From assembly GCA_002495885.1 (NCBI GenBank), contig DAHG01000033.1, positions 18,477 through 82,476 on the forward strand: DNA of 64,000 bases. The letters run 5' to 3'. Below are positions 1 through 64,000 of the stretch, piece after piece; the first letter of the stretch is position 1; each line of letters begins with the position of its first letter. A model generated the notes under the pieces. That model saw only the letters and a program-made list of their open reading frames with translations, did not search any database and was not told the origin of the DNA. The translations under genes were made by a program, and so were the position numbers. Source of the DNA: Methanocellaceae archaeon UBA148 (GTDB lineage: Archaea; Halobacteriota; UBA148).

Positions 1-316
1 TATGATTGACCCAAAGCGAGAAGGATGAGCTTATATCATAAGATATATCACCTGGCTTTTCAACCACTTCAGAAATCTCAAAGCCACTGGCATGCCTTAA
101 TAGATCAGACATAAACGGTAATCCAAGCCTCTGTGCTGCCATCGGATGTATTGCTATGCATATCAGCCCGCCTGCATCTTTGCGCATAGTAGCAACGCGC
201 TTTGGAGTCGTAGCATGCGCTGGCATTACAATATCAGTCTCACCCTCTCGACAGTCAGAATCGTATAGTAACACCATACCCCCTTTCCTTAGGGATTCGA
301 TTGCCTTAGATATCAT
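1..316 (-). CDS. ribB: 3,4-dihydroxy-2-butanone 4-phosphate synthase, N-terminal part (gene runs off the window start)
   Basis: Not in the ORF track because there is no stop in the window. Minus-strand translation from ATG 316-314 gives MISKAIESLRKGGMVLLYDSDCREGETDIVMPAHATTPKRVATMRKDAGGLICIAIHP..., which is DHBP-synthase-like. ATGA overlap with the stop of the upstream riboflavin kinase gene. Confidence 0.8.
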   Translation of the reverse strand, partial: MISKAIESLRKGGMVLLYDSDCREGETDIVMPAHATTPKRVATMRKDAGGLICIAIHPMAAQRLGLPFMSDLLRHASGFEISEVVEKPGDISYDISSSFSLWVNH

Positions 317-969
317 AGCAGTACCTTCACACTAAGTTGATCACCATTCTTCAGTCCCAATGCATTCCTCAGATTTTTTGAGGAGGTGACCTCCAACAAG
401 TCATTTGGATAATGAGACCTATCTGGAATGATGACAGCGCCTTTTGTCTTACCAATGATGACGTGGAAGCACTTACCTCCACCGAACGTTCGACTTTCAG
501 AGGGGAAACCATGTATTGGGATGCCACTGCTTTCGTCCAGTCTTTTCCTGAGAACGGTGCTCTTGTCGGTTAACATAAGATTCAAAGTGCCTGGATACGG
601 CGTGAATCCAAGTTTGCTTTCAAATTGGTTTTTATATCCCTCCAGCGATATATAGTATTGACCTTCTCCGAGACCTGTGACCACCTTTCCATGAAGTTCA
701 ATTTCCTTACCAGCTGGCTCAAAAATCTTTTGATATTCATAGTATTCACTTCTCAATGCATCTTTGCCGCTCTGGGTTATTAGGATCCGTTGTCCTTCTG
801 GAACGAAGACTCTGGAAATCAATCCCCCTTTTTCAAGAGCTTGTAGTCGACGAGATGCGGTTTGGGGGCTGGATGAGATTTGCTGAGCGAAGTCAGAAGA
901 GGATATCTGGATTTGTTCTCGAGTGGCACCTAGTAATGCCAATTTTTTGAGTGCATTGGTGTAAGCCAT
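313..969 (-). CDS. ribK: HTH-fused CTP-dependent riboflavin kinase (RbkR-type bifunctional regulator/kinase)
   Basis: The N-terminal ~80 aa look like a winged HTH (ISSSDFAQQISSSPQTASRRLQALEKGGLI). The C-terminal part carries archaeal riboflavin kinase motifs (GLGEGQYY, FTPYPGTLNL, GGGKCF). Confidence 0.8.
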   Translation of the reverse strand: MAYTNALKKLALLGATREQIQISSSDFAQQISSSPQTASRRLQALEKGGLISRVFVPEGQRILITQSGKDALRSEYYEYQKIFEPAGKEIELHGKVVTGLGEGQYYISLEGYKNQFESKLGFTPYPGTLNLMLTDKSTVLRKRLDESSGIPIHGFPSESRTFGGGKCFHVIIGKTKGAVIIPDRSHYPNDLLEVTSSKNLRNALGLKNGDQLSVKVLL

Positions 970-992
970 AATAAATCCTCAATTTTGATTTG

Positions 993-1010
993 CATATCAA
1001 TATTGATATG
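993..1010. promoter_or_regulatory. Perfect 18-nt palindrome CATATCAATATTGATATG, 24 nt upstream of the ribK/rbkR start codon
   Basis: Read directly: CATATCAAT is the reverse complement of ATTGATATG. It sits between a TTTAAAG-type TATA-like element and the ATG at 969. Confidence 0.4.
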
Positions 1011-1043
1011 GCAGGGCTTTAAAGTTTACGCTTTGCTTAGCCT

Positions 1044-1119
1044 TGCACAAAAAGTGGCTATTTTTCGGGACTTTTTGTGCAGACTTGAGACTTTTTGTGC
1101 AAAAGGCACTTTATGTGCA
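1044..1119. promoter_or_regulatory. Four copies of a 12-13 nt box (TGCACAAAAAGT and its complement) in the ribK upstream region
   Basis: TGCACAAAAAGT at 1044-1055. GACTTTTTGTGCA at 1069-1081 and again, identical, at 1089-1101. Degenerate CACTTTATGTGCA at 1107-1119. Confidence 0.4.
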
Positions 1120-1233
1120 AAGCTGCCTTGCTTTATATCACCCACATATCCATGCGCAACTCGTATCGGCTCTGGAAGTTTATGCCCGCGCAAGCAATGT
1201 CGAACTATATCAATCGTAGAATTCAGAGAGACC

Positions 1234-1782
1234 TTATGCCCCCGAAGCTATGATGATCGGATTACAACCTTTTTTGGATAGGAGGGATGCACCAATATAT
1301 TGGTCATGCAATATTATTGGACTATACTCCCCGCTGTTTATTGGCTTCTCGACAATACCGCACAACAACTTCTTTGCAACACCTATTGTTGCCATATCCA
1401 GAGCTACGCCAATGTGCGTCGCAAGTCCCGCTGACCTAGGATGATTGATGCCGCACCCATCGACCATTAATAAGTCGGGTCTTGTCTTCAAAGAGCGAAA
1501 GGCACTGATGATTGCAGGACCTTCCCTGAACGAAAGAAAAGAGGGGATATAAGGGAATTCAACCTCTTTTATCGAATACGTTTTTTCAATAACGTCCATG
1601 GTACCATAGTCCAGGATGACGATCCCAGAGATGATTTTGTCATCGAGAAATGCCTGGTCTACTCCTGCTATTGTCTTTAAATCTCCAAATTTATCCTCCA
1701 CCAATGCACAAGACGCAACAATTTCCTGAGCCGTGATAAGCGATCCAAAATCTTTTTCAGATGGAAAAATAGCTCTTTTCAT
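1234..1782 (-). CDS. nfi: Endonuclease V
   Basis: IAGVDQAF, FPYIPSFLSFREGPA, VDGCGINHPRSAGLATHIGV and TIGVAKK motifs typical of EndoV. Confidence 0.85.
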   Translation of the reverse strand: MKRAIFPSEKDFGSLITAQEIVASCALVEDKFGDLKTIAGVDQAFLDDKIISGIVILDYGTMDVIEKTYSIKEVEFPYIPSFLSFREGPAIISAFRSLKTRPDLLMVDGCGINHPRSAGLATHIGVALDMATIGVAKKLLCGIVEKPINSGEYSPIILHDQYIGASLLSKKGCNPIIIASGA

Positions 1783-2126
1783 TTCATATGCTCAAGGCTT
1801 TTCAACACCTTTTTTCCTTTATCAGTAAGATGATAGATCAGAAAGTTACCATCACGCTTTGAATTAATTAGATCAGCGCCTGTCAACTTTTTTAGGTGAT
1901 ACGAAAGTGCTGAGTGCTGATGCCCTGTTATTTCAACCAGAACACAAACACATAGGTCTTTGACCCCTAATGCCTTGAGAATGTGCAATCTGACAGGGTA
2001 AGATAGTATCCGGAGAATTGAAGTTACATCTCGGACATCTTCTTCTGCCGATGCTTTTACTTTTTTTAAAGTCTCTGGGGAGATGACATATTGGCGGATC
2101 ATCGAAATAGGACCTCGTTTCTTCAA
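1779..2126 (-). CDS. ArsR/SmtB family transcriptional regulator
   Basis: ILRILSYPVRLHILKAL...CVCVLVEITGHQHSALSYHLKKL, an ArsR-type wHTH with a Cys pair. 4-nt overlap with nfi. Confidence 0.8.
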   Translation of the reverse strand: MKKRGPISMIRQYVISPETLKKVKASAEEDVRDVTSILRILSYPVRLHILKALGVKDLCVCVLVEITGHQHSALSYHLKKLTGADLINSKRDGNFLIYHLTDKGKKVLKSLEHMK

Positions 2127-2233
2127 ATAATCTTCATCTAACGCGCCGCTTGGACGTAATCAATTTATTTTATTTTATATAAGCAAAGCGTGTGTATGCT
2201 CTTGATCTGCGACCTCCAAGAAAACATTTTTAC

Positions 2234-2413
2234 TCACTTATGACAAGCACTTGAATCAAAATAATGTCGGATTCTATTAAGTCTTGCAAGACCGATGACG
2301 TCCCCCACTCCTGCGTTGATGCCAAGTTCATCCAGCGCATCCTTCACGCGCCCCTCTATCATCTTGCATCTGGGGCAACTTGGCTCAAGTATTTTTATTT
2401 CTATATGTGTCAC
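2234..2413 (-). CDS. Small thioredoxin-fold-like protein with a CPRC motif (59 codons, possibly C-terminally degenerate)
   Basis: Below the ORF-track size cutoff. GTGA start/stop overlap with the DGC gene. VTHIEIKILEPSCPRCKMIEGRVKDALDELGI resembles the first half of redox-active disulfide protein 2. The expected second half (cis-Pro region) is not recognisable. Confidence 0.35.
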   Translation of the reverse strand: MTHIEIKILEPSCPRCKMIEGRVKDALDELGINAGVGDVIGLARLNRIRHYFDSSACHK

Positions 2414-2793
2414 CTCGCTTTTAATATCTCAGAAGAAACTTTGTCCACTACTTTCTTTACATCATCTGGATCAACAGATAGGTCATAGTTCTTTTTTACT
2501 TCCATCTCGGTAACTACTCCATAGATATCTACGCCAAATCCTGTATGCTCCAAAACTTTTTTAGAGCACTGGACCGGACATCCCTCAATTGCAACGATCT
2601 TCTTAGCAATTTTTGTCGATTCAATTAAATGGCTTACGTGTCCGCCAATACCTGCAAGGCAATATATTTTACCATGCCCCATCTTGGTCAGCTCTATTGC
2701 TGCTTGGTTTGCAATCTGCCCTACATTCGACCCGCCAGCGCAAGAGAATATTAGAGTCTCTATGGAGGTACAAAAACATTTACTCTTCCTCAC
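2410..2793 (-). CDS. DGC-domain (putative zinc-binding) protein
   Basis: IFSCAGGSNVGQIANQAA...YCLAGIGGH...IEGCPVQC. I prefer the GTG start at 2793, 2 nt after the stop of the upstream small ORF, over the track start at 2871. Confidence 0.7.
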   Translation of the reverse strand: MRKSKCFCTSIETLIFSCAGGSNVGQIANQAAIELTKMGHGKIYCLAGIGGHVSHLIESTKIAKKIVAIEGCPVQCSKKVLEHTGFGVDIYGVVTEMEVKKNYDLSVDPDDVKKVVDKVSSEILKAR

Positions 2794-2797
2794 GTTC

Positions 2798-2962
2798 TCA
2801 TTCCTCGCAGTCAAAACATTGAACTTTTTCGCCGTTCTTGTTAGTCCAAAACTCCTTTCCACACTCAGCACATTTTACTTTGCTTAGGGTCGATTTATTT
2901 TCCATGTACTTAGCCTGCTCTTGCATATAATGCGTACATGCACATGGTTCGTTGTTTTTCAT
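2798..2962 (-). CDS. Small zinc-ribbon protein (54 aa)
   Basis: Below the ORF-track cutoff. MKNNEPCACTHYMQEQAKYMENKSTLSKVKCAECGKEFWTNKNGEKVQCFDCEE has CxxC-x12-CxxC. Packed between the permease and DGC genes. Confidence 0.4.
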   Translation of the reverse strand: MKNNEPCACTHYMQEQAKYMENKSTLSKVKCAECGKEFWTNKNGEKVQCFDCEE

Positions 2963-2983
2963 TTCCACCCACTCCTCGGTAGT

Positions 2984-4048
2984 TTACATTCCAATCATAT
3001 ACCCAAATGCCATTCCTGACATCATGGACATTGCTATCACTAACAAAAGGTACAAAAACGCCCTCTTTGCGCCCATAATCCTACCAATGACGATCATGTT
3101 TGGCAAGCTCAGCGCAGGACCTGCCAACAGCAATGTCAGCGCAGGACCGCGCCCCATGCCAGAACTGAGCAACATTCCAACGATGGGTACCTCAGTCAGG
3201 GTTGCAAAGTACATGAGAGCTCCTGAAACTGATGCAATAGCGTTCGATGTTATTGAATTACCGCCAAGATATGTCTGAATTACCCAGATCGGAATAAGGT
3301 CAATTATGATTCCCGCTAGGAACACGCCAGCCAGTAGGAGAGGAGTTATCATCCTGACTAGGGTCCATGTTTCGCGCATCCACTCCTTCTGCTCATCTTT
3401 CGTGAGCCATTTAAAAGACAGGGCAATAGCGATTATGATGACCGATATAAGAGCCAGCAACTTGATACCCCATGTGATCTTGGAGGGGCCGATCACCAGG
3501 ATTGCGATCAACATTACGAAAATCGATGGTAGCCCATAGCTGGGTCTTTGATCATCTGTTGGTTGACCGGGCGGGGGTATTTGAACGTTCTCTAAAGCTT
3601 TCTCCCTATCGCGCATCTCAAATGCAAAAGCCATAACAAGACCGATAAGGATTGACAGTAATACCGCCGATAAAGCTCTTGCAACTCCAAGATCGTAGCC
3701 TATCACCTGCGCAGTGTAAACCACGGCAAGTATGTTAATCGCCGGGGCAGAATATAGGAATGCAGTTGCAGGCCCTATCCCAGCACCCCTTTTATAGATT
3801 CCAGCAAATAGTGGCAAAGCGGTACAGCTGCATACTGCCAGAAGACACCCACTAGTCGCAGCAATTGTATAGGATATGTACCGTTTAGTCCCAGCGCCCA
3901 GATATTTCAACAGCGATTCCTTGGACATCAGGGATGCGATGGCGCCTGCTAAGAAGAATGCTGGCACTAAGCACGTTAATACGTGAAAGGAAAGGTATTC
4001 TTTCAGCGAATCTATTCCAACCAAGAGCAGAGGCATTATGTCTATCAT
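2984..4048 (-). CDS. Predicted permease (UPF0718/ArsP-like, 8+ TM)
   Basis: Polytopic membrane protein with the GCLLAVCSCTALPLFAGIYKRGAG motif typical of this permease family. That family is commonly found with ArsR and thioredoxin-like genes. Confidence 0.75.
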   Translation of the reverse strand: MIDIMPLLLVGIDSLKEYLSFHVLTCLVPAFFLAGAIASLMSKESLLKYLGAGTKRYISYTIAATSGCLLAVCSCTALPLFAGIYKRGAGIGPATAFLYSAPAINILAVVYTAQVIGYDLGVARALSAVLLSILIGLVMAFAFEMRDREKALENVQIPPPGQPTDDQRPSYGLPSIFVMLIAILVIGPSKITWGIKLLALISVIIIAIALSFKWLTKDEQKEWMRETWTLVRMITPLLLAGVFLAGIIIDLIPIWVIQTYLGGNSITSNAIASVSGALMYFATLTEVPIVGMLLSSGMGRGPALTLLLAGPALSLPNMIVIGRIMGAKRAFLYLLLVIAMSMMSGMAFGYMIGM

Positions 4049-4065
4049 ATCACTCCAATAAAGTA

Positions 4066-4126
4066 TTTAAAAATATATTGAAATACCTTGACTTAAAGAT
4101 TATGGTTTAAAAATATTTTGAAATAC
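4066..4126. repeat. Two 21-nt direct repeats (TTTAAAAATATATTGAAATAC / TTTAAAAATATTTTGAAATAC), 40 nt apart, upstream of the permease operon
   Basis: Copies at 4066-4086 and 4106-4126 with 1 mismatch. Each contains a TATA-like TTTAAAAATA. They lie in the 77-nt spacer between the GT2 stop and the permease start. Confidence 0.6.
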
Positions 4127-4818
4127 TACTTTTCGTGCAGGTACTTCAAACTCCAATAAACGTAACGCAAACCATGTAGGATCTGCTTGAACCTATGGTG
4201 CGTGGAAAACTTGGTTTCGCCTATCCTCTCCCTAAAACCAACAGGGTTTTCTCCTACGCTCAGCCCACACTTCCAGATATTGTATAGTAGATCGTATTCA
4301 ATCTCAAATCCATTTGCAATTAAATTGGGAAGAATTTTATCAGCCGCATTTCTAGTAAAAACCCAGCAACCTGTCTGAATATCCGTCAATTTATACCCAT
4401 ACACCCATGAGGCAACAGTTGAAGTGAAACGATTTATGAATACTGAAAACCATCCAAGGAGTTCCCTCTGTCTGATTATATCACGGCTACCCAACAAAAC
4501 GTCAAAGTCGTTCTTCTCGAGAACTTTTAACATTCGCTTGACGTCCTTAGGATCATTGCTATAATCAGCATCGATAATACCAAGATGATCATAATTCGTA
4601 TTCAGGAATTCTTCCATAGCTGTTCGAATAGCACACCCCTTACCCTTGCCATATCTTTGGGTGATGAATTTCCAATTATACTTAAGTGCAACGTCCTTCG
4701 TTTTATCGGTCGAATGCCCATCCACTATCAGAACGTCAAACTCGGCAGGAATCTCGTCTGCCAATGCTCTTAAAGCCCCCTCTTCGTTTAGAGTGGGTAG
4801 TAATAAAAGCAAACTCAT
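4126..4818 (-). CDS. Family-2 glycosyltransferase (dolichyl/polyprenyl-phosphate sugar synthase-like)
   Basis: LPTLNEEGAL...VDGHSTDKT...GKGKGCAIR...IIDADYS, a GT2 signature. 4-nt overlap with sepS. Confidence 0.75.
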   Translation of the reverse strand: MSLLLLLPTLNEEGALRALADEIPAEFDVLIVDGHSTDKTKDVALKYNWKFITQRYGKGKGCAIRTAMEEFLNTNYDHLGIIDADYSNDPKDVKRMLKVLEKNDFDVLLGSRDIIRQRELLGWFSVFINRFTSTVASWVYGYKLTDIQTGCWVFTRNAADKILPNLIANGFEIEYDLLYNIWKCGLSVGENPVGFRERIGETKFSTHHRFKQILHGLRYVYWSLKYLHEK

Positions 4819-6359
4819 CTTTCAACCTTCACCGTAATAAAAACAGGGCCCCTGATATCTATCTTCTTGTTTTGGCCCTGTATATATCTGACCGCAACCG
4901 GATCGATTCTAAGATTGACATCAGAGTGCGACCTTGCCATTCTTGTTCGAACCTCACTGCATCCGTGTTCAATTTCATGCGCTGCTAATGCAGCAAATCC
5001 ATCGATGAATCGAATGTTGGTCTTAACGCCCGTATCAAGCAAATCCTCATATTTCTTTGTCTTGGGAACTCCGAAGATCGATCCATCATGGACCACAACC
5101 TCATTGAGAAAGGCGGGTCCGCAGAGCTTTGTGTTTTCCTCCGGTTCAACTATGTACAAAGTCACTTGCTCATCACCAAGCTCGCCTTTCCAGGCATCAA
5201 ACCTACAGGGAGATGGCTCATTTCCGTGCTCCTCACAGGTCTCGACTATCGCTTTGGCGATTTCCTTCCCGACAGCCGTATCAGGTGTCTTATCGAGGGA
5301 TGTCATCCCTGCAATTTGCTCGTCGCTAAGATGGAACTCAGCGTATATTTCTGGGAAATGAACCTCTCGTATATCAGAGATGTTCTCGGATATCATGATA
5401 ATCCTGCCCAATCCAGGCCCTGAGTTAAACACAGGATACTTGAGGTCATAGTTAGCGAGAGAGACAGGCGAGTACATGCCAATCTCCGTAACTTCAACCC
5501 AACCTATTTCGGGATGTTTGACGAAAACCTCATAGTTTGTCCCAGGTGCATAGTAAGCAGGATTACTTGGTTTATGCCTAAATTTTACCTCATACCCCAT
5601 TCGACGGAAAAATTCCTCGGTGATGTATTTTCCGTCGTCTATGGTGAGATTTTCGTCCATGACCACCATGCTTAGGTTGTAGTGCGCTCTCAAGTGTGTC
5701 GAATCCTCTTTTTGCTCTCTCCGAAAACGCCATCCAGCGGTGAACAACATCACAGGCAAATCTCTTTTGTCTTGAACAGCCTGAAGCGTCGGAAACCAGG
5801 CTGTTGTGATGTGGGACAATAAGGTCAGGGAAGAGGGCGTGGGCTTGATATCTTTTAGTTCCAAAAATATCTCGTTGATTAAATAATGCGCGTCCTCTGT
5901 TTTTATGCCCAACCTAGTGATCAAAGCCTCGGTAAAATCCTCTCCACCTACGATATTTTCCCTCTTATAATCCCTCAGGATACCCTGGAGTTCCTCAAAT
6001 TTATCGAAGCCCTTGAGTTTCCCCTGGATCAGTTTTTTCTTCGCGTCAGATAAGCCAATGTCTGGTCTGGGAAGAGTTGCAAGATAATACAGACGATCCA
6101 ATATTGCTGGTGCCTCGGGCCCATACTGAAGCCGAACGTGTTGTTCTTCCCAAATTGGCTTGAGCACAACCTCATCAAAGCCCATGTCCAGAAGGAGGTC
6201 TCTGGTTTTATCCGAATAGATCGTGATCAGATGTTTTTTGCCCTTCCTCTTTGGAAACGTAAAGCTCCTTTCCCCAATAACAAATCTTGCCGTTTCCAAC
6301 CAAGTCTTCTCAAAATCCTTTTTTGCCCGCTCTTTGATGTTGCTTGGATCAAATTTCAT
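4815..6359 (-). CDS. sepS: O-phosphoseryl-tRNA(Cys) ligase (SepRS)
   Basis: MKFDPSNIKERAKKDFEKTWLET... with a class II core, read by eye as SepRS-like. I prefer the ATG at 6359 over the track's TTG at 6374. Confidence 0.85.
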   Translation of the reverse strand: MKFDPSNIKERAKKDFEKTWLETARFVIGERSFTFPKRKGKKHLITIYSDKTRDLLLDMGFDEVVLKPIWEEQHVRLQYGPEAPAILDRLYYLATLPRPDIGLSDAKKKLIQGKLKGFDKFEELQGILRDYKRENIVGGEDFTEALITRLGIKTEDAHYLINEIFLELKDIKPTPSSLTLLSHITTAWFPTLQAVQDKRDLPVMLFTAGWRFRREQKEDSTHLRAHYNLSMVVMDENLTIDDGKYITEEFFRRMGYEVKFRHKPSNPAYYAPGTNYEVFVKHPEIGWVEVTEIGMYSPVSLANYDLKYPVFNSGPGLGRIIMISENISDIREVHFPEIYAEFHLSDEQIAGMTSLDKTPDTAVGKEIAKAIVETCEEHGNEPSPCRFDAWKGELGDEQVTLYIVEPEENTKLCGPAFLNEVVVHDGSIFGVPKTKKYEDLLDTGVKTNIRFIDGFAALAAHEIEHGCSEVRTRMARSHSDVNLRIDPVAVRYIQGQNKKIDIRGPVFITVKVER

Positions 6360-6467
6360 GATTCTACATCCCAAAAGAGGATATTGTGGATATATTCTAT
6401 TATAAATTATCTATATGAGTCACTCTTTTATAGTAGAAATCACATATCAACATCTTAGGTGTTATTG

Positions 6468-6581
6468 ATGGCAAAAAAAGAAGAACAGGGTGAAGAAAAG
6501 CCAAAGGCAGAAAAGACAGAGATAGCGGGTTCAAAGGGAATCGTTACTAAGATAAAAAAATTATTCAGTAGAGGCAAGTGA
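6468..6581 (+). CDS. Possible 37-aa lysine-rich small protein
   Basis: AGGTG lies 6 nt upstream of the ATG. Product MAKKEEQGEEKPKAEKTEIAGSKGIVTKIKKLFSRGK. Below the track cutoff, and its 3' end overlaps the convergent taw1 stop region. Confidence 0.2.
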   Translation: MAKKEEQGEEKPKAEKTEIAGSKGIVTKIKKLFSRGK

Positions 6582-7490
6582 AATCCTCTCGACATTACCT
6601 TTCTTAGATAGAAGCACAACTCTACTAACCTTAGAATCATCAGCGATCTGGTAGCCAGAGGCATAAGCTAAATGCTCAGCGAAATTTAGAACGCTGGCAT
6701 GAGAAGGCATAGCACTTCTAGGAAGCCTCTGTCGTGAGAAGCCCAAGTGCATGTATGCCTTTGTTTCTATGTAATCCGGCTCTGCCTTATCTATCAGGCG
6801 CGCATATTTTTCCAGCTCTTTCAGATTTAAGCCTTCTACGAGCGTGATTCTGATTACTGTCCGCGTATTTAAAGTGGACAAAAGTTCTAAGGATTCATTT
6901 ATTTGTGACCATCTATCTTGGATGGGATTGCAAATTCTGGTATAAGTCTCTCGGTCCGGCGCATTCAAGGAGATATATAGTTGCGTGGGTTTTACTTTGG
7001 CAAGCATTTCCGGGTTCGTCCCGTTCGTCACGAGAAATGTGCTCATTTTACGCCTGTGAAATTCGTCGATCAACTCTGCCAGAAAAGGGTATAAAGTCGG
7101 CTCGCCCACAAGGGATATCGCCGCATGCCGAGGATGTTGTGCCTCCTCAAGTTTACTGAGATTTGTCGTAGCTGACCCGGCATAGCCTGAGATCAATCTC
7201 ATCTGTTCACCCATACAGCCGTCCACAATGGTCTCAGGAGGGTCCCATTCGTGTTTGGGCATGATCATCTCTACGGGCCGCCAACAGAAAAGGCAGCGAT
7301 GATTGCACTCCAACGAAGGGGTCATCTGTAAGCACCTGTGAGAGGATATGCCATAGAATTTCGACTTGTAGCAAACACCTTCGTCTCTGAGAGATTTTTT
7401 AAGCCACAGGCAGGGCTTGACTGCGCTATGCTGCCCTATCAAATGATGTCCTTGTTTCCCAAGCAGATGTGCATAATTCTCTTGCTGCAC
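6561..7490 (-). CDS. taw1: tRNA 4-demethylwyosine synthase (radical SAM, Tyw1/Taw1)
   Basis: CNHRCLFCWRP radical SAM cluster motif, preceded by the CYKSKFYGISSHRC region typical of Taw1. Confidence 0.85.
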   Translation of the reverse strand: MQQENYAHLLGKQGHHLIGQHSAVKPCLWLKKSLRDEGVCYKSKFYGISSHRCLQMTPSLECNHRCLFCWRPVEMIMPKHEWDPPETIVDGCMGEQMRLISGYAGSATTNLSKLEEAQHPRHAAISLVGEPTLYPFLAELIDEFHRRKMSTFLVTNGTNPEMLAKVKPTQLYISLNAPDRETYTRICNPIQDRWSQINESLELLSTLNTRTVIRITLVEGLNLKELEKYARLIDKAEPDYIETKAYMHLGFSRQRLPRSAMPSHASVLNFAEHLAYASGYQIADDSKVSRVVLLSKKGNVERISLASTE

Positions 7491-7706
7491 GTTCTAAATC
7501 TCCTGTTTCTAAATCTACGATGTAGAATTGGATCTAGCGCAGATTAAATATAATGTATTTAACTCTAAGAAATAGTTTCGCTGCGTACATATCAGATTAG
7601 AGATTGTATTGGATGTACAATATATTCTGGAAGGGCGCAAAGGATAAGATAATTGAGATATATGGTAATATAAGCAACAAATAACTGAGCAAGATAAACA
7701 ATCTTT

Positions 7707-7729
7707 TATATATATATATATATATATAT
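7707..7729. repeat. (TA)11 microsatellite
   Basis: Read directly in the A+T-rich spacer upstream of the TIR gene. Confidence 0.9.
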
Positions 7730-7838
7730 TTAGCATATAGAGTTAAAATAAAGAAATAGTTTAGATAGAAATAGTTGTAAGCAAGCTTAAAAGTAAAAAT
7801 GAGGATAAGCGTTAGAATAAGTATTGAAGGGTATCACC

Positions 7839-10426
7839 ATGGAAAAGAGTAAGAAATTAAAACTTTTTATTTGCTACTCACATAAAGACAATTCTAGTGA
7901 TAATCCCTACGTAGAACAATTCAAAGAACATATCGCTCCGCTCAAAGATTTAATAGAAGAGTGGTATGATCGCGAAATTTTACCCGGCGATGATTATCAA
8001 AATCAAATTGATAATAATTTAGAAGAAGCAGACATAATTTGTTTATTTATCTCATCACATTTTTTTTATTCAGATAGCTGTAAAAAAGAAAAAAAGAAAG
8101 CATTGGAATTGAGAGAACAGAAAGGAATTCCAATTATTTCAATCATTTTGTCCGATTGTGGGTGGTTAGATGATGAAGATATTTCTAAGACATTAGTTTT
8201 GCCCACAGATGGAGAACCTGTCTCAAGTTTTCAAAATCGAGACGAAGCATGGTATGATGTTTACATCGGATTAAAGAAAGTAATCGAAGAAGAGATAAAA
8301 ATTAAGCAATTAAAAATAACAGAAGAATTTGAAAATTTTTTATAAGATACAGAGATTCTAAAAGAAGCACACCCTAAAAAAGAAAGAGTTTTTTTAGATG
8401 ATGTATTTGTACCTCCTGAGTTAAGTAAATATGATATTTTAAAAGAAGAAGAAAACATAGGTGCAGATGAATTATTTGAAAATATCTTAAATTATCCAAA
8501 GATTGTTATAGCTGGAGAAAGCCAATCAGGTAAAACAACTCTGTGTAAAATGATGTTTAAAGAGTTGCGAAAGAAGAATTTTTTTTCCTGTGTATGTATC
8601 TGACGAGAAGAATCAGTTCAAAGGAAAAATAGAAAAAAGAATATTAACTTCACTTCGTAAACAATATGAGGGGGGCGATATAGGTCAAATTGATAGAAAG
8701 CGAATAATCCCCCGAATAATCCCGATAATAGATGATTTTCATTTTGCTAAGGATAGGGAAAGGCATATTAAAGATTTATCTAAATATCCCCGCTGTATCC
8801 TCTTTGTTGATGACATTTTTTGTTTGAACATTGAAGATGAAAAACTGATTGGGCAATTCTCTCATTTTAAAATAAAAGAATTGACATCTTACCTAATTTA
8901 TAGATTCATTAAAAAGTGGGTAGGCTTAACAGATAAAGAAATAGATATTTACAAAGAAATAGATACTTACAAAGATATTGATCAAAAAATAGAAATAATA
9001 AAATCCGTTTTAGGAAGAAATATCGATAGAGGGATTATGCCAGCATATCCCTTTTTTATTTTATCTACCATAGTTAATTACGAAACATTTTCAAGTAAAT
9101 TTGACCAAGAAATAACATCTCAGGGTCACTGTTATCAGGCTCTTATATATTTTTATTTAGGGAGACATGGTGTAAGAGTTGATGAAATTGATACATACAT
9201 GAATTTCCTAACAGAGTTTGCTTCCTATATTTACAGAGAGGAGAAGTATGAGATATCTCCTGATAATTTTACCTCATTTATGGAGTTGTATTTGGAAAAA
9301 TATAATCTTCCAATAAATCAAGAGATCTTAATTGAAAAATTAAGTCCAATAGTTTCAGTGGATAGCTTTAATAATTACTCATTTAAATATCCATACTTTT
9401 ATTACTTTTTTGTTGCTAGATATCTTGTTGAAAATATTGAAGATAACGAAGTAGAGAAAGAAATAAAAAACATAATAGGTAGTCTTCATGTAGCTAAAAA
9501 TGTCTATATTGCAGTTTTTATGGCTCATCATTCTAGAAATACCAAAATCTTAGGAGAACTTGAAAAGAGTGCGGAACATTCATTTAATGAATACAAACCT
9601 GTAACATTTGTAAAAGATGAAGTTAAGTTTTTTGATGAACAAGAAAAAATTATTGTTAAAGCAGTTTTGCCACCTGCCAGTACAACACCTGAAAATGAAA
9701 GGATGAAAAGATTAAAGATTGAAGATGAACAGGAACAGCATCAAAGAGATTTAGAAAAAAAAAGAAAAAGTCGATGAAGAAGATTTTTTGGAAATAGGAT
9801 CTTTGGAAATAGAATTAAGGAGAGCTATTAGGACAGTAGAAGTTATGGGGTGCATTATCAAAAATAGGGCAGGCTCATTAGAAAAAACGAAACTTGAAAG
9901 AATATTTGTAGAAGGAATGAATGTTAACTTAAGAATTTTATCCTATTTCTTTGGAATGATAAAAAGTGAAGATATAAGCAATGCCGTAATTGATATTATA
10001 TCAGAAAGATTAATAAAAATAAATGAAGAAAGCAAAAGCGAACTAAGTGACGAAAATCTGCGCAAAAAAGCAAAAAAAAAATTTTGGAATTTGATGTTTG
10101 ATGTTACGTATGCTATCGTTAATAAGACTGTTCACTCGTTAGGTTCAGATAAATTAACTGCAATTGTTGAAAAAGTTTGTTATGAAGTTAACACTCCCGC
10201 CTCTTTCTTGGTAAAACATGGGATTTTAATGTGGTACAATAAGAATCCACAAATTGATGAAATTGAAAAAAAGATTAAGGAAAAGGACTTTTCCAAAATA
10301 GCAGAAATGATAATAATCTCAATGGTTGTGAATCATTGCTCTGAACATCCAATTAGTGCTAGAGAAAAACAAAAAATTCAAGACACATTGAGAATTCCGT
10401 CAAGAAAACTTTTAAAAAGAGGTTAA
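7839..10426 (+). pseudogene. TIR domain / P-loop (STAND-like) NTPase defence-type gene, disrupted by an in-frame TAA and two +1 homopolymer shifts
   Basis: TIR-like N-terminus (KLFICYSHKD...DREILPGD...ADIICLFISS...SCKKE). TAA at 8343-8345, after which the same frame stays open with no start codon and encodes IVIAGESQSGKTT. The frame then shifts in T8 (8579-8586) and in A9 (9755-9763). Walker-B-like IIPIIDDFH. Confidence 0.7.
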
Positions 10427-10532
10427 TGAAGGATTATGGAGGGGATTCATATTAGAAAAATCTTCATCAAATGTTTTGCTTAATCTTCAACTAAACATAT
10501 TTATTTAGCATTGTGCTTTAATGTAGATTTGA

Positions 10533-13469
10533 ATGGAAAGAGACGAGTTCTTAAAGATTTCATTAATATTGTCGGCTTCGCTTATCGTCAGAGTTCTACT
10601 TTTTCCTGCCGAAGGCTATTACATAGACACCAACACGTTTACAGCCTGGCATGCCTCTGCAGCAGAGGGACTGCGTACCTTCTATGACAGGGGGTGGTCA
10701 GATTATCCTCCTTTCAGCATCTACATATTCTGGATATTTGGAAAAATCGCCAAGTACTTTTCGCTTTTCAATACCAGCCATTTTGTTTATTTGTTAAAGC
10801 TGCCTTCAAATCTCTTCGACATGGGCATCTCTCTTTTTATTTTCTTTTTTTTACGTAAAAAAATCGGTTTTAACCATGCCGCTTTCATAATGGCAATCTA
10901 TGCCTTCAACCCGGCAACCATTTACAACCTGGCTGTTTGGGGGCAGATGGATTCGATTTACACCTTTTTCATGATCTCTTCCATAATATGTCTCATCTAC
11001 AACAAGCCGGAATTGTCAGCCTCTTCTCTCGCCATAGCCATGCTAACCAAACCCCAGAGCATTGCCATTCTACCAGTCATAGGCTTCTTCATCATCAAGA
11101 AATATGATGTAAAGAGGATAATAACATCTCTTGCAGCTTCTGCTGCCTCGGTTTTTCTCGTCATCCTGCCCTTTAGATGGAGTAACCCCCTTGAATTCCT
11201 GATTAACATATATTCTACCGGCTATGGATACTATGCTTTCAACTCGGTAAGCGCCTACAATATCTGGGCATTTGCCGGTCTTTGGAAGCCAGACTCGATA
11301 GAATTGCTGTTTTTAAGTTGCCATGTATGGGGCATCATCTTGTTTGGGGCGCTTGTGTTGTTCGTGCTTTATTGCCTAAACAAAAGAGATGACACGGAAT
11401 CGCTGATCTTCTCCTCCTTCTTGCTCTCTCTCGGATTTTTTATGCTGATGACAAGGATGCATGAAAGATACATGTTTCCAGTATTCGCCATTTTGGCTTT
11501 AATCATGAACCACGAAAAAATAAAGACGATCTATAGCACCCTGGCTGCCACATACCTATTCAACTTGGCATATATTTTGAGTTTTATCAGTGAAGATAAC
11601 TTCGTCCCTGACAATGATGCATCTTTAATAATTTTACCCTTGATAAATCTGGCAATACTCGTATATTCCATGTACATCATGTATTCAACTCGTTTTCTTA
11701 AGAAAATAGAACTGAAAGATGATGGGCTCGATTTAAAAAAGCCTGACCTGAAAAAGTTAGTAGAGATGATTCCTGATAAGGAGGTCGTGAGTAAAATCAA
11801 GATTACAAGGCGAGACCTTGCAGTGATGTTTATTCTCACCGTCACCTTTTTTTCCATCACAGTTTTCAACCTGGGGGCCACAGAAATGCCAGCAACAGAG
11901 TGGCATCCCATAAACGAAGTAGAGAGCTTTTACATAGACCTTGGATCTGTGCAAACCGTCGACGGAATTGCAATTTTAATCAAAGACGAGAATTCCACAA
12001 CGGTGAATATTTACTGCGGAAGTCCGGATCATTGGAATTTTTCTATAAATTATGCAAGATCAGGAGTCTACTATTTCTGGGATGATGTACCGATAAGCAG
12101 TTTTGACGCCCAGTACGTCAGATTTGACTTTGAAGATTCTTCGGCAGAGATCCTAGAAATAGCAATATTTGGCAACAAAAAGAAACTCGAAATAAAAGAT
12201 ATAATTGATAGATATGAAAATGCCCAGTCAGATGGAAGGCAGTTAAAGAACCTGATAGATGAGCAGGTTTTAGTGGAAGAGCCCCTGACCTATAGGTCAG
12301 GCACATATTTCGATGAGATATATTTTGTGAGAACTGCTTATGAACATCTGGATTTCAAAGAGCCTTTTGAGTGGACTCATCCCCCACTCAGTAAACTCAT
12401 AATAGCTGGTGGAATTCTCTTATTCGGTTCCAATCCATTTGCCTGGAGGATAATAGAAGTGCTAGTTGCCACGTCAGTAATCCCGATCATGTTCATGTTC
12501 GGCAAGAAAATTTCCGGGACTTCTCTCGGGGGATTTATAGCCGCATTTCTCATGACATTTGACTTCATGCATTTTGCAGAAACCAGACTAGCAACAGGGG
12601 ATACGTTCATATTCTTTTTCTTGATCCTAATGTTCTACTTTTTCTTCGATTATTTCCAAGGAGCCTTTAAAAAGGGCTGGAAAGAGGCGGGTCTACCCTT
12701 ATTTTTAAGCACCCTGTTTTTTGGTCTTGCCATCTCAACGAAGTGGTATGCAATGTACGGGTTTATGGGGATGGCTTCTCTGTTTGTCCTCCTAAAACTA
12801 AAAGAATTTTCATCGATTGAAAAGAAGGATAATGTGCAAAAGTACCTATTTTACCCCCTATTGATCGTCTGTTTTTCCCTGGCAATTTCGATAACCATCT
12901 ATATCCTGACATACATACCCTACATGCTGGCAGGCCATAGTTTAGGGGATGTGATAAACCTCCAGTTTACCATGTACGGGTATCATTCGTCTCTCACTGC
13001 ATCACATCCATTCGCATCACCTTGGTGGAGCTGGCCCTTAATGCTCAAACCGATGTGGATTTACAGCAATACTTTAGATGGAATCGTTTCAACCATCGTT
13101 TTGATGGGGAATCCAGCCATATGGTGGGTCGGTATAATCTTCTTAATTTTAACAGCCACAAAAATGGTGAGAGACAGGGATAAAACCTGTATGTTCATAG
13201 TAGTGCTGTTTCTTTCCCAGTGGATCCCATATGTCCCGATTTCAAGGGCGTTATTTATATATCACTTCTACGCAAACTTGCCTTTTATGGTTCTGGCTAT
13301 TACATATTGGATGAATAATTTGTGGAATGAGAAGACAAAATGGTTAGTTATCGCGTATTTGGCGGTGACATTGATTTTGTTCCTTATCTATTATCCAGTG
13401 ATATCCGGATACCCCATAGCATATGAATATAAAGAAGGTCTGAGATTGTTAGAAAATTGGATATTTTAA
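10533..13469 (+). CDS. 978-aa membrane glycosyltransferase: two GT-C-type modules separated by a discoidin/F5-8-type-C-like domain
   Basis: The N-terminal module has GYYIDTNTF...WSDYPPFSIY (Gpi18/ALG6-8-like first-loop motif). The central part reads SFDAQYVRFDFEDSSAEILEIAIFG (about 11925-12180). The C-terminal module has YFDEIYFVRTAYEHL (PMT/GT39-like DE motif). More than 15 predicted TM helices. Confidence 0.65.
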   Translation: MERDEFLKISLILSASLIVRVLLFPAEGYYIDTNTFTAWHASAAEGLRTFYDRGWSDYPPFSIYIFWIFGKIAKYFSLFNTSHFVYLLKLPSNLFDMGISLFIFFFLRKKIGFNHAAFIMAIYAFNPATIYNLAVWGQMDSIYTFFMISSIICLIYNKPELSASSLAIAMLTKPQSIAILPVIGFFIIKKYDVKRIITSLAASAASVFLVILPFRWSNPLEFLINIYSTGYGYYAFNSVSAYNIWAFAGLWKPDSIELLFLSCHVWGIILFGALVLFVLYCLNKRDDTESLIFSSFLLSLGFFMLMTRMHERYMFPVFAILALIMNHEKIKTIYSTLAATYLFNLAYILSFISEDNFVPDNDASLIILPLINLAILVYSMYIMYSTRFLKKIELKDDGLDLKKPDLKKLVEMIPDKEVVSKIKITRRDLAVMFILTVTFFSITVFNLGATEMPATEWHPINEVESFYIDLGSVQTVDGIAILIKDENSTTVNIYCGSPDHWNFSINYARSGVYYFWDDVPISSFDAQYVRFDFEDSSAEILEIAIFGNKKKLEIKDIIDRYENAQSDGRQLKNLIDEQVLVEEPLTYRSGTYFDEIYFVRTAYEHLDFKEPFEWTHPPLSKLIIAGGILLFGSNPFAWRIIEVLVATSVIPIMFMFGKKISGTSLGGFIAAFLMTFDFMHFAETRLATGDTFIFFFLILMFYFFFDYFQGAFKKGWKEAGLPLFLSTLFFGLAISTKWYAMYGFMGMASLFVLLKLKEFSSIEKKDNVQKYLFYPLLIVCFSLAISITIYILTYIPYMLAGHSLGDVINLQFTMYGYHSSLTASHPFASPWWSWPLMLKPMWIYSNTLDGIVSTIVLMGNPAIWWVGIIFLILTATKMVRDRDKTCMFIVVLFLSQWIPYVPISRALFIYHFYANLPFMVLAITYWMNNLWNEKTKWLVIAYLAVTLILFLIYYPVISGYPIAYEYKEGLRLLENWIF

Positions 13470-13493
13470 GTAAAGGAAGGAAGGTGCAACAAA

Positions 13494-13856
13494 ATGAACG
13501 TAATTCTATTTATCTTATTTGCTGCCGTTACTGCTGCCTTTGGGCAGTTAGGATTTAAGCTGGGAATGAATCAGGTCGGAGAAGTGAGCAAAATATCACC
13601 AAGCGTTCTCTTGGAAATGGTTTTTAATCCATATGTGCTAATTGGTCTTGTTCTGTATGGAGCCAGCACAGTTTCTTGGCTGGTAGCATTGTCCAAAGAA
13701 AATCTGAATTTTGTCTATGCCTTCACAAGCCTGATACTAGTAATGGTTTTTCTCCTCTCCCTCGCCTTCTTAGGGGAGAGTGTTACGGTATATAATACTC
13801 TTGGATATTCCCTGATTATTTTGGGCTTATTAATAATCTTTTTTTACCAGAGGTAA
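13494..13856 (+). CDS. Small 4-TM EamA/ArnE-like transporter (candidate lipid-linked sugar flippase subunit)
   Basis: 120 aa and four hydrophobic helices. Sits between the GT-C and GT2 genes. Confidence 0.55.
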   Translation: MNVILFILFAAVTAAFGQLGFKLGMNQVGEVSKISPSVLLEMVFNPYVLIGLVLYGASTVSWLVALSKENLNFVYAFTSLILVMVFLLSLAFLGESVTVYNTLGYSLIILGLLIIFFYQR

Positions 13857-13857
13857 A

Positions 13858-14580
13858 ATGAGAGGATCAGTCATATTTCCAGCTTATAACGAGGCAAATA
13901 AAATAGAAGTGGCAGTGGAGAGGACCATTGGGATTCTCAATAAAAATAAAAATGAAATAAATACGAGCTACGAGATTATCATAGCAGAGGATGGAAGCAC
14001 CGACGGAACAGACAAAATTGCGAAGAATTTAGCAGAAAAGTTTGAAGCTGTAAAACACATACACAGCGATGTTCGACTAGGTCGAGGAGGGGCTTTAAAA
14101 AACGCATTTAAAAATGCAAGCGGCGAGATCATGGTTTACATGGATGTCGACTTAGCGACTGATATCGAACAATTGGATGAGCTGATAGGCAGTATAAGAG
14201 AGGGATACGATTTTGCTACCGGGTCCCGAATGCTACATGAGAGCAAAACGAAAAGAACCTGGAAGAGGAGTATAGCAAGTAAAGGATATAATTTTTTGAT
14301 AAGAACCCTTCTAAGATCCGAGATAAAGGACCACCAATGCGGATTTAAATCTTTTAAAAGAGAGCCTTTGTTTGATTTGCTAGACGAAATTAAAGATCAA
14401 CACTGGTTTTGGGATACGGAACTGCTCGTTCGGGCGCAGAGAAAAGGCTACCGCATCAGGGAGTTTCCCGTGAACTGGGCTCATACCGGTGCAACCAAGG
14501 TGGATTTAATAAAAGATGTCATCGGAATGGGCTCTCAGGCTTTCAGGCTCTGGTGGGAGCTGGATGTTTTGAAGACCTGA
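13858..14580 (+). CDS. Family-2 glycosyltransferase, polyprenyl-phosphate sugar synthase (Dpm1/GtrB-like)
   Basis: VIFPAYNE...IIIAEDGSTDGT...GRGGALKNAF...YMDVDLATD. Confidence 0.8.
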   Translation: MRGSVIFPAYNEANKIEVAVERTIGILNKNKNEINTSYEIIIAEDGSTDGTDKIAKNLAEKFEAVKHIHSDVRLGRGGALKNAFKNASGEIMVYMDVDLATDIEQLDELIGSIREGYDFATGSRMLHESKTKRTWKRSIASKGYNFLIRTLLRSEIKDHQCGFKSFKREPLFDLLDEIKDQHWFWDTELLVRAQRKGYRIREFPVNWAHTGATKVDLIKDVIGMGSQAFRLWWELDVLKT

Positions 14581-14843
14581 TGAACTTTCGACGGGGACGA
14601 CTGATGCGATGCAGTCAGTCAAGTCAATAAATCATTTTAGATATCAAACCATTTCAGTTCCAAAGTCTAAAAATAGTTATTTATCGATAGAAGATGTCAA
14701 GACTGCCGATATTACCTAGCAGATTGAGTATTCTGTCTTACATGTCATATTGGTCGTGCAATATTTTAAGAGGCTATAGATGTTTTTTAATTTTTTTCTT
14801 TTCTTTGAGAGTACGGATTTAGACGATACTTTGCAATATTAGC

Positions 14844-16550
14844 TCACATCGATTCCGGAGCTATTATCCCCAGCAAATTCAAGACATTAGCCAAAACAAT
14901 TCTTGCGCATTCCACGAGGGCTAGTCTCGCTTTTCTCGTATCACCCTCCGCCTTAAGCACCGGGATATGGAGATAGAACTGGTTGAACTTCTCAGCAAGC
15001 TCCCGGGCATAGGTGGCAACGATGTTCGGCTTCAGATCATGTGCAGCAGAAGCTACAATGCTGGGGAAGAAAGCCATCTTCTTGATCAGCTCTACTTCAC
15101 ATGGTTCTTTAAGCAGAGAGGGATCGAAATCTTCCAAGCTGGCTTTGCTAAGAATGCTACACGCCCTGGCATGTGCATATTGAATGAAGGGAGCGCCTTG
15201 CTTCTCAAAATCAAGGGCCTCTTCCCACTTAAAAGTAATCATTTTTTCAGGAGCCACCTTAACGGTGTCAAATCGGACCGCCCCCATCCCAACGATGCCT
15301 GCTATCTTTCGTTTTTGATCTTCTGGTAGATCAAGCCTTCTTTTTTGGACCTCTATGTAAGCCCTATCAAACGCCTCATCCAGCAGATCATCGAGATCTA
15401 CGACGACGCCAGCTCTAGTAGACATCCGACCTTCAGGCAATGAGACAAACGAGTAAAACACGATTTTAGGCTCCCTTTCGATTCCAAGTATTTTAAGAGC
15501 TGTTTGTAACTGGGACATTGCCAGTTTCTGGTCCTCACCAAGCACGTTTATAACGACATCGGCGTGATCAAATTTCCAGATATGGTATGCTATGTCTCGG
15601 GTGGTGTATAGCGTGATGCCATCGGAACGTGTCAGTACGAAGTCCTTCTCAAGTCCAAATTCCCCTAGGTCAAGCGTTAATGCACCATCCCTTAGAGAGA
15701 CATATCTTGTCTTTTTCAGTTTCTCGAGGATTTTACCTACAGACCCGTCTCTCACAAATTGAGATTCCCACACAAATCGATCATAGTGGATATCGATTCT
15801 CTCCAACGTTTGTCTTTGACCCAGCATGCAGTTTTCCACTACTTTCTTGAATTTCTGAATGGTCTCAGGATCGCCAGACTCGTACTTTGCCAGAATCCCG
15901 CTGACTTCTGTATCTATTTTCGGATCTTCAGAGATGAGTTCGTTTGCCCTCCGATAGTACCTTACTACATCATGATCGGACTTACCAAGCTCACGTGCTG
16001 GTTTTGGTAGAGTGTTCGGATCAATTTTATCGTATCCCCAAACGATAGTGGCTATTTGCTTGCCCATGTCATTTACGTAAAACTGTGTATCGACCTCATA
16101 GCCCGCTCTCCTAAGAATTCTGGCAAGGGTGTCACCTATTATCGGATTCCTGCCCCTGCCAACATGGAGAGGCCCAGTAGGATTGACAGAGGTGTGCTCC
16201 AAGATGATTCTTTCATCCTTTTTGGGCAAAGAGCCATAATTCTCGCCCTCTGTGGAGATTTTCTTGATGATATCTTCCAAGAACCCCGTATTGACATAAA
16301 AGTTGATGTAGGGGCCTATGACATCTGCTTTGTCAATATAGGACCCTTTTGGAATTTGAATTTTTTTAAAGATTTTTGTTGCGATAGTTTGGGGGGACTC
16401 CCCGTATTTTGAGGAGAGTTTGAAGGCCAAAGAAGAGGCTATATCTGCATGTGCTGATGTCTCTAAGCACATATCTTCGGCACCATATCCTGCCGCTTCA
16501 ACCGCTTCCCGTAATAAAGATTTGACTCCATTTTTAAATTCTGGGAACAT
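14844..16550 (-). CDS. argS: Arginine--tRNA ligase
   Basis: SVNPTGPLHVGRGRN (HIGH-type motif) and ArgRS-typical length and C-terminal anticodon-binding domain. Its start shares 1 nt with the prf1 stop (TGATG). Confidence 0.9.
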   Translation of the reverse strand: MFPEFKNGVKSLLREAVEAAGYGAEDMCLETSAHADIASSLAFKLSSKYGESPQTIATKIFKKIQIPKGSYIDKADVIGPYINFYVNTGFLEDIIKKISTEGENYGSLPKKDERIILEHTSVNPTGPLHVGRGRNPIIGDTLARILRRAGYEVDTQFYVNDMGKQIATIVWGYDKIDPNTLPKPARELGKSDHDVVRYYRRANELISEDPKIDTEVSGILAKYESGDPETIQKFKKVVENCMLGQRQTLERIDIHYDRFVWESQFVRDGSVGKILEKLKKTRYVSLRDGALTLDLGEFGLEKDFVLTRSDGITLYTTRDIAYHIWKFDHADVVINVLGEDQKLAMSQLQTALKILGIEREPKIVFYSFVSLPEGRMSTRAGVVVDLDDLLDEAFDRAYIEVQKRRLDLPEDQKRKIAGIVGMGAVRFDTVKVAPEKMITFKWEEALDFEKQGAPFIQYAHARACSILSKASLEDFDPSLLKEPCEVELIKKMAFFPSIVASAAHDLKPNIVATYARELAEKFNQFYLHIPVLKAEGDTRKARLALVECARIVLANVLNLLGIIAPESM

Positions 16551-17650
16551 CAGATATCAGTCCTAAATCTCAGCAGAGCTGCCACACCTCCAAATGCGTT
16601 CATCAGCTGCTCCCCTTCTTCAAAATCTGTTGAGATAAACTCTATGGAAGAGGATTTCTGATCTGCCAATTGTGATAGTTCTGCCACAAGCTCTGCATTC
16701 AACTCTTCTGAGATCAGCAGGGTATCAACTGCCCCCAGTTCAACGTTTTTCCTGACAGAATCCTTTCCATACGCAGCCAATCCATTATCCGTCACTATCT
16801 CACTCATGAACCTATCCATAAGCTTCTTTTCCCGTATCAAATCCAGACCAGCAAGCACTTCATGCGATGCATCCAATATTTCATACAAGCCAGATTCATC
16901 CGTATATGAAATGTCAAATACTCCAAGAATCTTTTGTTGTAGTTCGTGGTGGAGATAGTCTCCACCGATGAATTCCTCCTTTGTCGGACTTGGCCCACCT
17001 ACAAGAATGCCACCCAAATCCTTGACCCCAAGAAATATCTCGCTTGCCTTGTCACCAATCCTCTTATAAAATTCGTTTATCGATATCAATCTCAACCTTT
17101 CGAATCTGCGTGCAGATTGCCCGCCCCTGCTCTGTTTGCCGGGAACATTGGAGGCCATATGTTTGATTGCTTCGATGTTTTTTCCACGAAGCACGCCAAT
17201 AGTTGCCTCCCTTCTGTCTAATACAAGTAAACCATAATTGTTCTTTTCCTCAAGCATTTCCTCTAGGGGCGTAAGTACGAACTCAGAACTGCATCTGTAA
17301 TGATAGGACGTAATGGGTTCTGGTGGCTCCAGAACCAACGTCTCCATAGTGGTTTTATCCCCACCAAGAGAGATGTTTCCACAAAAAATGACCATTCCAT
17401 TTTCTGGGGGTTTTTTAAAGTACTTAAGCCTAGCCATGATTGAGGACAATGCACTCTGGACATTGGTCCTAGTGGATTTGGATTTTATGTTCGATGCCTG
17501 ACCGTGTTCATCTCTTAGCTGCGCCACGACATCAGATATCTGTTTATCTGGCGGGATGTAGATCGTGATTAATTCCGTGCCTTTTCCACTTTTTTTCCTC
17601 AGTTCCTCTAATTTTTGTTTGAACTCGTATTTTTTACGCGTCTCTAACAT
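16550..17650 (-). CDS. prf1: Peptide chain release factor aRF1 (short form, 366 aa)
   Basis: NIKS (ASNIKSKST), YxCxxxF (YHYRCSSEF) and GGQ (RGGQSARRF) motifs. Confidence 0.9.
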   Translation of the reverse strand: MLETRKKYEFKQKLEELRKKSGKGTELITIYIPPDKQISDVVAQLRDEHGQASNIKSKSTRTNVQSALSSIMARLKYFKKPPENGMVIFCGNISLGGDKTTMETLVLEPPEPITSYHYRCSSEFVLTPLEEMLEEKNNYGLLVLDRREATIGVLRGKNIEAIKHMASNVPGKQSRGGQSARRFERLRLISINEFYKRIGDKASEIFLGVKDLGGILVGGPSPTKEEFIGGDYLHHELQQKILGVFDISYTDESGLYEILDASHEVLAGLDLIREKKLMDRFMSEIVTDNGLAAYGKDSVRKNVELGAVDTLLISEELNAELVAELSQLADQKSSSIEFISTDFEEGEQLMNAFGGVAALLRFRTDI

Positions 17651-17799
17651 TCAAACCTCTTGCATATGTTGTATTGATGCCATTAACTTAAGGGTTGTCT
17701 CAAGGAATGCCGCAAGTAGTTAAAAGTGAGCCCACTATTACCAAGGCGAGATGCCAACCAAGAATCTAAATTAAAAAAAAAAGTCGGCATACTTATTTA

Positions 17800-18156
17800 T
17801 CAGAATTCATAAGTGATGTCTTGCATGACCTTATAATCCTCAAGGATTTCTCCAAAGGCTTGGTAAAAATAGGCACATGCCCTTTTTAGGCCTATTTTAC
17901 CCTCAATTGTGAGCCCATATGTGCGCTTTCTTCCGATTTGCTCCGATTGGATTAACCCTTTGCGCTCCAAATCGGTGAGGGTTGGGTATAAAGTTCCAGG
18001 GTTAGGAATATAGCCCTTCCTTTTAGCTATTTCTCCTGCCATCTCTTGCCCATACATTTGTTTTTTGGATAACAACCAGAGGATCATGAAGGACAGCAGG
18101 CCCCGCATATCACAACAGGCAGGTGGACCATATATCATATAATTATTATTGGACAT
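17800..18156 (-). CDS. PadR family transcriptional regulator
   Basis: LSFMILWLLSKKQMYGQEMAGEI...PGTLYPTLTDLERKGLI. Confidence 0.8.
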   Translation of the reverse strand: MSNNNYMIYGPPACCDMRGLLSFMILWLLSKKQMYGQEMAGEIAKRKGYIPNPGTLYPTLTDLERKGLIQSEQIGRKRTYGLTIEGKIGLKRACAYFYQAFGEILEDYKVMQDITYEF

Positions 18157-18217
18157 CCGTTGCTTTTAAAGTTTCTGATTAACAGGAGGTTAGTTATACT
18201 GTGCACAAAATGTATGG

Positions 18218-19486
18218 CTATCTGCGGTTCGAGAGAACCCTGCCATAGATGTATTCAAAAGCCAGACCTACGTCGCCGAGATCCCTAACAATATAATATA
18301 TATTAAATAGGTGCTTTAAAAGCATTGCCAGAAAGCCTGAGAATGCGAGTCCCCCTATGAGTGGGAGATTAACCATATCTACCACTGCATATTTGCTGCC
18401 GATGGATACCACGGTTCCATGTATTTTGGGTTTGTACTCCTTCTTGCTTTTACCTTTAAGTTCTGCTAGGATGTTATGGGCTGCACAATCTGCCGTCTGG
18501 AGAGCTGCTTCGACAAATTGCGGTAGGGGGGTTCCATCATCGGTGATGAAGTATGCGCAATCTCCAATTGCATAGACCTCAGGATGGTCAGTAACCTGCA
18601 GATATTTATTGACCCCTATTCGGTTGCGTCCAAAGGTCTTTAGCCCTAAACCATCGACGATGCGATTGGCACAAATCCCTGCAGCCCAGATCGAAGTTCT
18701 GGTCATGATTTTCTCACCCGATTTAAGTTCTACATAGTTCGGGCCTACTCTTGCAATCGGTGAATTTACCATTATCTGAACGCCCTTTGACTTTAGGATT
18801 CTCTTGGATTTATCGACTAGACTAGGTCTCAAAGTGGGTAATAGGTCTGCCAGTGCTTCCACCAAAATTAAATTGACTTGATCCTTGGATACGTTGTATT
18901 TTCTGGATAAAGCCACAAACCACTCGGCCATCTCACCAGCAACCTCGACGCCAGTAAGACCTCCACAGCATACAACAAAGTTGAGTAACTCCCTCCCTGC
19001 ATCTTGCTCCTCCTGAGCAGAGACAAACATACTCCCTATATGGTCCTTTATCCTCTTTGCATCCTCTAGAGTCCATAATGGAAAACTGTGTTCCCGTGTC
19101 CCAGGAACTCTGAAGAATTCTGGTTCACTACCGACTGCAAGGATCAGATAATCATATTTCAATATATCAGCATCAGTCGACACTTTTCGCTGGATGAAAT
19201 CTATTTTTTTGACTTCCCCCTTTAAAAATGATGCGCGCTTAACATATTTTTTGATTGGAGTTGCCACCAACCTTGGTTCAACCCTGTTTCCTGCAACCTC
19301 ATATAGCTCAGACAATCTGACATGTACATCATTTTTGTCGATGAGCGTAATACTCGTATCCTTGCCCAAAGAGCTGCTTAATTTTCGAGCAGCATGAAGC
19401 CCTGCATATCCAGCCCCTACGATGAGGATGTGCTTTTTGTTTTGCAAATACAAACAACCCCGAATGAAGACAGACCTCTCTGTCAA
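18218..19486 (-). CDS. Type II NADH dehydrogenase-like FAD-dependent pyridine nucleotide-disulfide oxidoreductase
   Basis: ILIVGAGYAGL and VVCCGGLTGVE dinucleotide folds, plus AIGDCA near the C-terminus. Confidence 0.75.
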   Translation of the reverse strand: MTERSVFIRGCLYLQNKKHILIVGAGYAGLHAARKLSSSLGKDTSITLIDKNDVHVRLSELYEVAGNRVEPRLVATPIKKYVKRASFLKGEVKKIDFIQRKVSTDADILKYDYLILAVGSEPEFFRVPGTREHSFPLWTLEDAKRIKDHIGSMFVSAQEEQDAGRELLNFVVCCGGLTGVEVAGEMAEWFVALSRKYNVSKDQVNLILVEALADLLPTLRPSLVDKSKRILKSKGVQIMVNSPIARVGPNYVELKSGEKIMTRTSIWAAGICANRIVDGLGLKTFGRNRIGVNKYLQVTDHPEVYAIGDCAYFITDDGTPLPQFVEAALQTADCAAHNILAELKGKSKKEYKPKIHGTVVSIGSKYAVVDMVNLPLIGGLAFSGFLAMLLKHLFNIYYIVRDLGDVGLAFEYIYGRVLSNRR

Positions 19487-19518
19487 GAGGGCGATGCGAT
19501 GCTATTGCTATTATATTA

Positions 19519-20268
19519 CTATTGCGTTAACCACCCACCGTCTACGAACAGCGTAATCCCGTTGATAAAGTTTGACTCGCCTGAGGCGAGGAACAACGCA
19601 GCATTCGCTATATCCTCTGGATGACCCACCCTACCGAACGGGGTTGATCCAAGCAACATCCGCTTGGTGGCATCATCTGCCAGCATATCCCTTGTCATGG
19701 GCGTCTCGATTACACCAGGACCGATGGCATTCACATTGATGTTTTTTGGTGCCAATTCCAATGCCATTTCTCTGGTCAGATTGATGACCCCGCCCTTAGA
19801 TGCACAGTATGCAGACGAATTTAAGAAGCCAACTTGTCCGGCAACAGATGCGAGGTTAATTATCTTGCCTCCTCCTTGCTTTAGCATTTCCGGAACAACA
19901 CGTTTTGAGCAAAGGAATACGCCCTTCAGATTGATATCCAACACCTTATCCCAGTCTGACTCTGTAGTTTCCATAAGTGGCTTTTGAATGCAAATCCCAG
20001 CATTGTTCACCAGTATGTCGATTTTCCCGAGCTTGTTGACAGTCTCTTTCACCATTTGATCGACGTCTGAGGAATTAGAGACATCCGTTTTTATGACCAA
20101 TGACTTTCGGCCAAGAGCCTCGATTTCTTTAGCCGTATTTTGTGCCCCTTTCAAATTTATATCTGGAACCACGACATCTGCCCCTTTCTTAGCAAAATGC
20201 AGAGCTATTGCTCTCCCCACCCCGGATCCAGCGCCAGTTACTATGGCTACTTTATCTTTGAGCATCAT
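19519..20268 (-). CDS. Short-chain dehydrogenase/reductase (FabG/glucose dehydrogenase-like)
   Basis: VAIVTGAGSGVG, NNAG and YCASKGG SDR motifs. I prefer the start at MMLKDKV. Confidence 0.85.
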   Translation of the reverse strand: MMLKDKVAIVTGAGSGVGRAIALHFAKKGADVVVPDINLKGAQNTAKEIEALGRKSLVIKTDVSNSSDVDQMVKETVNKLGKIDILVNNAGICIQKPLMETTESDWDKVLDINLKGVFLCSKRVVPEMLKQGGGKIINLASVAGQVGFLNSSAYCASKGGVINLTREMALELAPKNINVNAIGPGVIETPMTRDMLADDATKRMLLGSTPFGRVGHPEDIANAALFLASGESNFINGITLFVDGGWLTQ

Positions 20269-20532
20269 AATACCTATCACCAACCATGAAGAGACGCCCA
20301 CTTAGTTATTAATTTTTTCCACGAAAACTATTAAACATCAATTCAAAATCAAGCGACATTACATTCAACAAACACAAATTAAAAGCATGAGGAAAATCGG
20401 GTAAATAAGAATTTATCAGGCACAATATAGCCCAGGTAGTACGACATCTAACGAATCCTTTCCAGAGTCTTTGGCGGCCTTATTTATAGTACCCCATGTT
20501 ACACCATAACCACCAAATCTTAGAAGAAGAGC

Positions 20533-21207
20533 CTACCTAATCTCAGTTCCAACGTGTTCATTCTTGATAACAGCATTGACGATATTTTTCGGATTTGTAC
20601 CGTTTAGCACGATCGTTGGAATCTTAGACCTCTCGATGATCTTTGCAGCAAGTGGATCGATCACTGACCCTGACCCAGCCTTCATCTCTATATTCATCAC
20701 AATATTGACCAACTGCTTGGGTGTGATCTTATCAAGCTTTTTGGCACTTGAGTCTGCTCTGGGGTCCTTAGTATAAACTCCGTCAACTGATGTTGCGTTA
20801 ACGAGAAGGTTCGCTCCAACAAATTCAGCCAATATTGCTGCAGTAGCATCCGTTGTTTGACCTGGGCTGACGCCACCCATTACCACTATTTTACCAGATG
20901 ATGCGGCACTCTCGGCTTCTTTGTAATCCATGGGGGGCGTTGGGTATACGTCTCCTGATAGAGCGGAAATCAACAAACGTGCATTCAGTCTGGTTAGGTC
21001 GATGCCTATAAGATCGCAAAATGCTTCATTCGCACCTAAATCCCTTGCAATGCGAATATACTCACGCGCGATAGCACCTCCTCCGACGACGATAAAAATC
21101 CTGTGTTGAGCTGCTATCTCCTTTATCGCCTCTGCGTATTCCTTGAACCTTTTCGAGTCCAACTTGGGCACAAGTATTGAACCGCCCATCGATATTACCA
21201 CTATCAT
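20533..21207 (-). CDS. pyrH: UMP kinase (archaeal type)
   Basis: MIVVISMGGSIL...VVGGGAIAREY...VMGG...GQTTDA. The track ORF extends upstream, but the conserved N-terminus starts at ATG 21207. Confidence 0.85.
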   Translation of the reverse strand: MIVVISMGGSILVPKLDSKRFKEYAEAIKEIAAQHRIFIVVGGGAIAREYIRIARDLGANEAFCDLIGIDLTRLNARLLISALSGDVYPTPPMDYKEAESAASSGKIVVMGGVSPGQTTDATAAILAEFVGANLLVNATSVDGVYTKDPRADSSAKKLDKITPKQLVNIVMNIEMKAGSGSVIDPLAAKIIERSKIPTIVLNGTNPKNIVNAVIKNEHVGTEIR

Positions 21208-21554
21208 GGATAGATTGTTACATGTATATGTATAAATAAATAACATAAGCACAGAATCAGGATGTTCTGAGGGGCGATGTTGCACCATAGTATCGCAAGA
21301 TTTGTGGAAAAGGAAGTAGCGGATTTTATGAGTGCTATGCCCAAGGTGCACGAAAAGCTTCAGCGCCCGTCAAAAATACAGATCGTCTTATTTATTGGTG
21401 ATCAAATTCATTCTATCTATCACCATTCGAGGTACAGCTAAACCTCATAAAACACTATCTCAGAAAGATATATATGCCATGGTAAATATACTAAAGTAAT
21501 AGGGGGATGAGGACATCAACATAGCATAGTATAGTATAGAATAGAGGGAAAAAG

Positions 21555-22001
21555 TTGAGGTTTAAATCGGCTTTCACGATTTGGATGGGGGTGCTTTTAA
21601 TTACGATGCCGATCGTGTCAGCTACAGATACTCAAAGATCCAATTATATTCACATCGAAAGTGTGACCATGACTTTTGAAGGATCTGATATGAATGTTAC
21701 CGTTACATACAAACTTGACTTATTCGCTAAGCTCTACATGCTACTTTTTGGCACCAGAGTCGTAGAGCCGAAGTTAGAGGGCATCTTTGCTGAATTTGAA
21801 AACGTCGAGATAAGAAATGTATCGCAGGATAGTGCGGAGATATTTGCCGTTGATGTGCTGATCCAGGATGGTGGGGCTTATCACATCCGCCCACATAAAT
21901 TAGGACAGGAAGTCGATAGACTCCTCATAGTGTTCCCAGGCAATCACAGCATTACTTTTGATGATGTAAATACGGTGCCATCCATAACTTACTCATACTG
22001 A
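21555..22001 (+). CDS. Hypothetical secreted protein
   Basis: N-terminal signal-like helix (FTIWMGVLLITMPIVSA). No recognisable domain. Confidence 0.4.
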   Translation: MRFKSAFTIWMGVLLITMPIVSATDTQRSNYIHIESVTMTFEGSDMNVTVTYKLDLFAKLYMLLFGTRVVEPKLEGIFAEFENVEIRNVSQDSAEIFAVDVLIQDGGAYHIRPHKLGQEVDRLLIVFPGNHSITFDDVNTVPSITYSY

Positions 22002-22379
22002 TCGCTTCTTAGTCTTTTTAACACTTTTACCAAAAATGGATGGCAAGTGAACAACATAGGTCCCGTTTTCTTTAAGCGCCATAATGATCTCTTTTCGATC
22101 GAGCAGGGTTTTGATATTAAGTTCGTAGGAGCCAGGACCAAGTATCTTTATGCTTTCAATCCTTGTGGCGGTATCAGGGCTTTGGATGTCCTCTGTGGGA
22201 GCCTTTTCATCAACCCCTACTTTACGTATCAGCTCATCTACCGTGGATGCCTTTGACAAAGCTGGCTCTTCGCCCATCACGTAGAGAAATTTATTCCACC
22301 CACAACTTGGACAGCCGCTTAGAATCTCCTGTGATCCGTCCCTGAACAATTGCCCACACCTGGTACATTTATGTGGCAT
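21993..22379 (-). CDS. Zn-ribbon protein of the archaeal GTPase/DUF2073/Zn-ribbon triad
   Basis: MPHKCTRCGQLF...GCPSCGW zinc ribbon. Lies immediately downstream of the two partner genes. Confidence 0.6.
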   Translation of the reverse strand: MPHKCTRCGQLFRDGSQEILSGCPSCGWNKFLYVMGEEPALSKASTVDELIRKVGVDEKAPTEDIQSPDTATRIESIKILGPGSYELNIKTLLDRKEIIMALKENGTYVVHLPSIFGKSVKKTKKRSV

Positions 22380-22381
22380 TT

Positions 22382-22792
22382 CTACCTCTGCGATCTTACA
22401 GAAACCATTGCGCTGATGAAACCATGATCCCTTCGCAACGTCTTCAACTGATCCGCAGGGCCTACGACTGTCAAGCGAGTTTCTATAACTTTTTTACCAA
22501 GCAACCTGTCAAGAAAAGAGGATTTTTGTCTGCTGGGATAGCTTTCTATTTCGATGCCGACGAAGTTATCTGGCGTAATCTCAGTCATGGTTAGTTCGAT
22601 TAACTTCGCTTCCTCTTCTGGCGTTAAACCTCTCTCAAGAATGACGATGTTACCTTGCCGCACACCCTCCAGAATGAGGTTTATCTTTTCCATGGAGGTC
22701 ATGGCTGAGGTAAAGTCTTCGGATATCAAATCTATCTGAACCCCTTGCACCTTAGTCTTTCCTTTAGTCTTCTTCGCCATCTTATCACCCAA
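22382..22792 (-). CDS. Conserved archaeal protein (DUF2073-like, by recall)
   Basis: 136 aa, overlapping the GTPase gene by 8 nt. The family name comes from memory of the conserved archaeal triad and was not searched. Confidence 0.5.
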   Translation of the reverse strand: MGDKMAKKTKGKTKVQGVQIDLISEDFTSAMTSMEKINLILEGVRQGNIVILERGLTPEEEAKLIELTMTEITPDNFVGIEIESYPSRQKSSFLDRLLGKKVIETRLTVVGPADQLKTLRRDHGFISAMVSVRSQR

Positions 22793-23420
22793 AGTGGTTA
22801 GCTATTGCTTCATAGAGTTTATCTATGTTCAGTCCTTCCAGAGCAGAAATCGGAATTACGGGATGCTGGGGAAATGCGCTCTTTATTCTGGCTGGTGAGG
22901 CTTCCTTGAGGTCTATCTTATTCGCAACGATTAACAGGGGCAATTCTCGTGCTTCCATGTTGCCTACAACGGTAACATTTACCTGTGTGAATGGATCCTC
23001 TGTGGCATCCATGATCAACAAAATTCCATCCAGATCGTCCAACCATTTGATGGCTTCAATAACGCCTTCTGTTGCCTCTTTTGCGCGACGCTTAGCCTCC
23101 TCTTCCTCTAGCCCAAATTCCATAAAATCGTGAAAATCAACCTTCGTCGCCAAGCCGGGTGTGTCCACAATGTCCAAAGTCACAGTAGCACCATTAGCAT
23201 TGATTACCACGCCCTCTCTTTTCCTAGCGCGGCGAGTCTCATGCGGAATCTCTGAGACAGAGCCCATCACATCCCCACTCCAGTCCTGGACGATCCTGTT
23301 CGCCAAAGTGGTTTTTCCAGCACTTGGGGGGCCATATAGACCTATGCGCGTCGCCTTCTTTTTGAATATCTTTTTGAGCCATGTCGGTAGAATGCGCTTG
23401 ATACCTTTTATTATACCCAT
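22785..23420 (-). CDS. Small GTP-binding protein
   Basis: G1 GPPSAGKTT, G3 DTPG, G4 NKID. Confidence 0.8.
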   Translation of the reverse strand: MGIIKGIKRILPTWLKKIFKKKATRIGLYGPPSAGKTTLANRIVQDWSGDVMGSVSEIPHETRRARKREGVVINANGATVTLDIVDTPGLATKVDFHDFMEFGLEEEEAKRRAKEATEGVIEAIKWLDDLDGILLIMDATEDPFTQVNVTVVGNMEARELPLLIVANKIDLKEASPARIKSAFPQHPVIPISALEGLNIDKLYEAIANHFG

Positions 23421-23589
23421 CTTATCCCCTCTTACATCTGATCATACGTACATACATACCTACATAAACCCTACATAAAGACTTACAGTATGCTCTATTT
23501 ACGTATCATATATATCTCTACTTATTTGATGTTGTCGTGACCCTTTTATATCTACAAACCATACTATATACTAATGGTGGCGTGTTGAA

Positions 23590-24141
23590 ATGGAGACAAA
23601 AATGTCAGTGCGGGAAATCATGACAAGGGAGGTGATTACAGCTGAGAAGGATATGAAGGCATCAGAAGCAGGAGAGCGAATGATAAAACAAAAAATTGGT
23701 AGCCTGATCGTGACTGAGATGGGTGATCCCATAGGTGTTGTGACCGAACGGGACCTGGTGCTAAAAATAATCTCAAAGGACATGAAGCCTAGTTCTGTGA
23801 CTCTGAAAGACATAATGACCCAACCGCTGATCACCATTGAACCCGACGAAAGCGTTAGTGAAGCAGCACGAAAAATGGTCAGATTAAACATAAGACGCCT
23901 GCCAGTCATCGAAAATGGAAAACTGGTTGGTATTGTCACCGACACTGATATGATTGCAGTTTCTTCTGAGCTTTCTTATATCCTTTCAGACATCATCGAG
24001 ATGAATCGTGAACACGTCTCATTTCAAGAAAGTAAAAAGTTAACACAAAGTATTTGCGAGAGATGTGGTGGTTTTTCGGCATCTTTAGAGCTCGTAAACG
24101 GAACACTGGTCTGTGAGAGCTGTAAAGATGGTGGATTTTAG
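23590..24141 (+). CDS. CBS-pair protein with a C-terminal zinc ribbon
   Basis: Two CBS repeats (VREIMTREVIT, LKDIMTQPLIT) followed by CERCGG...CESCKDG. Confidence 0.8.
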   Translation: METKMSVREIMTREVITAEKDMKASEAGERMIKQKIGSLIVTEMGDPIGVVTERDLVLKIISKDMKPSSVTLKDIMTQPLITIEPDESVSEAARKMVRLNIRRLPVIENGKLVGIVTDTDMIAVSSELSYILSDIIEMNREHVSFQESKKLTQSICERCGGFSASLELVNGTLVCESCKDGGF

Positions 24142-24164
24142 TTTAGTAGGAGTGATTAAAAATC

Positions 24165-24917
24165 ATGAATGTCCAAAGCATAATGTCTAAGAATCCCGTA
24201 TTTATCAAAGATGATGAGTTCATGACCAGGGCGCGTCAATTGATTCGAGATTCGCACTTCAGGAGTTTGCCTGTAGTTGATAACGCCCGTAAAGTCACCG
24301 GAATTATCACGGAAGAAGATGTTCTAAAAATTACATCCACCAAGTCAAATGTGACCGTCAAAGGATTTACCCGAGAGTGCCCGATAGTTACACCTTTATG
24401 TGACATAAGGGACGTCGCAATGACGATGGCAAACGTCAAAATGGGCGGAGTACCCGTAGTCAGGTCCCCACAAGACAGGGAATTGTTGGGGATGGTCAGC
24501 ATGGTGGACATATTCAAAAATATCGATCTCGATAAGGTTCCTAACAAAGAGGTGAAGGAAATAATGACCTCCAAGGTCAAAGCTTTTTCCCCTAAAGACC
24601 CAATATCAAAGGTATGGTCAAACATAATCGAACTGGGATATTCAGGATTTCCTGTAATCAACAGCAAGAGAGAGATCGTAGGCATGATCACTCGCCAAGA
24701 CATAATCAGAGCGGGTTGTGCCAGGAGCGGTAATGAGTCCCCCCCGGTAGAGAAGATAATGAGCACCCAGATACACTCGGTCGATCCTGATGCTACGATA
24801 AAAGAGGCTACATTAATGATGATGAAACATGATATAGGCAGATTGCCAGTTGAAAAAAACGGCAAATTGGTTGGCATAGTCGACAGATATGACTTGACGG
24901 AGGCGGTGATACGATGA
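24165..24917 (+). CDS. CBS domain protein (four CBS repeats)
   Basis: Repeated IMSxxxV...LPVV/GRLPV CBS signatures. Confidence 0.85.
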   Translation: MNVQSIMSKNPVFIKDDEFMTRARQLIRDSHFRSLPVVDNARKVTGIITEEDVLKITSTKSNVTVKGFTRECPIVTPLCDIRDVAMTMANVKMGGVPVVRSPQDRELLGMVSMVDIFKNIDLDKVPNKEVKEIMTSKVKAFSPKDPISKVWSNIIELGYSGFPVINSKREIVGMITRQDIIRAGCARSGNESPPVEKIMSTQIHSVDPDATIKEATLMMMKHDIGRLPVEKNGKLVGIVDRYDLTEAVIR

Positions 24918-25816
24918 GAAGGCGTGAAGGCACCTCTCCACTCGATAGAGGACCCGTAGATTTCAAATCACGGGTTTCATCCCGCCCAGGAGACGTGATG
25001 ATGCTCGCATCCAAGGATGTGGTCACCGTTCCACCTACTATGACGATCATTGGGATCGTGAAAACGCTGGTATCCTACGGCTTTCGGAGAATACCTATCG
25101 CAGATGCCGGAACGCACCGACTCGTAGGAATCGTTACATCCATCGACCTGATCGATTTTTTTGGCGGGGGAGCACGCCATAATCTGGTAGAGAATAAATA
25201 CGGTGGAAATCTGCTCGCTGCCATAAATGCCGAGGCCAGAGAGATAATGAAAAGCGATGTGATAACACTGACAGAGGATAAATCCCTGAAGGATACATTG
25301 AACACGATGATCAAGCATAAAACCGGCGGATTGCCCATTGTAGATTCTAAGAGCCAAATAGTTGGCATAATCTCTGAGCGCGACTTCTTGAGCCTTATTG
25401 CCGGGAAGAAGACCGGGATGTCTGTCAGTGAATACATGAGTAAAAGCGTGGTAACCGCACCTCCAAACATGTCTTTAAAGGAGGCTACCAAGGTCATGGT
25501 CAGTCACGTATTCAGGAGATTGCCAGTAGTCGTGGATAACGTATTATTAGGGATGATAAATGCCACAGATGTCGTCAAGTTCCTCGGGAGCGGGGAAGTG
25601 TTCAACGAATTAATCACTGGCCATGTAGACGAGGCTTTTGGCCTGCCTGTCAAGACGCTTATGACCTCAGACGTCTTCACCATAGAGCCGGATGTAGACA
25701 TCGGCGCTGCAGCAGAGATGATGATGAAAAAAGACGTTGGATCATTGCCTGTCCTAAAGAAAGGAAAATTAGCAGGAATAATCACCGAAAGTGATTTCTT
25801 AAGAGCGCTGGCTTGA
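24914..25816 (+). CDS. CBS domain protein (four CBS repeats)
   Basis: CBS signatures throughout. ATGA overlap with the upstream CBS gene. An internal start near 24998 is also possible. Confidence 0.8.
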   Translation: MRRREGTSPLDRGPVDFKSRVSSRPGDVMMLASKDVVTVPPTMTIIGIVKTLVSYGFRRIPIADAGTHRLVGIVTSIDLIDFFGGGARHNLVENKYGGNLLAAINAEAREIMKSDVITLTEDKSLKDTLNTMIKHKTGGLPIVDSKSQIVGIISERDFLSLIAGKKTGMSVSEYMSKSVVTAPPNMSLKEATKVMVSHVFRRLPVVVDNVLLGMINATDVVKFLGSGEVFNELITGHVDEAFGLPVKTLMTSDVFTIEPDVDIGAAAEMMMKKDVGSLPVLKKGKLAGIITESDFLRALA

Positions 25817-25858
25817 TTGATGGGCGGGGTGGGGCGCTAGACCGTCGGTTTAGGGAGC

Positions 25859-25948
25859 TTATGCTTCAACGATTTTGATCTCCTTTTCAGTCAACCCATA
25901 TAGCTTGTAAACCATTTGATCAATTGTTTTATCAGTCTCTTCAATCAT
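25859..25948 (-). pseudogene. C-terminal tail relic of an RM/BREX-type (Eco57I/PglX-like) methyltransferase
   Basis: Translates to MIEETDKTIDQMVYKLYGLTEKEIKIVEA-stop. This is the characteristic xIDxxVYxLYGLTxxEIxIVE ending of such enzymes. No methyltransferase body lies upstream. Confidence 0.5.
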
Positions 25949-26127
25949 CACCAGTCTTCTTCTCTAGATGACGACATTTTTCATCCTTATTTAGAGTGCG
26001 CGTATTTTCTAGATCAAGGTCAGGTTCTATCTCAGCGGCTTTTTTGGAGTCCTTTTTTTGTTTCGTATCCTTTCCATTTGCCATTTTTTTCACATCACAA
26101 AAATACTTAAAGTTAAAAGAATCAACC

Positions 26128-26547
26128 CTACAAACAATAAAACGAGTGATTGAGATACCTAGCTTTTTTATCAATTCGTTTTTTATTATCTTCATGAGAT
26201 TGGATAAAATTGTCTATAAGTTGCTTCTTGACCGTGTAGTCCCTTTCCCTCAAATATTTTTCCGTAAGTTTTCTCGGTTCAGGATCGCTCCTATACCTTT
26301 CAGTTTTATAAGCAGAGAATGAAAAGAAGAAAGATAGCAAAAACACGGTCATATAAGAGCCAAATAGATAAGAACTACTGGGTGGATATAAATTTAGAGA
26401 TATGCCAATTATAACACCAACGAACCCAATAATAACACTTGCTTTTGTATCTAGGTTTTCAATCGACTGAAACGGGTTATTCAATGCATCTTTTATTTCG
26501 CCATAAACTAATTCAAGTGTTTTTTTAGGATACTCACCCTCAGTCAT
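26128..26547 (-). CDS. Small 2-TM protein (possible SLATT/Pycsar-effector-like membrane module, low confidence)
   Basis: N-terminal helix, then ENLDTKASVIIGFVGVIIGISL and a second TM (YMTVFLLSFFFSFSAY), then a charged tail. The resemblance is from memory only. Confidence 0.4.
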   Translation of the reverse strand: MTEGEYPKKTLELVYGEIKDALNNPFQSIENLDTKASVIIGFVGVIIGISLNLYPPSSSYLFGSYMTVFLLSFFFSFSAYKTERYRSDPEPRKLTEKYLRERDYTVKKQLIDNFIQSHEDNKKRIDKKARYLNHSFYCL

Positions 26548-26568
26548 TTAATCCGCCTTCCAAAAGCC

Positions 26569-27711
26569 CTATTTTAAAAACTCCCCGATCCTCTCCAGTG
26601 CCTCTTTTATCTCTCTTCGCGATACGGCATAGGCGCATCTGATAAATCCTTCCCCGGCGTCTCCAAACACATCCCCAGGCACAACCGCCACTTTCTGCTC
26701 TTTGAGAAGCTTTTCTGCGAAAACCTCTGAGGTCATACCAGTGCTCTCCACCGATGGAAAAGAGTAGAATGCGCCTTTCGGCTCAAAGCAGTCCAGGCCG
26801 AGATCGTTCAGTCCCTTGACGATCAGCCTCCTTCGCATGTCATACTCCCTGACCATGGAGAGCATCTCCTCCCTGCAGTTTTTTAAGGCTTCAATGGCAG
26901 CCATCTGTGCCGTGATCGGAGCGCAGAGCATCGTATACTGATGAATTTTCAGCATTGCAGCTATGACTTCCAGGTTAGAGGCAGCATAGCCGATCCGCCA
27001 ACCGGTCATCGCATAGGCCTTGGAGAAACCGTTGAGCAAAATCGTTTTGTCGTACATGCCATCCAGGGAGGAGAAGCAAGTATGGGTCCCATCGTATGTA
27101 AGCTTGTCATACACCTCATCAGATATCACAAATAGGTCATGATCTTTCACTATGTCTGCTATTCCTTCCAGGTCTTTCTTTCCCATTATCGCACCAGTCG
27201 GGTTGTTCGGGTAGGATAGGATTATTGCCTTTGTCTTGGGAGTGATCTTTTCCCCTATCCGCTCAGGAACGACCTTGAAATCATTGCACAGATCTGTCGG
27301 CACCACCACAGGTTTTCCGCCGGCAAGGAGGACGCAGGGTTTGTAGGAGACATAGCAGGGCTCCACGATGATGACTTCGTCGCCGGGGTTTACTATTGCC
27401 CGTATGGCAAGATCGGAAGCTTCGCTCACACCCGTGGTCACGATAATCTGGTTCTCCGGATTATATCGTACGTTATAATCTGAAGCGATGCAGTGGGATA
27501 TCTCGTTCCTCAGCTCAAGTAAGCCCCAGTTAGACGTATAGGAGGTGTACCCTTTTTCCAGGGCATAGATACATGCCTCCCTGATGGACCAGGGGGTGAC
27601 AAAATCAGGCTCGCCGACTCCCAATGAGATGATGCCCTCCATCCCTACAGTCATCTCAAAGTATTTCCGAATGCCAGATGGTGGGATGCGCTTTACCTTA
27701 TCTGCGATCAT
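26569..27711 (-). CDS. Class I/II pyridoxal-phosphate aminotransferase (aspartate aminotransferase-like)
   Basis: LGVGEPDF, YPNNPTG and SFSKAYAMTGWRIGY (PLP lysine) motifs. Confidence 0.85.
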   Translation of the reverse strand: MIADKVKRIPPSGIRKYFEMTVGMEGIISLGVGEPDFVTPWSIREACIYALEKGYTSYTSNWGLLELRNEISHCIASDYNVRYNPENQIIVTTGVSEASDLAIRAIVNPGDEVIIVEPCYVSYKPCVLLAGGKPVVVPTDLCNDFKVVPERIGEKITPKTKAIILSYPNNPTGAIMGKKDLEGIADIVKDHDLFVISDEVYDKLTYDGTHTCFSSLDGMYDKTILLNGFSKAYAMTGWRIGYAASNLEVIAAMLKIHQYTMLCAPITAQMAAIEALKNCREEMLSMVREYDMRRRLIVKGLNDLGLDCFEPKGAFYSFPSVESTGMTSEVFAEKLLKEQKVAVVPGDVFGDAGEGFIRCAYAVSRREIKEALERIGEFLK

Positions 27712-28187
27712 GGTGTTATCGTCAACCTCTTGGATTCCTCTTTTCCTAATAAAATATCGCCATCCTGCTTGTAGGTTTTAAGTATGAAATGAGTGACGGT
27801 ACCCTGCACACGATCCAGTGGTGCCACCTTCTCAGCGATGAAGAATGCGACTTCCTTCATCGTCTTGCCTCTGACCAGCAAAGACAAATCGTGATCGCCG
27901 GAGACTAGACGGACTGAAATAACCTCTGGAAATCTTGCAATGCGTTCTGCTATTGCATCGTAGCCAACTTCTCGCTCAGAGGTGACTTTCAACTCTATAA
28001 TGGCATAAACGTGTTCCGCCTCCAGCTTGTCCCAGTTGATCACCGTTTTATATTTCATGATGATCCCTTTTTTCTCAGCCTCGGCGATCACCTCCCTGAC
28101 TTTGTGCTCGGGAATTTTTGTTAGCGTAGCAATCTCGCCAGTACTTATCCTTGCATCATTCTCCAGTAGTTCGAGTATTTCTTTCAT
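27708..28187 (-). CDS. Lrp/AsnC family transcriptional regulator
   Basis: ILELLENDARISTGEIATLT HTH followed by an RAM domain. 4-nt overlap with the aminotransferase gene. Confidence 0.85.
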   Translation of the reverse strand: MKEILELLENDARISTGEIATLTKIPEHKVREVIAEAEKKGIIMKYKTVINWDKLEAEHVYAIIELKVTSEREVGYDAIAERIARFPEVISVRLVSGDHDLSLLVRGKTMKEVAFFIAEKVAPLDRVQGTVTHFILKTYKQDGDILLGKEESKRLTITP

Positions 28188-28296
28188 AGTATACCAAAAT
28201 AAGTTCTTGATGGATATATAATATATTACATTAATTAACCTTAAGCAAGCGAATGAATATTTATTATATCTTGAATGTTATCTGAAGTGTAGAGGG

Positions 28297-29541
28297 ATGT
28301 ACTTGGCAGATGTGAAAAGAGACTATCTCACCATGGATGACTTCAACCCGTCTAACAAAACCGTTTTAGTCAGATTGGACTTGAATTCACCAATCGACCC
28401 CAGCACTGGGAGCATACTTAGCGAAGAGAAATTTTGGAGCCATGTAGAGACATTGAAGAGATTAGAGAGGTCGAGGACCGTTTTGCTTTCACATCAAAGC
28501 AGGCCCGGAAAAAAGGACTTTACCACAATGGAGCCGCATGCAAAAATGCTCAGAGCGGTTTTGCGGCAAAAAGTAACCTATGTAGATGATATTTTTGGCA
28601 CCTGTGCCCAAAAAGCCATAGAGGATATGAAGGTTGGGGATATTCTTCTTCTGGAGAACGCGAGGTTCTACTCAGAAGAGAATGTGGAAAGGAGTCCGGA
28701 AGAGCATGCCAAAACGCATCTTGTGAGAGGGCTTGCACCCCATTTCGATTTGTTCTTCAACGATGCATTTGCATCGGTCCATAGGGCGCACGCATCTCTG
28801 ATGGGATTTACAGAAGTGCTACCGTCCGGAGCGGGCAAGTTGATGGAAAAAGAATTAGATGTGCTGGACAAGGTCCTCGTCTGTGCGGATCATCCGTGCA
28901 TATTCGTGCTCGGTGGAACGAAGGCACATGATACGCTCGATGTCATCGAAAACATCCTGTCAAGGGATGGCGCTGACAAAATCTTTTTAACTGGCGTTGC
29001 AGCAAATATATTCCTGGCCGCATCAGGAGTGGATATAGGCGCTCCAAGCCTACAATACATCGAGAAAGAAGGATATTCAAACGAGATTCCCAAGGCAAAG
29101 GCATTGCTTCAAAAGTTTGGAGATAAGATAGAGCTTCCCAAGGATGTGGCTCTGAGTAAAAACGGTGAACGAGTTGATGTCTCAATAGAGAATTTACCTG
29201 CTAAATATCCAATCTGGGATATAGGGCTTGAGACTATTGTGAAATTCCAGGATGAAATCGAGAATGCAAAGATGGCAATCTTGCATGGTCCTGCAGGAGT
29301 GTTTGAGAAGGAAAATTTTGCTCTGGGAACATTGGAGATGATGAAAGCCATCACCAAGGCAGGGTTTTCTATCGTTGGGGGTGGACACACAGGGGCTGCT
29401 GTGCAAAAGGCCGGGCTTGAAAGAAAAGTCACACATGTGAGCACTGGAGGAAATGCTTGCCTCAATGTGCTTGCTGGAAAGGAGCTGCCTGGAGTGGTGG
29501 CACTAAAGAACGCAGCAAAAAGATTTGGGTCCAAGCGGTAA
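28297..29541 (+). CDS. pgk: Phosphoglycerate kinase
   Basis: VLVRLDLNSP, SHQSRPG, LENARF and GGGHTGAAV motifs. Confidence 0.9.
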   Translation: MYLADVKRDYLTMDDFNPSNKTVLVRLDLNSPIDPSTGSILSEEKFWSHVETLKRLERSRTVLLSHQSRPGKKDFTTMEPHAKMLRAVLRQKVTYVDDIFGTCAQKAIEDMKVGDILLLENARFYSEENVERSPEEHAKTHLVRGLAPHFDLFFNDAFASVHRAHASLMGFTEVLPSGAGKLMEKELDVLDKVLVCADHPCIFVLGGTKAHDTLDVIENILSRDGADKIFLTGVAANIFLAASGVDIGAPSLQYIEKEGYSNEIPKAKALLQKFGDKIELPKDVALSKNGERVDVSIENLPAKYPIWDIGLETIVKFQDEIENAKMAILHGPAGVFEKENFALGTLEMMKAITKAGFSIVGGGHTGAAVQKAGLERKVTHVSTGGNACLNVLAGKELPGVVALKNAAKRFGSKR

Positions 29542-29592
29542 CGTTTATGATGGATATCGCCAATAAAAATAAAAACAATAATTAAAGAAAGC

Positions 29593-29682
29593 GCCTCGGT
29601 GGCTCAGTCTGGCTAGAGCGAGTGACTTGTAACAAAATTGCAAGGCATCACTAGGTCGCGAGTTCAAATCTCGCCCGGGGCT
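29593..29682 (+). tRNA. tRNA-Thr(UGU) with a 15-nt intron at the canonical 37/38 position
   Basis: Acceptor GCCTCGG/CCGGGGC, D-arm GCTC-AGTCTGGCTA-GAGC, anticodon stem AGTGA/TCACT, loop CTTGTA[ACAAAATTGCAAGGC]A, T-arm GCGAG-TTCAAAT-CTCGC, discriminator T. Folded by eye. Confidence 0.8.
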
Positions 29683-29699
29683 CTGGGGGTTGTAATAAA

Positions 29700-29975
29700 A
29701 TGGAAAGCAAAAAACATTTTACTGCCAAGGAAGCCAAGAGAATCGGTGAAGCGTTAGGGATTGACTGGACTGAGTTTGATGTGGAGCAATTTAGAAGAGG
29801 GATGGACGTAGAACTGGAGCATGGATCGGTGGATCCAAAAACCAATGTCACTAACGATGATCCGATGATGACAGGGAAAATAGCGCTTGCGCACCTGAAC
29901 GAATTCTCGGATTACTACACCAGACTCGATGAGCTGGAAGAAGAGGCAGAAGAGTATTGGGCAGGTAAAAAATAA
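29700..29975 (+). CDS. Small acidic conserved hypothetical protein
   Basis: 91 aa (…GMDVELEHGSVDPKTNVT…), starting 17 nt after the tRNA. Function unknown. Confidence 0.5.
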   Translation: MESKKHFTAKEAKRIGEALGIDWTEFDVEQFRRGMDVELEHGSVDPKTNVTNDDPMMTGKIALAHLNEFSDYYTRLDELEEEAEEYWAGKK

Positions 29976-30163
29976 AATAAAAATACGGGCTCAGCCAGTT
30001 AATCGCCCTTAACGGGCAGCTTTTGGGGGGTGCTTTGTCTTTAGTGCAGTTCATGCGCCCCTTCAACTTTTTTTGCAAACCTAAGATATTATTATACCCT
30101 ATAGGATATAGGTCAAAAAATTGATAAAAGAGCGCTGAGAATCTTCTCTGTTATCGCCCCACT

Positions 30164-31057
30164 TCATCCCAAAAGCCTAACCAACAGCGCCTTCTGGGCA
30201 TGCAGTCGGTTTTCAGCCTGCTCAAAGATGACCGAATGCGGATCGTCGATGATGTCCGAGGCTATCTCCTCCCCTCTGTGGGCCGGCAGACAATGCATGA
30301 CGATGACGTCATCCTTTGCCAGCTTTACAACATCCGCATTAATCTGGAATCCTTTGAAATCGAGCATTTTCTTCTTTTTCTGCGCTTCATCTCCCATCGA
30401 AACCCAAACGTCCGTATATAATATGTCCGCGTTCTTCGCCGCTTCCAGAGGGTCATGGGTTATTTTCGTATTTCCTCTGAGGATTCTCGACTTTTCTAAG
30501 ACATCGGCATTGGGCTCGTATCCTTTCGGACACGCTACTACGACCTTCATGCCAACCAGAGCGCCAGCCAAGATGGAGGAGTTGCATACGTTGTTACCGT
30601 CTCCGATCCAACCAAACTTCAGACCTGAAAATTCCTCCTTGAACTCACGGATTGTCAAAAGATCTGCGAGAGATTGGCACGGATGCTCCAATTCTGTCAA
30701 GCCATTGATGACAGGGACACTTGAGCTTTTTGCCGTTTCAAGAACCTTTGAATGCTCTGCACGAATCATTATTCCGTTTACGTAACTGGATAGCACGCGT
30801 GCAGTGTCCTCCATGCTCTCACCTCTTCCGAGCTGTATTTCCTGCCAGTTCAGGTATAGTGCATGCCCACCCAGATCGGTCATCGCAACCTCAAATGAGG
30901 CCCTTGTGCGGGTGGATGGCTTTTCAAAGAGCATGGCCAAGCTCTTATTTCTAAGCAAATCGACTCCCTGTTTTCGCTTTCCCTTCATATCCTCTGCTTT
31001 GTCAAGAATATCCGTGATGTCCTCAAGAGACATGTCTGCCATTGAAATGAAATTCAT
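30164..31057 (-). CDS. argF: Ornithine carbamoyltransferase
   Basis: STRTRASFE, HPCQSLADL and HCLPAHRGEE motifs. HCLP favours OTC over ATCase. Confidence 0.85.
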   Translation of the reverse strand: MNFISMADMSLEDITDILDKAEDMKGKRKQGVDLLRNKSLAMLFEKPSTRTRASFEVAMTDLGGHALYLNWQEIQLGRGESMEDTARVLSSYVNGIMIRAEHSKVLETAKSSSVPVINGLTELEHPCQSLADLLTIREFKEEFSGLKFGWIGDGNNVCNSSILAGALVGMKVVVACPKGYEPNADVLEKSRILRGNTKITHDPLEAAKNADILYTDVWVSMGDEAQKKKKMLDFKGFQINADVVKLAKDDVIVMHCLPAHRGEEIASDIIDDPHSVIFEQAENRLHAQKALLVRLLG

Positions 31058-31062
31058 TTATT

Positions 31063-32436
31063 TTACCCCCTCAGTGAGTTCATATGTTCCACACTTTTAG
31101 CTATGTGCTCTTTTGATCCGATGTCCCACCTGTTCCATAAGGGCCCATCGATGGCTACGACACCCTCCAGCGAAATATTTCTTGCAGCACCAACATCATC
31201 AGCAATGCCTACGGTGCATACCGTTCTCGAGCCGAGGGCATATGTTTCTTTTCCACGAATTTCCATAGAACCCGGATAAATCCGGACGGCGTCTCCATAT
31301 TTCCTGCTAAGCCCATATGCATTACTAAGGTCAACCCTCTCCTCACCGGAAAATCTCTTCCTATATCCTCCATAGGTCATTGGTACGGCATATGTGACAA
31401 CACTCGCTTTTTTGGCGAAGTTTAGCCTGGTTAGATTACCATCGAGGATGTTAAGACAAACATCAACGAAATCATCTTCCAGGATTGGGAGCAAATTTTG
31501 TATTTCCGGGTCCCCGGGACGGGAATTGATTTCCAAAACTTTTACCCCGTCTGCGGCGCAGATATAAGCCATATATAGAGGTACGCCACGCAACTCGTTG
31601 CCTCCATCGACCCTTAATTCTTCGAATATTTTTTTGCCAATTTCAAGTCCAGCTTCCCAGTCCTCTTGATCCATGAAAGGTAATATTCGCCCCAGAGCCT
31701 TATAGGAGCCCATACCACCAGTGTTTACGCCCCTGTCGCCATCAAATGCCCTTTTATAATCCCTTACAGCTTCTGTTGGAACCAGGTGTTTTCCATCCGA
31801 AAAAAACTGCAAACTGAACTCTTCTCCCTCGATTTTTTCCTCTATTATCACAGGCCCATAATCGCATATGGATAGAAAGTGGTCGAATAACTCCTCGCGA
31901 GTTGAGAAGTGATCCCCCCAAACCCCGACACCCTTACCTGTCGCCGGAGCGTCCGGCTTCACAGCCACCTGATTCCCCAGCTCATCCAACCAAGAATAAA
32001 CGCCTTTCCTCAATTCATCCTTGCCAGAATAATTCTTTGTATCAAAGACCTTAAATCTGGGATTCGCATCTGGACAGTACTTTTCCAATAAATGGCGTTG
32101 TGAAACTTTGCTTCCCTCAATGGCATATTCTTTCGTAGGGCAGATCATCGGAATCCGGGTTTCTTTTTCGATGATGTCCCTGATGCCCCCGATTATCTGA
32201 CCTTCTGGCCCGACTATTCCGAAATCGATTTCATCCTCATGTTTTTTGGCGAATTTGCAGATTTTCTGCACATCCAGCCCAATTTCATAATCGGCAGCCC
32301 TTTCAACTATGAAAGGATTTTTTTGTTTATCTGCATCAAAAATATTGACCTCGTAGTTTTCACTCCTGCACAAAGAATCTGCGATAGCAGCCTCCCTTGA
32401 GCCGTAACTAACGAGTAAAACGCCAACCTTTTCCAT
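31063..32436 (-). CDS. purD: Phosphoribosylamine--glycine ligase
   Basis: ATP-grasp fold with GVNTGGMGSY and EINSRPGDPE motifs. Confidence 0.8.
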   Translation of the reverse strand: MEKVGVLLVSYGSREAAIADSLCRSENYEVNIFDADKQKNPFIVERAADYEIGLDVQKICKFAKKHEDEIDFGIVGPEGQIIGGIRDIIEKETRIPMICPTKEYAIEGSKVSQRHLLEKYCPDANPRFKVFDTKNYSGKDELRKGVYSWLDELGNQVAVKPDAPATGKGVGVWGDHFSTREELFDHFLSICDYGPVIIEEKIEGEEFSLQFFSDGKHLVPTEAVRDYKRAFDGDRGVNTGGMGSYKALGRILPFMDQEDWEAGLEIGKKIFEELRVDGGNELRGVPLYMAYICAADGVKVLEINSRPGDPEIQNLLPILEDDFVDVCLNILDGNLTRLNFAKKASVVTYAVPMTYGGYRKRFSGEERVDLSNAYGLSRKYGDAVRIYPGSMEIRGKETYALGSRTVCTVGIADDVGAARNISLEGVVAIDGPLWNRWDIGSKEHIAKSVEHMNSLRG

Positions 32437-32442
32437 CGAAAA

Positions 32443-32964
32443 TCAACTCTGGTCCAACAAGTCACTTAATTTAGCTATGGAGTTCAATGAAACCCCTATC
32501 GACATCAAATTTTCTCTGGCCCCCTCCTCTCGATCAACAACTGCAAGGACCGAATGCACTATTGCTCCATGATCTCGTAACGTTTGTACCGCCCTGACCG
32601 CTTCAGAGCCTGTAGTGGTGACATCCTCAACCACAATGACAGTATCTCCAGGACATATCTCTCCTTCGATTAACTTCTTTGTTGCATATCCTTTCTTTTT
32701 CTTCCTAACGATTACATAGGGCAATTTGGTCTTGATGCTTGCCACTGCAACCAACGATATGGATCCAAGTTCGATCGCAGCAAGCTTTTTTGCGCCTGGC
32801 GGAATCAGACCTGAGATCTTATTGCCTATGGCTTCCAAACAATCGGGATCGGTTTCGAAGATGTATTTGTCTACATAATAACTGCTTTTTAAACCGGATG
32901 AGAGCGTAAAATCACCAAACTTGAGGGAGCGTTTCAATGCCTTTAGCAGTTCACTATCTTTCAT
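32443..32964 (-). CDS. Orotate phosphoribosyltransferase-like PRTase
   Basis: VIVVEDVTTTGSEA PRPP-binding motif. I prefer the start at MKDSELL. Confidence 0.75.
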   Translation of the reverse strand: MKDSELLKALKRSLKFGDFTLSSGLKSSYYVDKYIFETDPDCLEAIGNKISGLIPPGAKKLAAIELGSISLVAVASIKTKLPYVIVRKKKKGYATKKLIEGEICPGDTVIVVEDVTTTGSEAVRAVQTLRDHGAIVHSVLAVVDREEGARENLMSIGVSLNSIAKLSDLLDQS

Positions 32965-33099
32965 GTTTCCCCCCCGCACCATCGCTTATACAATCAGCGC
33001 ACACAGACATCATGATATAAAAATGATCTGCACAAACGCTTTTACCACATACGATGCATGTTCTGGTATTTGTCTCTTTTTTGCATATCTCACATCTCA

Positions 33100-33618
33100 T
33101 TACCACGGCACATCCTTTTTCCCCATTTTATATCCTATGATATTTGTAATCCTATGCAGGAATGGTGTTATGACCAATATAACGATTACGCGGTACGATG
33201 TGAAATTCTCCGAGAACCAGGGATGAGCAAATAATATCAAAAATAACCAAGCACCCAGGACAAAATCCAGTTGATCCATTATTGGAACTTTCGACCCACT
33301 TTCAATATCCAGTCTTCTTTTGATGAAACTCTTGCACAAGTCACCAAATAAAGCTCCGAATGTTAAACAGAACAATACAATCAAGGGAAATAAAACAAAA
33401 CTTGGAAGTAATACATTTTGTACACTCCCTGTAAACATGCCAATAACAATTCCTCCGATCAATCCCTTCCAGGTTTTTCCGTTCCCAAAAATTCTTCTGC
33501 CATCGAGGAAATTCTTCTCAAAGTCAATTGATTTTCCACCGCCAGTTAAAACTGCAAAGGCATTTGCCACATATGCGGGTAACATTAACCAGATTGCAAT
33601 CAATATTGTGCTAAACAA
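33100..33618 (-). CDS. carS: CDP-archaeol synthase
   Basis: MLPAYVANAFAVLTGGG...DGRRIFGNGKTWKG...DLCKSFIKRR, a DUF46/CarS signature. 5 TM. Confidence 0.8.
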   Translation of the reverse strand: MFSTILIAIWLMLPAYVANAFAVLTGGGKSIDFEKNFLDGRRIFGNGKTWKGLIGGIVIGMFTGSVQNVLLPSFVLFPLIVLFCLTFGALFGDLCKSFIKRRLDIESGSKVPIMDQLDFVLGAWLFLILFAHPWFSENFTSYRVIVILVITPFLHRITNIIGYKMGKKDVPW

Positions 33619-33731
33619 ATCGACACCGAAAACGTTTTTTGTACAGGAACTGATAAACGTCTTTTGTATAGGAACTGATAAACGTTATGAAGGTTTAATT
33701 AAATTATCTAATTAATGGGAGGCGTATTACA

Positions 33732-35249
33732 TTGAGCTCTTACCAAAGTCGACTTAACAAGGGACTGCCTAAACATACCACTTCGTTGTGCCCAGATTGC
33801 AAGAAGGTCATTGATGCGGTCATCTTCGAGCGAGACTGTGCTGTTTGGATGTCGAAGGAGTGCCCAGAGCATGGTCTTTTTGAGGATATCTACTGGTCAG
33901 ATGTTGATATGTATCTTAGAGTTGAGAGATACGCATATGATGGAATAGGGGTTCAAAATCCGCAGACCACTGCATCAAACTGTCCGTTTGATTGCGGTCT
34001 TTGCGACATTCATCTGAGTTCTACTTGTCTCGGAAACATCGATGTTACGAATAGATGCAACCTATCCTGTGATTTTTGTTTCGCAAATGCTAAAGTACAA
34101 AAAAGGGTATACGAGCCCTCGTTTGAGCAAATAAAGGATATGCTCGCTGCGTTAAGGGATGAACGCCCAGTCCCCACACCGGCAGTTCAATTTTCTGGTG
34201 GGGAGCCAACCCTTAGGGACGATCTTCCGGAAATCATCAAGCTTGCCAAAAAAATGGGATTCTTGCAGGTACAGATAGCTACAAATGGTGTCAGATTAGG
34301 GGAGGATCCCAAATATGCTCAAACGCTAAAGGATGCCGGACTAAGCACAGTCTACCTTCATTTTGATGGGGTCTCTAAAAAGACAGAGCCACTGATAGAG
34401 ATTAGAAAGAAGGTGATCGAACATTGTCGCAAGGCAAGGCAGGGAGTTACGCTCGTCCCAACCGTCATCAATGGTTTTAACGATCATGAAGTAGGAGATG
34501 TCATCAGGCTTGCTGTGGAGAATATCGACGTTATAAGGGGCGTTAATTTCCAACCTATCGCATTTACGGGTGCAGCTTCCACTGAAAAGAGGACGCGTCA
34601 AAGGTTCACGATCCCTGATCTGGCAGATCGAATAGAGCAACAAACAAACGGAACGATCAAAAAAAGCGATTTTTACCCGGTTCCATGCGTCGTATCGCTA
34701 TCAAAATTAGTCGAGGAATACACGGGAGAGCCCAAGATTGAGTTCAGCGCTCACCCGCATTGTGGCGTTGCTACATACGTATTTGTAGACGGAAAAGAGC
34801 TTGTACCAATCAATCGCTTCGTGGACGTGGATAAATTCTTCCAATCTGTGGATGAGGTAATCAACATCTTAAAGTCTGGTGGTTTGTTGGGCGGATCAAA
34901 AGCAATGATGAAAGGTGCTAAAGTGATAAACGATTGCATCCATGAGAATGCGCAGCCAAAAAATGTGCATTTCAAGGAAATGCTTAAACAGATATTGAAA
35001 AAACAAAACTATAAGTCGCTGGGAGAGTTTCATTGGAACGTGCTGTTTATCGGAGCGATGCACTTCCAAGACTCATACAATTATGACATAGAACGTGTTA
35101 AGCGGTGCGTAATTCATTATGCCACGCCCGACCCAAAAAGAAGGATTGTACCGTTCTGCGCGTACAATTCTGGTCCGACTTTTAGAGAAGAGGTCGAGCA
35201 AAAATATAGCATTCCGTTGAAGGAGTGGGAAAGCCAGCATAAAACATGA
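33732..35249 (+). CDS. Radical SAM protein of the Tes / GDGT-MAS (MJ0619) family, putative tetraether lipid synthase
   Basis: N-terminal Cys4 ribbon (CPDCKK...CPEHG), CNLSCDFC radical SAM motif, ~505 aa. Divergent from carS. Family assigned from memory. Confidence 0.6.
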   Translation: MSSYQSRLNKGLPKHTTSLCPDCKKVIDAVIFERDCAVWMSKECPEHGLFEDIYWSDVDMYLRVERYAYDGIGVQNPQTTASNCPFDCGLCDIHLSSTCLGNIDVTNRCNLSCDFCFANAKVQKRVYEPSFEQIKDMLAALRDERPVPTPAVQFSGGEPTLRDDLPEIIKLAKKMGFLQVQIATNGVRLGEDPKYAQTLKDAGLSTVYLHFDGVSKKTEPLIEIRKKVIEHCRKARQGVTLVPTVINGFNDHEVGDVIRLAVENIDVIRGVNFQPIAFTGAASTEKRTRQRFTIPDLADRIEQQTNGTIKKSDFYPVPCVVSLSKLVEEYTGEPKIEFSAHPHCGVATYVFVDGKELVPINRFVDVDKFFQSVDEVINILKSGGLLGGSKAMMKGAKVINDCIHENAQPKNVHFKEMLKQILKKQNYKSLGEFHWNVLFIGAMHFQDSYNYDIERVKRCVIHYATPDPKRRIVPFCAYNSGPTFREEVEQKYSIPLKEWESQHKT

Positions 35250-35338
35250 TTTATGCTGCTTTTTGGCCCGGTTTTTTACCCCCTTCTAGTAATAAGATAA
35301 GAAGATAATTAGCAAATGCAAAAAAAAAATGAATGTAG

Positions 35339-36574
35339 GTGAATGACTTGAGGTTAAGCGACGTTGATCCAGAAGTGGCAAGAGCCATTATGCAGGAAAG
35401 GGAAAGGGAAAGGTCTGGATTGGAGTTGATCGCCTCTGAAAACTTTGTTAGCGAGGCGGTCTTAGAGGCGCAGGGCTCCGTCATGACGAACAAGTATGCT
35501 GAGGGCTATCCATCGCGGCGATACTATGGCGGTTGTGAATATATGGATGTCGTGGAAAACCTGGCTATAGAGAGAGCCAAGAAGATTTTTGGTGCAGAAC
35601 ATGCGAACGTCCAACCACACTCTGGCTCGCAAGCAAACATGGCAGTTTACTTCGCCATGCTAAATGTCGGCGATACCATCATGGGGATGGAGTTATCCCA
35701 GGGCGGCCACCTAACACACGGAAGCCCAGCAAGCTTTTCAGGAAAGCTCTTTAACGTCGTCACCTATGGTGTGGATCGAAAGACACAAATGATCAACTAT
35801 GACGAGGTGTGTGAACTCGCAAAAAAACACAAACCCAAGATGATCGTGGCAGGTGCCAGTGCATATCCAAGGGAGATAGATTTTGCTGCCTTCAGAGAGA
35901 TAGCTGGTACAGTCGGCGCATACTTAATGGCTGACATGGCCCATATCGCTGGACTAATTGTAGCTGGAGTCCACCAGAGTCCAGTACCGCATGCTCATTT
36001 TATCACGAGCACCACCCATAAGACCTTGCGTGGCGCTCGAGGCGGATTTATTCTCTGCAAGAAGGAATATGCCAAGGCAATAGACAAGACTGTTTTTCCA
36101 GGAATCCAAGGCGGTCCTTTGATGCATTCCATCGCTGCCAAGGCTGTCACGTTCAAAGAGGCGATGAGTCCAGAGTTCGTAAATTATCAAAAGCAGATCG
36201 TAAAGAATTCAAAGGCATTAGCTGATGAGCTTATAAACAAAGGGTTTGACTTGGTCTCGGGTGGAACCGACAACCATCTGGTGCTTGTAGATCTGACCAG
36301 CAAAGGGATAACAGGCAAAGAGGCTGAAGACGCCTTAAGTGATGTTAACATCATCGTGAATAAGAATACCATCCCGTTTGATCCACAAAGTCCATTCATC
36401 GCTTCCGGTATACGGATAGGCACGCCGGCAGTGACGACGAGGGGCATGAAAGAGCGCGAGATGAGAGAAATAGCGAGAATGGTCACTACAGTATTATCGG
36501 ATATTGACAACCAGATGATACGCCGAAATGTCAAAGAAGAAGTAGATAGAATTTGTAATCAATTCCCACTTTAG
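35339..36574 (+). CDS. glyA: Serine hydroxymethyltransferase
   Basis: LIASENF, YYGGCE and [14 protein letters not shown] (PLP lysine) motifs. GTG start. Confidence 0.9.
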
Positions 36575-36608
36575 TAGGTATGAAACTTTACTGTATTGAG
36601 TATGAACT

Positions 36609-37454
36609 ATGATCATCGACGGACGTAAGATTGCTGACGAACTCCAAGAAGAAGTTGCGAGAGAGGTTAAAAAGCTGAGAGAGAACTACGGCATAATCCC
36701 GGGTTTAGCTACGATCTCTGTCGGGGAAGATCCTGCATCAAAGACCTATCTTTCGATGAAAAGGCGAGCTTGTGAAAATGTAGCAATACATTATGAAGAG
36801 CATATTTTTCCAAAAGGAGCACGACAGGGGGAAGTGATCAAAAGAATTCTGGAGTTAAACGACGATGTGAGGATTCATGGCATCTTGGTCCAGCTTCCTT
36901 TACCATCACATTTGGATGAAGATGCAATCTTAGAGAGGGTTTCGCCAAAAAAGGATGTCGACGGATTTAATCCCCTTAACCTAGGTAACCTGCTTATCGG
37001 CAACGAAAATATACCGCCTTGTACGCCCGCAGGGATAGTGTTCATGCTGGAAAAGATCGGCGTGGATCTGAGAGGGAGACATGCCGTTGTAGTCGGTCGA
37101 AGTAAGATAGTGGGTCGCCCGCTTGCAGCGATGTTTTTGAACAGAGATGCAACCGTCACAATTTGTCACTCAAAAACGAAGGATTTGAAAGAGTACACAA
37201 AGCAAGCAGACATATTGGTTGTTGCCGCCGGCAGGGCCAAGCTAATCACAAAAGAAATGGTAAAAGAAGGGGCAGTGATTATCGACGTTGGGATGAACAG
37301 GATCGAAAGGGAACTTTGTGGCGACGTAGATTTTGAGGGTGTCAAAGAAAAAGCTTCGGCTATCACGCCCGTACCTGGTGGCGTTGGGCCCATGACCGTA
37401 GCCATGTTGATGAAGAATACTTTGGTTTCAGCGAGGAACACATTAAGAGGGTAA
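36609..37454 (+). CDS. folD: Bifunctional methylenetetrahydrofolate dehydrogenase/methenyl-THF cyclohydrolase
   Basis: ASKTYLSMKRRAC, GILVQLPLP, VVGRSKIVGRP and PVPGGVGPMT motifs. Confidence 0.9.
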   Translation: MIIDGRKIADELQEEVAREVKKLRENYGIIPGLATISVGEDPASKTYLSMKRRACENVAIHYEEHIFPKGARQGEVIKRILELNDDVRIHGILVQLPLPSHLDEDAILERVSPKKDVDGFNPLNLGNLLIGNENIPPCTPAGIVFMLEKIGVDLRGRHAVVVGRSKIVGRPLAAMFLNRDATVTICHSKTKDLKEYTKQADILVVAAGRAKLITKEMVKEGAVIIDVGMNRIERELCGDVDFEGVKEKASAITPVPGGVGPMTVAMLMKNTLVSARNTLRG

Positions 37455-37460
37455 CGCGAC

Positions 37461-38030
37461 ATGAAGAAGTGCATCAAAAACAAGATTCTCGTAATAAGAG
37501 ATGCACAGTCAAGTGAAGAGATATTATGCAAAAGTTTGCAGATCGAAAAAAATCTTCTTGATTTAGAGGAATTTAACAAAGCTAAAATGGTCATGTTTTA
37601 CATCTCTAAAGGGAGTGAAGTCCATACAAGGAGGATGATAAAAGAGGCGATGAAGAGAGGAAAGAGGGTCGCAGTTCCAGTTACGAAATTAGATGAGGGG
37701 GAGCTCGCTGTATCAGAGCTGCTGGATTCCGATGAACTAAAGCTGGGTGCTTTTGACGTTCCGGAGCCAAAGGATCCGAAGCTCATTTCTGCGGGCGAAG
37801 TGGATTTGATCGTCGTTCCAGGCGTCGCATTCGACATGAGAGGGCATCGTCTTGGCTATGGCCTGGGATTCTATGATAGATTTTTGTCCTCAGTTGGGGA
37901 TGATGCAATCATAGTAGCGCTGGCTTATGATTCTCAGGTCTTGGATGAGATACCAAATGAGCGCCATGACGTTCCAGCAGATGCGATCATAACAGAGAGC
38001 CAGATCATACGTCCTCTTAACAGGGGGTGA
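37461..38030 (+). CDS. 5-formyltetrahydrofolate cyclo-ligase
   Basis: VVPGVAFDMRGHRLGYGLGFYDRFL motif. Confidence 0.8.
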   Translation: MKKCIKNKILVIRDAQSSEEILCKSLQIEKNLLDLEEFNKAKMVMFYISKGSEVHTRRMIKEAMKRGKRVAVPVTKLDEGELAVSELLDSDELKLGAFDVPEPKDPKLISAGEVDLIVVPGVAFDMRGHRLGYGLGFYDRFLSSVGDDAIIVALAYDSQVLDEIPNERHDVPADAIITESQIIRPLNRG

Positions 38031-38034
38031 TATC

Positions 38035-38643
38035 GTGCGAAGAATAAATATAGGCATACTTGCATCGGTCTCAAGCTGGGGAGGAAATTTAGCAGCCATC
38101 CTAGAGGGCGTTAAGAGGGGGAAGCTAAACGTGAACATCACAGTAGTAATCTGTGATGGTCCAAATGCGCACATTTTAGATATGGCAACAGGGCACAACA
38201 TCAGGAGCGTGATCATCTCTCCGGACGGCGGCGAGGAGTATGATGAAGAATTGATCTCCTGCCTAAATAATAACTCCGTAGATTTGGTCGTGATGGATGG
38301 CTACATGAGGGTCTTGAGCCCCAGGGTTATCTCTGCCTACAGAGACAGGATCATGAACATTCATCCTGCTTTACTTCCGAGTTTTCCGGGCCTGAATGCG
38401 TGGCAGCAGGCATTAGATTATGGTGTGAAGATATCTGGTTGTACGATTCACTTCGCGGATGAAAACGTCGACTGCGGACCGATAATCTTGCAGAGCGCTG
38501 TGCCAGTCAGAGACGATGATACCGTTGAATCATTGCGCAAGAGAATTCTCAAGGAAGAGATGAGGCTTTACATAAAGGCAATTAAACTGTTCGCAGATGG
38601 CAAACTGAGAGTAAGTGGACGAAAGGTTGTGATAGATAGATGA
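38035..38643 (+). CDS. purN: Phosphoribosylglycinamide formyltransferase
   Basis: [17 protein letters not shown] and [17 protein letters not shown] motifs. Confidence 0.85.
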
Positions 38644-39575
38644 AAAGAAGCTTAACACTGAGGTTCGAGAAAATTCAAGATTTGAGGTATGGGGAGAATG
38701 CACATCAAAAAGCAGTCTTCTACCGGGACCCAGATTTCAAGGGGGCATGCGTAGCCAACGCAATCCAGCTCCATGGAAAGATGCTGTCATTTAACAACAT
38801 CGTTGACCTGGATGCCGCCCTAGAGTTCGTGAAGGAATTCGAAAGACCTGCGGTCGCGATAATAAAGCACACCAACCCGTGCGGCACTGCGTGCAGTGAC
38901 AATATCACCCATGCATATAAGAAAGCGCATGCATCAGACCCTCTTTCTGCCTTTGGAGGCATCATTGCATTGAACAGAGAATGCGATCTTGAGACTGCGA
39001 AAGAAATCACATCGACTTTTGTAGAGGCAATAATAGCCCCTAGTTACAGTGACGATGCCCTAAAGACATTAAAGCAGAAAGAGAATTTGCGGGTACTGGG
39101 GGGGGGCGATCTTACCAAAACGACCGAGAAGGACATGAAAAAAGTCGTTGGCGGGCTCTTAGTTCAAGATAGGGATATGCTGGATGTAAGCAATTTGACG
39201 ATCGTGACAGAGCAAAAGCCAAGCGAAGAGGAGATGAAAACGCTATTGTTCGGTTGGAAGGTTGTTAAGCATGTAAAATCCAACGCAATAGTGCTCGCCA
39301 GCGATGAGCAAACAGTGGGCGTCGGTGCGGGCCAGATGAGTAGAGTTGATGCCGTCGAGATAGCAATAAAAAAAGCAGGTGAGAGGGCACAGAGGAGTTG
39401 CATGGCATCGGATGCCTTCTTCCCCTTCAGAGACGGAATAGATGTGGCAGCCAAAGCTGGTATTACAGCCATAATCCAGCCCGGCGGGTCTATCAGAGAT
39501 GAAGAGGTTATTCACGCTGCAAACGAGCACAACATTGCAATGGTTTTCACCGGAATGCGACACTTCAAACACTGA
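38640..39575 (+). CDS. purH: AICAR transformylase (PurH transformylase domain only, no IMP cyclohydrolase domain)
   Basis: Starts at the LRYGENAHQ motif that opens the AICARFT domain and ends ...[13 protein letters not shown] overlap with purN. Confidence 0.85.
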
Positions 39576-39584
39576 GGATTTTGC

Positions 39585-40799
39585 ATGGCGACCAGCGATG
39601 AAATTGTCAGCATGGGCGATTCATGCCCCCCGAAGATTATGGGCGTTATAAACCTGAGCGAGGAATCCTTTTACAAGGGCTCTATAGTCAGTGGAGACGA
39701 GGTAAGTAAAAGAGCGTCCACCATGGTCGAGGATGGCGCTGAGATGATAGACGTAGGTGCTCGATCTACTGCCCCTGGCGTTAGACAAATTTCAGTTCAA
39801 GAGGAAAAAGAAAGACTATTAACCGCCTTAAAAGATGTTGTAGACCTCGATGTGCCCATATCTGTGGATACACAATACTCAGATATAGCTGAGATGGCGC
39901 TGAACATGGGCGCATGCATGATAAACGATATCAGTGGATTAAAAAAAGATCCTCGCATGGCAGAGGTCATATCTGACTTTAACGTGCCAGCGATAGTGAT
40001 GGCATCCAAGATAAAACCTGGCGATCGCCTTACATTTCCCGAGATCGTAGCATCTTTGGTCGATAGTATCGCATTGGCCGAAGGGACGGGGATAAGCAAG
40101 ATCATCATTGACCCTGGCATTGGCAGATGGGTAAAAGAAAAGACCTACGAGTACAACCTAGCTATCATAAGCGGTCTTGAAAGGCTCCTAGTACTTGGAA
40201 AACCCGTCTTAGTCGCCATATCACGCAAATCCTTTATCGGAGACATCTTAGGCATAGCAGAGCCTTCTGATCGGTTAGCTGGCACCTTAGCATGCACTGC
40301 CATCGCCGTTTATAAAGGAGCGCATATAGTGAGAACACATGACATAAAGGAGACAAGGGAGATAATCAGAATGGCAACAGCTATACGAGGAAAACAGATC
40401 ATGATTGACAATGGAGATTATCAGGTCGTCAAGATCGATTACCTGAAAAACCCAGAAGATTCAGTCGAGCTGATGAGGTCTCTTGATGTGACTGAGACTG
40501 GCACAAAGATAATGGGGGAAAAGACCGTGTCTCGGGTCATGCTCATCAAAAACGTAACAGCGCCAGAGGCTCTGATCATAAAACAGGAAATGCTCGCCAA
40601 GGGAGGGGATGCAGCCATACCCATGGGAGTGATGTCCGGCGAGATAAAAAGAGCGGATATCGCCGTCATCGGCACGATATTACAAATCAACGACGTGATA
40701 AAGAAGTTAAAGACACAATCTTTCAACCTGCCCATAATAAGCAACTTGATCAGAGATGCACTTGAAAAGGAAAAGGACGTAAAATATCTTTATGGGTGA
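39585..40799 (+). CDS. folP: Dihydropteroate synthase-like pterin-binding protein with an extra ~135-aa C-terminal domain
   Basis: MGVINLSEESFYKGS, DVGARSTAPG, INDISGL and VRTHD motifs in the first ~265 aa. The C-terminal extension (about 40380-40796) has no motif I recognise. Confidence 0.75.
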   Translation: MATSDEIVSMGDSCPPKIMGVINLSEESFYKGSIVSGDEVSKRASTMVEDGAEMIDVGARSTAPGVRQISVQEEKERLLTALKDVVDLDVPISVDTQYSDIAEMALNMGACMINDISGLKKDPRMAEVISDFNVPAIVMASKIKPGDRLTFPEIVASLVDSIALAEGTGISKIIIDPGIGRWVKEKTYEYNLAIISGLERLLVLGKPVLVAISRKSFIGDILGIAEPSDRLAGTLACTAIAVYKGAHIVRTHDIKETREIIRMATAIRGKQIMIDNGDYQVVKIDYLKNPEDSVELMRSLDVTETGTKIMGEKTVSRVMLIKNVTAPEALIIKQEMLAKGGDAAIPMGVMSGEIKRADIAVIGTILQINDVIKKLKTQSFNLPIISNLIRDALEKEKDVKYLYG

Positions 40800-41572
40800 A
40801 ACGCTTGAAAAAGATGGTGCTATACTCTCTCAAGACCCCGATAATTAGGCCTGGGGATGATATTGTAAAAGTGATGCTGAATGTGTTGGAGAGGGAAAAG
40901 TTGCACTTAGAGGATGAGGATGTGATAGTGATCGCAGAAAGCGCAGTTGCCACTTCCCAAGGCAGAATAAAAAAACTAGATCGCGTGAATCCGTCTGAAG
41001 ATGCGATGAGAATTGCTAAAAAATATGATCTCAATCCCAAGATCGTAGAAGTCGTTCTCCAAGAAGCCAACGAGGTATATGGAGGATCGAGAGGCATATT
41101 GTTAACCAAGAAAGAGGGATTATTCGTTGTCAATGCAGGTGTGGACTGCTCCAATGCTCCCGAGGATTGTGTTGTACTGCTGCCAAAGGATCCTCAAGAA
41201 ACAGCAGATAGGATACGAAAGGATGTCGAAAAGAAAGCCGGAAAGAGGATAGGAATAATCATAGGAGATAGCAGGGTTATTCCACTTAAAAGAGGGGTAA
41301 TCGGCGTTGCACTTGCAACTGCAGGTATAGAGCCCGTAGAAGACTGCAGGGGAAGGGAGGATATATTTGGAAAGAAACTGAAGGTGACATTTAGGGCGAT
41401 AGCTGATGATATGGTTTCTGCAGCACAAATCCTCATGGGGGAAGCCGATGAACAAACTCCAATGGTGCTCATAAGGGGCGCCCCAATTAAATTTACGGAA
41501 GAGCCGCAACAAGAGATGTGCTTACCACCAGAAGAGTGCATATACATGAGCGTCTTTCAGCTAAGACCTTGA
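40796..41572 (+). CDS. CofE-family (F420-0:gamma-glutamyl ligase-like) protein
   Basis: IRPGDDI, VIVIAESAVATSQGR, VVNAGVDCSN, LLPKDP, IIIGDSRVIPLKRG and MGEADEQTPMVLIRG match the CofE pattern. 4-nt overlap with the folP-like gene. Confidence 0.7.
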   Translation: MKRLKKMVLYSLKTPIIRPGDDIVKVMLNVLEREKLHLEDEDVIVIAESAVATSQGRIKKLDRVNPSEDAMRIAKKYDLNPKIVEVVLQEANEVYGGSRGILLTKKEGLFVVNAGVDCSNAPEDCVVLLPKDPQETADRIRKDVEKKAGKRIGIIIGDSRVIPLKRGVIGVALATAGIEPVEDCRGREDIFGKKLKVTFRAIADDMVSAAQILMGEADEQTPMVLIRGAPIKFTEEPQQEMCLPPEECIYMSVFQLRP

Positions 41573-41776
41573 ACATTCTTTTTGCATCTTCTTACCGTAG
41601 CGTAGAATGATCTTTATTAATTAGCTAAGATCGTGTCAATTTTAGTTGGAATTCACCTTTTAGAGGTAATAAGGTTCTTTATAGTACAGCATAGGATTAT
41701 TCATAACGGAATGGATATTTATTATTTATATATCATCAGGTCAATACCCACCTTAGTAGATAGAATAAATACAAGC

Positions 41777-41849
41777 AGCCCGGTGGTGTAGTGGTCAATC
41801 ATACAAGGCTCTGGACCTTGTGACTGCGGTTCGAATCCGTACCGGGCTA
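41777..41849 (+). tRNA. tRNA-Gln(CUG)
   Basis: Acceptor AGCCCGG/CCGGGCT, anticodon stem CAAGG/CCTTG with loop CTCTGGA, T-loop TTCGAAT, discriminator A. Folded by eye. Confidence 0.85.
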
Positions 41850-41926
41850 TTGGTGTGTTGGTTTGGTATACGAACAGCGGAAAACTTATAGGTAATTAAG
41901 GGCAAATAATATAGAGAGGATTTAGT

Positions 41927-42151
41927 TTGTTCCCGAATGACAAGGTTAAAAGCTTAATTGGCTCAAAAGTTCAGATCGAGATGAAAGGCGAAAAATTTAC
42001 ACTTGAGGGCACGTTGGAAGTTGTAGATGACTACTTGAACCTCCATTTAATAAATACGACAGAGATCGTAGACGGAGAAAGAACAAGAGCCCTGGGATCG
42101 GTATTGGTACGCGGAAACAACATCATCCTTGTAAATCCAGTCAATGAGTGA
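41927..42151 (+). CDS. Sm-like archaeal protein (SmAP/LSm)
   Basis: LIGSKVQIEMKG...GTLEVVDDYLNLHL...VLVRGNNIILV Sm1/Sm2 motifs. TTG start behind AGAGAGGA. Confidence 0.8.
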   Translation: MFPNDKVKSLIGSKVQIEMKGEKFTLEGTLEVVDDYLNLHLINTTEIVDGERTRALGSVLVRGNNIILVNPVNE

Positions 42152-42575
42152 GATGGTTATGAAAGGTTGGACCGAAGATGAAATCAAGCTGCTTAGAAGG
42201 CACGCTTTATCATCAAAAGACGAATTAATAAAAGTGTTTCCCGACCGGTCGTGGGCAAGCATCAAGAAAAAAAGATCAAGGATTATCAAGACAAGAAAAC
42301 TCCCGGAATGGTTTTCTTTTGACCTGCTCAAAGACAAAACAATAGAAGAGTTGGCTGAGGAAAAGGGACTTAACACAAGAACTATTCATAGAATTATCCA
42401 AGCAGGTGGCAGATCAGTAAAGGATTTCAAGAAATCTCCTTATTCAAAATACGAGTTGATGATGGCAGATGGCATGTTCTCTCCATGCGTTTGTTGCAGT
42501 GGAGGGGAGTGTGTGCCAGAATACTGCAATAATTTGGATAAATGGATCCAAGCCTTGATGGAAAGCCTTTGTTAA
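42144..42575 (+). CDS. Myb/SANT-like domain protein with a Cys-rich C-terminus
   Basis: GWTEDEIKLLRRHALSSKDELIKVFPDRSWASIKKKRSRI resembles a Myb/SANT repeat. C-terminal part CVCCSGGECVPEYC. 8-nt overlap with the SmAP gene. Confidence 0.45.
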   Translation: MSEMVMKGWTEDEIKLLRRHALSSKDELIKVFPDRSWASIKKKRSRIIKTRKLPEWFSFDLLKDKTIEELAEEKGLNTRTIHRIIQAGGRSVKDFKKSPYSKYELMMADGMFSPCVCCSGGECVPEYCNNLDKWIQALMESLC

Positions 42576-42741
42576 GGTGGTGGGTTTTACCGCCTTTTCT
42601 GCATCTTTCTTTAGCGTTCTCCGTCTCCCAAGGAGAGCGTATCATAGATAGGCTCCGTATTAATTAATCTAATCACAATCCCTATGCCAATGCACTAATA
42701 CCGATTAAATCCTGGTCGCTATGTTGGTGCAACGGAGTCCA

Positions 42742-43770
42742 TCAGGCGCGTCCCATATTAAACCGTGAGATGGCCGTGGCCGCATTTTTGAGTAATTTTA
42801 GAGCGAACTCTTGATGAACGAATCCGCCCAGACCACAGTCAGGACCGGCATATTTTATCCTGTTACCAAATTTCTTGGATGCGCTTTCGAGCCTCATCGT
42901 TATGATCTTTAGACTCTCGATCTCGTCGATCATCTGATACGCTTTACTTGTATCTCTCCATATATCAATTCCAGTCGCATCCCTATATTCAGCTGCCATA
43001 GCATCTATATCAGTTCTAGCGATGCCAACGCGTAAAAACTTATCATACTTGTCCAGATCGCTCTTCGATATCACATCCAGACTGCCTGGTGTCGATGCGG
43101 ACTCAATGCCAATGATGTTTATGCCCTCCACCCCATATATTTTCTCAGCCTCCAAGGGAGAGTGAAGATGAATTTGCATGTCCATTCCTTTTGCTGGATT
43201 GGATACTTGCTCTAGAGCGGTCAGCAATTCGTCATCCTCTATTATCAATTGGGGGTCGACTCCCAGACTGGGTTCATCTATACATATGACCCGCGTTTCA
43301 AGATGTTTTTTTCTCAGAATGCAATTTTTCACGAAATGGGACAAACTTTTTGTCAAACTCTCTAACACGTCAGCATAGATTACAGGTCCATAGCCCCTGA
43401 TATGCAGTTCTACCGGCCCTGTAATGCAGACCCTTATGCCCAATGCCTCGCCCGATGCATCATGATGTTCCTTTGCAACAGCCTCTATGGCACTGAGTTC
43501 GTTGATCTTCGCTTTGCCCTCTTTAATCACCAGGGGCTCATCACCCCAGTTCTCTGGATTTGTTATAGGCTCCAAAAACTGAGAGATCATATCTTGTAGT
43601 TGCGGATATGTTAGAACTTCAATTCCAGATAACATTTTCATTCGCATGATATCCTGCACCAATCGCTCATACCGATCAGGATCGCTGGTCAGCATCTTCC
43701 CTATGTCCTGTCTTGCCAAACCCTTGGGAAACGGAAAACTTCCTATGTCATCAGATGTGATGTGCTCCAT
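42742..43770 (-). CDS. Cobalamin-independent methionine synthase-like protein (short archaeal MetE type)
   Basis: ICIDEPSLG and a C-terminal GPDCGLGG zinc-ligand motif. ~340 aa. Confidence 0.6.
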   Translation of the reverse strand: MEHITSDDIGSFPFPKGLARQDIGKMLTSDPDRYERLVQDIMRMKMLSGIEVLTYPQLQDMISQFLEPITNPENWGDEPLVIKEGKAKINELSAIEAVAKEHHDASGEALGIRVCITGPVELHIRGYGPVIYADVLESLTKSLSHFVKNCILRKKHLETRVICIDEPSLGVDPQLIIEDDELLTALEQVSNPAKGMDMQIHLHSPLEAEKIYGVEGINIIGIESASTPGSLDVISKSDLDKYDKFLRVGIARTDIDAMAAEYRDATGIDIWRDTSKAYQMIDEIESLKIITMRLESASKKFGNRIKYAGPDCGLGGFVHQEFALKLLKNAATAISRFNMGRA

Positions 43771-43782
43771 TTTGGCCTCCCA

Positions 43783-44748
43783 TCAGCGAAGATAGATGTG
43801 CTCGAAATCTTTGGTGTATATCCACGGGTCTTCTGTTTCGGCCTCCTTCTTAAGACGGAGGCAGTAGTCTATCTTTGCATCGCATTCGTCTGCATGATAT
43901 ATCGCAAGGGCTTCTGGAAATTGCGGTTTCTTCGGCGATCCGTATTCGTTATGTCCATGATGGCTTAGGAGGATGTGTGCCAGCTTCAGTCTGAGGAGGT
44001 CCGGGAAATTCTCAAGCCTTTCTATCCTGTCCAGCACCATCTGCTCCCCCATTATCAGATGACCTCTCAGCATTCCTTCTTCGGATATATCTATGCTTGT
44101 CGTTACATCATACTCTTTTATTTTCCCTATGTCATGGAGTATCGCGCCAGTCAAAAGCAAGTCCTTGTCCAACGAGGGATGAAGGATATAGATCGAGTTA
44201 CATAATTTGACCACATTCAGCGTGTGCTCGATTAATCCGCCAATGTAATTTTGGTGTCTATGCATGGACCCGGGGCAATTCTTGAATTTCTCGACGAATT
44301 CCGGGTCATCGAAAAAGGAATGCAGAAGAGACTTCAGGTGCGGATTCTTCACAAAATCGACGATTTCCAGAAGTTCCCGCATCATCTGATCCATGTCTTT
44401 GCTCGTTTTCGCTACAAAATCACCTATATCGTACTCAGAGGGTTCGCACCTCCTTATAGTGCTCGTTGTATCCAGGGCTATCTCCAGTCTTTCTCTGAAT
44501 TCGCTAACTCTACCTGTGATGTGGATTATGTCGTTCGTTTGGAATCTCTCGTAGATTTCCTTTACCTGTTCTTCGTTCCTGTCCCCCCAGTACTTTGCCG
44601 TGATCTCACCGCTATTATCGCCAACCCTAAACTCAAACCAAAACCCAGAGGTATATTCTCTTGGTGGTTTTTTGTACTTGACCGCGAAGATGCTATCCAC
44701 GTTGTCCCCCACTCTTAGGTCTTTGACGGACTGATTTTTGTTCACCAT
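43783..44748 (-). CDS. OB-fold + HD-domain phosphohydrolase (YhaM-like 3'-5' exoribonuclease family)
   Basis: N-terminal OB-like region, HRHQNYIGGLIEHT, AILHDIGK and SHHGHNEYGSPKKPQFPEALAIYHADECDAK. Confidence 0.75.
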   Translation of the reverse strand: MVNKNQSVKDLRVGDNVDSIFAVKYKKPPREYTSGFWFEFRVGDNSGEITAKYWGDRNEEQVKEIYERFQTNDIIHITGRVSEFRERLEIALDTTSTIRRCEPSEYDIGDFVAKTSKDMDQMMRELLEIVDFVKNPHLKSLLHSFFDDPEFVEKFKNCPGSMHRHQNYIGGLIEHTLNVVKLCNSIYILHPSLDKDLLLTGAILHDIGKIKEYDVTTSIDISEEGMLRGHLIMGEQMVLDRIERLENFPDLLRLKLAHILLSHHGHNEYGSPKKPQFPEALAIYHADECDAKIDYCLRLKKEAETEDPWIYTKDFEHIYLR

Positions 44749-44834
44749 ATTTTCTCGCCCACCAGTTCACCTTTCTTTATTCATCTTTTCAGTTTAGATT
44801 AGTTTAGATTAGATTAAACATCAGTCTTTTGATA

Positions 44835-45443
44835 CTATGACAGAAGTACGCATTCATCACATTTATGCTTGTTACAAAATTCTTTCCCATATTTGACAAT
44901 CAGAGCATGGAACTCTTTGAATAGAGTTATGTCTTGGGGCAATTCGCTCTCGAAACGTTCCTGCAATCGATCGTATCCTCCTGATACGCCCAAACAATTA
45001 CAAATGCGAACGGTGTATGCATCGATGACGAATTTCGGCCTATTCAATGCATAGAGGATGATGCTATCTGCCGTCTCCTTTCCGATGCCCTTTAGTGAAA
45101 ACAGCTCGTTCCTTAGATCGCCAATAAGCATCTGAGATATCAAACGGTTTTCAGCAAAATACCCTGAAGCAATCTGGAGCCTTTCTGCCTTTTGCTTGTA
45201 GAACCCGGTGCATTTAACCAGTGACTCCAGTTTTTCCCTATCGACCTTGGCGAGGGCATCAGGGTCCAGCAGATTGTGCTCCTTCAGATTATGAATCGCA
45301 GTTTCCACATTCTCCCACTTCGTTCGCTGGGTCAGTATGGCTCCAACCACCACTTCAAAAGGGGTTTCTGCTGGCCACCATTTCTGTTCTCCTAATTTCT
45401 CCAGAAGTTTGTTGTAAATTTCGATCATCTTTGTAGACTGCAT
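44835..45443 (-). CDS. Endonuclease III-related HhH-GPD protein
   Basis: AILTQRTKWENV, LKGIGKETADSILLY-type HhH and a C-terminal Cys cluster. Confidence 0.75.
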   Translation of the reverse strand: MQSTKMIEIYNKLLEKLGEQKWWPAETPFEVVVGAILTQRTKWENVETAIHNLKEHNLLDPDALAKVDREKLESLVKCTGFYKQKAERLQIASGYFAENRLISQMLIGDLRNELFSLKGIGKETADSIILYALNRPKFVIDAYTVRICNCLGVSGGYDRLQERFESELPQDITLFKEFHALIVKYGKEFCNKHKCDECVLLS

Positions 45444-45531
45444 GAAGTATCGATAGTTTTCTAGTTTACATGCCTATTAAAATAGATGTTAATATGGAGT
45501 TTGATTTTTTCCTATCAAAATTAAATTTTTT

Positions 45532-45680
45532 TTTACAAAATTGAACAAAAATTTGCAAAATTGAATAAGTAAACTTGTAAATTTTACAAAATTTACAAAA
45601 GTAAACAAATAAGTTTACAAATTTACAAGCTTTACAAGTTTGAATAAGTAAATGAATAAGTAAATCTGCAAAAAAAAAAA
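45532..45680. repeat. Iteron-like field: 6 copies of TTTACAA (plus TTTGCAA and an inverted TTGTAAA), 3 copies of GAATAAGTAAA, then an A11 run
   Basis: TTTACAA at 45532, 45583, 45592, 45614, 45622 and 45631. GAATAAGTAAA at 45563, 45642 and 45654. A11 at 45670-45680. Confidence 0.7.
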
Positions 45681-45692
45681 TTCAAGTTGAAC

Positions 45693-46604
45693 TTATGCAT
45701 ATTTCGATTTATATTTTGAAAGTAATAACAGAATTATTTCAATGGCTATATTTCTAGAAAGTCTGAAGTAATCTTTATTTGAAACAAAAGAATGCCCCCC
45801 TTCTGCATGTAAGATATTAATAAAGCTATCTATTAAACTATTATCATTATCCGAAAGCTCTAATTTTATTTTTAGATATTTCCTGATTCTTCCCATATTT
45901 CCTAAATTTTCATATTTAGGTATGTCTTCGCTTTCTAATGAAGCAATTTTTCTAGCTAGGTCTGTCAAAATATCTTGCATAAAAGATCGTAGGTTACTAA
46001 TCATACCAGATGAAAGTATTTCATCATCAGTATTGATGAATTTGTCAATTTCAGTCAATAATATGTTATATTTGTTGTCAAAATCAAGGTAGTTTATTAT
46101 TTCTTGAACTTGCTCTTTGTCTCTATTAATTTCTATGTTTATTCCTTTAATATCTTTTTTTAATAATTCATATCCTTGACTTGTGATTTTTGAAATTATA
46201 AAACTTTGATATTCATCTCCTACTTGGTAAATTCCTGTACTCAGTTTTTTTACTGTAAATAATAATTTAGATAACTCTTTAACATTAAAGTAACTATAAT
46301 CCTCCATAATAATATCTTTAATTAATTTTAAAATACTTACAGAACTATCTTTTCTTTTACTTAAAGCAAGTATTGCCTCGTCAATAAAATTAAGCCTTAT
46401 TAAAGTATAAAAAGCTAAACTAGCACTACTACGATCAACAGATTCTGGTTGTAAAGTTATATAATCAGACATTATCTGAACAAAATGCTTTTTCATACCG
46501 CTATCTAAATTTAAAAAAATATCAATTAAAGTATCACAATGTTCATAAGATATGGATTTTTTAGTATTATCACCTACCAATTTCCAAGTGTTTTTTTCGT
46601 CCAT
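45693..46604 (-). CDS. Orphan 303-aa protein in an A+T-rich island (possible Abi_C/HEPN-like C-terminus, speculative)
   Basis: Long uninterrupted ORF in very A+T-rich DNA. The C-terminal ...ISNLRSFMQDILTDLARKIA...FINILHAEGGHSF loosely resembles abortive-infection C-terminal modules (from memory). Confidence 0.5.
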   Translation of the reverse strand: MDEKNTWKLVGDNTKKSISYEHCDTLIDIFLNLDSGMKKHFVQIMSDYITLQPESVDRSSASLAFYTLIRLNFIDEAILALSKRKDSSVSILKLIKDIIMEDYSYFNVKELSKLLFTVKKLSTGIYQVGDEYQSFIISKITSQGYELLKKDIKGINIEINRDKEQVQEIINYLDFDNKYNILLTEIDKFINTDDEILSSGMISNLRSFMQDILTDLARKIASLESEDIPKYENLGNMGRIRKYLKIKLELSDNDNSLIDSFINILHAEGGHSFVSNKDYFRLSRNIAIEIILLLLSKYKSKYA

Positions 46605-46915
46605 TAAATCAGCATATTCTTTGGAAAAATAATCTCTAAATATGCGTTTAAATCTTCCACATCCATGTATTTATTTAGTGTCGATAATGATGTAATAAGC
46701 TTTTCTTAAAAGTGGCAATTTATAATTAAATATAAATTCAATTAAATTCACTTCTATTGAATTTCTCTCAAGCATAAGCACAATTAAAACAAATTGAAGA
46801 ACACAACTCCATTTCTTTTACAGCCTTCTTTTTTCCCTAATTTTTGTTCTCCGGACATTTTCTCACACTTATACTTATATTATGAATATATTAAATATCT
46901 AGTGAGGATAAAATA

Positions 46916-47902
46916 ATGGATTTGGATTGTTCTGGATGCGGATATTGCTGCTTCTCCCCGATTAATGAAATTGTAGTAAATCACATAAGGGATACTAAAA
47001 CAAGAGAGCTCCTAAATAACGAATTAATGAGGTGCATAGATATTGGCATAATTACGAAAGATGTTGTAAGGTCGGGATTGGTTGTCTCTAAACAAGAAAT
47101 TCAGGGATTACTAAAAGCTGGTCTTTCACACGCCTTAGCGCCTTATCGTACATTTGTGCCACCAAGTGTTCATCTAGATATATTTTTGGAAAAAATGGAT
47201 CTTACACACCTTAGAGACCTCTTTGAACACCAGAAAGCTCGGATATCAGTGTTTAGATTTCGGCATATCGTAATGCTCTACGAGATTGATGACGGTTTTA
47301 AGGTTCCGGTTTTCGCCTGCGTATTTTTTGACTCGAAGGAGAAGAAATGCTAAATTTTTGGTAAAAGCTATAGACCCATGCAATGTAAGGCTTTTCCATT
47401 CAGCGCAATGTGTACTTCTCAAATAGAGAGGTGTCATGGAAAAAATCCTGTCATAACGCGCCCCATGTGCGACCCTTGGAGACTTAATGGAGAATTAACT
47501 TCCCAACAAAAAAATGAAGCAACACAATTTGAAAACATAAGAATGAATTTTATAAACTGTAGTTATATTCCAATTACAGAAAAGGATATGGAAAAGATTG
47601 GAGCTTCACTCAATAATTTGCACTTTGCAATGGATCACTGGAGGGATTTACCAATCTTAACTAATGGTGTATTTTTGAGACTTTACGAACCAGAATATGT
47701 TAATTCAAATTTAAGCGAAGAGGAATCTAGATTTAGTGAACATATGAATCAAAAAATAGCCTCTAACCTCGAATGGTGGGAAAACATTAAGCTTGAAAAA
47801 GGTGAAGTATTTGAAATTTCAGCAAGGATGGAAGAGACCTTCTTCAGCAGGATTATGAATAAAAAAAATCTTCTAAAAAAAGTTGGGACAGAAAAGCGAT
47901 AG
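46916..47902 (+). pseudogene. YkgJ/UPF0153-type CxxCxxCC protein gene interrupted by an in-frame TAA (47351-47353)
   Basis: CSGCGYCC at the N-terminus. The second family motif, C-x-I-[YF]-x3-RP-x2-C-x-FP, reads KKC-TAA-IFGKSYRPMQCKAFPF across the stop. Both track ORFs are in the same frame. Confidence 0.6.
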
Positions 47903-48121
47903 AAAGAGAACTTTCAAGATGAAAAAATGAGAGTTTCTTGACTAAAGTGGGTGTATAGAGGGGTTATCGAGTTAAAATAATGTTTATTTCATGATATTGG
48001 CGTAGGGACTTGAGGGAAATTGTAAAACGTTGAAATCTAAATAAAGAAACAAAACCAAAAGAAAATCAAAATAAAAAAATATCAGTAAAAGATGGGGTAA
48101 ACAATAAAAGGTGATCTAAAA

Positions 48122-48603
48122 ATGGAAAACGATTGCGATTGTCCGATATTGGATAAACAGGATTGGGACCTTAAGAAACATGATTGGGATAAAAGAGCCT
48201 TCTATAGAACAAAGCATTTCTTGTTTCTTCACATGCCGATTGGTATTGGGAAAGCAATTAAAAAGGGCATGGATAGAATCGAAGAAAAAGGATACACGAT
48301 CAAACCACCCTACATGATGCTCGATGATGAAACTGGATGCTTTCTGCAAACATGTTGATTGGCCATAGAAGAGATTCCAGAAAATGATCCTGATGTGGAA
48401 GTGTGGGGCCCCCTACAACTACTTATTCAAAATATTATCACGATCCATTCAAGGGTTTGAAAAAAAAGATAATCGAACTCATAGATTTTGTTGAAAATAA
48501 GGAGCAAAAGAAACCAGTCAGGATTTACTTCTGGGTCACGAATTGTCCAAAATGCTGGAAAAAACAAGGCGGCTCCACAACAATAATGTTCGCCAGAGTT
48601 TAG
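48122..48603 (+). pseudogene. Hypothetical gene with an in-frame TGA (48356-48358) and a -1 frameshift in GGGGCCCCC (48405-48413)
   Basis: After the TGA the same frame continues LAIEEIPENDPDVEVWGP with no start codon. The sequence then continues in the next frame as PPTTTYSKYYHDPFKG... Confidence 0.45.
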
Positions 48604-48735
48604 GATAGGATAAAAAACATGAAATGAAGGTGTGCTGGGCAAATAACTTAACTATAATAAGAGATTATATCAGATCAGATAAATGGTGGAGGACTGAATA
48701 CACCTTGCCATCATGAAATTAAAGAGGTATAATTA

Positions 48736-49338
48736 GTGAGAATTCTTGGTTATGATACGAGTGTGATAGAGACGTTGGTACTAGCCAATGTATTGATGTT
48801 CATCATCACATTGATAAATCCGAATTTAATAATAAATAATCTGGGTCTTCAACCTTCTTTAGCTCTTGAAAGGCCCTGGACACTGGTTACCTCCATGTTC
48901 CTGCATGGTGGCCTTTGGCACTTATTTGCCAACATGTTTACGCTGTTTTTCTTCGGCAATTACCTCCAAGGCCTAATCGGCGGAAGAGATTTGCTAAAAC
49001 TATATGTCGTTGGCGGCATACTCGGCAATATTCTCGTTATTTTTTTGGCAGACCCGAACTCGATCGCAGTTGGTGCCTCTGGTGCAATATTCGCGCTAGG
49101 AGGTACGCTATCCGTGTTAAGACCCAACCTGAAGGTATTCATTATCCCCCTTCCAGTCCCAACCCCACTCTGGATTGCAGTGATTGGCGGTTTCTTAGTA
49201 CTGTCATTAATGCCCTCCATTTCATGGCAAGCACATTTAGGAGGCTTGGTCACTGGACTTGTATTTGGCTATTATTTCAAGAAAAATGGTGTTGGACGGG
49301 AAGACATATACAGATTCTACGACTATGGATACAGATAG
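48736..49338 (+). CDS. Rhomboid family intramembrane serine protease
   Basis: HGGLWHLFANM, GASGAIFALGG (catalytic Ser) and AHLGG (catalytic His). Confidence 0.85.
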   Translation: MRILGYDTSVIETLVLANVLMFIITLINPNLIINNLGLQPSLALERPWTLVTSMFLHGGLWHLFANMFTLFFFGNYLQGLIGGRDLLKLYVVGGILGNILVIFLADPNSIAVGASGAIFALGGTLSVLRPNLKVFIIPLPVPTPLWIAVIGGFLVLSLMPSISWQAHLGGLVTGLVFGYYFKKNGVGREDIYRFYDYGYR

Positions 49339-49392
49339 ATACTGAAAAATGTCTTGATCCTTAATATTTTTAGGATAGGATAGAGGTTCATG

Positions 49393-50766
49393 CTATTTTT
49401 GGGAGATATGCTCATGAATCGCTCTGGCAGCTAGCTTTCCTGCCCCCATGGATTCAATCACAGTGGCAGCACCAGAAACAATATCACCACCGGCAAATAC
49501 CCCCTCTTTGGATGTCATGCCATTCCCATCGACCACCAAGGTACCCCTCTCAGTAACTTGTAGCCCTTCTGTCGTTCTCGATATCAGTGGATTGGGGCTT
49601 TGCCCAATGGCTACTATCACGGTATCGACGTCGATTGTAAACTCAGAATTTTTTATTATGAGGGGTTTTCTTCGACCAGATTTGTCTGGCTCTCCCAGCT
49701 CCATCAAAACGCATTCAATTTTTTTCACCCAACCCTTCTCATCGCCCAAGATTTTCGTCGGGAGGGTTAGAAACTTGAATTTGATTCCCTCTTCCCTGGC
49801 GTGCTCTATTTCCTCCTGCCTGGCAGTCATTTCCTTTTCTGTTCTTCTGTACAAGATGCACACTTCATTGGCCCCCAGTCGCAGAGCTGCTCTGGCAGAG
49901 TCCATGGCTACATTACCCCCTCCAACCACTGCCACTTTTTTGCCTTCTCTGATCGGCGTGTCGTATTCTGGAAACAAATATGCACCCATTAAATTAATTC
50001 TCGTCAAAAACTCGTTTGCAGAGTAAACCCCACATAGATCCTCACCAGGTATGTCCATCCAGCGCGGTAAGCCAGCACCACTTCCTACGAACACCGCATC
50101 GAATTCTTCCAGAAGCTCATCTAAGCTAATGGTTTTTCCTATAACGACACCGGTTTTAATGGAGACTCCAAATTTTTTTATGCAATCGATCTCTGCCCTA
50201 ACTATTTCCTTCGGCAACCTGAACTCAGGGATACCGTAAATGAGCACTCCGCCAGGAGCATGAAGAGCTTCAAAGAGAGTTACACCATGTCCAAGCTTTG
50301 CCAGATCCGCAGAAACGGTTATTCCAGCTGGACCGGAACCTACAACTGCCACTTTTTTGCCTGTAGACGTGGGCTTACTTGAAATCTTAAATCCCTTTTG
50401 ACGCTCGTAATCAGCAACGAACCTTTCAAGTTTACCGATGGATACTGACTCTCCTTTCTTACCTAACAAGCAGAATTTCTCACATTGATTTTCGTGAGGG
50501 CAAACTCGTCCACAAATCGCCGGTAGGTGATTTTTCTGTCTCACTATTCTAATAGCCTCATCAAAATTGCCCTCTTTGATGCACTCGATAAAATCAGGTA
50601 TATCAACCCCCACAGGACATCCTTTTATGCAGCCTGGCTCAGAGCACTGCAAGCATCTTTTGGCTTCGGAAACAGCCTGATCGGCGCTGTAACCCAGGGC
50701 CACTTCCCCAAAATTTTGAATTCTCTTTTCAGGGTCTTGTTCAGGCATCGGTATTCTAAACGTCAT
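49393..50766 (-). CDS. nfnB: GltD-like NADPH-dependent oxidoreductase large subunit (NfnB/SudA-like)
   Basis: CLQCSEPGCIKGCPVGVDIP Fe-S motifs, VAVVGSGPAG and VAVVGGGNVAMD dinucleotide folds. Confidence 0.8.
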   Translation of the reverse strand: MTFRIPMPEQDPEKRIQNFGEVALGYSADQAVSEAKRCLQCSEPGCIKGCPVGVDIPDFIECIKEGNFDEAIRIVRQKNHLPAICGRVCPHENQCEKFCLLGKKGESVSIGKLERFVADYERQKGFKISSKPTSTGKKVAVVGSGPAGITVSADLAKLGHGVTLFEALHAPGGVLIYGIPEFRLPKEIVRAEIDCIKKFGVSIKTGVVIGKTISLDELLEEFDAVFVGSGAGLPRWMDIPGEDLCGVYSANEFLTRINLMGAYLFPEYDTPIREGKKVAVVGGGNVAMDSARAALRLGANEVCILYRRTEKEMTARQEEIEHAREEGIKFKFLTLPTKILGDEKGWVKKIECVLMELGEPDKSGRRKPLIIKNSEFTIDVDTVIVAIGQSPNPLISRTTEGLQVTERGTLVVDGNGMTSKEGVFAGGDIVSGAATVIESMGAGKLAARAIHEHISQK

Positions 50767-51589
50767 CTTTACCTACCCCCCGCTCCAAGGACAACTTTTC
50801 TTCTGTCAGGTATCTTTGCAGTCTGGTCATCAAATGATCGAAGTCAACTCTATGGGCGTCAAATTCCGGCCCATCCACACAGGTAAACTGAGTCCTGCCA
50901 TCCACCCTCACTCTACAAGAGCCGCACATTCCCGTTCCGTCCACCATAATCGGATTTAGACTCGCTATAGTCCTTATGTTGTGTGGTCTCGTAACATTGG
51001 CTACTGCCTTCATCATTATGACTGGTCCGACGGTTACCACCAGATCGATATTTTTTCGCTCATCGATCAGCTTTTTCAGAATGTCTGTAACGAAACCATG
51101 ATGTCCTTTGGAGCCGTCATCAGTCGTTATGTAAAGTTCATCGCTTATTTTCTGCAATTCTTCCTCTAATATCAACAATTCTTTGGTTCTGGCTCCGATG
51201 ATGGAGATGACCTCATTTCCAGCTTCTCCTAATGCCTTGGCCTTAAGAGGGATGGAAGCCACGCCAACCCCACCACCGATACAGACAACTCTTCCGTATT
51301 TTTCGATCTTTGTGGGATTCCCCAAGGGACCCATAAAGTCCAGGATGCGGTCACCCTCTTTTAGAAGGCCTAATAGTTTGGTGGTCTTTCCAATTTCTTG
51401 AAATATGAGGGTGATTGTCCCTTTTTGAGCATCAAAATCAGCAATGGTTAATGGTATCCTCTCTCCTTTTTCGTCTATTCGCAAGATTATAAATTGTCCT
51501 GGCTGAGCTTTCTTGGCAACCAGCGGAGCGAATACCTCAAATAATTTGATGGTTGGAGCTAACTCTTTTTTTGTAATAATCGTATTTAT
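50756..51589 (-). CDS. nfnA: PyrK/SudB-like FAD + 2Fe-2S small subunit (NfnA-like). The conserved N-terminus has no canonical start codon
   Basis: GERIPLTIAD, CIGGGVGVA and GTGMCGSCRV motifs. The frame is open upstream of the track's TTG (51484) and encodes (I)NTIITKKELAPTIKLFEVFAPLVAKKAQPGQFIIL. The only plausible initiator is ATA at 51589-51587, behind GGAGGGAGG. Confidence 0.65.
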   Translation of the reverse strand: MNTIITKKELAPTIKLFEVFAPLVAKKAQPGQFIILRIDEKGERIPLTIADFDAQKGTITLIFQEIGKTTKLLGLLKEGDRILDFMGPLGNPTKIEKYGRVVCIGGGVGVASIPLKAKALGEAGNEVISIIGARTKELLILEEELQKISDELYITTDDGSKGHHGFVTDILKKLIDERKNIDLVVTVGPVIMMKAVANVTRPHNIRTIASLNPIMVDGTGMCGSCRVRVDGRTQFTCVDGPEFDAHRVDFDHLMTRLQRYLTEEKLSLERGVGKDDV

Positions 51590-51674
51590 TTTAGATATTA
51601 ACCTCCCTCCTGTTCGTGCAAAGACCTATCCAAGCAGTGGTATTATTAAGTTATGTTTGCTTATAACGATATGC

Positions 51675-52352
51675 ATGTTAGATTCGCTTTACTTGGTAAT
51701 TGGACAAATCATCATCTATTTCCTCTTGATAACTGTAGTAACGACAGTATCCATCGCGATATTTGTGATATATTCATTCAGGACCGGTACCTTTCCTTTC
51801 CCAAATGTGGTGCTATCAGGCATATTGGCTTTGGAGGGATCGGTCAAGGCACTCTTCCGATTGTTCAAGGTGGATGACTCGATAGTGGATGATGTCGTCA
51901 TTCGATTGAGAAACAAGGTCTCATTGAAAAGGTTTGAGAGCCTTCCCTTTGAAAAGAAGGCGATATTCCTGCCCCAGTGTCTTCGCTCAGTGGACTGCCC
52001 GGCGAAGCTCTCATCAGAGGGAATCCAATGCATCAACTGCGGTCGGTGTAACATCGGGGGGGCGAAAGAAAAATTGGAGCAGTTGGGCTACATGGTTTTC
52101 GTCGTCCCTGGATCGAGTTTCATCAAGCGAATGATTTTAAAATATAAACCAGAGGCAATCTTGGGTGTTGGTTGCATTTCAGAAGTGAAAGATGGACTGG
52201 ACTTATGTCATAGATTTGGTATACCGGCTGTGGGCATTCAATTGGACACGGACGGGTGTATTTCCACTGCTTTAGATTGGGGTGTTTTTTATAACACGGC
52301 CCATCATACAGCAAAAGCAGACAAAAACGCTAGTGAATCATCACATTCGTGA
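51675..52352 (+). CDS. DUF116-family membrane/Cys-rich protein
   Basis: LPQCLRSVDCPA...CINCGRCNIG...VVPGSSFIKRM...GVGCISEV. I prefer the ATG at 51675 because the track start overlaps the nfnA N-terminus. Confidence 0.6.
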   Translation: MLDSLYLVIGQIIIYFLLITVVTTVSIAIFVIYSFRTGTFPFPNVVLSGILALEGSVKALFRLFKVDDSIVDDVVIRLRNKVSLKRFESLPFEKKAIFLPQCLRSVDCPAKLSSEGIQCINCGRCNIGGAKEKLEQLGYMVFVVPGSSFIKRMILKYKPEAILGVGCISEVKDGLDLCHRFGIPAVGIQLDTDGCISTALDWGVFYNTAHHTAKADKNASESSHS

Positions 52353-53298
52353 TTGCATCGAGGGGAATAGCTGTGAATCCATTCTCATTAAGGTATTGAG
52401 CGAGTTTTGACGGTCTGCTTCCAAGAGGATGGTAGAGGATCGTAACCTCGGGTTTACAATCGCGCACCATCTTTATCAGGCCATTGAAATCGAGGTGATC
52501 GCTTATCTTGATTCGCTGATGCGAACAACTTCGTCCAGTTAATACAAATTTATCCAGATGATCCGGTAAGCGATGCAAATCCCGTGGTGGAACGATGCTC
52601 ATTTTGCCATTTTCTCCAAGGCTTACCAGCGACCCCATGTGCTCCATCAATTCCCTCGTCAATTCCAAGGATTTACTATCCATGCCGATTTCTTCTTTGT
52701 ACCCCAGACTACGAAGTAGTTTGACAGCCCTTTGGGCCTTACCAAATGAATAGGCACCGAATGCAACGTTCTCTCTAATGGCATCCTTGAAGGCACTTAT
52801 ATCATCCGTAAAACTGCATTGTGGATCATAAGGGTCCCCATAGGTCGCTTCCGTAACGAGAACATCGCATCTTGGAAGCTGAGACGCATCCTTGACGTCT
52901 CCGGTTGTTAGGAGGGTGGTCCCGACTTCATTTTCCCAATAAAAGGCTGTGGCACCTATAGTGTGTCCTGTCGGATACGTTCGAATCCTAACACCATCCA
53001 TGTCCACACAATCCCCGACTTTAAAGGTCGTCCCAACAAATCTTCTTCCATACATGATCTCAAGCGCTTTAGCGGTTTTTTCAGACGCTACAGAATTTTG
53101 TGAGAGCATTGCAGAGCTACCGTGATGATCAGAGTGGGCATGGGTTATCAAAAGGGCGTGGGAATCTTCGTTAGGCGTGGTATCGATTCCAAATATATGT
53201 AGCTTTTCTGACCTAAATGAGATCAACAGATGTGGAGTATATCCTTTAGAACTTCTCCTACGTATTGGTAATACACCTAAATCGACCAGTTTCTTCAA
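52330..53298 (-). CDS. MBL-fold metallo-hydrolase
   Basis: LITHAHSDHHG motif and further His/Asp ligands. Confidence 0.7.
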   Translation of the reverse strand: MKKLVDLGVLPIRRRSSKGYTPHLLISFRSEKLHIFGIDTTPNEDSHALLITHAHSDHHGSSAMLSQNSVASEKTAKALEIMYGRRFVGTTFKVGDCVDMDGVRIRTYPTGHTIGATAFYWENEVGTTLLTTGDVKDASQLPRCDVLVTEATYGDPYDPQCSFTDDISAFKDAIRENVAFGAYSFGKAQRAVKLLRSLGYKEEIGMDSKSLELTRELMEHMGSLVSLGENGKMSIVPPRDLHRLPDHLDKFVLTGRSCSHQRIKISDHLDFNGLIKMVRDCKPEVTILYHPLGSRPSKLAQYLNENGFTAIPLDAITNVMIH

Positions 53299-53406
53299 AA
53301 GGCACCCATCCCCTATGAATGGAAGTTATAGCTTAAGATATATATAGGTATATGAAGAGTTAGTTCTACTTGAAAAGGTTAATTGTCGTTTAATTAAGAA
53401 TCGATT

Positions 53407-53504
53407 GCTCCGGTGGTGTAGTCCGGCCAAATTCAGCCAGAACTGAAGGCCATTCATGCAGGACTCTCACTCCTGCGACTGGGGTTCAAATCCCCACCGG
53501 AGCA
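53407..53504 (+). tRNA. tRNA-Glu(CUC) carrying a 23-nt insertion or non-canonical intron in the D-loop (about 53431-53453)
   Basis: GCTCCGG/CCGGAGC acceptor, anticodon stem CAGGA/TCCTG with loop CTCTCAC, T-arm TGGGG-TTCAAAT-CCCCA, discriminator A. Removing 53431-53453 restores the usual GTAGTCCGGCCAATCATG D-arm. Confidence 0.7.
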
Positions 53505-54061
53505 TACAGATGATAGGTCGGACCATTGGCAAGATGAAAATTTATGCCAAAATATCGCCAGTCTAAATGAACACAAATAGAGCCATCCTCAGCCAGCAAA
53601 TCCCTCATCAAAACAAGACGCTCATACATATACTTCAGATAAGAAGCGATCCCGCCGCTCCATGCATCTTTATAAGCCCGCTCCTCTATAATTGACGGCT
53701 CTTTTTCTATTGCTTCATTACCTACTATTGTCCTTATGGTAAAGTCTGCACCCGTAAAAAAGGGTGGGTCAATGTAAATGAGATTTATCTTACCAGCCCA
53801 GCCCTGCTTGATCAAAGAACTCATCACAAGTTTATTATCGCCCCAAATCAGCTTATTTTTCCCGTCTCTTGGATAGTTCTCAGGATATTCTTCCTCTGGG
53901 AAAAGGGAAGCACCATAACCTCCTTTAATTCGGGGTTTGTTTACGGTTTCCACTACTTGAAAAGGAAGATTTGGCTTTTCGATTGATGTCTTCTCACCTT
54001 TCTCGTATCTATCGTATTTCTCTGCCCAGAGGAGTGCAACATATTTTTTGTTATCTGCCAT
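53486..54061 (-). pseudogene. N-terminal fragment of a beta-class N6A/N4C DNA methyltransferase (type III Mod-like), truncated at the tRNA-Glu 3' end
   Basis: LPFQVVETVN..., NKLIWGDNKLVM, NLIYIDPPFFTGADF (motif IV) and DGSICVHLDWR. The reading frame then ends inside the tRNA. No SAM-binding FxGxG motif is present. Confidence 0.65.
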
Positions 54062-54228
54062 CTCTTTAAAATCTCCTCCTCTTTATTATAATCACTTTTG
54101 TCGTCTCTCCCTTAAAATAGCTTGCCAAAATTTTGCCTAGGAGTTAATTTTTGCAAAAAGAAAACAGCAAGTCTTATCTTTTCATAAATCAAACATGAAC
54201 TCAAAAATTTGGATTCAGAGGTTTATTC

Positions 54229-55851
54229 TTGGAACTTGTTAAAATACCTGGTATAGGACCGAAAAAAGAAAAAGAGCTTAGTAGTATAGGAGTTTTCACG
54301 GTAGAGGACCTGGCGAAGCGAAGTTGTTGGGATGATCAGGGAGAGTCTTATTTTGGGCGTAACTGGTGGGGACGGTTGATTAGAGGGGCCAGGATGTCCA
54401 TAGGGTGGAACATTATAATGGACGTTGAAAAGATATCTCAGGATGAAATTATAATAGAAACAGACAAAACCTATTCTGATGAAGAATTGATAAAAAAATC
54501 AATTGCCAGCCTCCTACATTCGCACGATTACTGGTTCTTGACATCCATTGAGGGGAGGGTGAATTCGTACAAGGTCATCGTCTTACCAGTTGAAAACAGC
54601 AAGCATTATTTCATAAAATACATCGTACCAAATGCAGAATGCGTGCTAGAGCAGATAAGGAAAGGGAGAAGCAGTGAAGAGGCAAAAGACTTAACAGAAA
54701 AAGAAACTGCAAGAGATATGGAAGCCTCTCTAATGAACTATTTAAAAGGCTTACTCTCTAGGGAGCAGGAAGTCAAGAACTTCGCCAAGTCTATACAACT
54801 CAATTCTCTCTGTGAGTACTTTGAAGAGTATGGAGGGATGGCATCCGTAGATGTTTTATTGTCCTGGGCTCAGCTTTTCGGGATTGCAGACGTAGAGGTG
54901 CTGAAGCCTAATGGCGAGAAGTTGACTACTACTGGCTTTCACTTGGCATACTTCGGGGATGTTGGAACTGGGAAGACATATTCGAGCATCGATTTCGTTA
55001 TGGGGAACGAGAGAATTGGACTGGAACCCCATGGTATTCCTGGAAGATATAGATACTGTGGCGGTATAACTCCCTACATGTTTATTCACATGGGGCAGTA
55101 CTATGAAGGGGAAAAGATGGTATTCCTCGTTCCAGAGTTCAACGACTGGTTCTTTCATGAGAAAGGAATGGTCGAGAGGCTGAAGTTAGCGATGGAGCAA
55201 AAACCCCTGAAGTATGAGTCCGCTCACGAAACCATCGGACCGTATGTTTTTACCTCCTTCTTTAATGCGAACTATAACGTCAAGATAAAGAAGAAAGGGT
55301 ACAAACTCACTGTTTCAGATCCCAACTTTAACGCCATCGAAGACAGGTGCTTCTGTAGACTTCATAAGATGACGAAGCAAAGGTTTTTAGACATTATCGA
55401 TTCCATCGAAAAACATACACTGGGCACGCACAAGGAAATAAAGATCAGCCCGGAGCAGATAAGGGACCATGCAACCCTGATCTACTCGATAAATACAGGC
55501 ATAATCAAGGATTATAAGCCATCGAAAGTCCAGTTCTCAGAGGGGCAAATAAGCACCATCACGTCAGCGATCAGAATCTTCGCAGAGGAATATATGGGGG
55601 AGGATAAACTTATACATGCATCTCCGCGATCCGTCTATAAATGCCTCCAACTCGCATCTACATTGACATTGCCGTTTTACTTCACCGCCAAGGCCACAGA
55701 AACTCCCAGCCACCGTATACTCTTGGTCGATGATAGGGCATTAAACATGGCTGTTGAGGTCATGATTGAAGAGCTGACCGTGAGGATGCTAAAGGATTCC
55801 TCTCCAGAGGAAGTAAGAGAGAGCATTCTTCCGAGGTTATTCGATAGCTAG
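54229..55851 (+). CDS. Orphan HhH + AAA+ ATPase (MCM / Mg-chelatase / MoxR-like clade)
   Basis: N-terminal IPGIGPKKEKEL helix-hairpin-helix. Walker A GDVGTGKT. Walker-B-like FLVPEFNDW, with Pro where the Asp is expected. LKLAMEQKPLKY...FFNANYN resembles the MCM AMEQQ...AAANP block. IEDRCF is Arg-finger-like. Confidence 0.55.
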   Translation: MELVKIPGIGPKKEKELSSIGVFTVEDLAKRSCWDDQGESYFGRNWWGRLIRGARMSIGWNIIMDVEKISQDEIIIETDKTYSDEELIKKSIASLLHSHDYWFLTSIEGRVNSYKVIVLPVENSKHYFIKYIVPNAECVLEQIRKGRSSEEAKDLTEKETARDMEASLMNYLKGLLSREQEVKNFAKSIQLNSLCEYFEEYGGMASVDVLLSWAQLFGIADVEVLKPNGEKLTTTGFHLAYFGDVGTGKTYSSIDFVMGNERIGLEPHGIPGRYRYCGGITPYMFIHMGQYYEGEKMVFLVPEFNDWFFHEKGMVERLKLAMEQKPLKYESAHETIGPYVFTSFFNANYNVKIKKKGYKLTVSDPNFNAIEDRCFCRLHKMTKQRFLDIIDSIEKHTLGTHKEIKISPEQIRDHATLIYSINTGIIKDYKPSKVQFSEGQISTITSAIRIFAEEYMGEDKLIHASPRSVYKCLQLASTLTLPFYFTAKATETPSHRILLVDDRALNMAVEVMIEELTVRMLKDSSPEEVRESILPRLFDS

Positions 55852-56301
55852 CTCATCCAATACCATTTCCACCACTTTTGGCACCGCTTCATTCACTTTC
55901 GGTGTCAGCCCAACGGTGAGTTGGTTTGCTCTCTCAATTTCAACCCCTATGAGGAGGAGATCGTCCGGCATCGACATGACTTTTTCTCCGATCTTTAACA
56001 CGTCAACTAAGCCAAGCTCGTGCAATGAGAAGTGCATCGAAGCAGGATCTGGAAGGTCTTTGTAGGTGAACCTATGTATCTTACCAATCTCACCTCCTGA
56101 GCTCAGGGCATCGATGATGATTACCTTGTCGACATGCTCCATAAAACTGAGAATGTCAAGACCGCCAGTACCAGCATCTATCAGCTCCACATGGATTGGC
56201 GGGTCTTTACCCCTAAGCTTCTCTAAAATGTAGATTCCAACCCCATCATCACCCATCAAGGGATTCCCACAGCATAAGACAACGGTTCTCAGAAGTCTCA
56301 C
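55837..56301 (-). CDS. Hydrogenase maturation endopeptidase
   Basis: VLCCGNPLMGDDGVG and DA...GG motifs. ~154 aa. Confidence 0.8.
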   Translation of the reverse strand: MRLLRTVVLCCGNPLMGDDGVGIYILEKLRGKDPPIHVELIDAGTGGLDILSFMEHVDKVIIIDALSSGGEIGKIHRFTYKDLPDPASMHFSLHELGLVDVLKIGEKVMSMPDDLLLIGVEIERANQLTVGLTPKVNEAVPKVVEMVLDELAIE

Positions 56302-57336
56302 CTAGCAGACCCTTGGAATTGGTTCCCCCAGAGGCGTTTCAACGTATCTCTTTCCACCAAGTCCTGTTTCCAATACTACCTTTTTCTTGTGCCCTTCAAT
56401 GGCTTCCCCTATTATTCTCGCTTCTTGACCATATTTTGTCTTTTGGATAGCCTCTAGAACGAGATCGGCATTATCTGGCTTCACACCGATTATAGCTTTG
56501 CCTTCATTCGCCACCTCTAAAGGATCAATTCCAAGCATCTCCGATGCTGCCCGAACGGCGTCTTTCAAGGGAATTTGATCCTCCTTAATTAGTATCCCAA
56601 CGCAGCTTTTCTTTGCCATCTCATTTAAAGTAGAAGCTAACCCACCCCTTGTGGGATCTTTCATCGCAGTGACTCCTCCAACATCCAATGCTGCCTTGAT
56701 CGTACCCCACAATGGCGCTGCATCAGACTCCAGCTCAGTCTCAAAGGAAAAACCCTCTCTGAACGCCAAGAGCGATATGCCATGGTCGCCGATCGTTCCC
56801 GTGACGATAATCTTATCGCCAATATTTAGACCGGAATCACGTATCAGTTCATTGGCAACCCCGATACCTGAGGTGTTGAGTACCAAATTGTCCAATGCAC
56901 CCTTTTCCATGACCTTGGTATCGCCAGTGATGATCGCTACATCTGCCTCATTGGCAATTTCATCCATGGACCGGACGATCCGTTCCAGTTTTGCAATAGA
57001 GAAGCCTTCCTCTACGATAATGCTACTGGTTAAAGCAATGGGACGGGCACCCATGACTGCCAGATCATTTATGGTTCCACAAACTGCAATTTTACCGATA
57101 TCACCGCCCGGAAAGAACAGCGGTTTGACGACATGGCTGTCTGTGGTGAGCACAACCTCCCTATCACCTATGAAAACGGTTGAGCCGTCATCAAGATCAG
57201 ATAAGCCAACGCTGCCAACACTGCGAGGCGATATGTTCTTGAGTATTCTGGAGATCAACTCCTGCATGAGTACCCCCCCAGCACCATGCGCAAGAGTGAT
57301 GGTTTTTTCAGAGAGGTCTGCTTCACCTGCATACAT
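56302..57336 (-). CDS. hypE: Hydrogenase maturation protein HypE
   Basis: LAHGAGG, AIR-synthase-like fold and C-terminal ...PRVC. Confidence 0.9.
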   Translation of the reverse strand: MYAGEADLSEKTITLAHGAGGVLMQELISRILKNISPRSVGSVGLSDLDDGSTVFIGDREVVLTTDSHVVKPLFFPGGDIGKIAVCGTINDLAVMGARPIALTSSIIVEEGFSIAKLERIVRSMDEIANEADVAIITGDTKVMEKGALDNLVLNTSGIGVANELIRDSGLNIGDKIIVTGTIGDHGISLLAFREGFSFETELESDAAPLWGTIKAALDVGGVTAMKDPTRGGLASTLNEMAKKSCVGILIKEDQIPLKDAVRAASEMLGIDPLEVANEGKAIIGVKPDNADLVLEAIQKTKYGQEARIIGEAIEGHKKKVVLETGLGGKRYVETPLGEPIPRVC

Positions 57337-58000
57337 TCATACTCGCCTCAATGAACTCAATCCAACCGTCGATGCTTTCTCCAACCTTCTTGCTCGTTTT
57401 CAGGACCTTGATGGATGGATTTAACCTGAGGGCATCAGAGACCATCTTATCTGCATCCGCTCCTACAGCATCAGAGATGTCCACCTTGTTCACGATCGCT
57501 AAGTCGCAAGTCTTGAATATCATCGGATGTTTTTCCACTATGTCGTCGCCTTCGCTGACGCTGACGATAACGACCCTTTTGGACTCTCCAAGCGAATAGT
57601 CCGCGGGACAGATCAGGTTGCCAACGTTCTCTATTAACAAAATGTCCAAATCCTCCAATGGCAACTGATCCAAAGCATTTTTAACTAAAAGAGCGTCCAG
57701 ATGGCACTCTTTCCCGGTGTTCATAGCGATGACAGGCACATCGTATCGCTTAAAACGGTTGGCATCAATGTCTGCCACGATGTCCCCTGCAATCACGCCT
57801 ATACGATACCTTCCGCCGAGCCTCTCGATCGCCAATTCTATCAATGTCGTTTTTCCCGAACCTATCGCGCCCATGATGTTAAAAGCAATAATGCCAAAAC
57901 CATTTAATAAATGATGATTTCGCAAGGCGAGTTCTTCGTTTGCCTCTAAAACATCATGTCCCACTTCAACTTCGATCTCACACATAATCATCCAATTCAA
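57323..58000 (-). CDS. hypB: Hydrogenase nickel incorporation GTPase HypB
   Basis: GAIGSGKTTL P-loop, ENVGNLICP and NKVD motifs. Confidence 0.85.
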   Translation of the reverse strand: MNWMIMCEIEVEVGHDVLEANEELALRNHHLLNGFGIIAFNIMGAIGSGKTTLIELAIERLGGRYRIGVIAGDIVADIDANRFKRYDVPVIAMNTGKECHLDALLVKNALDQLPLEDLDILLIENVGNLICPADYSLGESKRVVIVSVSEGDDIVEKHPMIFKTCDLAIVNKVDISDAVGADADKMVSDALRLNPSIKVLKTSKKVGESIDGWIEFIEASMNVCR

Positions 58001-58361
58001 TTTTGATGTTTCTAACGTTTATCTCTTTGCCCGAAATTATAGTTGGAACGGGATTTCCACATTCCGGACAGGCTAGATTAAATGCCAAATCAGATATCAT
58101 GAGAGGCCTATCAGTAGCCAAAACACCTTCATAACCACAATTGCATTTTATCTTAGAGGGGGTGTTCACAATATTCAGCTTGGCATCCTCCATCAGGCTC
58201 CCCTTGGCCAGAATTTCAAGGCAAAAGATCAGTTGATCCGGATTTATATGGGTTAGCTCGCCCAAATCTATATCTACCGAAGTTACTTTTTTAGCAGAAT
58301 TATTCCCAGCTGTTTTCAAGACAACCTCATATAGTTCCATCGCTACGCTGTACTCGTGCAT
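57978..58361 (-). CDS. hypA: Hydrogenase nickel incorporation protein HypA
   Basis: MHEYSVA N-terminus and a CNCG...CPECG zinc site. Confidence 0.85.
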   Translation of the reverse strand: MHEYSVAMELYEVVLKTAGNNSAKKVTSVDIDLGELTHINPDQLIFCLEILAKGSLMEDAKLNIVNTPSKIKCNCGYEGVLATDRPLMISDLAFNLACPECGNPVPTIISGKEINVRNIKIELDDYV

Positions 58362-58378
58362 TCTTATACGATCCTGCC

Positions 58379-58660
58379 TTATCCAAGACCTTTTTTCCCA
58401 AATGCAAGTTGCTCAGCCATGATATCCTTTTCCACCGCATCAGCGTACTCACGAAATAATCCAAGGGTCTCCTCACCCTGTTCAGGTGACATGATCTGGA
58501 TAACATAGCCGACATGCACCAATGCATAATGACCCAAATAGCTCTTATCTATGTCAACAAGGTCCAACCTCACTTCCTGTTTGAGCCCCCCAAAATCAAC
58601 TATTGCGACCTTTTGGATATCATCAATCTTCACAATTTTTCCTGGAATTGCAAGGCACAT
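58379..58660 (-). CDS. hypC: Hydrogenase assembly chaperone HypC
   Basis: MCLAIPGKIV N-terminus. Confidence 0.85.
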   Translation of the reverse strand: MCLAIPGKIVKIDDIQKVAIVDFGGLKQEVRLDLVDIDKSYLGHYALVHVGYVIQIMSPEQGEETLGLFREYADAVEKDIMAEQLAFGKKGLG

Positions 58661-59085
58661 TGCATGACCTCAATTAATTAATTGAATAAGTGTTTATTTT
58701 ATTTAGTTAGTTAATAAACAATACTATTGATGAATAGAATCGGTTAAATTAAGGAAAAGTTAATACATCAATTCCCATTCTGTTGAACACACTAAGGTGT
58801 ATGTGAATTATATTGAGGCATAGCTAAAGGTCAATAATTAATCCCAAATTTGAGGGATTGGTGTCCAGATCATCTATGGGCCCCCAGTTGCTATCATGAT
58901 TCAGTAGGTCATGGATAGAAAGTCATAGAAAAACGGATATCAACTCAGAACTATTCAAATAAAAAGAGAAGTATGTAAGGTAAAAACGCTAACAAGCCAT
59001 GTACTTAAGTACGGGGTGTAGTGACTATCTGCTTGAAGAAGAAACCTGGGGGATTCGTAATAATGAATAGATTAAGGTGACATAA

Positions 59086-59416
59086 ATGGATTTAGAGGTA
59101 ATATTAGCATATGTTGGAGGGGTTCTAATCGTAAATGGTATATCATTAATACCATCGATCCAAGGGGCAATTAAAGAAAAGCACTTCACGCTAAGAGATA
59201 GAAGTGTGTTAAATGCTCTTTTAATTGCTGGGAATGGTAATGGTAGTGGTGAATCCAAATGCGATAGTATTTTTTATTGGAGCGATATTGATAATAATAG
59301 GATTCTTATCTGTTGGGTTGACGGTTAACAGAAGTATTGATTCCTTCCCAAGTTTAGTGATTCTAATCATATTAGTTGTAGTAATTCTAATACAAATGTT
59401 GACAGGAGCTATTTAA
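59086..59416 (+). pseudogene. Possible small 3-TM membrane protein split by a +1 frameshift near a GGTAAT/GGTAGT repeat (59233-59250)
   Basis: ORF 59086-59328 starts with a TM helix. The hydrophobic, coding-like continuation (MVMVVVNPNAIVFFIGAILIIIGFLSVGL...) is in the next frame. Two separate small genes remain possible. Confidence 0.3.
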
Positions 59417-59440
59417 TTCAGATGAAATATTCAACATGAA

Positions 59441-59565
59441 TTCCCTGCGAAAGCGCCCAGATCAGGAAGGTTGGCGTAAGCCAAGGGTCCCCGGCGGGGG
59501 CTCCAGGGCGGACCCAGATGCCCCAGAATTTATTCTTGGGGTGACACAGTTGGGGCTTAAAAGCA
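59441..59565 (+). ncRNA. Candidate structured RNA / GC-rich element of unknown class
   Basis: Locally G+C-rich intergenic stretch with hairpins readable by eye: TGC-GAAA-GCG (59446-59455), TTGGC-GTAA-GCCAA (59471-59484), GGGTCC/GGACCC (59485-59490 / 59510-59515) and CCCCAGAAT...ATTCTTGGGG (59521-59541). The GNRA loops occur only on the + strand. Confidence 0.25.
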
Positions 59566-59791
59566 CGTAATATAAAATGAAAATACCAACAAGAAAGAAA
59601 GAGTACCTTTTGCTAGTTATACCTCGACTTCTATCGCTCCATCCTCCATTAAAGGCGTGTATAACAGCGATCAAGCGGTTCTTTTTCTTGCAAAAGATTC
59701 CACCCTTCGTCAACTTCATATATCCACAAAACGTTAAATGAAACTGCTTCACATCTCTTTGTAACATGGGGATGTTAGGTTGACAGGTTCG

Positions 59792-62095
59792 ATGACCATT
59801 AGCAAAAAAATTCACATTTATGGGATTGTTCAAGGTGTGGGATTTCGCCCTTTTGTGTATAGAATCGCCCATGAACATGGATTGAGAGGATACGTACTTA
59901 ATTTCGGAAACGGCGTTGAGATCTGGGTCGAAGGTGACGATAAAAAGATAGACGAATTTCTTCACGACCTGAACACGGGGATTCCCCCCCTTTCAAAAAT
60001 CGACAAGATGGTCATTGAAAAGGCACCTGAGAAGGGTTTTGAGGATTTCACAATAAAAAAGAGCAAAAAAAGTAGCAGTATCAAATCTTCAATAATTCCC
60101 CCTGATGTCGACATTTGCGATAATTGCCTTAGCGAGATGTTCAATCCGAGTGACCGCAGATATCATTACCCTTTCACCGTTTGCATGGACTGCGGCCCCA
60201 GATATACCACCATCTCTTGTTTGCCCTATGACAGGCAAAATACGACGATGGTCGATTTTCCTCTTTGTAAAAAATGCAATGAAGAATATACAGCCCCTGT
60301 AAATAGGAGGCATCATGCACAATCGATATGTTGCAGTGATTGCGGTCCGAGGATAATGCTATATGATGATAAAAGAGAGTTAGTCTTGGAAGACCATAGT
60401 AACGAAGCCATCCTCAAAACTGCAAAACTTCTGGATAATGGGAGTATCCTTGCAATAAAAGGAATCGGTGGAGTGCATATAGCTGCAAAAGCCACGGATG
60501 ATGAGCCATTACTACGTCTAAGGAAAAATCTTGGGAGGCTTGAGCAGCCTTTTGCAGTCATGACCAGAGATGTGGAAACTGCAAGGAATTTCACCTTGAT
60601 AAATCCCATCGAAGAAGGACTTCTGACCAGCTACAGAAAGCCGATAGTAGTTTTAGAAAAGAGCGAGGGATATCATCTTTCCCAATATGTCGCCCCTAAG
60701 CTACACAACATCGCCGTTTTTTTGCCCTATGCAGGCCTGCATCATCTGCTATTCAGAACGCTCGAGGAGCCGACATGTGTGATGACCAGTGCAAACCTGC
60801 CTGGTAGGCCGATGATAACGAGCAATGCAGAGGCTTTTGAGAAATTGGATGGGATCGTAGATTACTACTTGCTTCACAACAGAAGGATAACAAACCGAGC
60901 CGATGACTCCGTTGTTAGAATGATAGGAGATAAAACGAGTTTCATCAGGAGGTCAAGGGGATATGTTCCAGAGCCTATCACCATGCCTTTTACCTTTGAG
61001 ACAGATACGCTGGGTGTCGGCCCTGAAATAAATAACACAGTGACTGTCTTGAGGGGGGATCAAGCATATGTATCTCAGTATATCGGAGATACAAAAAAGA
61101 TAGAGACGCTGCGATACCACAATGAAGTTGTAGATCATCTAAAACAATTGACAGGAATAAATCCACTTATATGGGGTTGCGACCTGCACCCTAGTTTTAA
61201 TACAACTCACTATGCCATGGAAAATGCAGAAAAAACGATAAAGGTGCAACATCATTATGCACATCTGGTCTCACTCATGGCCGATGCCATGCTTCCCAGA
61301 GAGGTAAGGATCATAGGAATCGCTGCCGACGGAGCCGGTTATGGAACAGATGGGACTATCTGGGGAGGAGAAATCCTGGAAGTCAGTTATGATAATTTCA
61401 GGCGATGTGCGAGCCTGGAAACCCAACCAATGCCAGGCGGAGACGCTGCTGCATATTATCCCTCACGCATGGTTCTTGGAATCCTGAGCAAAGTCTTGAG
61501 CGATAATGAATTGGCGAAGATGAAACTGCGATTTAAACATTACAAAGAGAGAGAAATTGTCATCGAGCAACTAAGGCGGAATATCAATGTAATACCCACA
61601 ACAAGCACTGGCAGAGTACTGGATGCGATATCCTCGCTTCTGGGTATAGCACACCATAGGAGCTATGAGGGGGAGCCTGCAATGAAATTGGAAAGCATAG
61701 CCAGAAAGGGTAAGAGTGTGGAAATACCCTTGAGATTCAAGACAGAACGACTGGGGTCTGAAAATAGAGTGGTGCTCGATACGACCCAAATCGTATTGAA
61801 TATTTACGAAAACTTAGAGGCCCATTCTAGGTCTGATCTTGCATTTTCTGCAGAGGATGCCATTGCAACTGGCCTAGCAGAACTTGCCGTAAATGCTGCT
61901 GAAAAAAGGGGTATTGGAACGATCGGCCTCAGTGGAGGTGTTGCATATAACGAACACATAACCATCAGAGCAAAAGAAATTGTGGAGGCGAAGGACTTCA
62001 CGTTCATCAGACAAGACAAGATACCAACCGGAGATGGGGGGGTATCCTTGGGACAAGCGATTATAGCCAGCTTGGTGGATGATAATAAGAGTTGA
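59792..62095 (+). CDS. hypF: Carbamoyltransferase HypF
   Basis: Acylphosphatase N-terminus (IYGIVQGVGFRPF), two CxxC zinc-finger pairs, YrdC-like and Kae1-like domains. I prefer the ATG at 59792. Confidence 0.9.
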   Translation: MTISKKIHIYGIVQGVGFRPFVYRIAHEHGLRGYVLNFGNGVEIWVEGDDKKIDEFLHDLNTGIPPLSKIDKMVIEKAPEKGFEDFTIKKSKKSSSIKSSIIPPDVDICDNCLSEMFNPSDRRYHYPFTVCMDCGPRYTTISCLPYDRQNTTMVDFPLCKKCNEEYTAPVNRRHHAQSICCSDCGPRIMLYDDKRELVLEDHSNEAILKTAKLLDNGSILAIKGIGGVHIAAKATDDEPLLRLRKNLGRLEQPFAVMTRDVETARNFTLINPIEEGLLTSYRKPIVVLEKSEGYHLSQYVAPKLHNIAVFLPYAGLHHLLFRTLEEPTCVMTSANLPGRPMITSNAEAFEKLDGIVDYYLLHNRRITNRADDSVVRMIGDKTSFIRRSRGYVPEPITMPFTFETDTLGVGPEINNTVTVLRGDQAYVSQYIGDTKKIETLRYHNEVVDHLKQLTGINPLIWGCDLHPSFNTTHYAMENAEKTIKVQHHYAHLVSLMADAMLPREVRIIGIAADGAGYGTDGTIWGGEILEVSYDNFRRCASLETQPMPGGDAAAYYPSRMVLGILSKVLSDNELAKMKLRFKHYKEREIVIEQLRRNINVIPTTSTGRVLDAISSLLGIAHHRSYEGEPAMKLESIARKGKSVEIPLRFKTERLGSENRVVLDTTQIVLNIYENLEAHSRSDLAFSAEDAIATGLAELAVNAAEKRGIGTIGLSGGVAYNEHITIRAKEIVEAKDFTFIRQDKIPTGDGGVSLGQAIIASLVDDNKS

Positions 62096-62396
62096 TACCT
62101 ACGCTGATATTTTTAAAATTATCAATTAAATTGTTCCCTAACTAAACCAAGATCTAAAAAGGTTCTCTGTTGGTATGTGTTTATGAAATCATCTAGTTAT
62201 CTTGTATATCTTTTTAAACACTCATTTATATTCACACGGATTCTTTTTTTATTCTCGTTCACATGGCTAAAATAATATAATTGAAGGTGAAACCATGACA
62301 AAGGTAAGTAGGTACAAGGACGAAAAACGCTGGAGATAATGGGATATGAAAGTTTTATATCCTGTGTGGGACAATATAAATAAAACAAGAACTACT

Positions 62397-62744
62397 ATGA
62401 AGATGGGAAGGCGCAAGTTTCTCAAGTCCATCGCATTTGCAGGAGCTATGGCAGCTATGGGTTTTTCAGGATGCATATCGTCTCCTGAGCCTACGCCAAC
62501 TCCCACACCTGCACCTACACCGAAACCGCTGGCATCCGAGCCGACACAGACAACTAAAACATTTTTTGATGTGGGTACAGAACTTAAACAGTGTCCGTGG
62601 TGTGGCGTCATGATGTACCTCCGAGACCACTATGGTGAACTGTTTTGGGTCTGTCCAAATGATGACTGTGGATATATTGAAAAAGTAACTGAGCCAGACA
62701 TTTTGAAAAAGTATGGGTATACTGACCAACTCAAATCAATTTAA
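62397..62744 (+). CDS. Tat-signal lipoprotein with a Pro/Thr linker and a C-terminal zinc ribbon
   Basis: MKMGRRKFLKSIAFAGAMAAMGFSGC (twin-Arg plus lipobox-like Cys), PEPTPTPTPAPTPKP, then CPWCG...CPNDDCG. Confidence 0.6.
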   Translation: MKMGRRKFLKSIAFAGAMAAMGFSGCISSPEPTPTPTPAPTPKPLASEPTQTTKTFFDVGTELKQCPWCGVMMYLRDHYGELFWVCPNDDCGYIEKVTEPDILKKYGYTDQLKSI

Positions 62745-63012
62745 AGTTGCTAATGAAAGCAACCCCCTGTTAACCAATACCAGACCACGCCGCTACTTCA
62801 TGTCGAGAAGTTGGTGTTGATAAATGTATTTCTACAGGCATATAATCGATGATGTCATGTCACCATTTTTTAGAGAGTGATCGGGATGAAGATTTTCTCA
62901 CCATCTTTCCCGGAGATTTTAGAAGGGATAAGATATTTATCTATACCATATACCAGAATGTAGCATGATTTATGACTGATCTTGAAGCTATTTTATCTTT
63001 TCAGTCAATTTT

Positions 63013-63053
63013 GCTTCAAAAATCTTATAATCGGCTTCAAAAGTCTTATAATC
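63013..63053. repeat. Tandem 20-nt direct repeat (GCTTCAAAAATCTTATAATC / GCTTCAAAAGTCTTATAATC)
   Basis: Copies at 63013-63032 and 63034-63053 with 1 mismatch. Intergenic. Confidence 0.7.
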
Positions 63054-63343
63054 ACTTAGATTCTCAACCAGAAAATAAAACAAAAAAAAATTGAAATCAC
63101 ATGTCTAAAGAGAAAATTATTGACGATTGGAATTTAAACATTTGATATTAGCATCTGAGTGTTTAGCATCAAATCAAAGCTTCCACAAAGGAAGGATATA
63201 AAGAAAAGATAAATAAGAAATAAGTTCATATCGATGCGATGAAGTAGGGCAATAGACTGGCTGAATCAAACCATAATTTTCAGAAGGGTCTTTTGTTGAA
63301 AAGCAAGTGCGATAGCGATAAAAAAATAGAGGGAGTAACATAG

Positions 63344-64000
63344 GTGTCTAGTATTCGAGGTGGGTTAATAAAGGAAACGATTGCTATTATTTTAGTATTG
63401 AATTTATTGGTTGTATCTTTTTTAGGATGCGTAAAATTAGATTCGAGTCCCTCTACAACACCTGTTCCTACTCTGACATCAAATAAAACACAAACTACAA
63501 CACCCACGCCAACGCCGATTCCAATAATACAGGAAGAGGATGAACTCACACTTGAACTTAAGGACCTGCCAGAGCTGGATTGGGCATTAAAGCGGATTTT
63601 TAAACCCTCTGCATTCGTAGAAGACAGGGATTACATCAGGATGGTATTAAACATCTACAAATCAAACCCCAGAATGAGCAACCTCTCAGGAGAGCCTCTA
63701 CTCTATGCTATTTTATGGCTAGGCATCGAAGATGGTCAGCGAAGTGATTTCGCTCACTACGTGGATGTTGCATACTTGGAAAGTGAGATAATCCCCTTAG
63801 CAAAGGGAATCACGACCATGTCCAGTAATGACACTCAGGCTGTGAAAGCAATTCAGGAGTGGCAAAAAAATGCCATAGAATACACTCCAGCTCAACGCCC
63901 GACGCTCAAGAATACACTCGAAAATAAAGAGGGGGAGTGTGTTGAGAAGTCTAAGTTAATTGTTACACTTTGCAGATCAGTGGGGATACCGGCAAGATTG
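63344..64000 (+). CDS. Lipoprotein with a Pro/Thr linker and a transglutaminase-like domain (partial, runs off the window end)
   Basis: Not in the ORF track because there is no stop. GTG start behind AGAGGGAG. ...LVVSFLGC lipobox-like, TTTPTPTPIP linker, and at the window edge EGECVEKSKLIVTLCRSVGIPARL, the transglutaminase-core GxC...L.R..GIPAR signature. Confidence 0.65.
   Translation, partial: MSSIRGGLIKETIAIILVLNLLVVSFLGCVKLDSSPSTTPVPTLTSNKTQTTTPTPTPIPIIQEEDELTLELKDLPELDWALKRIFKPSAFVEDRDYIRMVLNIYKSNPRMSNLSGEPLLYAILWLGIEDGQRSDFAHYVDVAYLESEIIPLAKGITTMSSNDTQAVKAIQEWQKNAIEYTPAQRPTLKNTLENKEGECVEKSKLIVTLCRSVGIPARL

Follow-up and report, generated by a model that had tools for sequence, protein, structure and literature searches.

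Positions 7839-10426 of the analysed stretch of DNA (64 kb, hereafter the window) very likely hold one copy of an NLR-like antiviral sensor encoded by a single gene, a copy that was inactivated recently and had reached this genome, that of a Methanocellales methanogen, within a horizontally acquired 2.9-kb cassette. The gene, of ~860 codons on the forward strand, joins a TIR domain to a P-loop NTPase of STAND/NACHT-like type and a helical C-terminus (Table 1). The copy found here is non-functional and decaying and provides no immunity, since translation does not get beyond the TIR domain, two frameshifts divide the NTPase and a four-residue duplication has been inserted at Walker B. The original interpretation is borne out in large part, but the window contains no working immune gene, and the consequence for the host genome is small, the gene being dead.

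Reading frames, lesions and the state of the gene

Re-reading the frames returned the arrangement first described, including a segment without a start codon that follows the TAA and carries Walker A. Frame 0 runs from the ATG at 7839 to the TAA at 8343-8345 and continues beyond it through VFLDDVFVPPEL and then the Walker A motif AGESQSGKTT (8511-8540); frame 1 supplies a 395-codon stretch (ORF 8590-9777) in which the Walker B motif IIPIIDDFH (8716-8742) is accompanied by GIMP and HH motifs; and frame 2 supplies a 212-codon stretch closed by the TAA at 10424-10426. That these four segments make up one protein, as had been proposed, is indicated by their homologues. Our search found 911, of which the best 120 are mostly full-length, 57-81% identical and nearly all single ORFs of 845-920 aa (two are of 817-818 aa), and the syntenic orthologue in a sister Methanocellales MAG (P0001, at 10001-12583 of locus L001) is an intact 860-aa ORF, 81% identical to the window copy. 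A family of separately encoded segments, named beforehand as grounds for rejecting the single-gene reading along with a lack of TIR or P-loop matches, was not found, and matches of both kinds are present.

Table 1. Features of the TIR-STAND gene, its lesions and its surroundings (window coordinates).
Feature	Position	Strand	Basis or remark
taw1/TYW1, adjoining gene	6561-7490	-	neighbour gene identification
Low-GC cassette, variable slot	7629-10485		flank alignment with L016 breaks there; taw1 side to ~7628, PMT side from ~10486
Non-coding cassette leader	7629-7838	+	common to L001, not L016
TIR segment, 168 codons	7839-8342	+	frame 0; TIR_2 and ThsB1 profiles; candidate catalytic Glu is E84 in SDSCKKE
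Lesion 1, in-frame TAA nonsense codon	8343-8345	+	CAA (Gln) in L001; Q in most of 24 aligned homologues, R or N in the others
Linker and start of NTPase, including Walker A	8346-8586	+	frame 0, own start codon absent
Lesion 2, T8 run against T7 in the orthologue	8579-8586	+	+1 frameshift, frame 0 to 1; pairwise DNA alignment with L001
Remaining STAND NTPase, helical/winged-helix region, charged linker	8587-9763	+	frame 1; weak Pfam P-loop/nSTAND_NTPase4, DS8 profile, NLR-like fold
12-nt in-frame tandem duplication, CGAATAATCCCC/CGAATAATCCCG (8701-8712/8713-8724)	8701-8724	+	missing in L001 and in all 24 aligned homologues
Lesion 3, A9 run, one base above orthologue AGCAAAAA	9755-9763	+	+1 frameshift, frame 1 to 2; pairwise DNA alignment with L001
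C-terminal all-helical bundle, ~210 residues and stop	9764-10426	+	frame 2; AF2 model
PMT-family glycosyltransferase, 978 aa, adjoining gene	10533-13469	+	neighbour gene identification

Alignment to P0001, which occupies the same genomic site, allowed every lesion to be mapped. The uninterrupted frame of the orthologue is broken here by one nonsense codon, which arose through a C-to-T substitution (CAA to TAA) and not through a homopolymer slip, and by two frameshifts. These are the three lesions of the original prediction, but a fourth change had been missed, the in-frame 12-nt duplication, which adds four residues (IIPR) and gives RIIPRIIP immediately before Walker B. At otherwise invariant columns the window copy carries 9 unique substitutions and the sister orthologue 1, and dN/dS between the two reaches 0.67, while SepRS and taw1 give 0.11-0.16. 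A relative-rate test against the consensus places 74 changes on the window branch and 46 on the other (p=0.013), while the test with P0002 as outgroup gives 66 and 58, which is not significant. As the excess on the window branch is modest, the high dN/dS is partly intrinsic to the gene in both lineages. We do not claim long-standing pseudogenisation, given the non-significant excess against the nearest outgroup.

Loss of function might be only partial, with the 168-codon TIR ORF (7839-8345) maintained as an independent protein once its regulatory NTPase had been lost. This ORF retains a start codon and an upstream region of its own and terminates where the domain does, all of its TIR motifs are intact (E84 included), single TIR proteins of the ThsB type and of comparable length are known, and the PADLOC ThsB1 profile matches it (E 1.1e-26), and the TIR domain is the part best preserved relative to the orthologue (dN 0.035 and dS 0.07, against dN 0.10-0.12 and dS 0.12-0.21 for the rest). 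The underlying counts are small, however, at 6 synonymous and 14 non-synonymous differences (dN/dS 0.5); there is no adjacent ThsA-like partner, both flanks being housekeeping genes; a TIR domain parted from its switch would be inert or toxic; and three lesions plus a duplication are most simply read as decay. We therefore consider a retained TIR function improbable.

Sequencing or assembly error is a further explanation, under which the gene would be truly intact. In its favour, each frameshift is a single additional base in a long homopolymer (T8 or A9), the gene is very rich in A+T, the rest of the protein is well kept at 81% identity to the orthologue, and there is little extra decay by the relative-rate test. 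Against it stand the nonsense change, a C-to-T substitution and no homopolymer slip, the 12-nt duplication, and the remaining ORFs of the 64-kb window, which appear intact, none being split. Moreover, a contig from a different assembly (ENA ERZ27315071) aligns to window positions 5590-12777 with zero gaps and one SNP elsewhere, and contains every lesion. We take its k141_ style of contig name to be typical of a MEGAHIT short-read assembly, and the two lesion-bearing contigs might come from overlapping read sets. Artefact as the source of all three lesions accordingly seems to us quite unlikely. With an intact orthologue at the same site and a second short-read contig bearing every lesion, the gene is most likely a real pseudogene and not an assembly error. 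Programmed recoding, which would need read-through and two +1 shifts, was rejected, all three sites being missing from the orthologue.

Domains and likeness to known systems

The TIR-like domain with a candidate catalytic Glu, initially recognised by eye, is well supported by profile searches, Pfam TIR_2 (PF13676) matching residues 10-107 at 49.9 bits (gathering score 28, E=5.4e-13) and Pfam TIR (PF01582) likewise scoring above its gathering score (24.0 vs 21.3 bits). The Glu, within SxxCxxE (E84 in the window, E86 in P0001), is invariant in 25 aligned sequences and kept in 107 of 110 diverse representatives, and in alignments it falls on the Glu of Cat1 (9mud, 3.3e-5) and on that of PdTIR (3h16). 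Foldseek matches for the domain are AbTir, RPS4 and PdTIR. When PDB sequences were searched with the family profile, the TIR domain of Cat1 was the sole match, with none for the NTPase or the C-terminus.

Both sequence patterns of STAND NTPases, Walker A (GxxxxGK[ST]) and Walker B (hhhhD[DE]), are present, and the Walker A Lys and Walker B Asp are each kept in 108/110 representatives; taking the TIR Glu, these two residues, the GxP Pro and HH together, each is found in 103-108 of the 110. Against nSTAND_NTPase4 (PF24406; gathering score 27) the repaired window protein reaches 20.9 bits, below that threshold, and relatives carrying other effectors reach 29-48 bits; most close homologues have a precomputed match to this family. 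For the full-length fold search we used a model of the intact orthologue (pLDDT 73.6) and not the broken window gene. This model has the nucleotide-binding, helical and winged-helix fold of the NLR/AP-ATPase type, and its top PDB matches are the plant TIR-NLR RPP1, NLRC4 and NLRP3/9/14, the NLRP3 match being to its NACHT domain (E 9e-6 to 2e-4, probability 1.0). HMMs and fold searches thereby back all three parts of the proposed architecture: TIR, P-loop NTPase and helical C-terminus.

The C-terminal bundle was modelled with AF2 from the window's own 212-aa segment, giving ten helices at pLDDT 86.6 and pTM 0.81. Comparison of this model with PDB folds yielded nothing significant (best E 0.1, to designed helical repeats and 14-3-3), in agreement with the earlier remark that this part holds no recognisable motif. 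Across the 110 representatives the bundle does not exceed the NTPase core in variability (entropy 2.60 vs 2.72 bits). Being short (~210 aa) and showing no such excess, it is unlike typical arms-race sensors, and a sensing role for it is therefore uncertain.

Several characterised systems resemble the gene in part. DS-8 (DefensePredictor system 8; DeWeirdt et al., Science 2026) shields E. coli from phage and requires both its NACHT-type NTPase and its N-terminal effector, an SMPDL3A-like metallophosphatase (PMC13092281). Like the gene described here it is a single-gene system, and the NTPase and entire C-terminal region align end to end, residues 151-853 of the query falling on positions 301-994 of the NCBIfam profile DS8_antiphage (NF053861) up to the model end (E=3.6e-130). 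The two differ in their effectors, a ~300-aa metallophosphatase in DS-8 (profile 1-300, unmatched) and a ~150-aa TIR domain here, and the present copy is an archaeal pseudogene; the equivalog cut-off of 790 bits is not reached by the repaired window protein (435.5) or by P0001 (457.5), but is exceeded by two metallophosphatase forms retrieved when we searched with the orthologue (P0238, 950 bits; P0260, 986 bits). Similarly, residues 148-854 match positions 177-889 of the 906 in the PADLOC candidate model PDC-S60 (PADLOC-DB 2.0.0; E 1.9e-59), whose first ~176 positions are unmatched, so that the model has another N-terminal domain. We found no experimental test of the TIR-type family or of PDC-S60 in the literature.

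The plant RPP1 resistosome (7crc) aligns over ~590 columns and shares the order of TIR then STAND module (E 8.7e-6, probability 1.0). The TIR catalytic Glu is kept, and an oligomerisation-activated NADase logic like that of plant TIR-NLRs would be expected. Kinship to plant TIR-NLRs and animal NLRs (NLRC4, NLRP3) is nonetheless at the superfamily level only, with identities of 11-14% and global TM-scores of 0.12-0.17, and an LRR sensor there contrasts with a ~210-aa helical bundle here. Avs/AVAST and bNACHT proteins (Gao et al.; Kibby et al.; PMC13581612) have the same single-gene, tripartite plan of effector, STAND NTPase and C-terminal sensor, with modular N-terminal effectors that include TIR, SIR2, nuclease and protease domains, but the sensors in PMC13581612 are at least 400 aa long, whereas that of the present family is far shorter and by fold search is not of TPR, WD40 or LRR type. 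The description as Avs-like does not hold in the strict sense, because a PADLOC scan at E<=1 returned no match to any AVAST model (types 1-5), giving only PDC-S60, ThsB1, SAVED_TIR, Csx3, mad8 and VakA; nor could the family be assigned to a named Avs family in PMC13581612. The TIR domain on its own is most similar to ThsB1 of Thoeris and to the CRISPR-associated Cat1, with the Glu aligned, but here it is fused to a STAND NTPase, with no ThsA-type gene in the immediate neighbourhood (taw1 and PMT flanks) and no CARF or CRISPR link.

Judged by DS-8, Avs/bNACHT proteins and plant TIR-NLRs, the TIR domain of an intact protein would act as effector, the STAND NTPase as switch and oligomeriser, and the C-terminal bundle presumably as a sensing or autoinhibitory part. 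A virus- or infection-derived cue would lift autoinhibition, nucleotide binding by the NTPase would lead to oligomerisation, and clustered TIR domains could then form composite active sites at the conserved Glu and hydrolyse NAD+, such that the infected cell would arrest growth or die ahead of completion of the viral cycle. We infer the trigger, the oligomerisation and the NAD+ hydrolysis from these related systems. ThsB makes signalling nucleotides instead of depleting NAD+, and the similarity of the TIR domain to ThsB would, on the same kind of reasoning, speak against NAD+ depletion as the effector action.

Family extent and the genomic slot

The family comprises 1,206 representative proteins at E<=1e-30 (one per 50%-identity cluster) from both bacteria and archaea, the archaeal members including Methanoperedenaceae and Methanoculleus. 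TIR is the commonest N-terminal form among the top representatives, and the same NTPase and C-terminal module also stands behind Mrr nuclease, SIR2, trypsin-like protease, conflict-system NTase, alpha/beta hydrolase, RelA/SpoT+TIR and metallophosphatase domains. Neighbours of homologues include HicAB, MNT-HEPN and Schlafen-like genes. This exchange of conflict effectors, the module shared with DS-8 and the defence-type neighbours uphold the defence-type architecture that was first suggested. The validated DS-8 is one effector variant within a much larger modular STAND family. That the whole family might be non-immune, a regulatory or housekeeping STAND ATPase merely bearing a TIR-like flavodoxin-fold domain, is very hard to credit: housekeeping genes do lie on both sides here, members in Methanoperedenaceae sit downstream of the Fpo operon, the C-terminal domain is conserved and not hypervariable, and the N-terminus also matches flavodoxin-like folds in Foldseek (WrbA and dehydroquinase, with weak E-values), but the effector position is swapped among nuclease, SIR2, protease, NTase and metallophosphatase domains, anti-phage action has been validated for the metallophosphatase form DS-8, the genes are patchily distributed, low in GC and missing from close relatives, and their neighbours include toxin-antitoxin and Schlafen-like genes.

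Archaeal novelty, which had also been put forward, is contradicted by a family that is mostly bacterial, very widespread and captured by both Pfam nSTAND_NTPase4 and PADLOC PDC-S60; the window copy belongs to a kind already catalogued and has decayed, and it is neither archaeon-specific nor new. The intact orthologue P0001 in L001 and the members in Methanoperedenaceae and Methanoculleus are candidates for archaeal TIR-NLR-type immunity.

The A+T-richness noticed by eye is confirmed by computation (GC 0.295 for the gene and 0.431 for the rest of the window), and the cassette as a whole has a GC of 0.28-0.31 between flanks of 0.40-0.49. Of the two flanking genes named originally, taw1 is correct and is followed further out by a 519-aa gene for SepRS, but argS (568-aa ORF, 14844-16550) lies further off, the real neighbour being the PMT-family glycosyltransferase. 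Closely related methanogen genomes show three states of this site: the TIR-STAND gene; an empty slot with taw1 and PMT 85 bp apart (L015); and, at the same borders, a different low-GC cargo of two genes (317 aa and 515 aa; L016), with no match in Pfam, PADLOC or NCBIfam. Such a small slot in three states offers a clean natural example of the turnover and decay of archaeal defence cassettes. Across the family, gene GC is 0.23-0.35 while host GC is 0.36-0.64, and bacterial and archaeal copies from different phyla are ~60% identical, which together point to rapid recent transfer between bacteria and archaea. Horizontal acquisition, proposed at the outset, accordingly draws support from the empty site in one relative, from low GC irrespective of host and from the ~60% identity between bacterial and archaeal copies.

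An att-like direct repeat, TATTTAGCA(T), at 7727-7736 and 10502-10511 was considered as evidence of site-specific integration and dismissed, as its first copy lies ~100 bp inside the border and resembles an A+T-rich promoter element. There is no integrase, transposase or tRNA near the cassette, the sole tRNA of the window being at 41777. As a tentative and rather doubtful extension, recombination at the taw1/PMT site may swap low-GC defence cassettes in and out one at a time, with the two-gene cargo in L016 an undescribed archaeal defence system. On the same tentative footing, proteins of the TIR-type nSTAND4/DS-8-like kind may form an immune gene that has recently been spreading among bacteria and archaea; their unusually short, conserved helical C-terminus would then respond to some signal that bacterial and archaeal infections share, and not to a viral protein that evolves fast. 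The leader is probably the promoter region of the gene, and it includes a (TA)n run at about 7706-7729 that is 16 nt longer than that in L001.

Reading frames, lesions and decay

Three-frame translation of 7700-10500, the ORF list and the raw sequence bear out the four reading-frame segments from which the original prediction assembled one TIR-STAND gene (see table), and that they form a single gene rather than several is confirmed by a syntenic locus identified by genome scan in the Methanocellales archaeon MAG STD1_76 (L001), which shares 91-95% DNA identity with window 1-10783 and carries an uninterrupted 860-aa ORF in the matching position after taw1. We mapped the lesions by pairwise DNA alignment of the window with L001. 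A further difference, a tandem duplication, adds four residues immediately before the Walker B strand and occurs in 0/24 aligned homologues.

Features of the TIR-STAND locus, with lesions relative to L001 (window coordinates unless stated)
Feature	Position	Strand	Remarks
SepRS (O-phosphoseryl-tRNA synthetase), 519 aa	4815-6374	-	adjoins taw1; orthologues with Pfam tRNA-synt_2d and SepRS_C
taw1/TYW1	6561-7490	-	immediate neighbour of TIR-STAND gene
Frame 0 segment	ATG 7839 to TAA 8343-8345	+	TIR motifs KLFICYSHKD, WYDREILPGD, ADIICLFISS, SDSCKKE
Lesion	8343		TAA; CAA in L001
Frame 0 continuation, without start codon	past TAA to T run	+	VFLDDVFVPPEL, then Walker A AGESQSGKTT (8511-8540)
Lesion	8579-8586		T8; T7 in L001
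Frame 1 segment, 395 codons	ORF 8590-9777	+	IIPIIDDFH (8716-8742) and long helical region
Tandem duplication	8701-8724		12 nt, in frame
Lesion	9755-9763		A9, one base more than AGCAAAAA of L001
Frame 2 segment, 212 codons	ends at stop 10424-10426	+	three-frame translation
PMT-family glycosyltransferase, 978 aa	10533-13469		other immediate neighbour
argS	14844-16550		
Alternative cargo in L016	4998-7659 (L016)	-	317-aa and 515-aa proteins

Assembly error is an unlikely source of the lesions, which on sequence comparison most likely represent real decay. In ENA assembly ERZ27315071, another contig, named in the k141_ style typical of MEGAHIT short-read assemblies, encodes an identical 395-aa fragment. 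Aligned to window 5590-12777 it shows a single SNP (at 7274) and zero gaps, and so contains all the lesions; the remaining window ORFs are unbroken and densely packed. Private substitutions at otherwise invariant columns number 9 in the window copy and 1 in its sister, and dN/dS against the orthologue is 0.67 for the TIR-STAND gene, 0.16 for taw1 and 0.11 for SepRS. Relative-rate tests of the window branch versus its sister were not significant with the nearest outgroup (66 vs 58) and gave p=0.013 against the consensus (74 vs 46), a modest excess on the window branch, which therefore points to a gene evolving fast in both lineages and to a probably recent inactivation. An independent inactivation within the same family is seen in a deltaproteobacterial MAG, whose homologue is split by a ~1.07-kb insertion (L005, 12173-13240) in which IS630-like transposase fragments lie antisense to the gene.

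Elsewhere, blastn alignment breaks mark ~95 bp and ~560 bp of extra window DNA relative to L001 (1034-1130 and 2236-2800), the latter overlapping a 153-aa minus-strand ORF (2410-2871). A (TA)n microsatellite 5' of the TIR start codon (7706-7729), 16 nt longer than in L001, occupies the expected position of an archaeal TATA-type promoter.

Domains, family and proposed mode of action

The protein is ordered as TIR, STAND NTPase and helical bundle. In profile queries with the repaired protein (861/862 aa), Pfam TIR_2 exceeded its threshold (5.4e-13). Several P-loop/STAND models matched weakly, among them nSTAND_NTPase4, the Pfam group to which the protein probably belongs, and PADLOC gave the candidate model PDC-S60 (1.9e-59, residues 148-854) and ThsB1 (1.1e-26, residues 9-159). 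The AlphaFold2 model of the intact orthologue (pLDDT 73.6; domains confident, linkers floppy) matches plant TIR-NLR RPP1 best in the PDB, followed by NLRC4, NLRP9, NLRP14 and the NLRP3 NACHT (E 9e-6 to 2e-4), and its TIR part matches AbTir, RPS4, PdTIR and L6. Solved relatives by sequence are TIR domains only (Cat1, PdTIR), on whose conserved Glu window E84 aligns. The C-terminal 212 residues of the window protein itself, in which no motif had been recognised, are confidently predicted to form a ten-helix bundle (pLDDT 86.6) that likewise gave no significant structural match in a fold search. The whole orthologue model also matched one predicted viral protein, BFVD A0A8S5V3T3 (Siphoviridae sp. 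cteDy1, 822 aa; Foldseek E 4.3e-6, 799 aligned columns), so that a similarly built STAND protein is encoded by a phage or prophage.

A word-indexed search recovered 911 homologues, the best 120 of which are mostly 845-870 aa long (range 817-920), with 57-81% identity, from Nitrospirota, Kryptonium, Atribacteria, Petrotoga, Methanoperedenaceae and Methanosarcinales; genome hits added Methanoculleus, Methanomicrobiales, Thermodesulfobacteriota, Bacteroidetes and Ignavibacteriaceae. When representatives (one per 50%-identity cluster) were searched exhaustively, 1,206 proteins passed E<=1e-30. TIR-type proteins are the majority of the top matches; others share residues ~150-858 alone and begin with an Mrr-type nuclease, conflict-system NTase, trypsin-like peptidase, SIR2, PGAP1-like hydrolase, RelA/SpoT+TIR or metallophosphatase. 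The effector position is modular. Catalytic and nucleotide-binding residues are conserved: of 110 diverse full-length TIR-type representatives, 103-108 retain the TIR Glu, Walker A Lys and Walker B Asp, as well as the Pro of a GxP-like motif and an HH pair. Variability in the C-terminal bundle does not exceed that in the NTPase core.

One effector variant has a validated defence role: DS-8, a single-protein anti-phage system tested in E. coli, in which both the N-terminal metallophosphatase and the NACHT-type NTPase are required (PMC13092281). The window gene shares its NTPase and C-terminal clade (NCBIfam DS8_antiphage, 3.6e-130; query 151-853 on profile positions 301-994 of 994) but has a TIR effector. 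With a different effector and a score of 435 bits, short of the equivalog cut-off of 790 that metallophosphatase forms exceed (950-986 bits), it is not a DS-8 member; nor, as no AVAST model matched, does it belong to Avs1-5.

By analogy with TIR-NLR and Avs-type STAND proteins, the C-terminal region would sense a trigger, nucleotide-dependent oligomerisation would follow, and TIR clustering would switch on an NADase, causing abortive infection through NAD+ depletion. The TIR domain might instead act in signalling, as in ThsB, although the lack of a conserved partner effector gene nearby makes this less likely: homologues are stand-alone genes in whose neighbourhoods we found no conserved partner, and they often adjoin toxin-antitoxin pairs (HicAB, MNT-HEPN) and Schlafen-like or AAA genes. 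None of these proposed activities operates in the window copy, since translation stops once the TIR domain is complete and the lesions break up the NTPase. The predicted TIR-STAND defence gene thus stands as an observation and is largely right as an interpretation, but this copy is a pseudogene of a widespread, mostly bacterial and already catalogued family. Of greater interest as leads are the TIR-type family as such and the three-state slot with its alternative cargo.

The taw1/PMT slot

The A+T-richness noted by eye is borne out by composition: GC is 0.28-0.31 over 7500-10500 and 0.40-0.49 in both flanks (0.295 for the gene alone vs 0.431 in the remaining window). Of the genes originally named as flanking, argS sits farther off; SepRS, beyond taw1, fits a methanogen host. 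In every locus examined the gene has a GC of 0.23-0.35 against host values of 0.36-0.64 (Methanoculleus, 0.335 vs 0.644).

The slot is empty in a Methanocellales MAG of ~80% DNA identity (L015, GCA_030016775.1, 1-2412), where taw1 and the PMT gene lie 85 bp apart. A relative of ~90% DNA identity (L016, GCA_976012005.1) holds a different, 28%-GC two-gene cargo, its borders coinciding with window ~7629 and ~10485. Neither cargo protein has Pfam, PADLOC or NCBIfam matches; homologues of the 515-aa protein number only 27, and in two other contigs the homologue lies 3' of radical-SAM/SPASM and DUF2284 genes, once adjoining a type I restriction-modification system. This cargo may be an undescribed defence cassette. 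The surroundings of the window cassette hold no integrase, transposase or tRNA and no flanking repeat that convinces, and exchange by homologous recombination across the conserved flanks appears the likeliest route.

In two ENA contigs (L012 and L013, 1023-3973) the TIR-STAND genes are identical, with a 152-aa ORF upstream and two small ORFs downstream also in common; beyond these the contigs diverge completely, suggestive of a mobile unit of ~4 kb or of a chimeric assembly.
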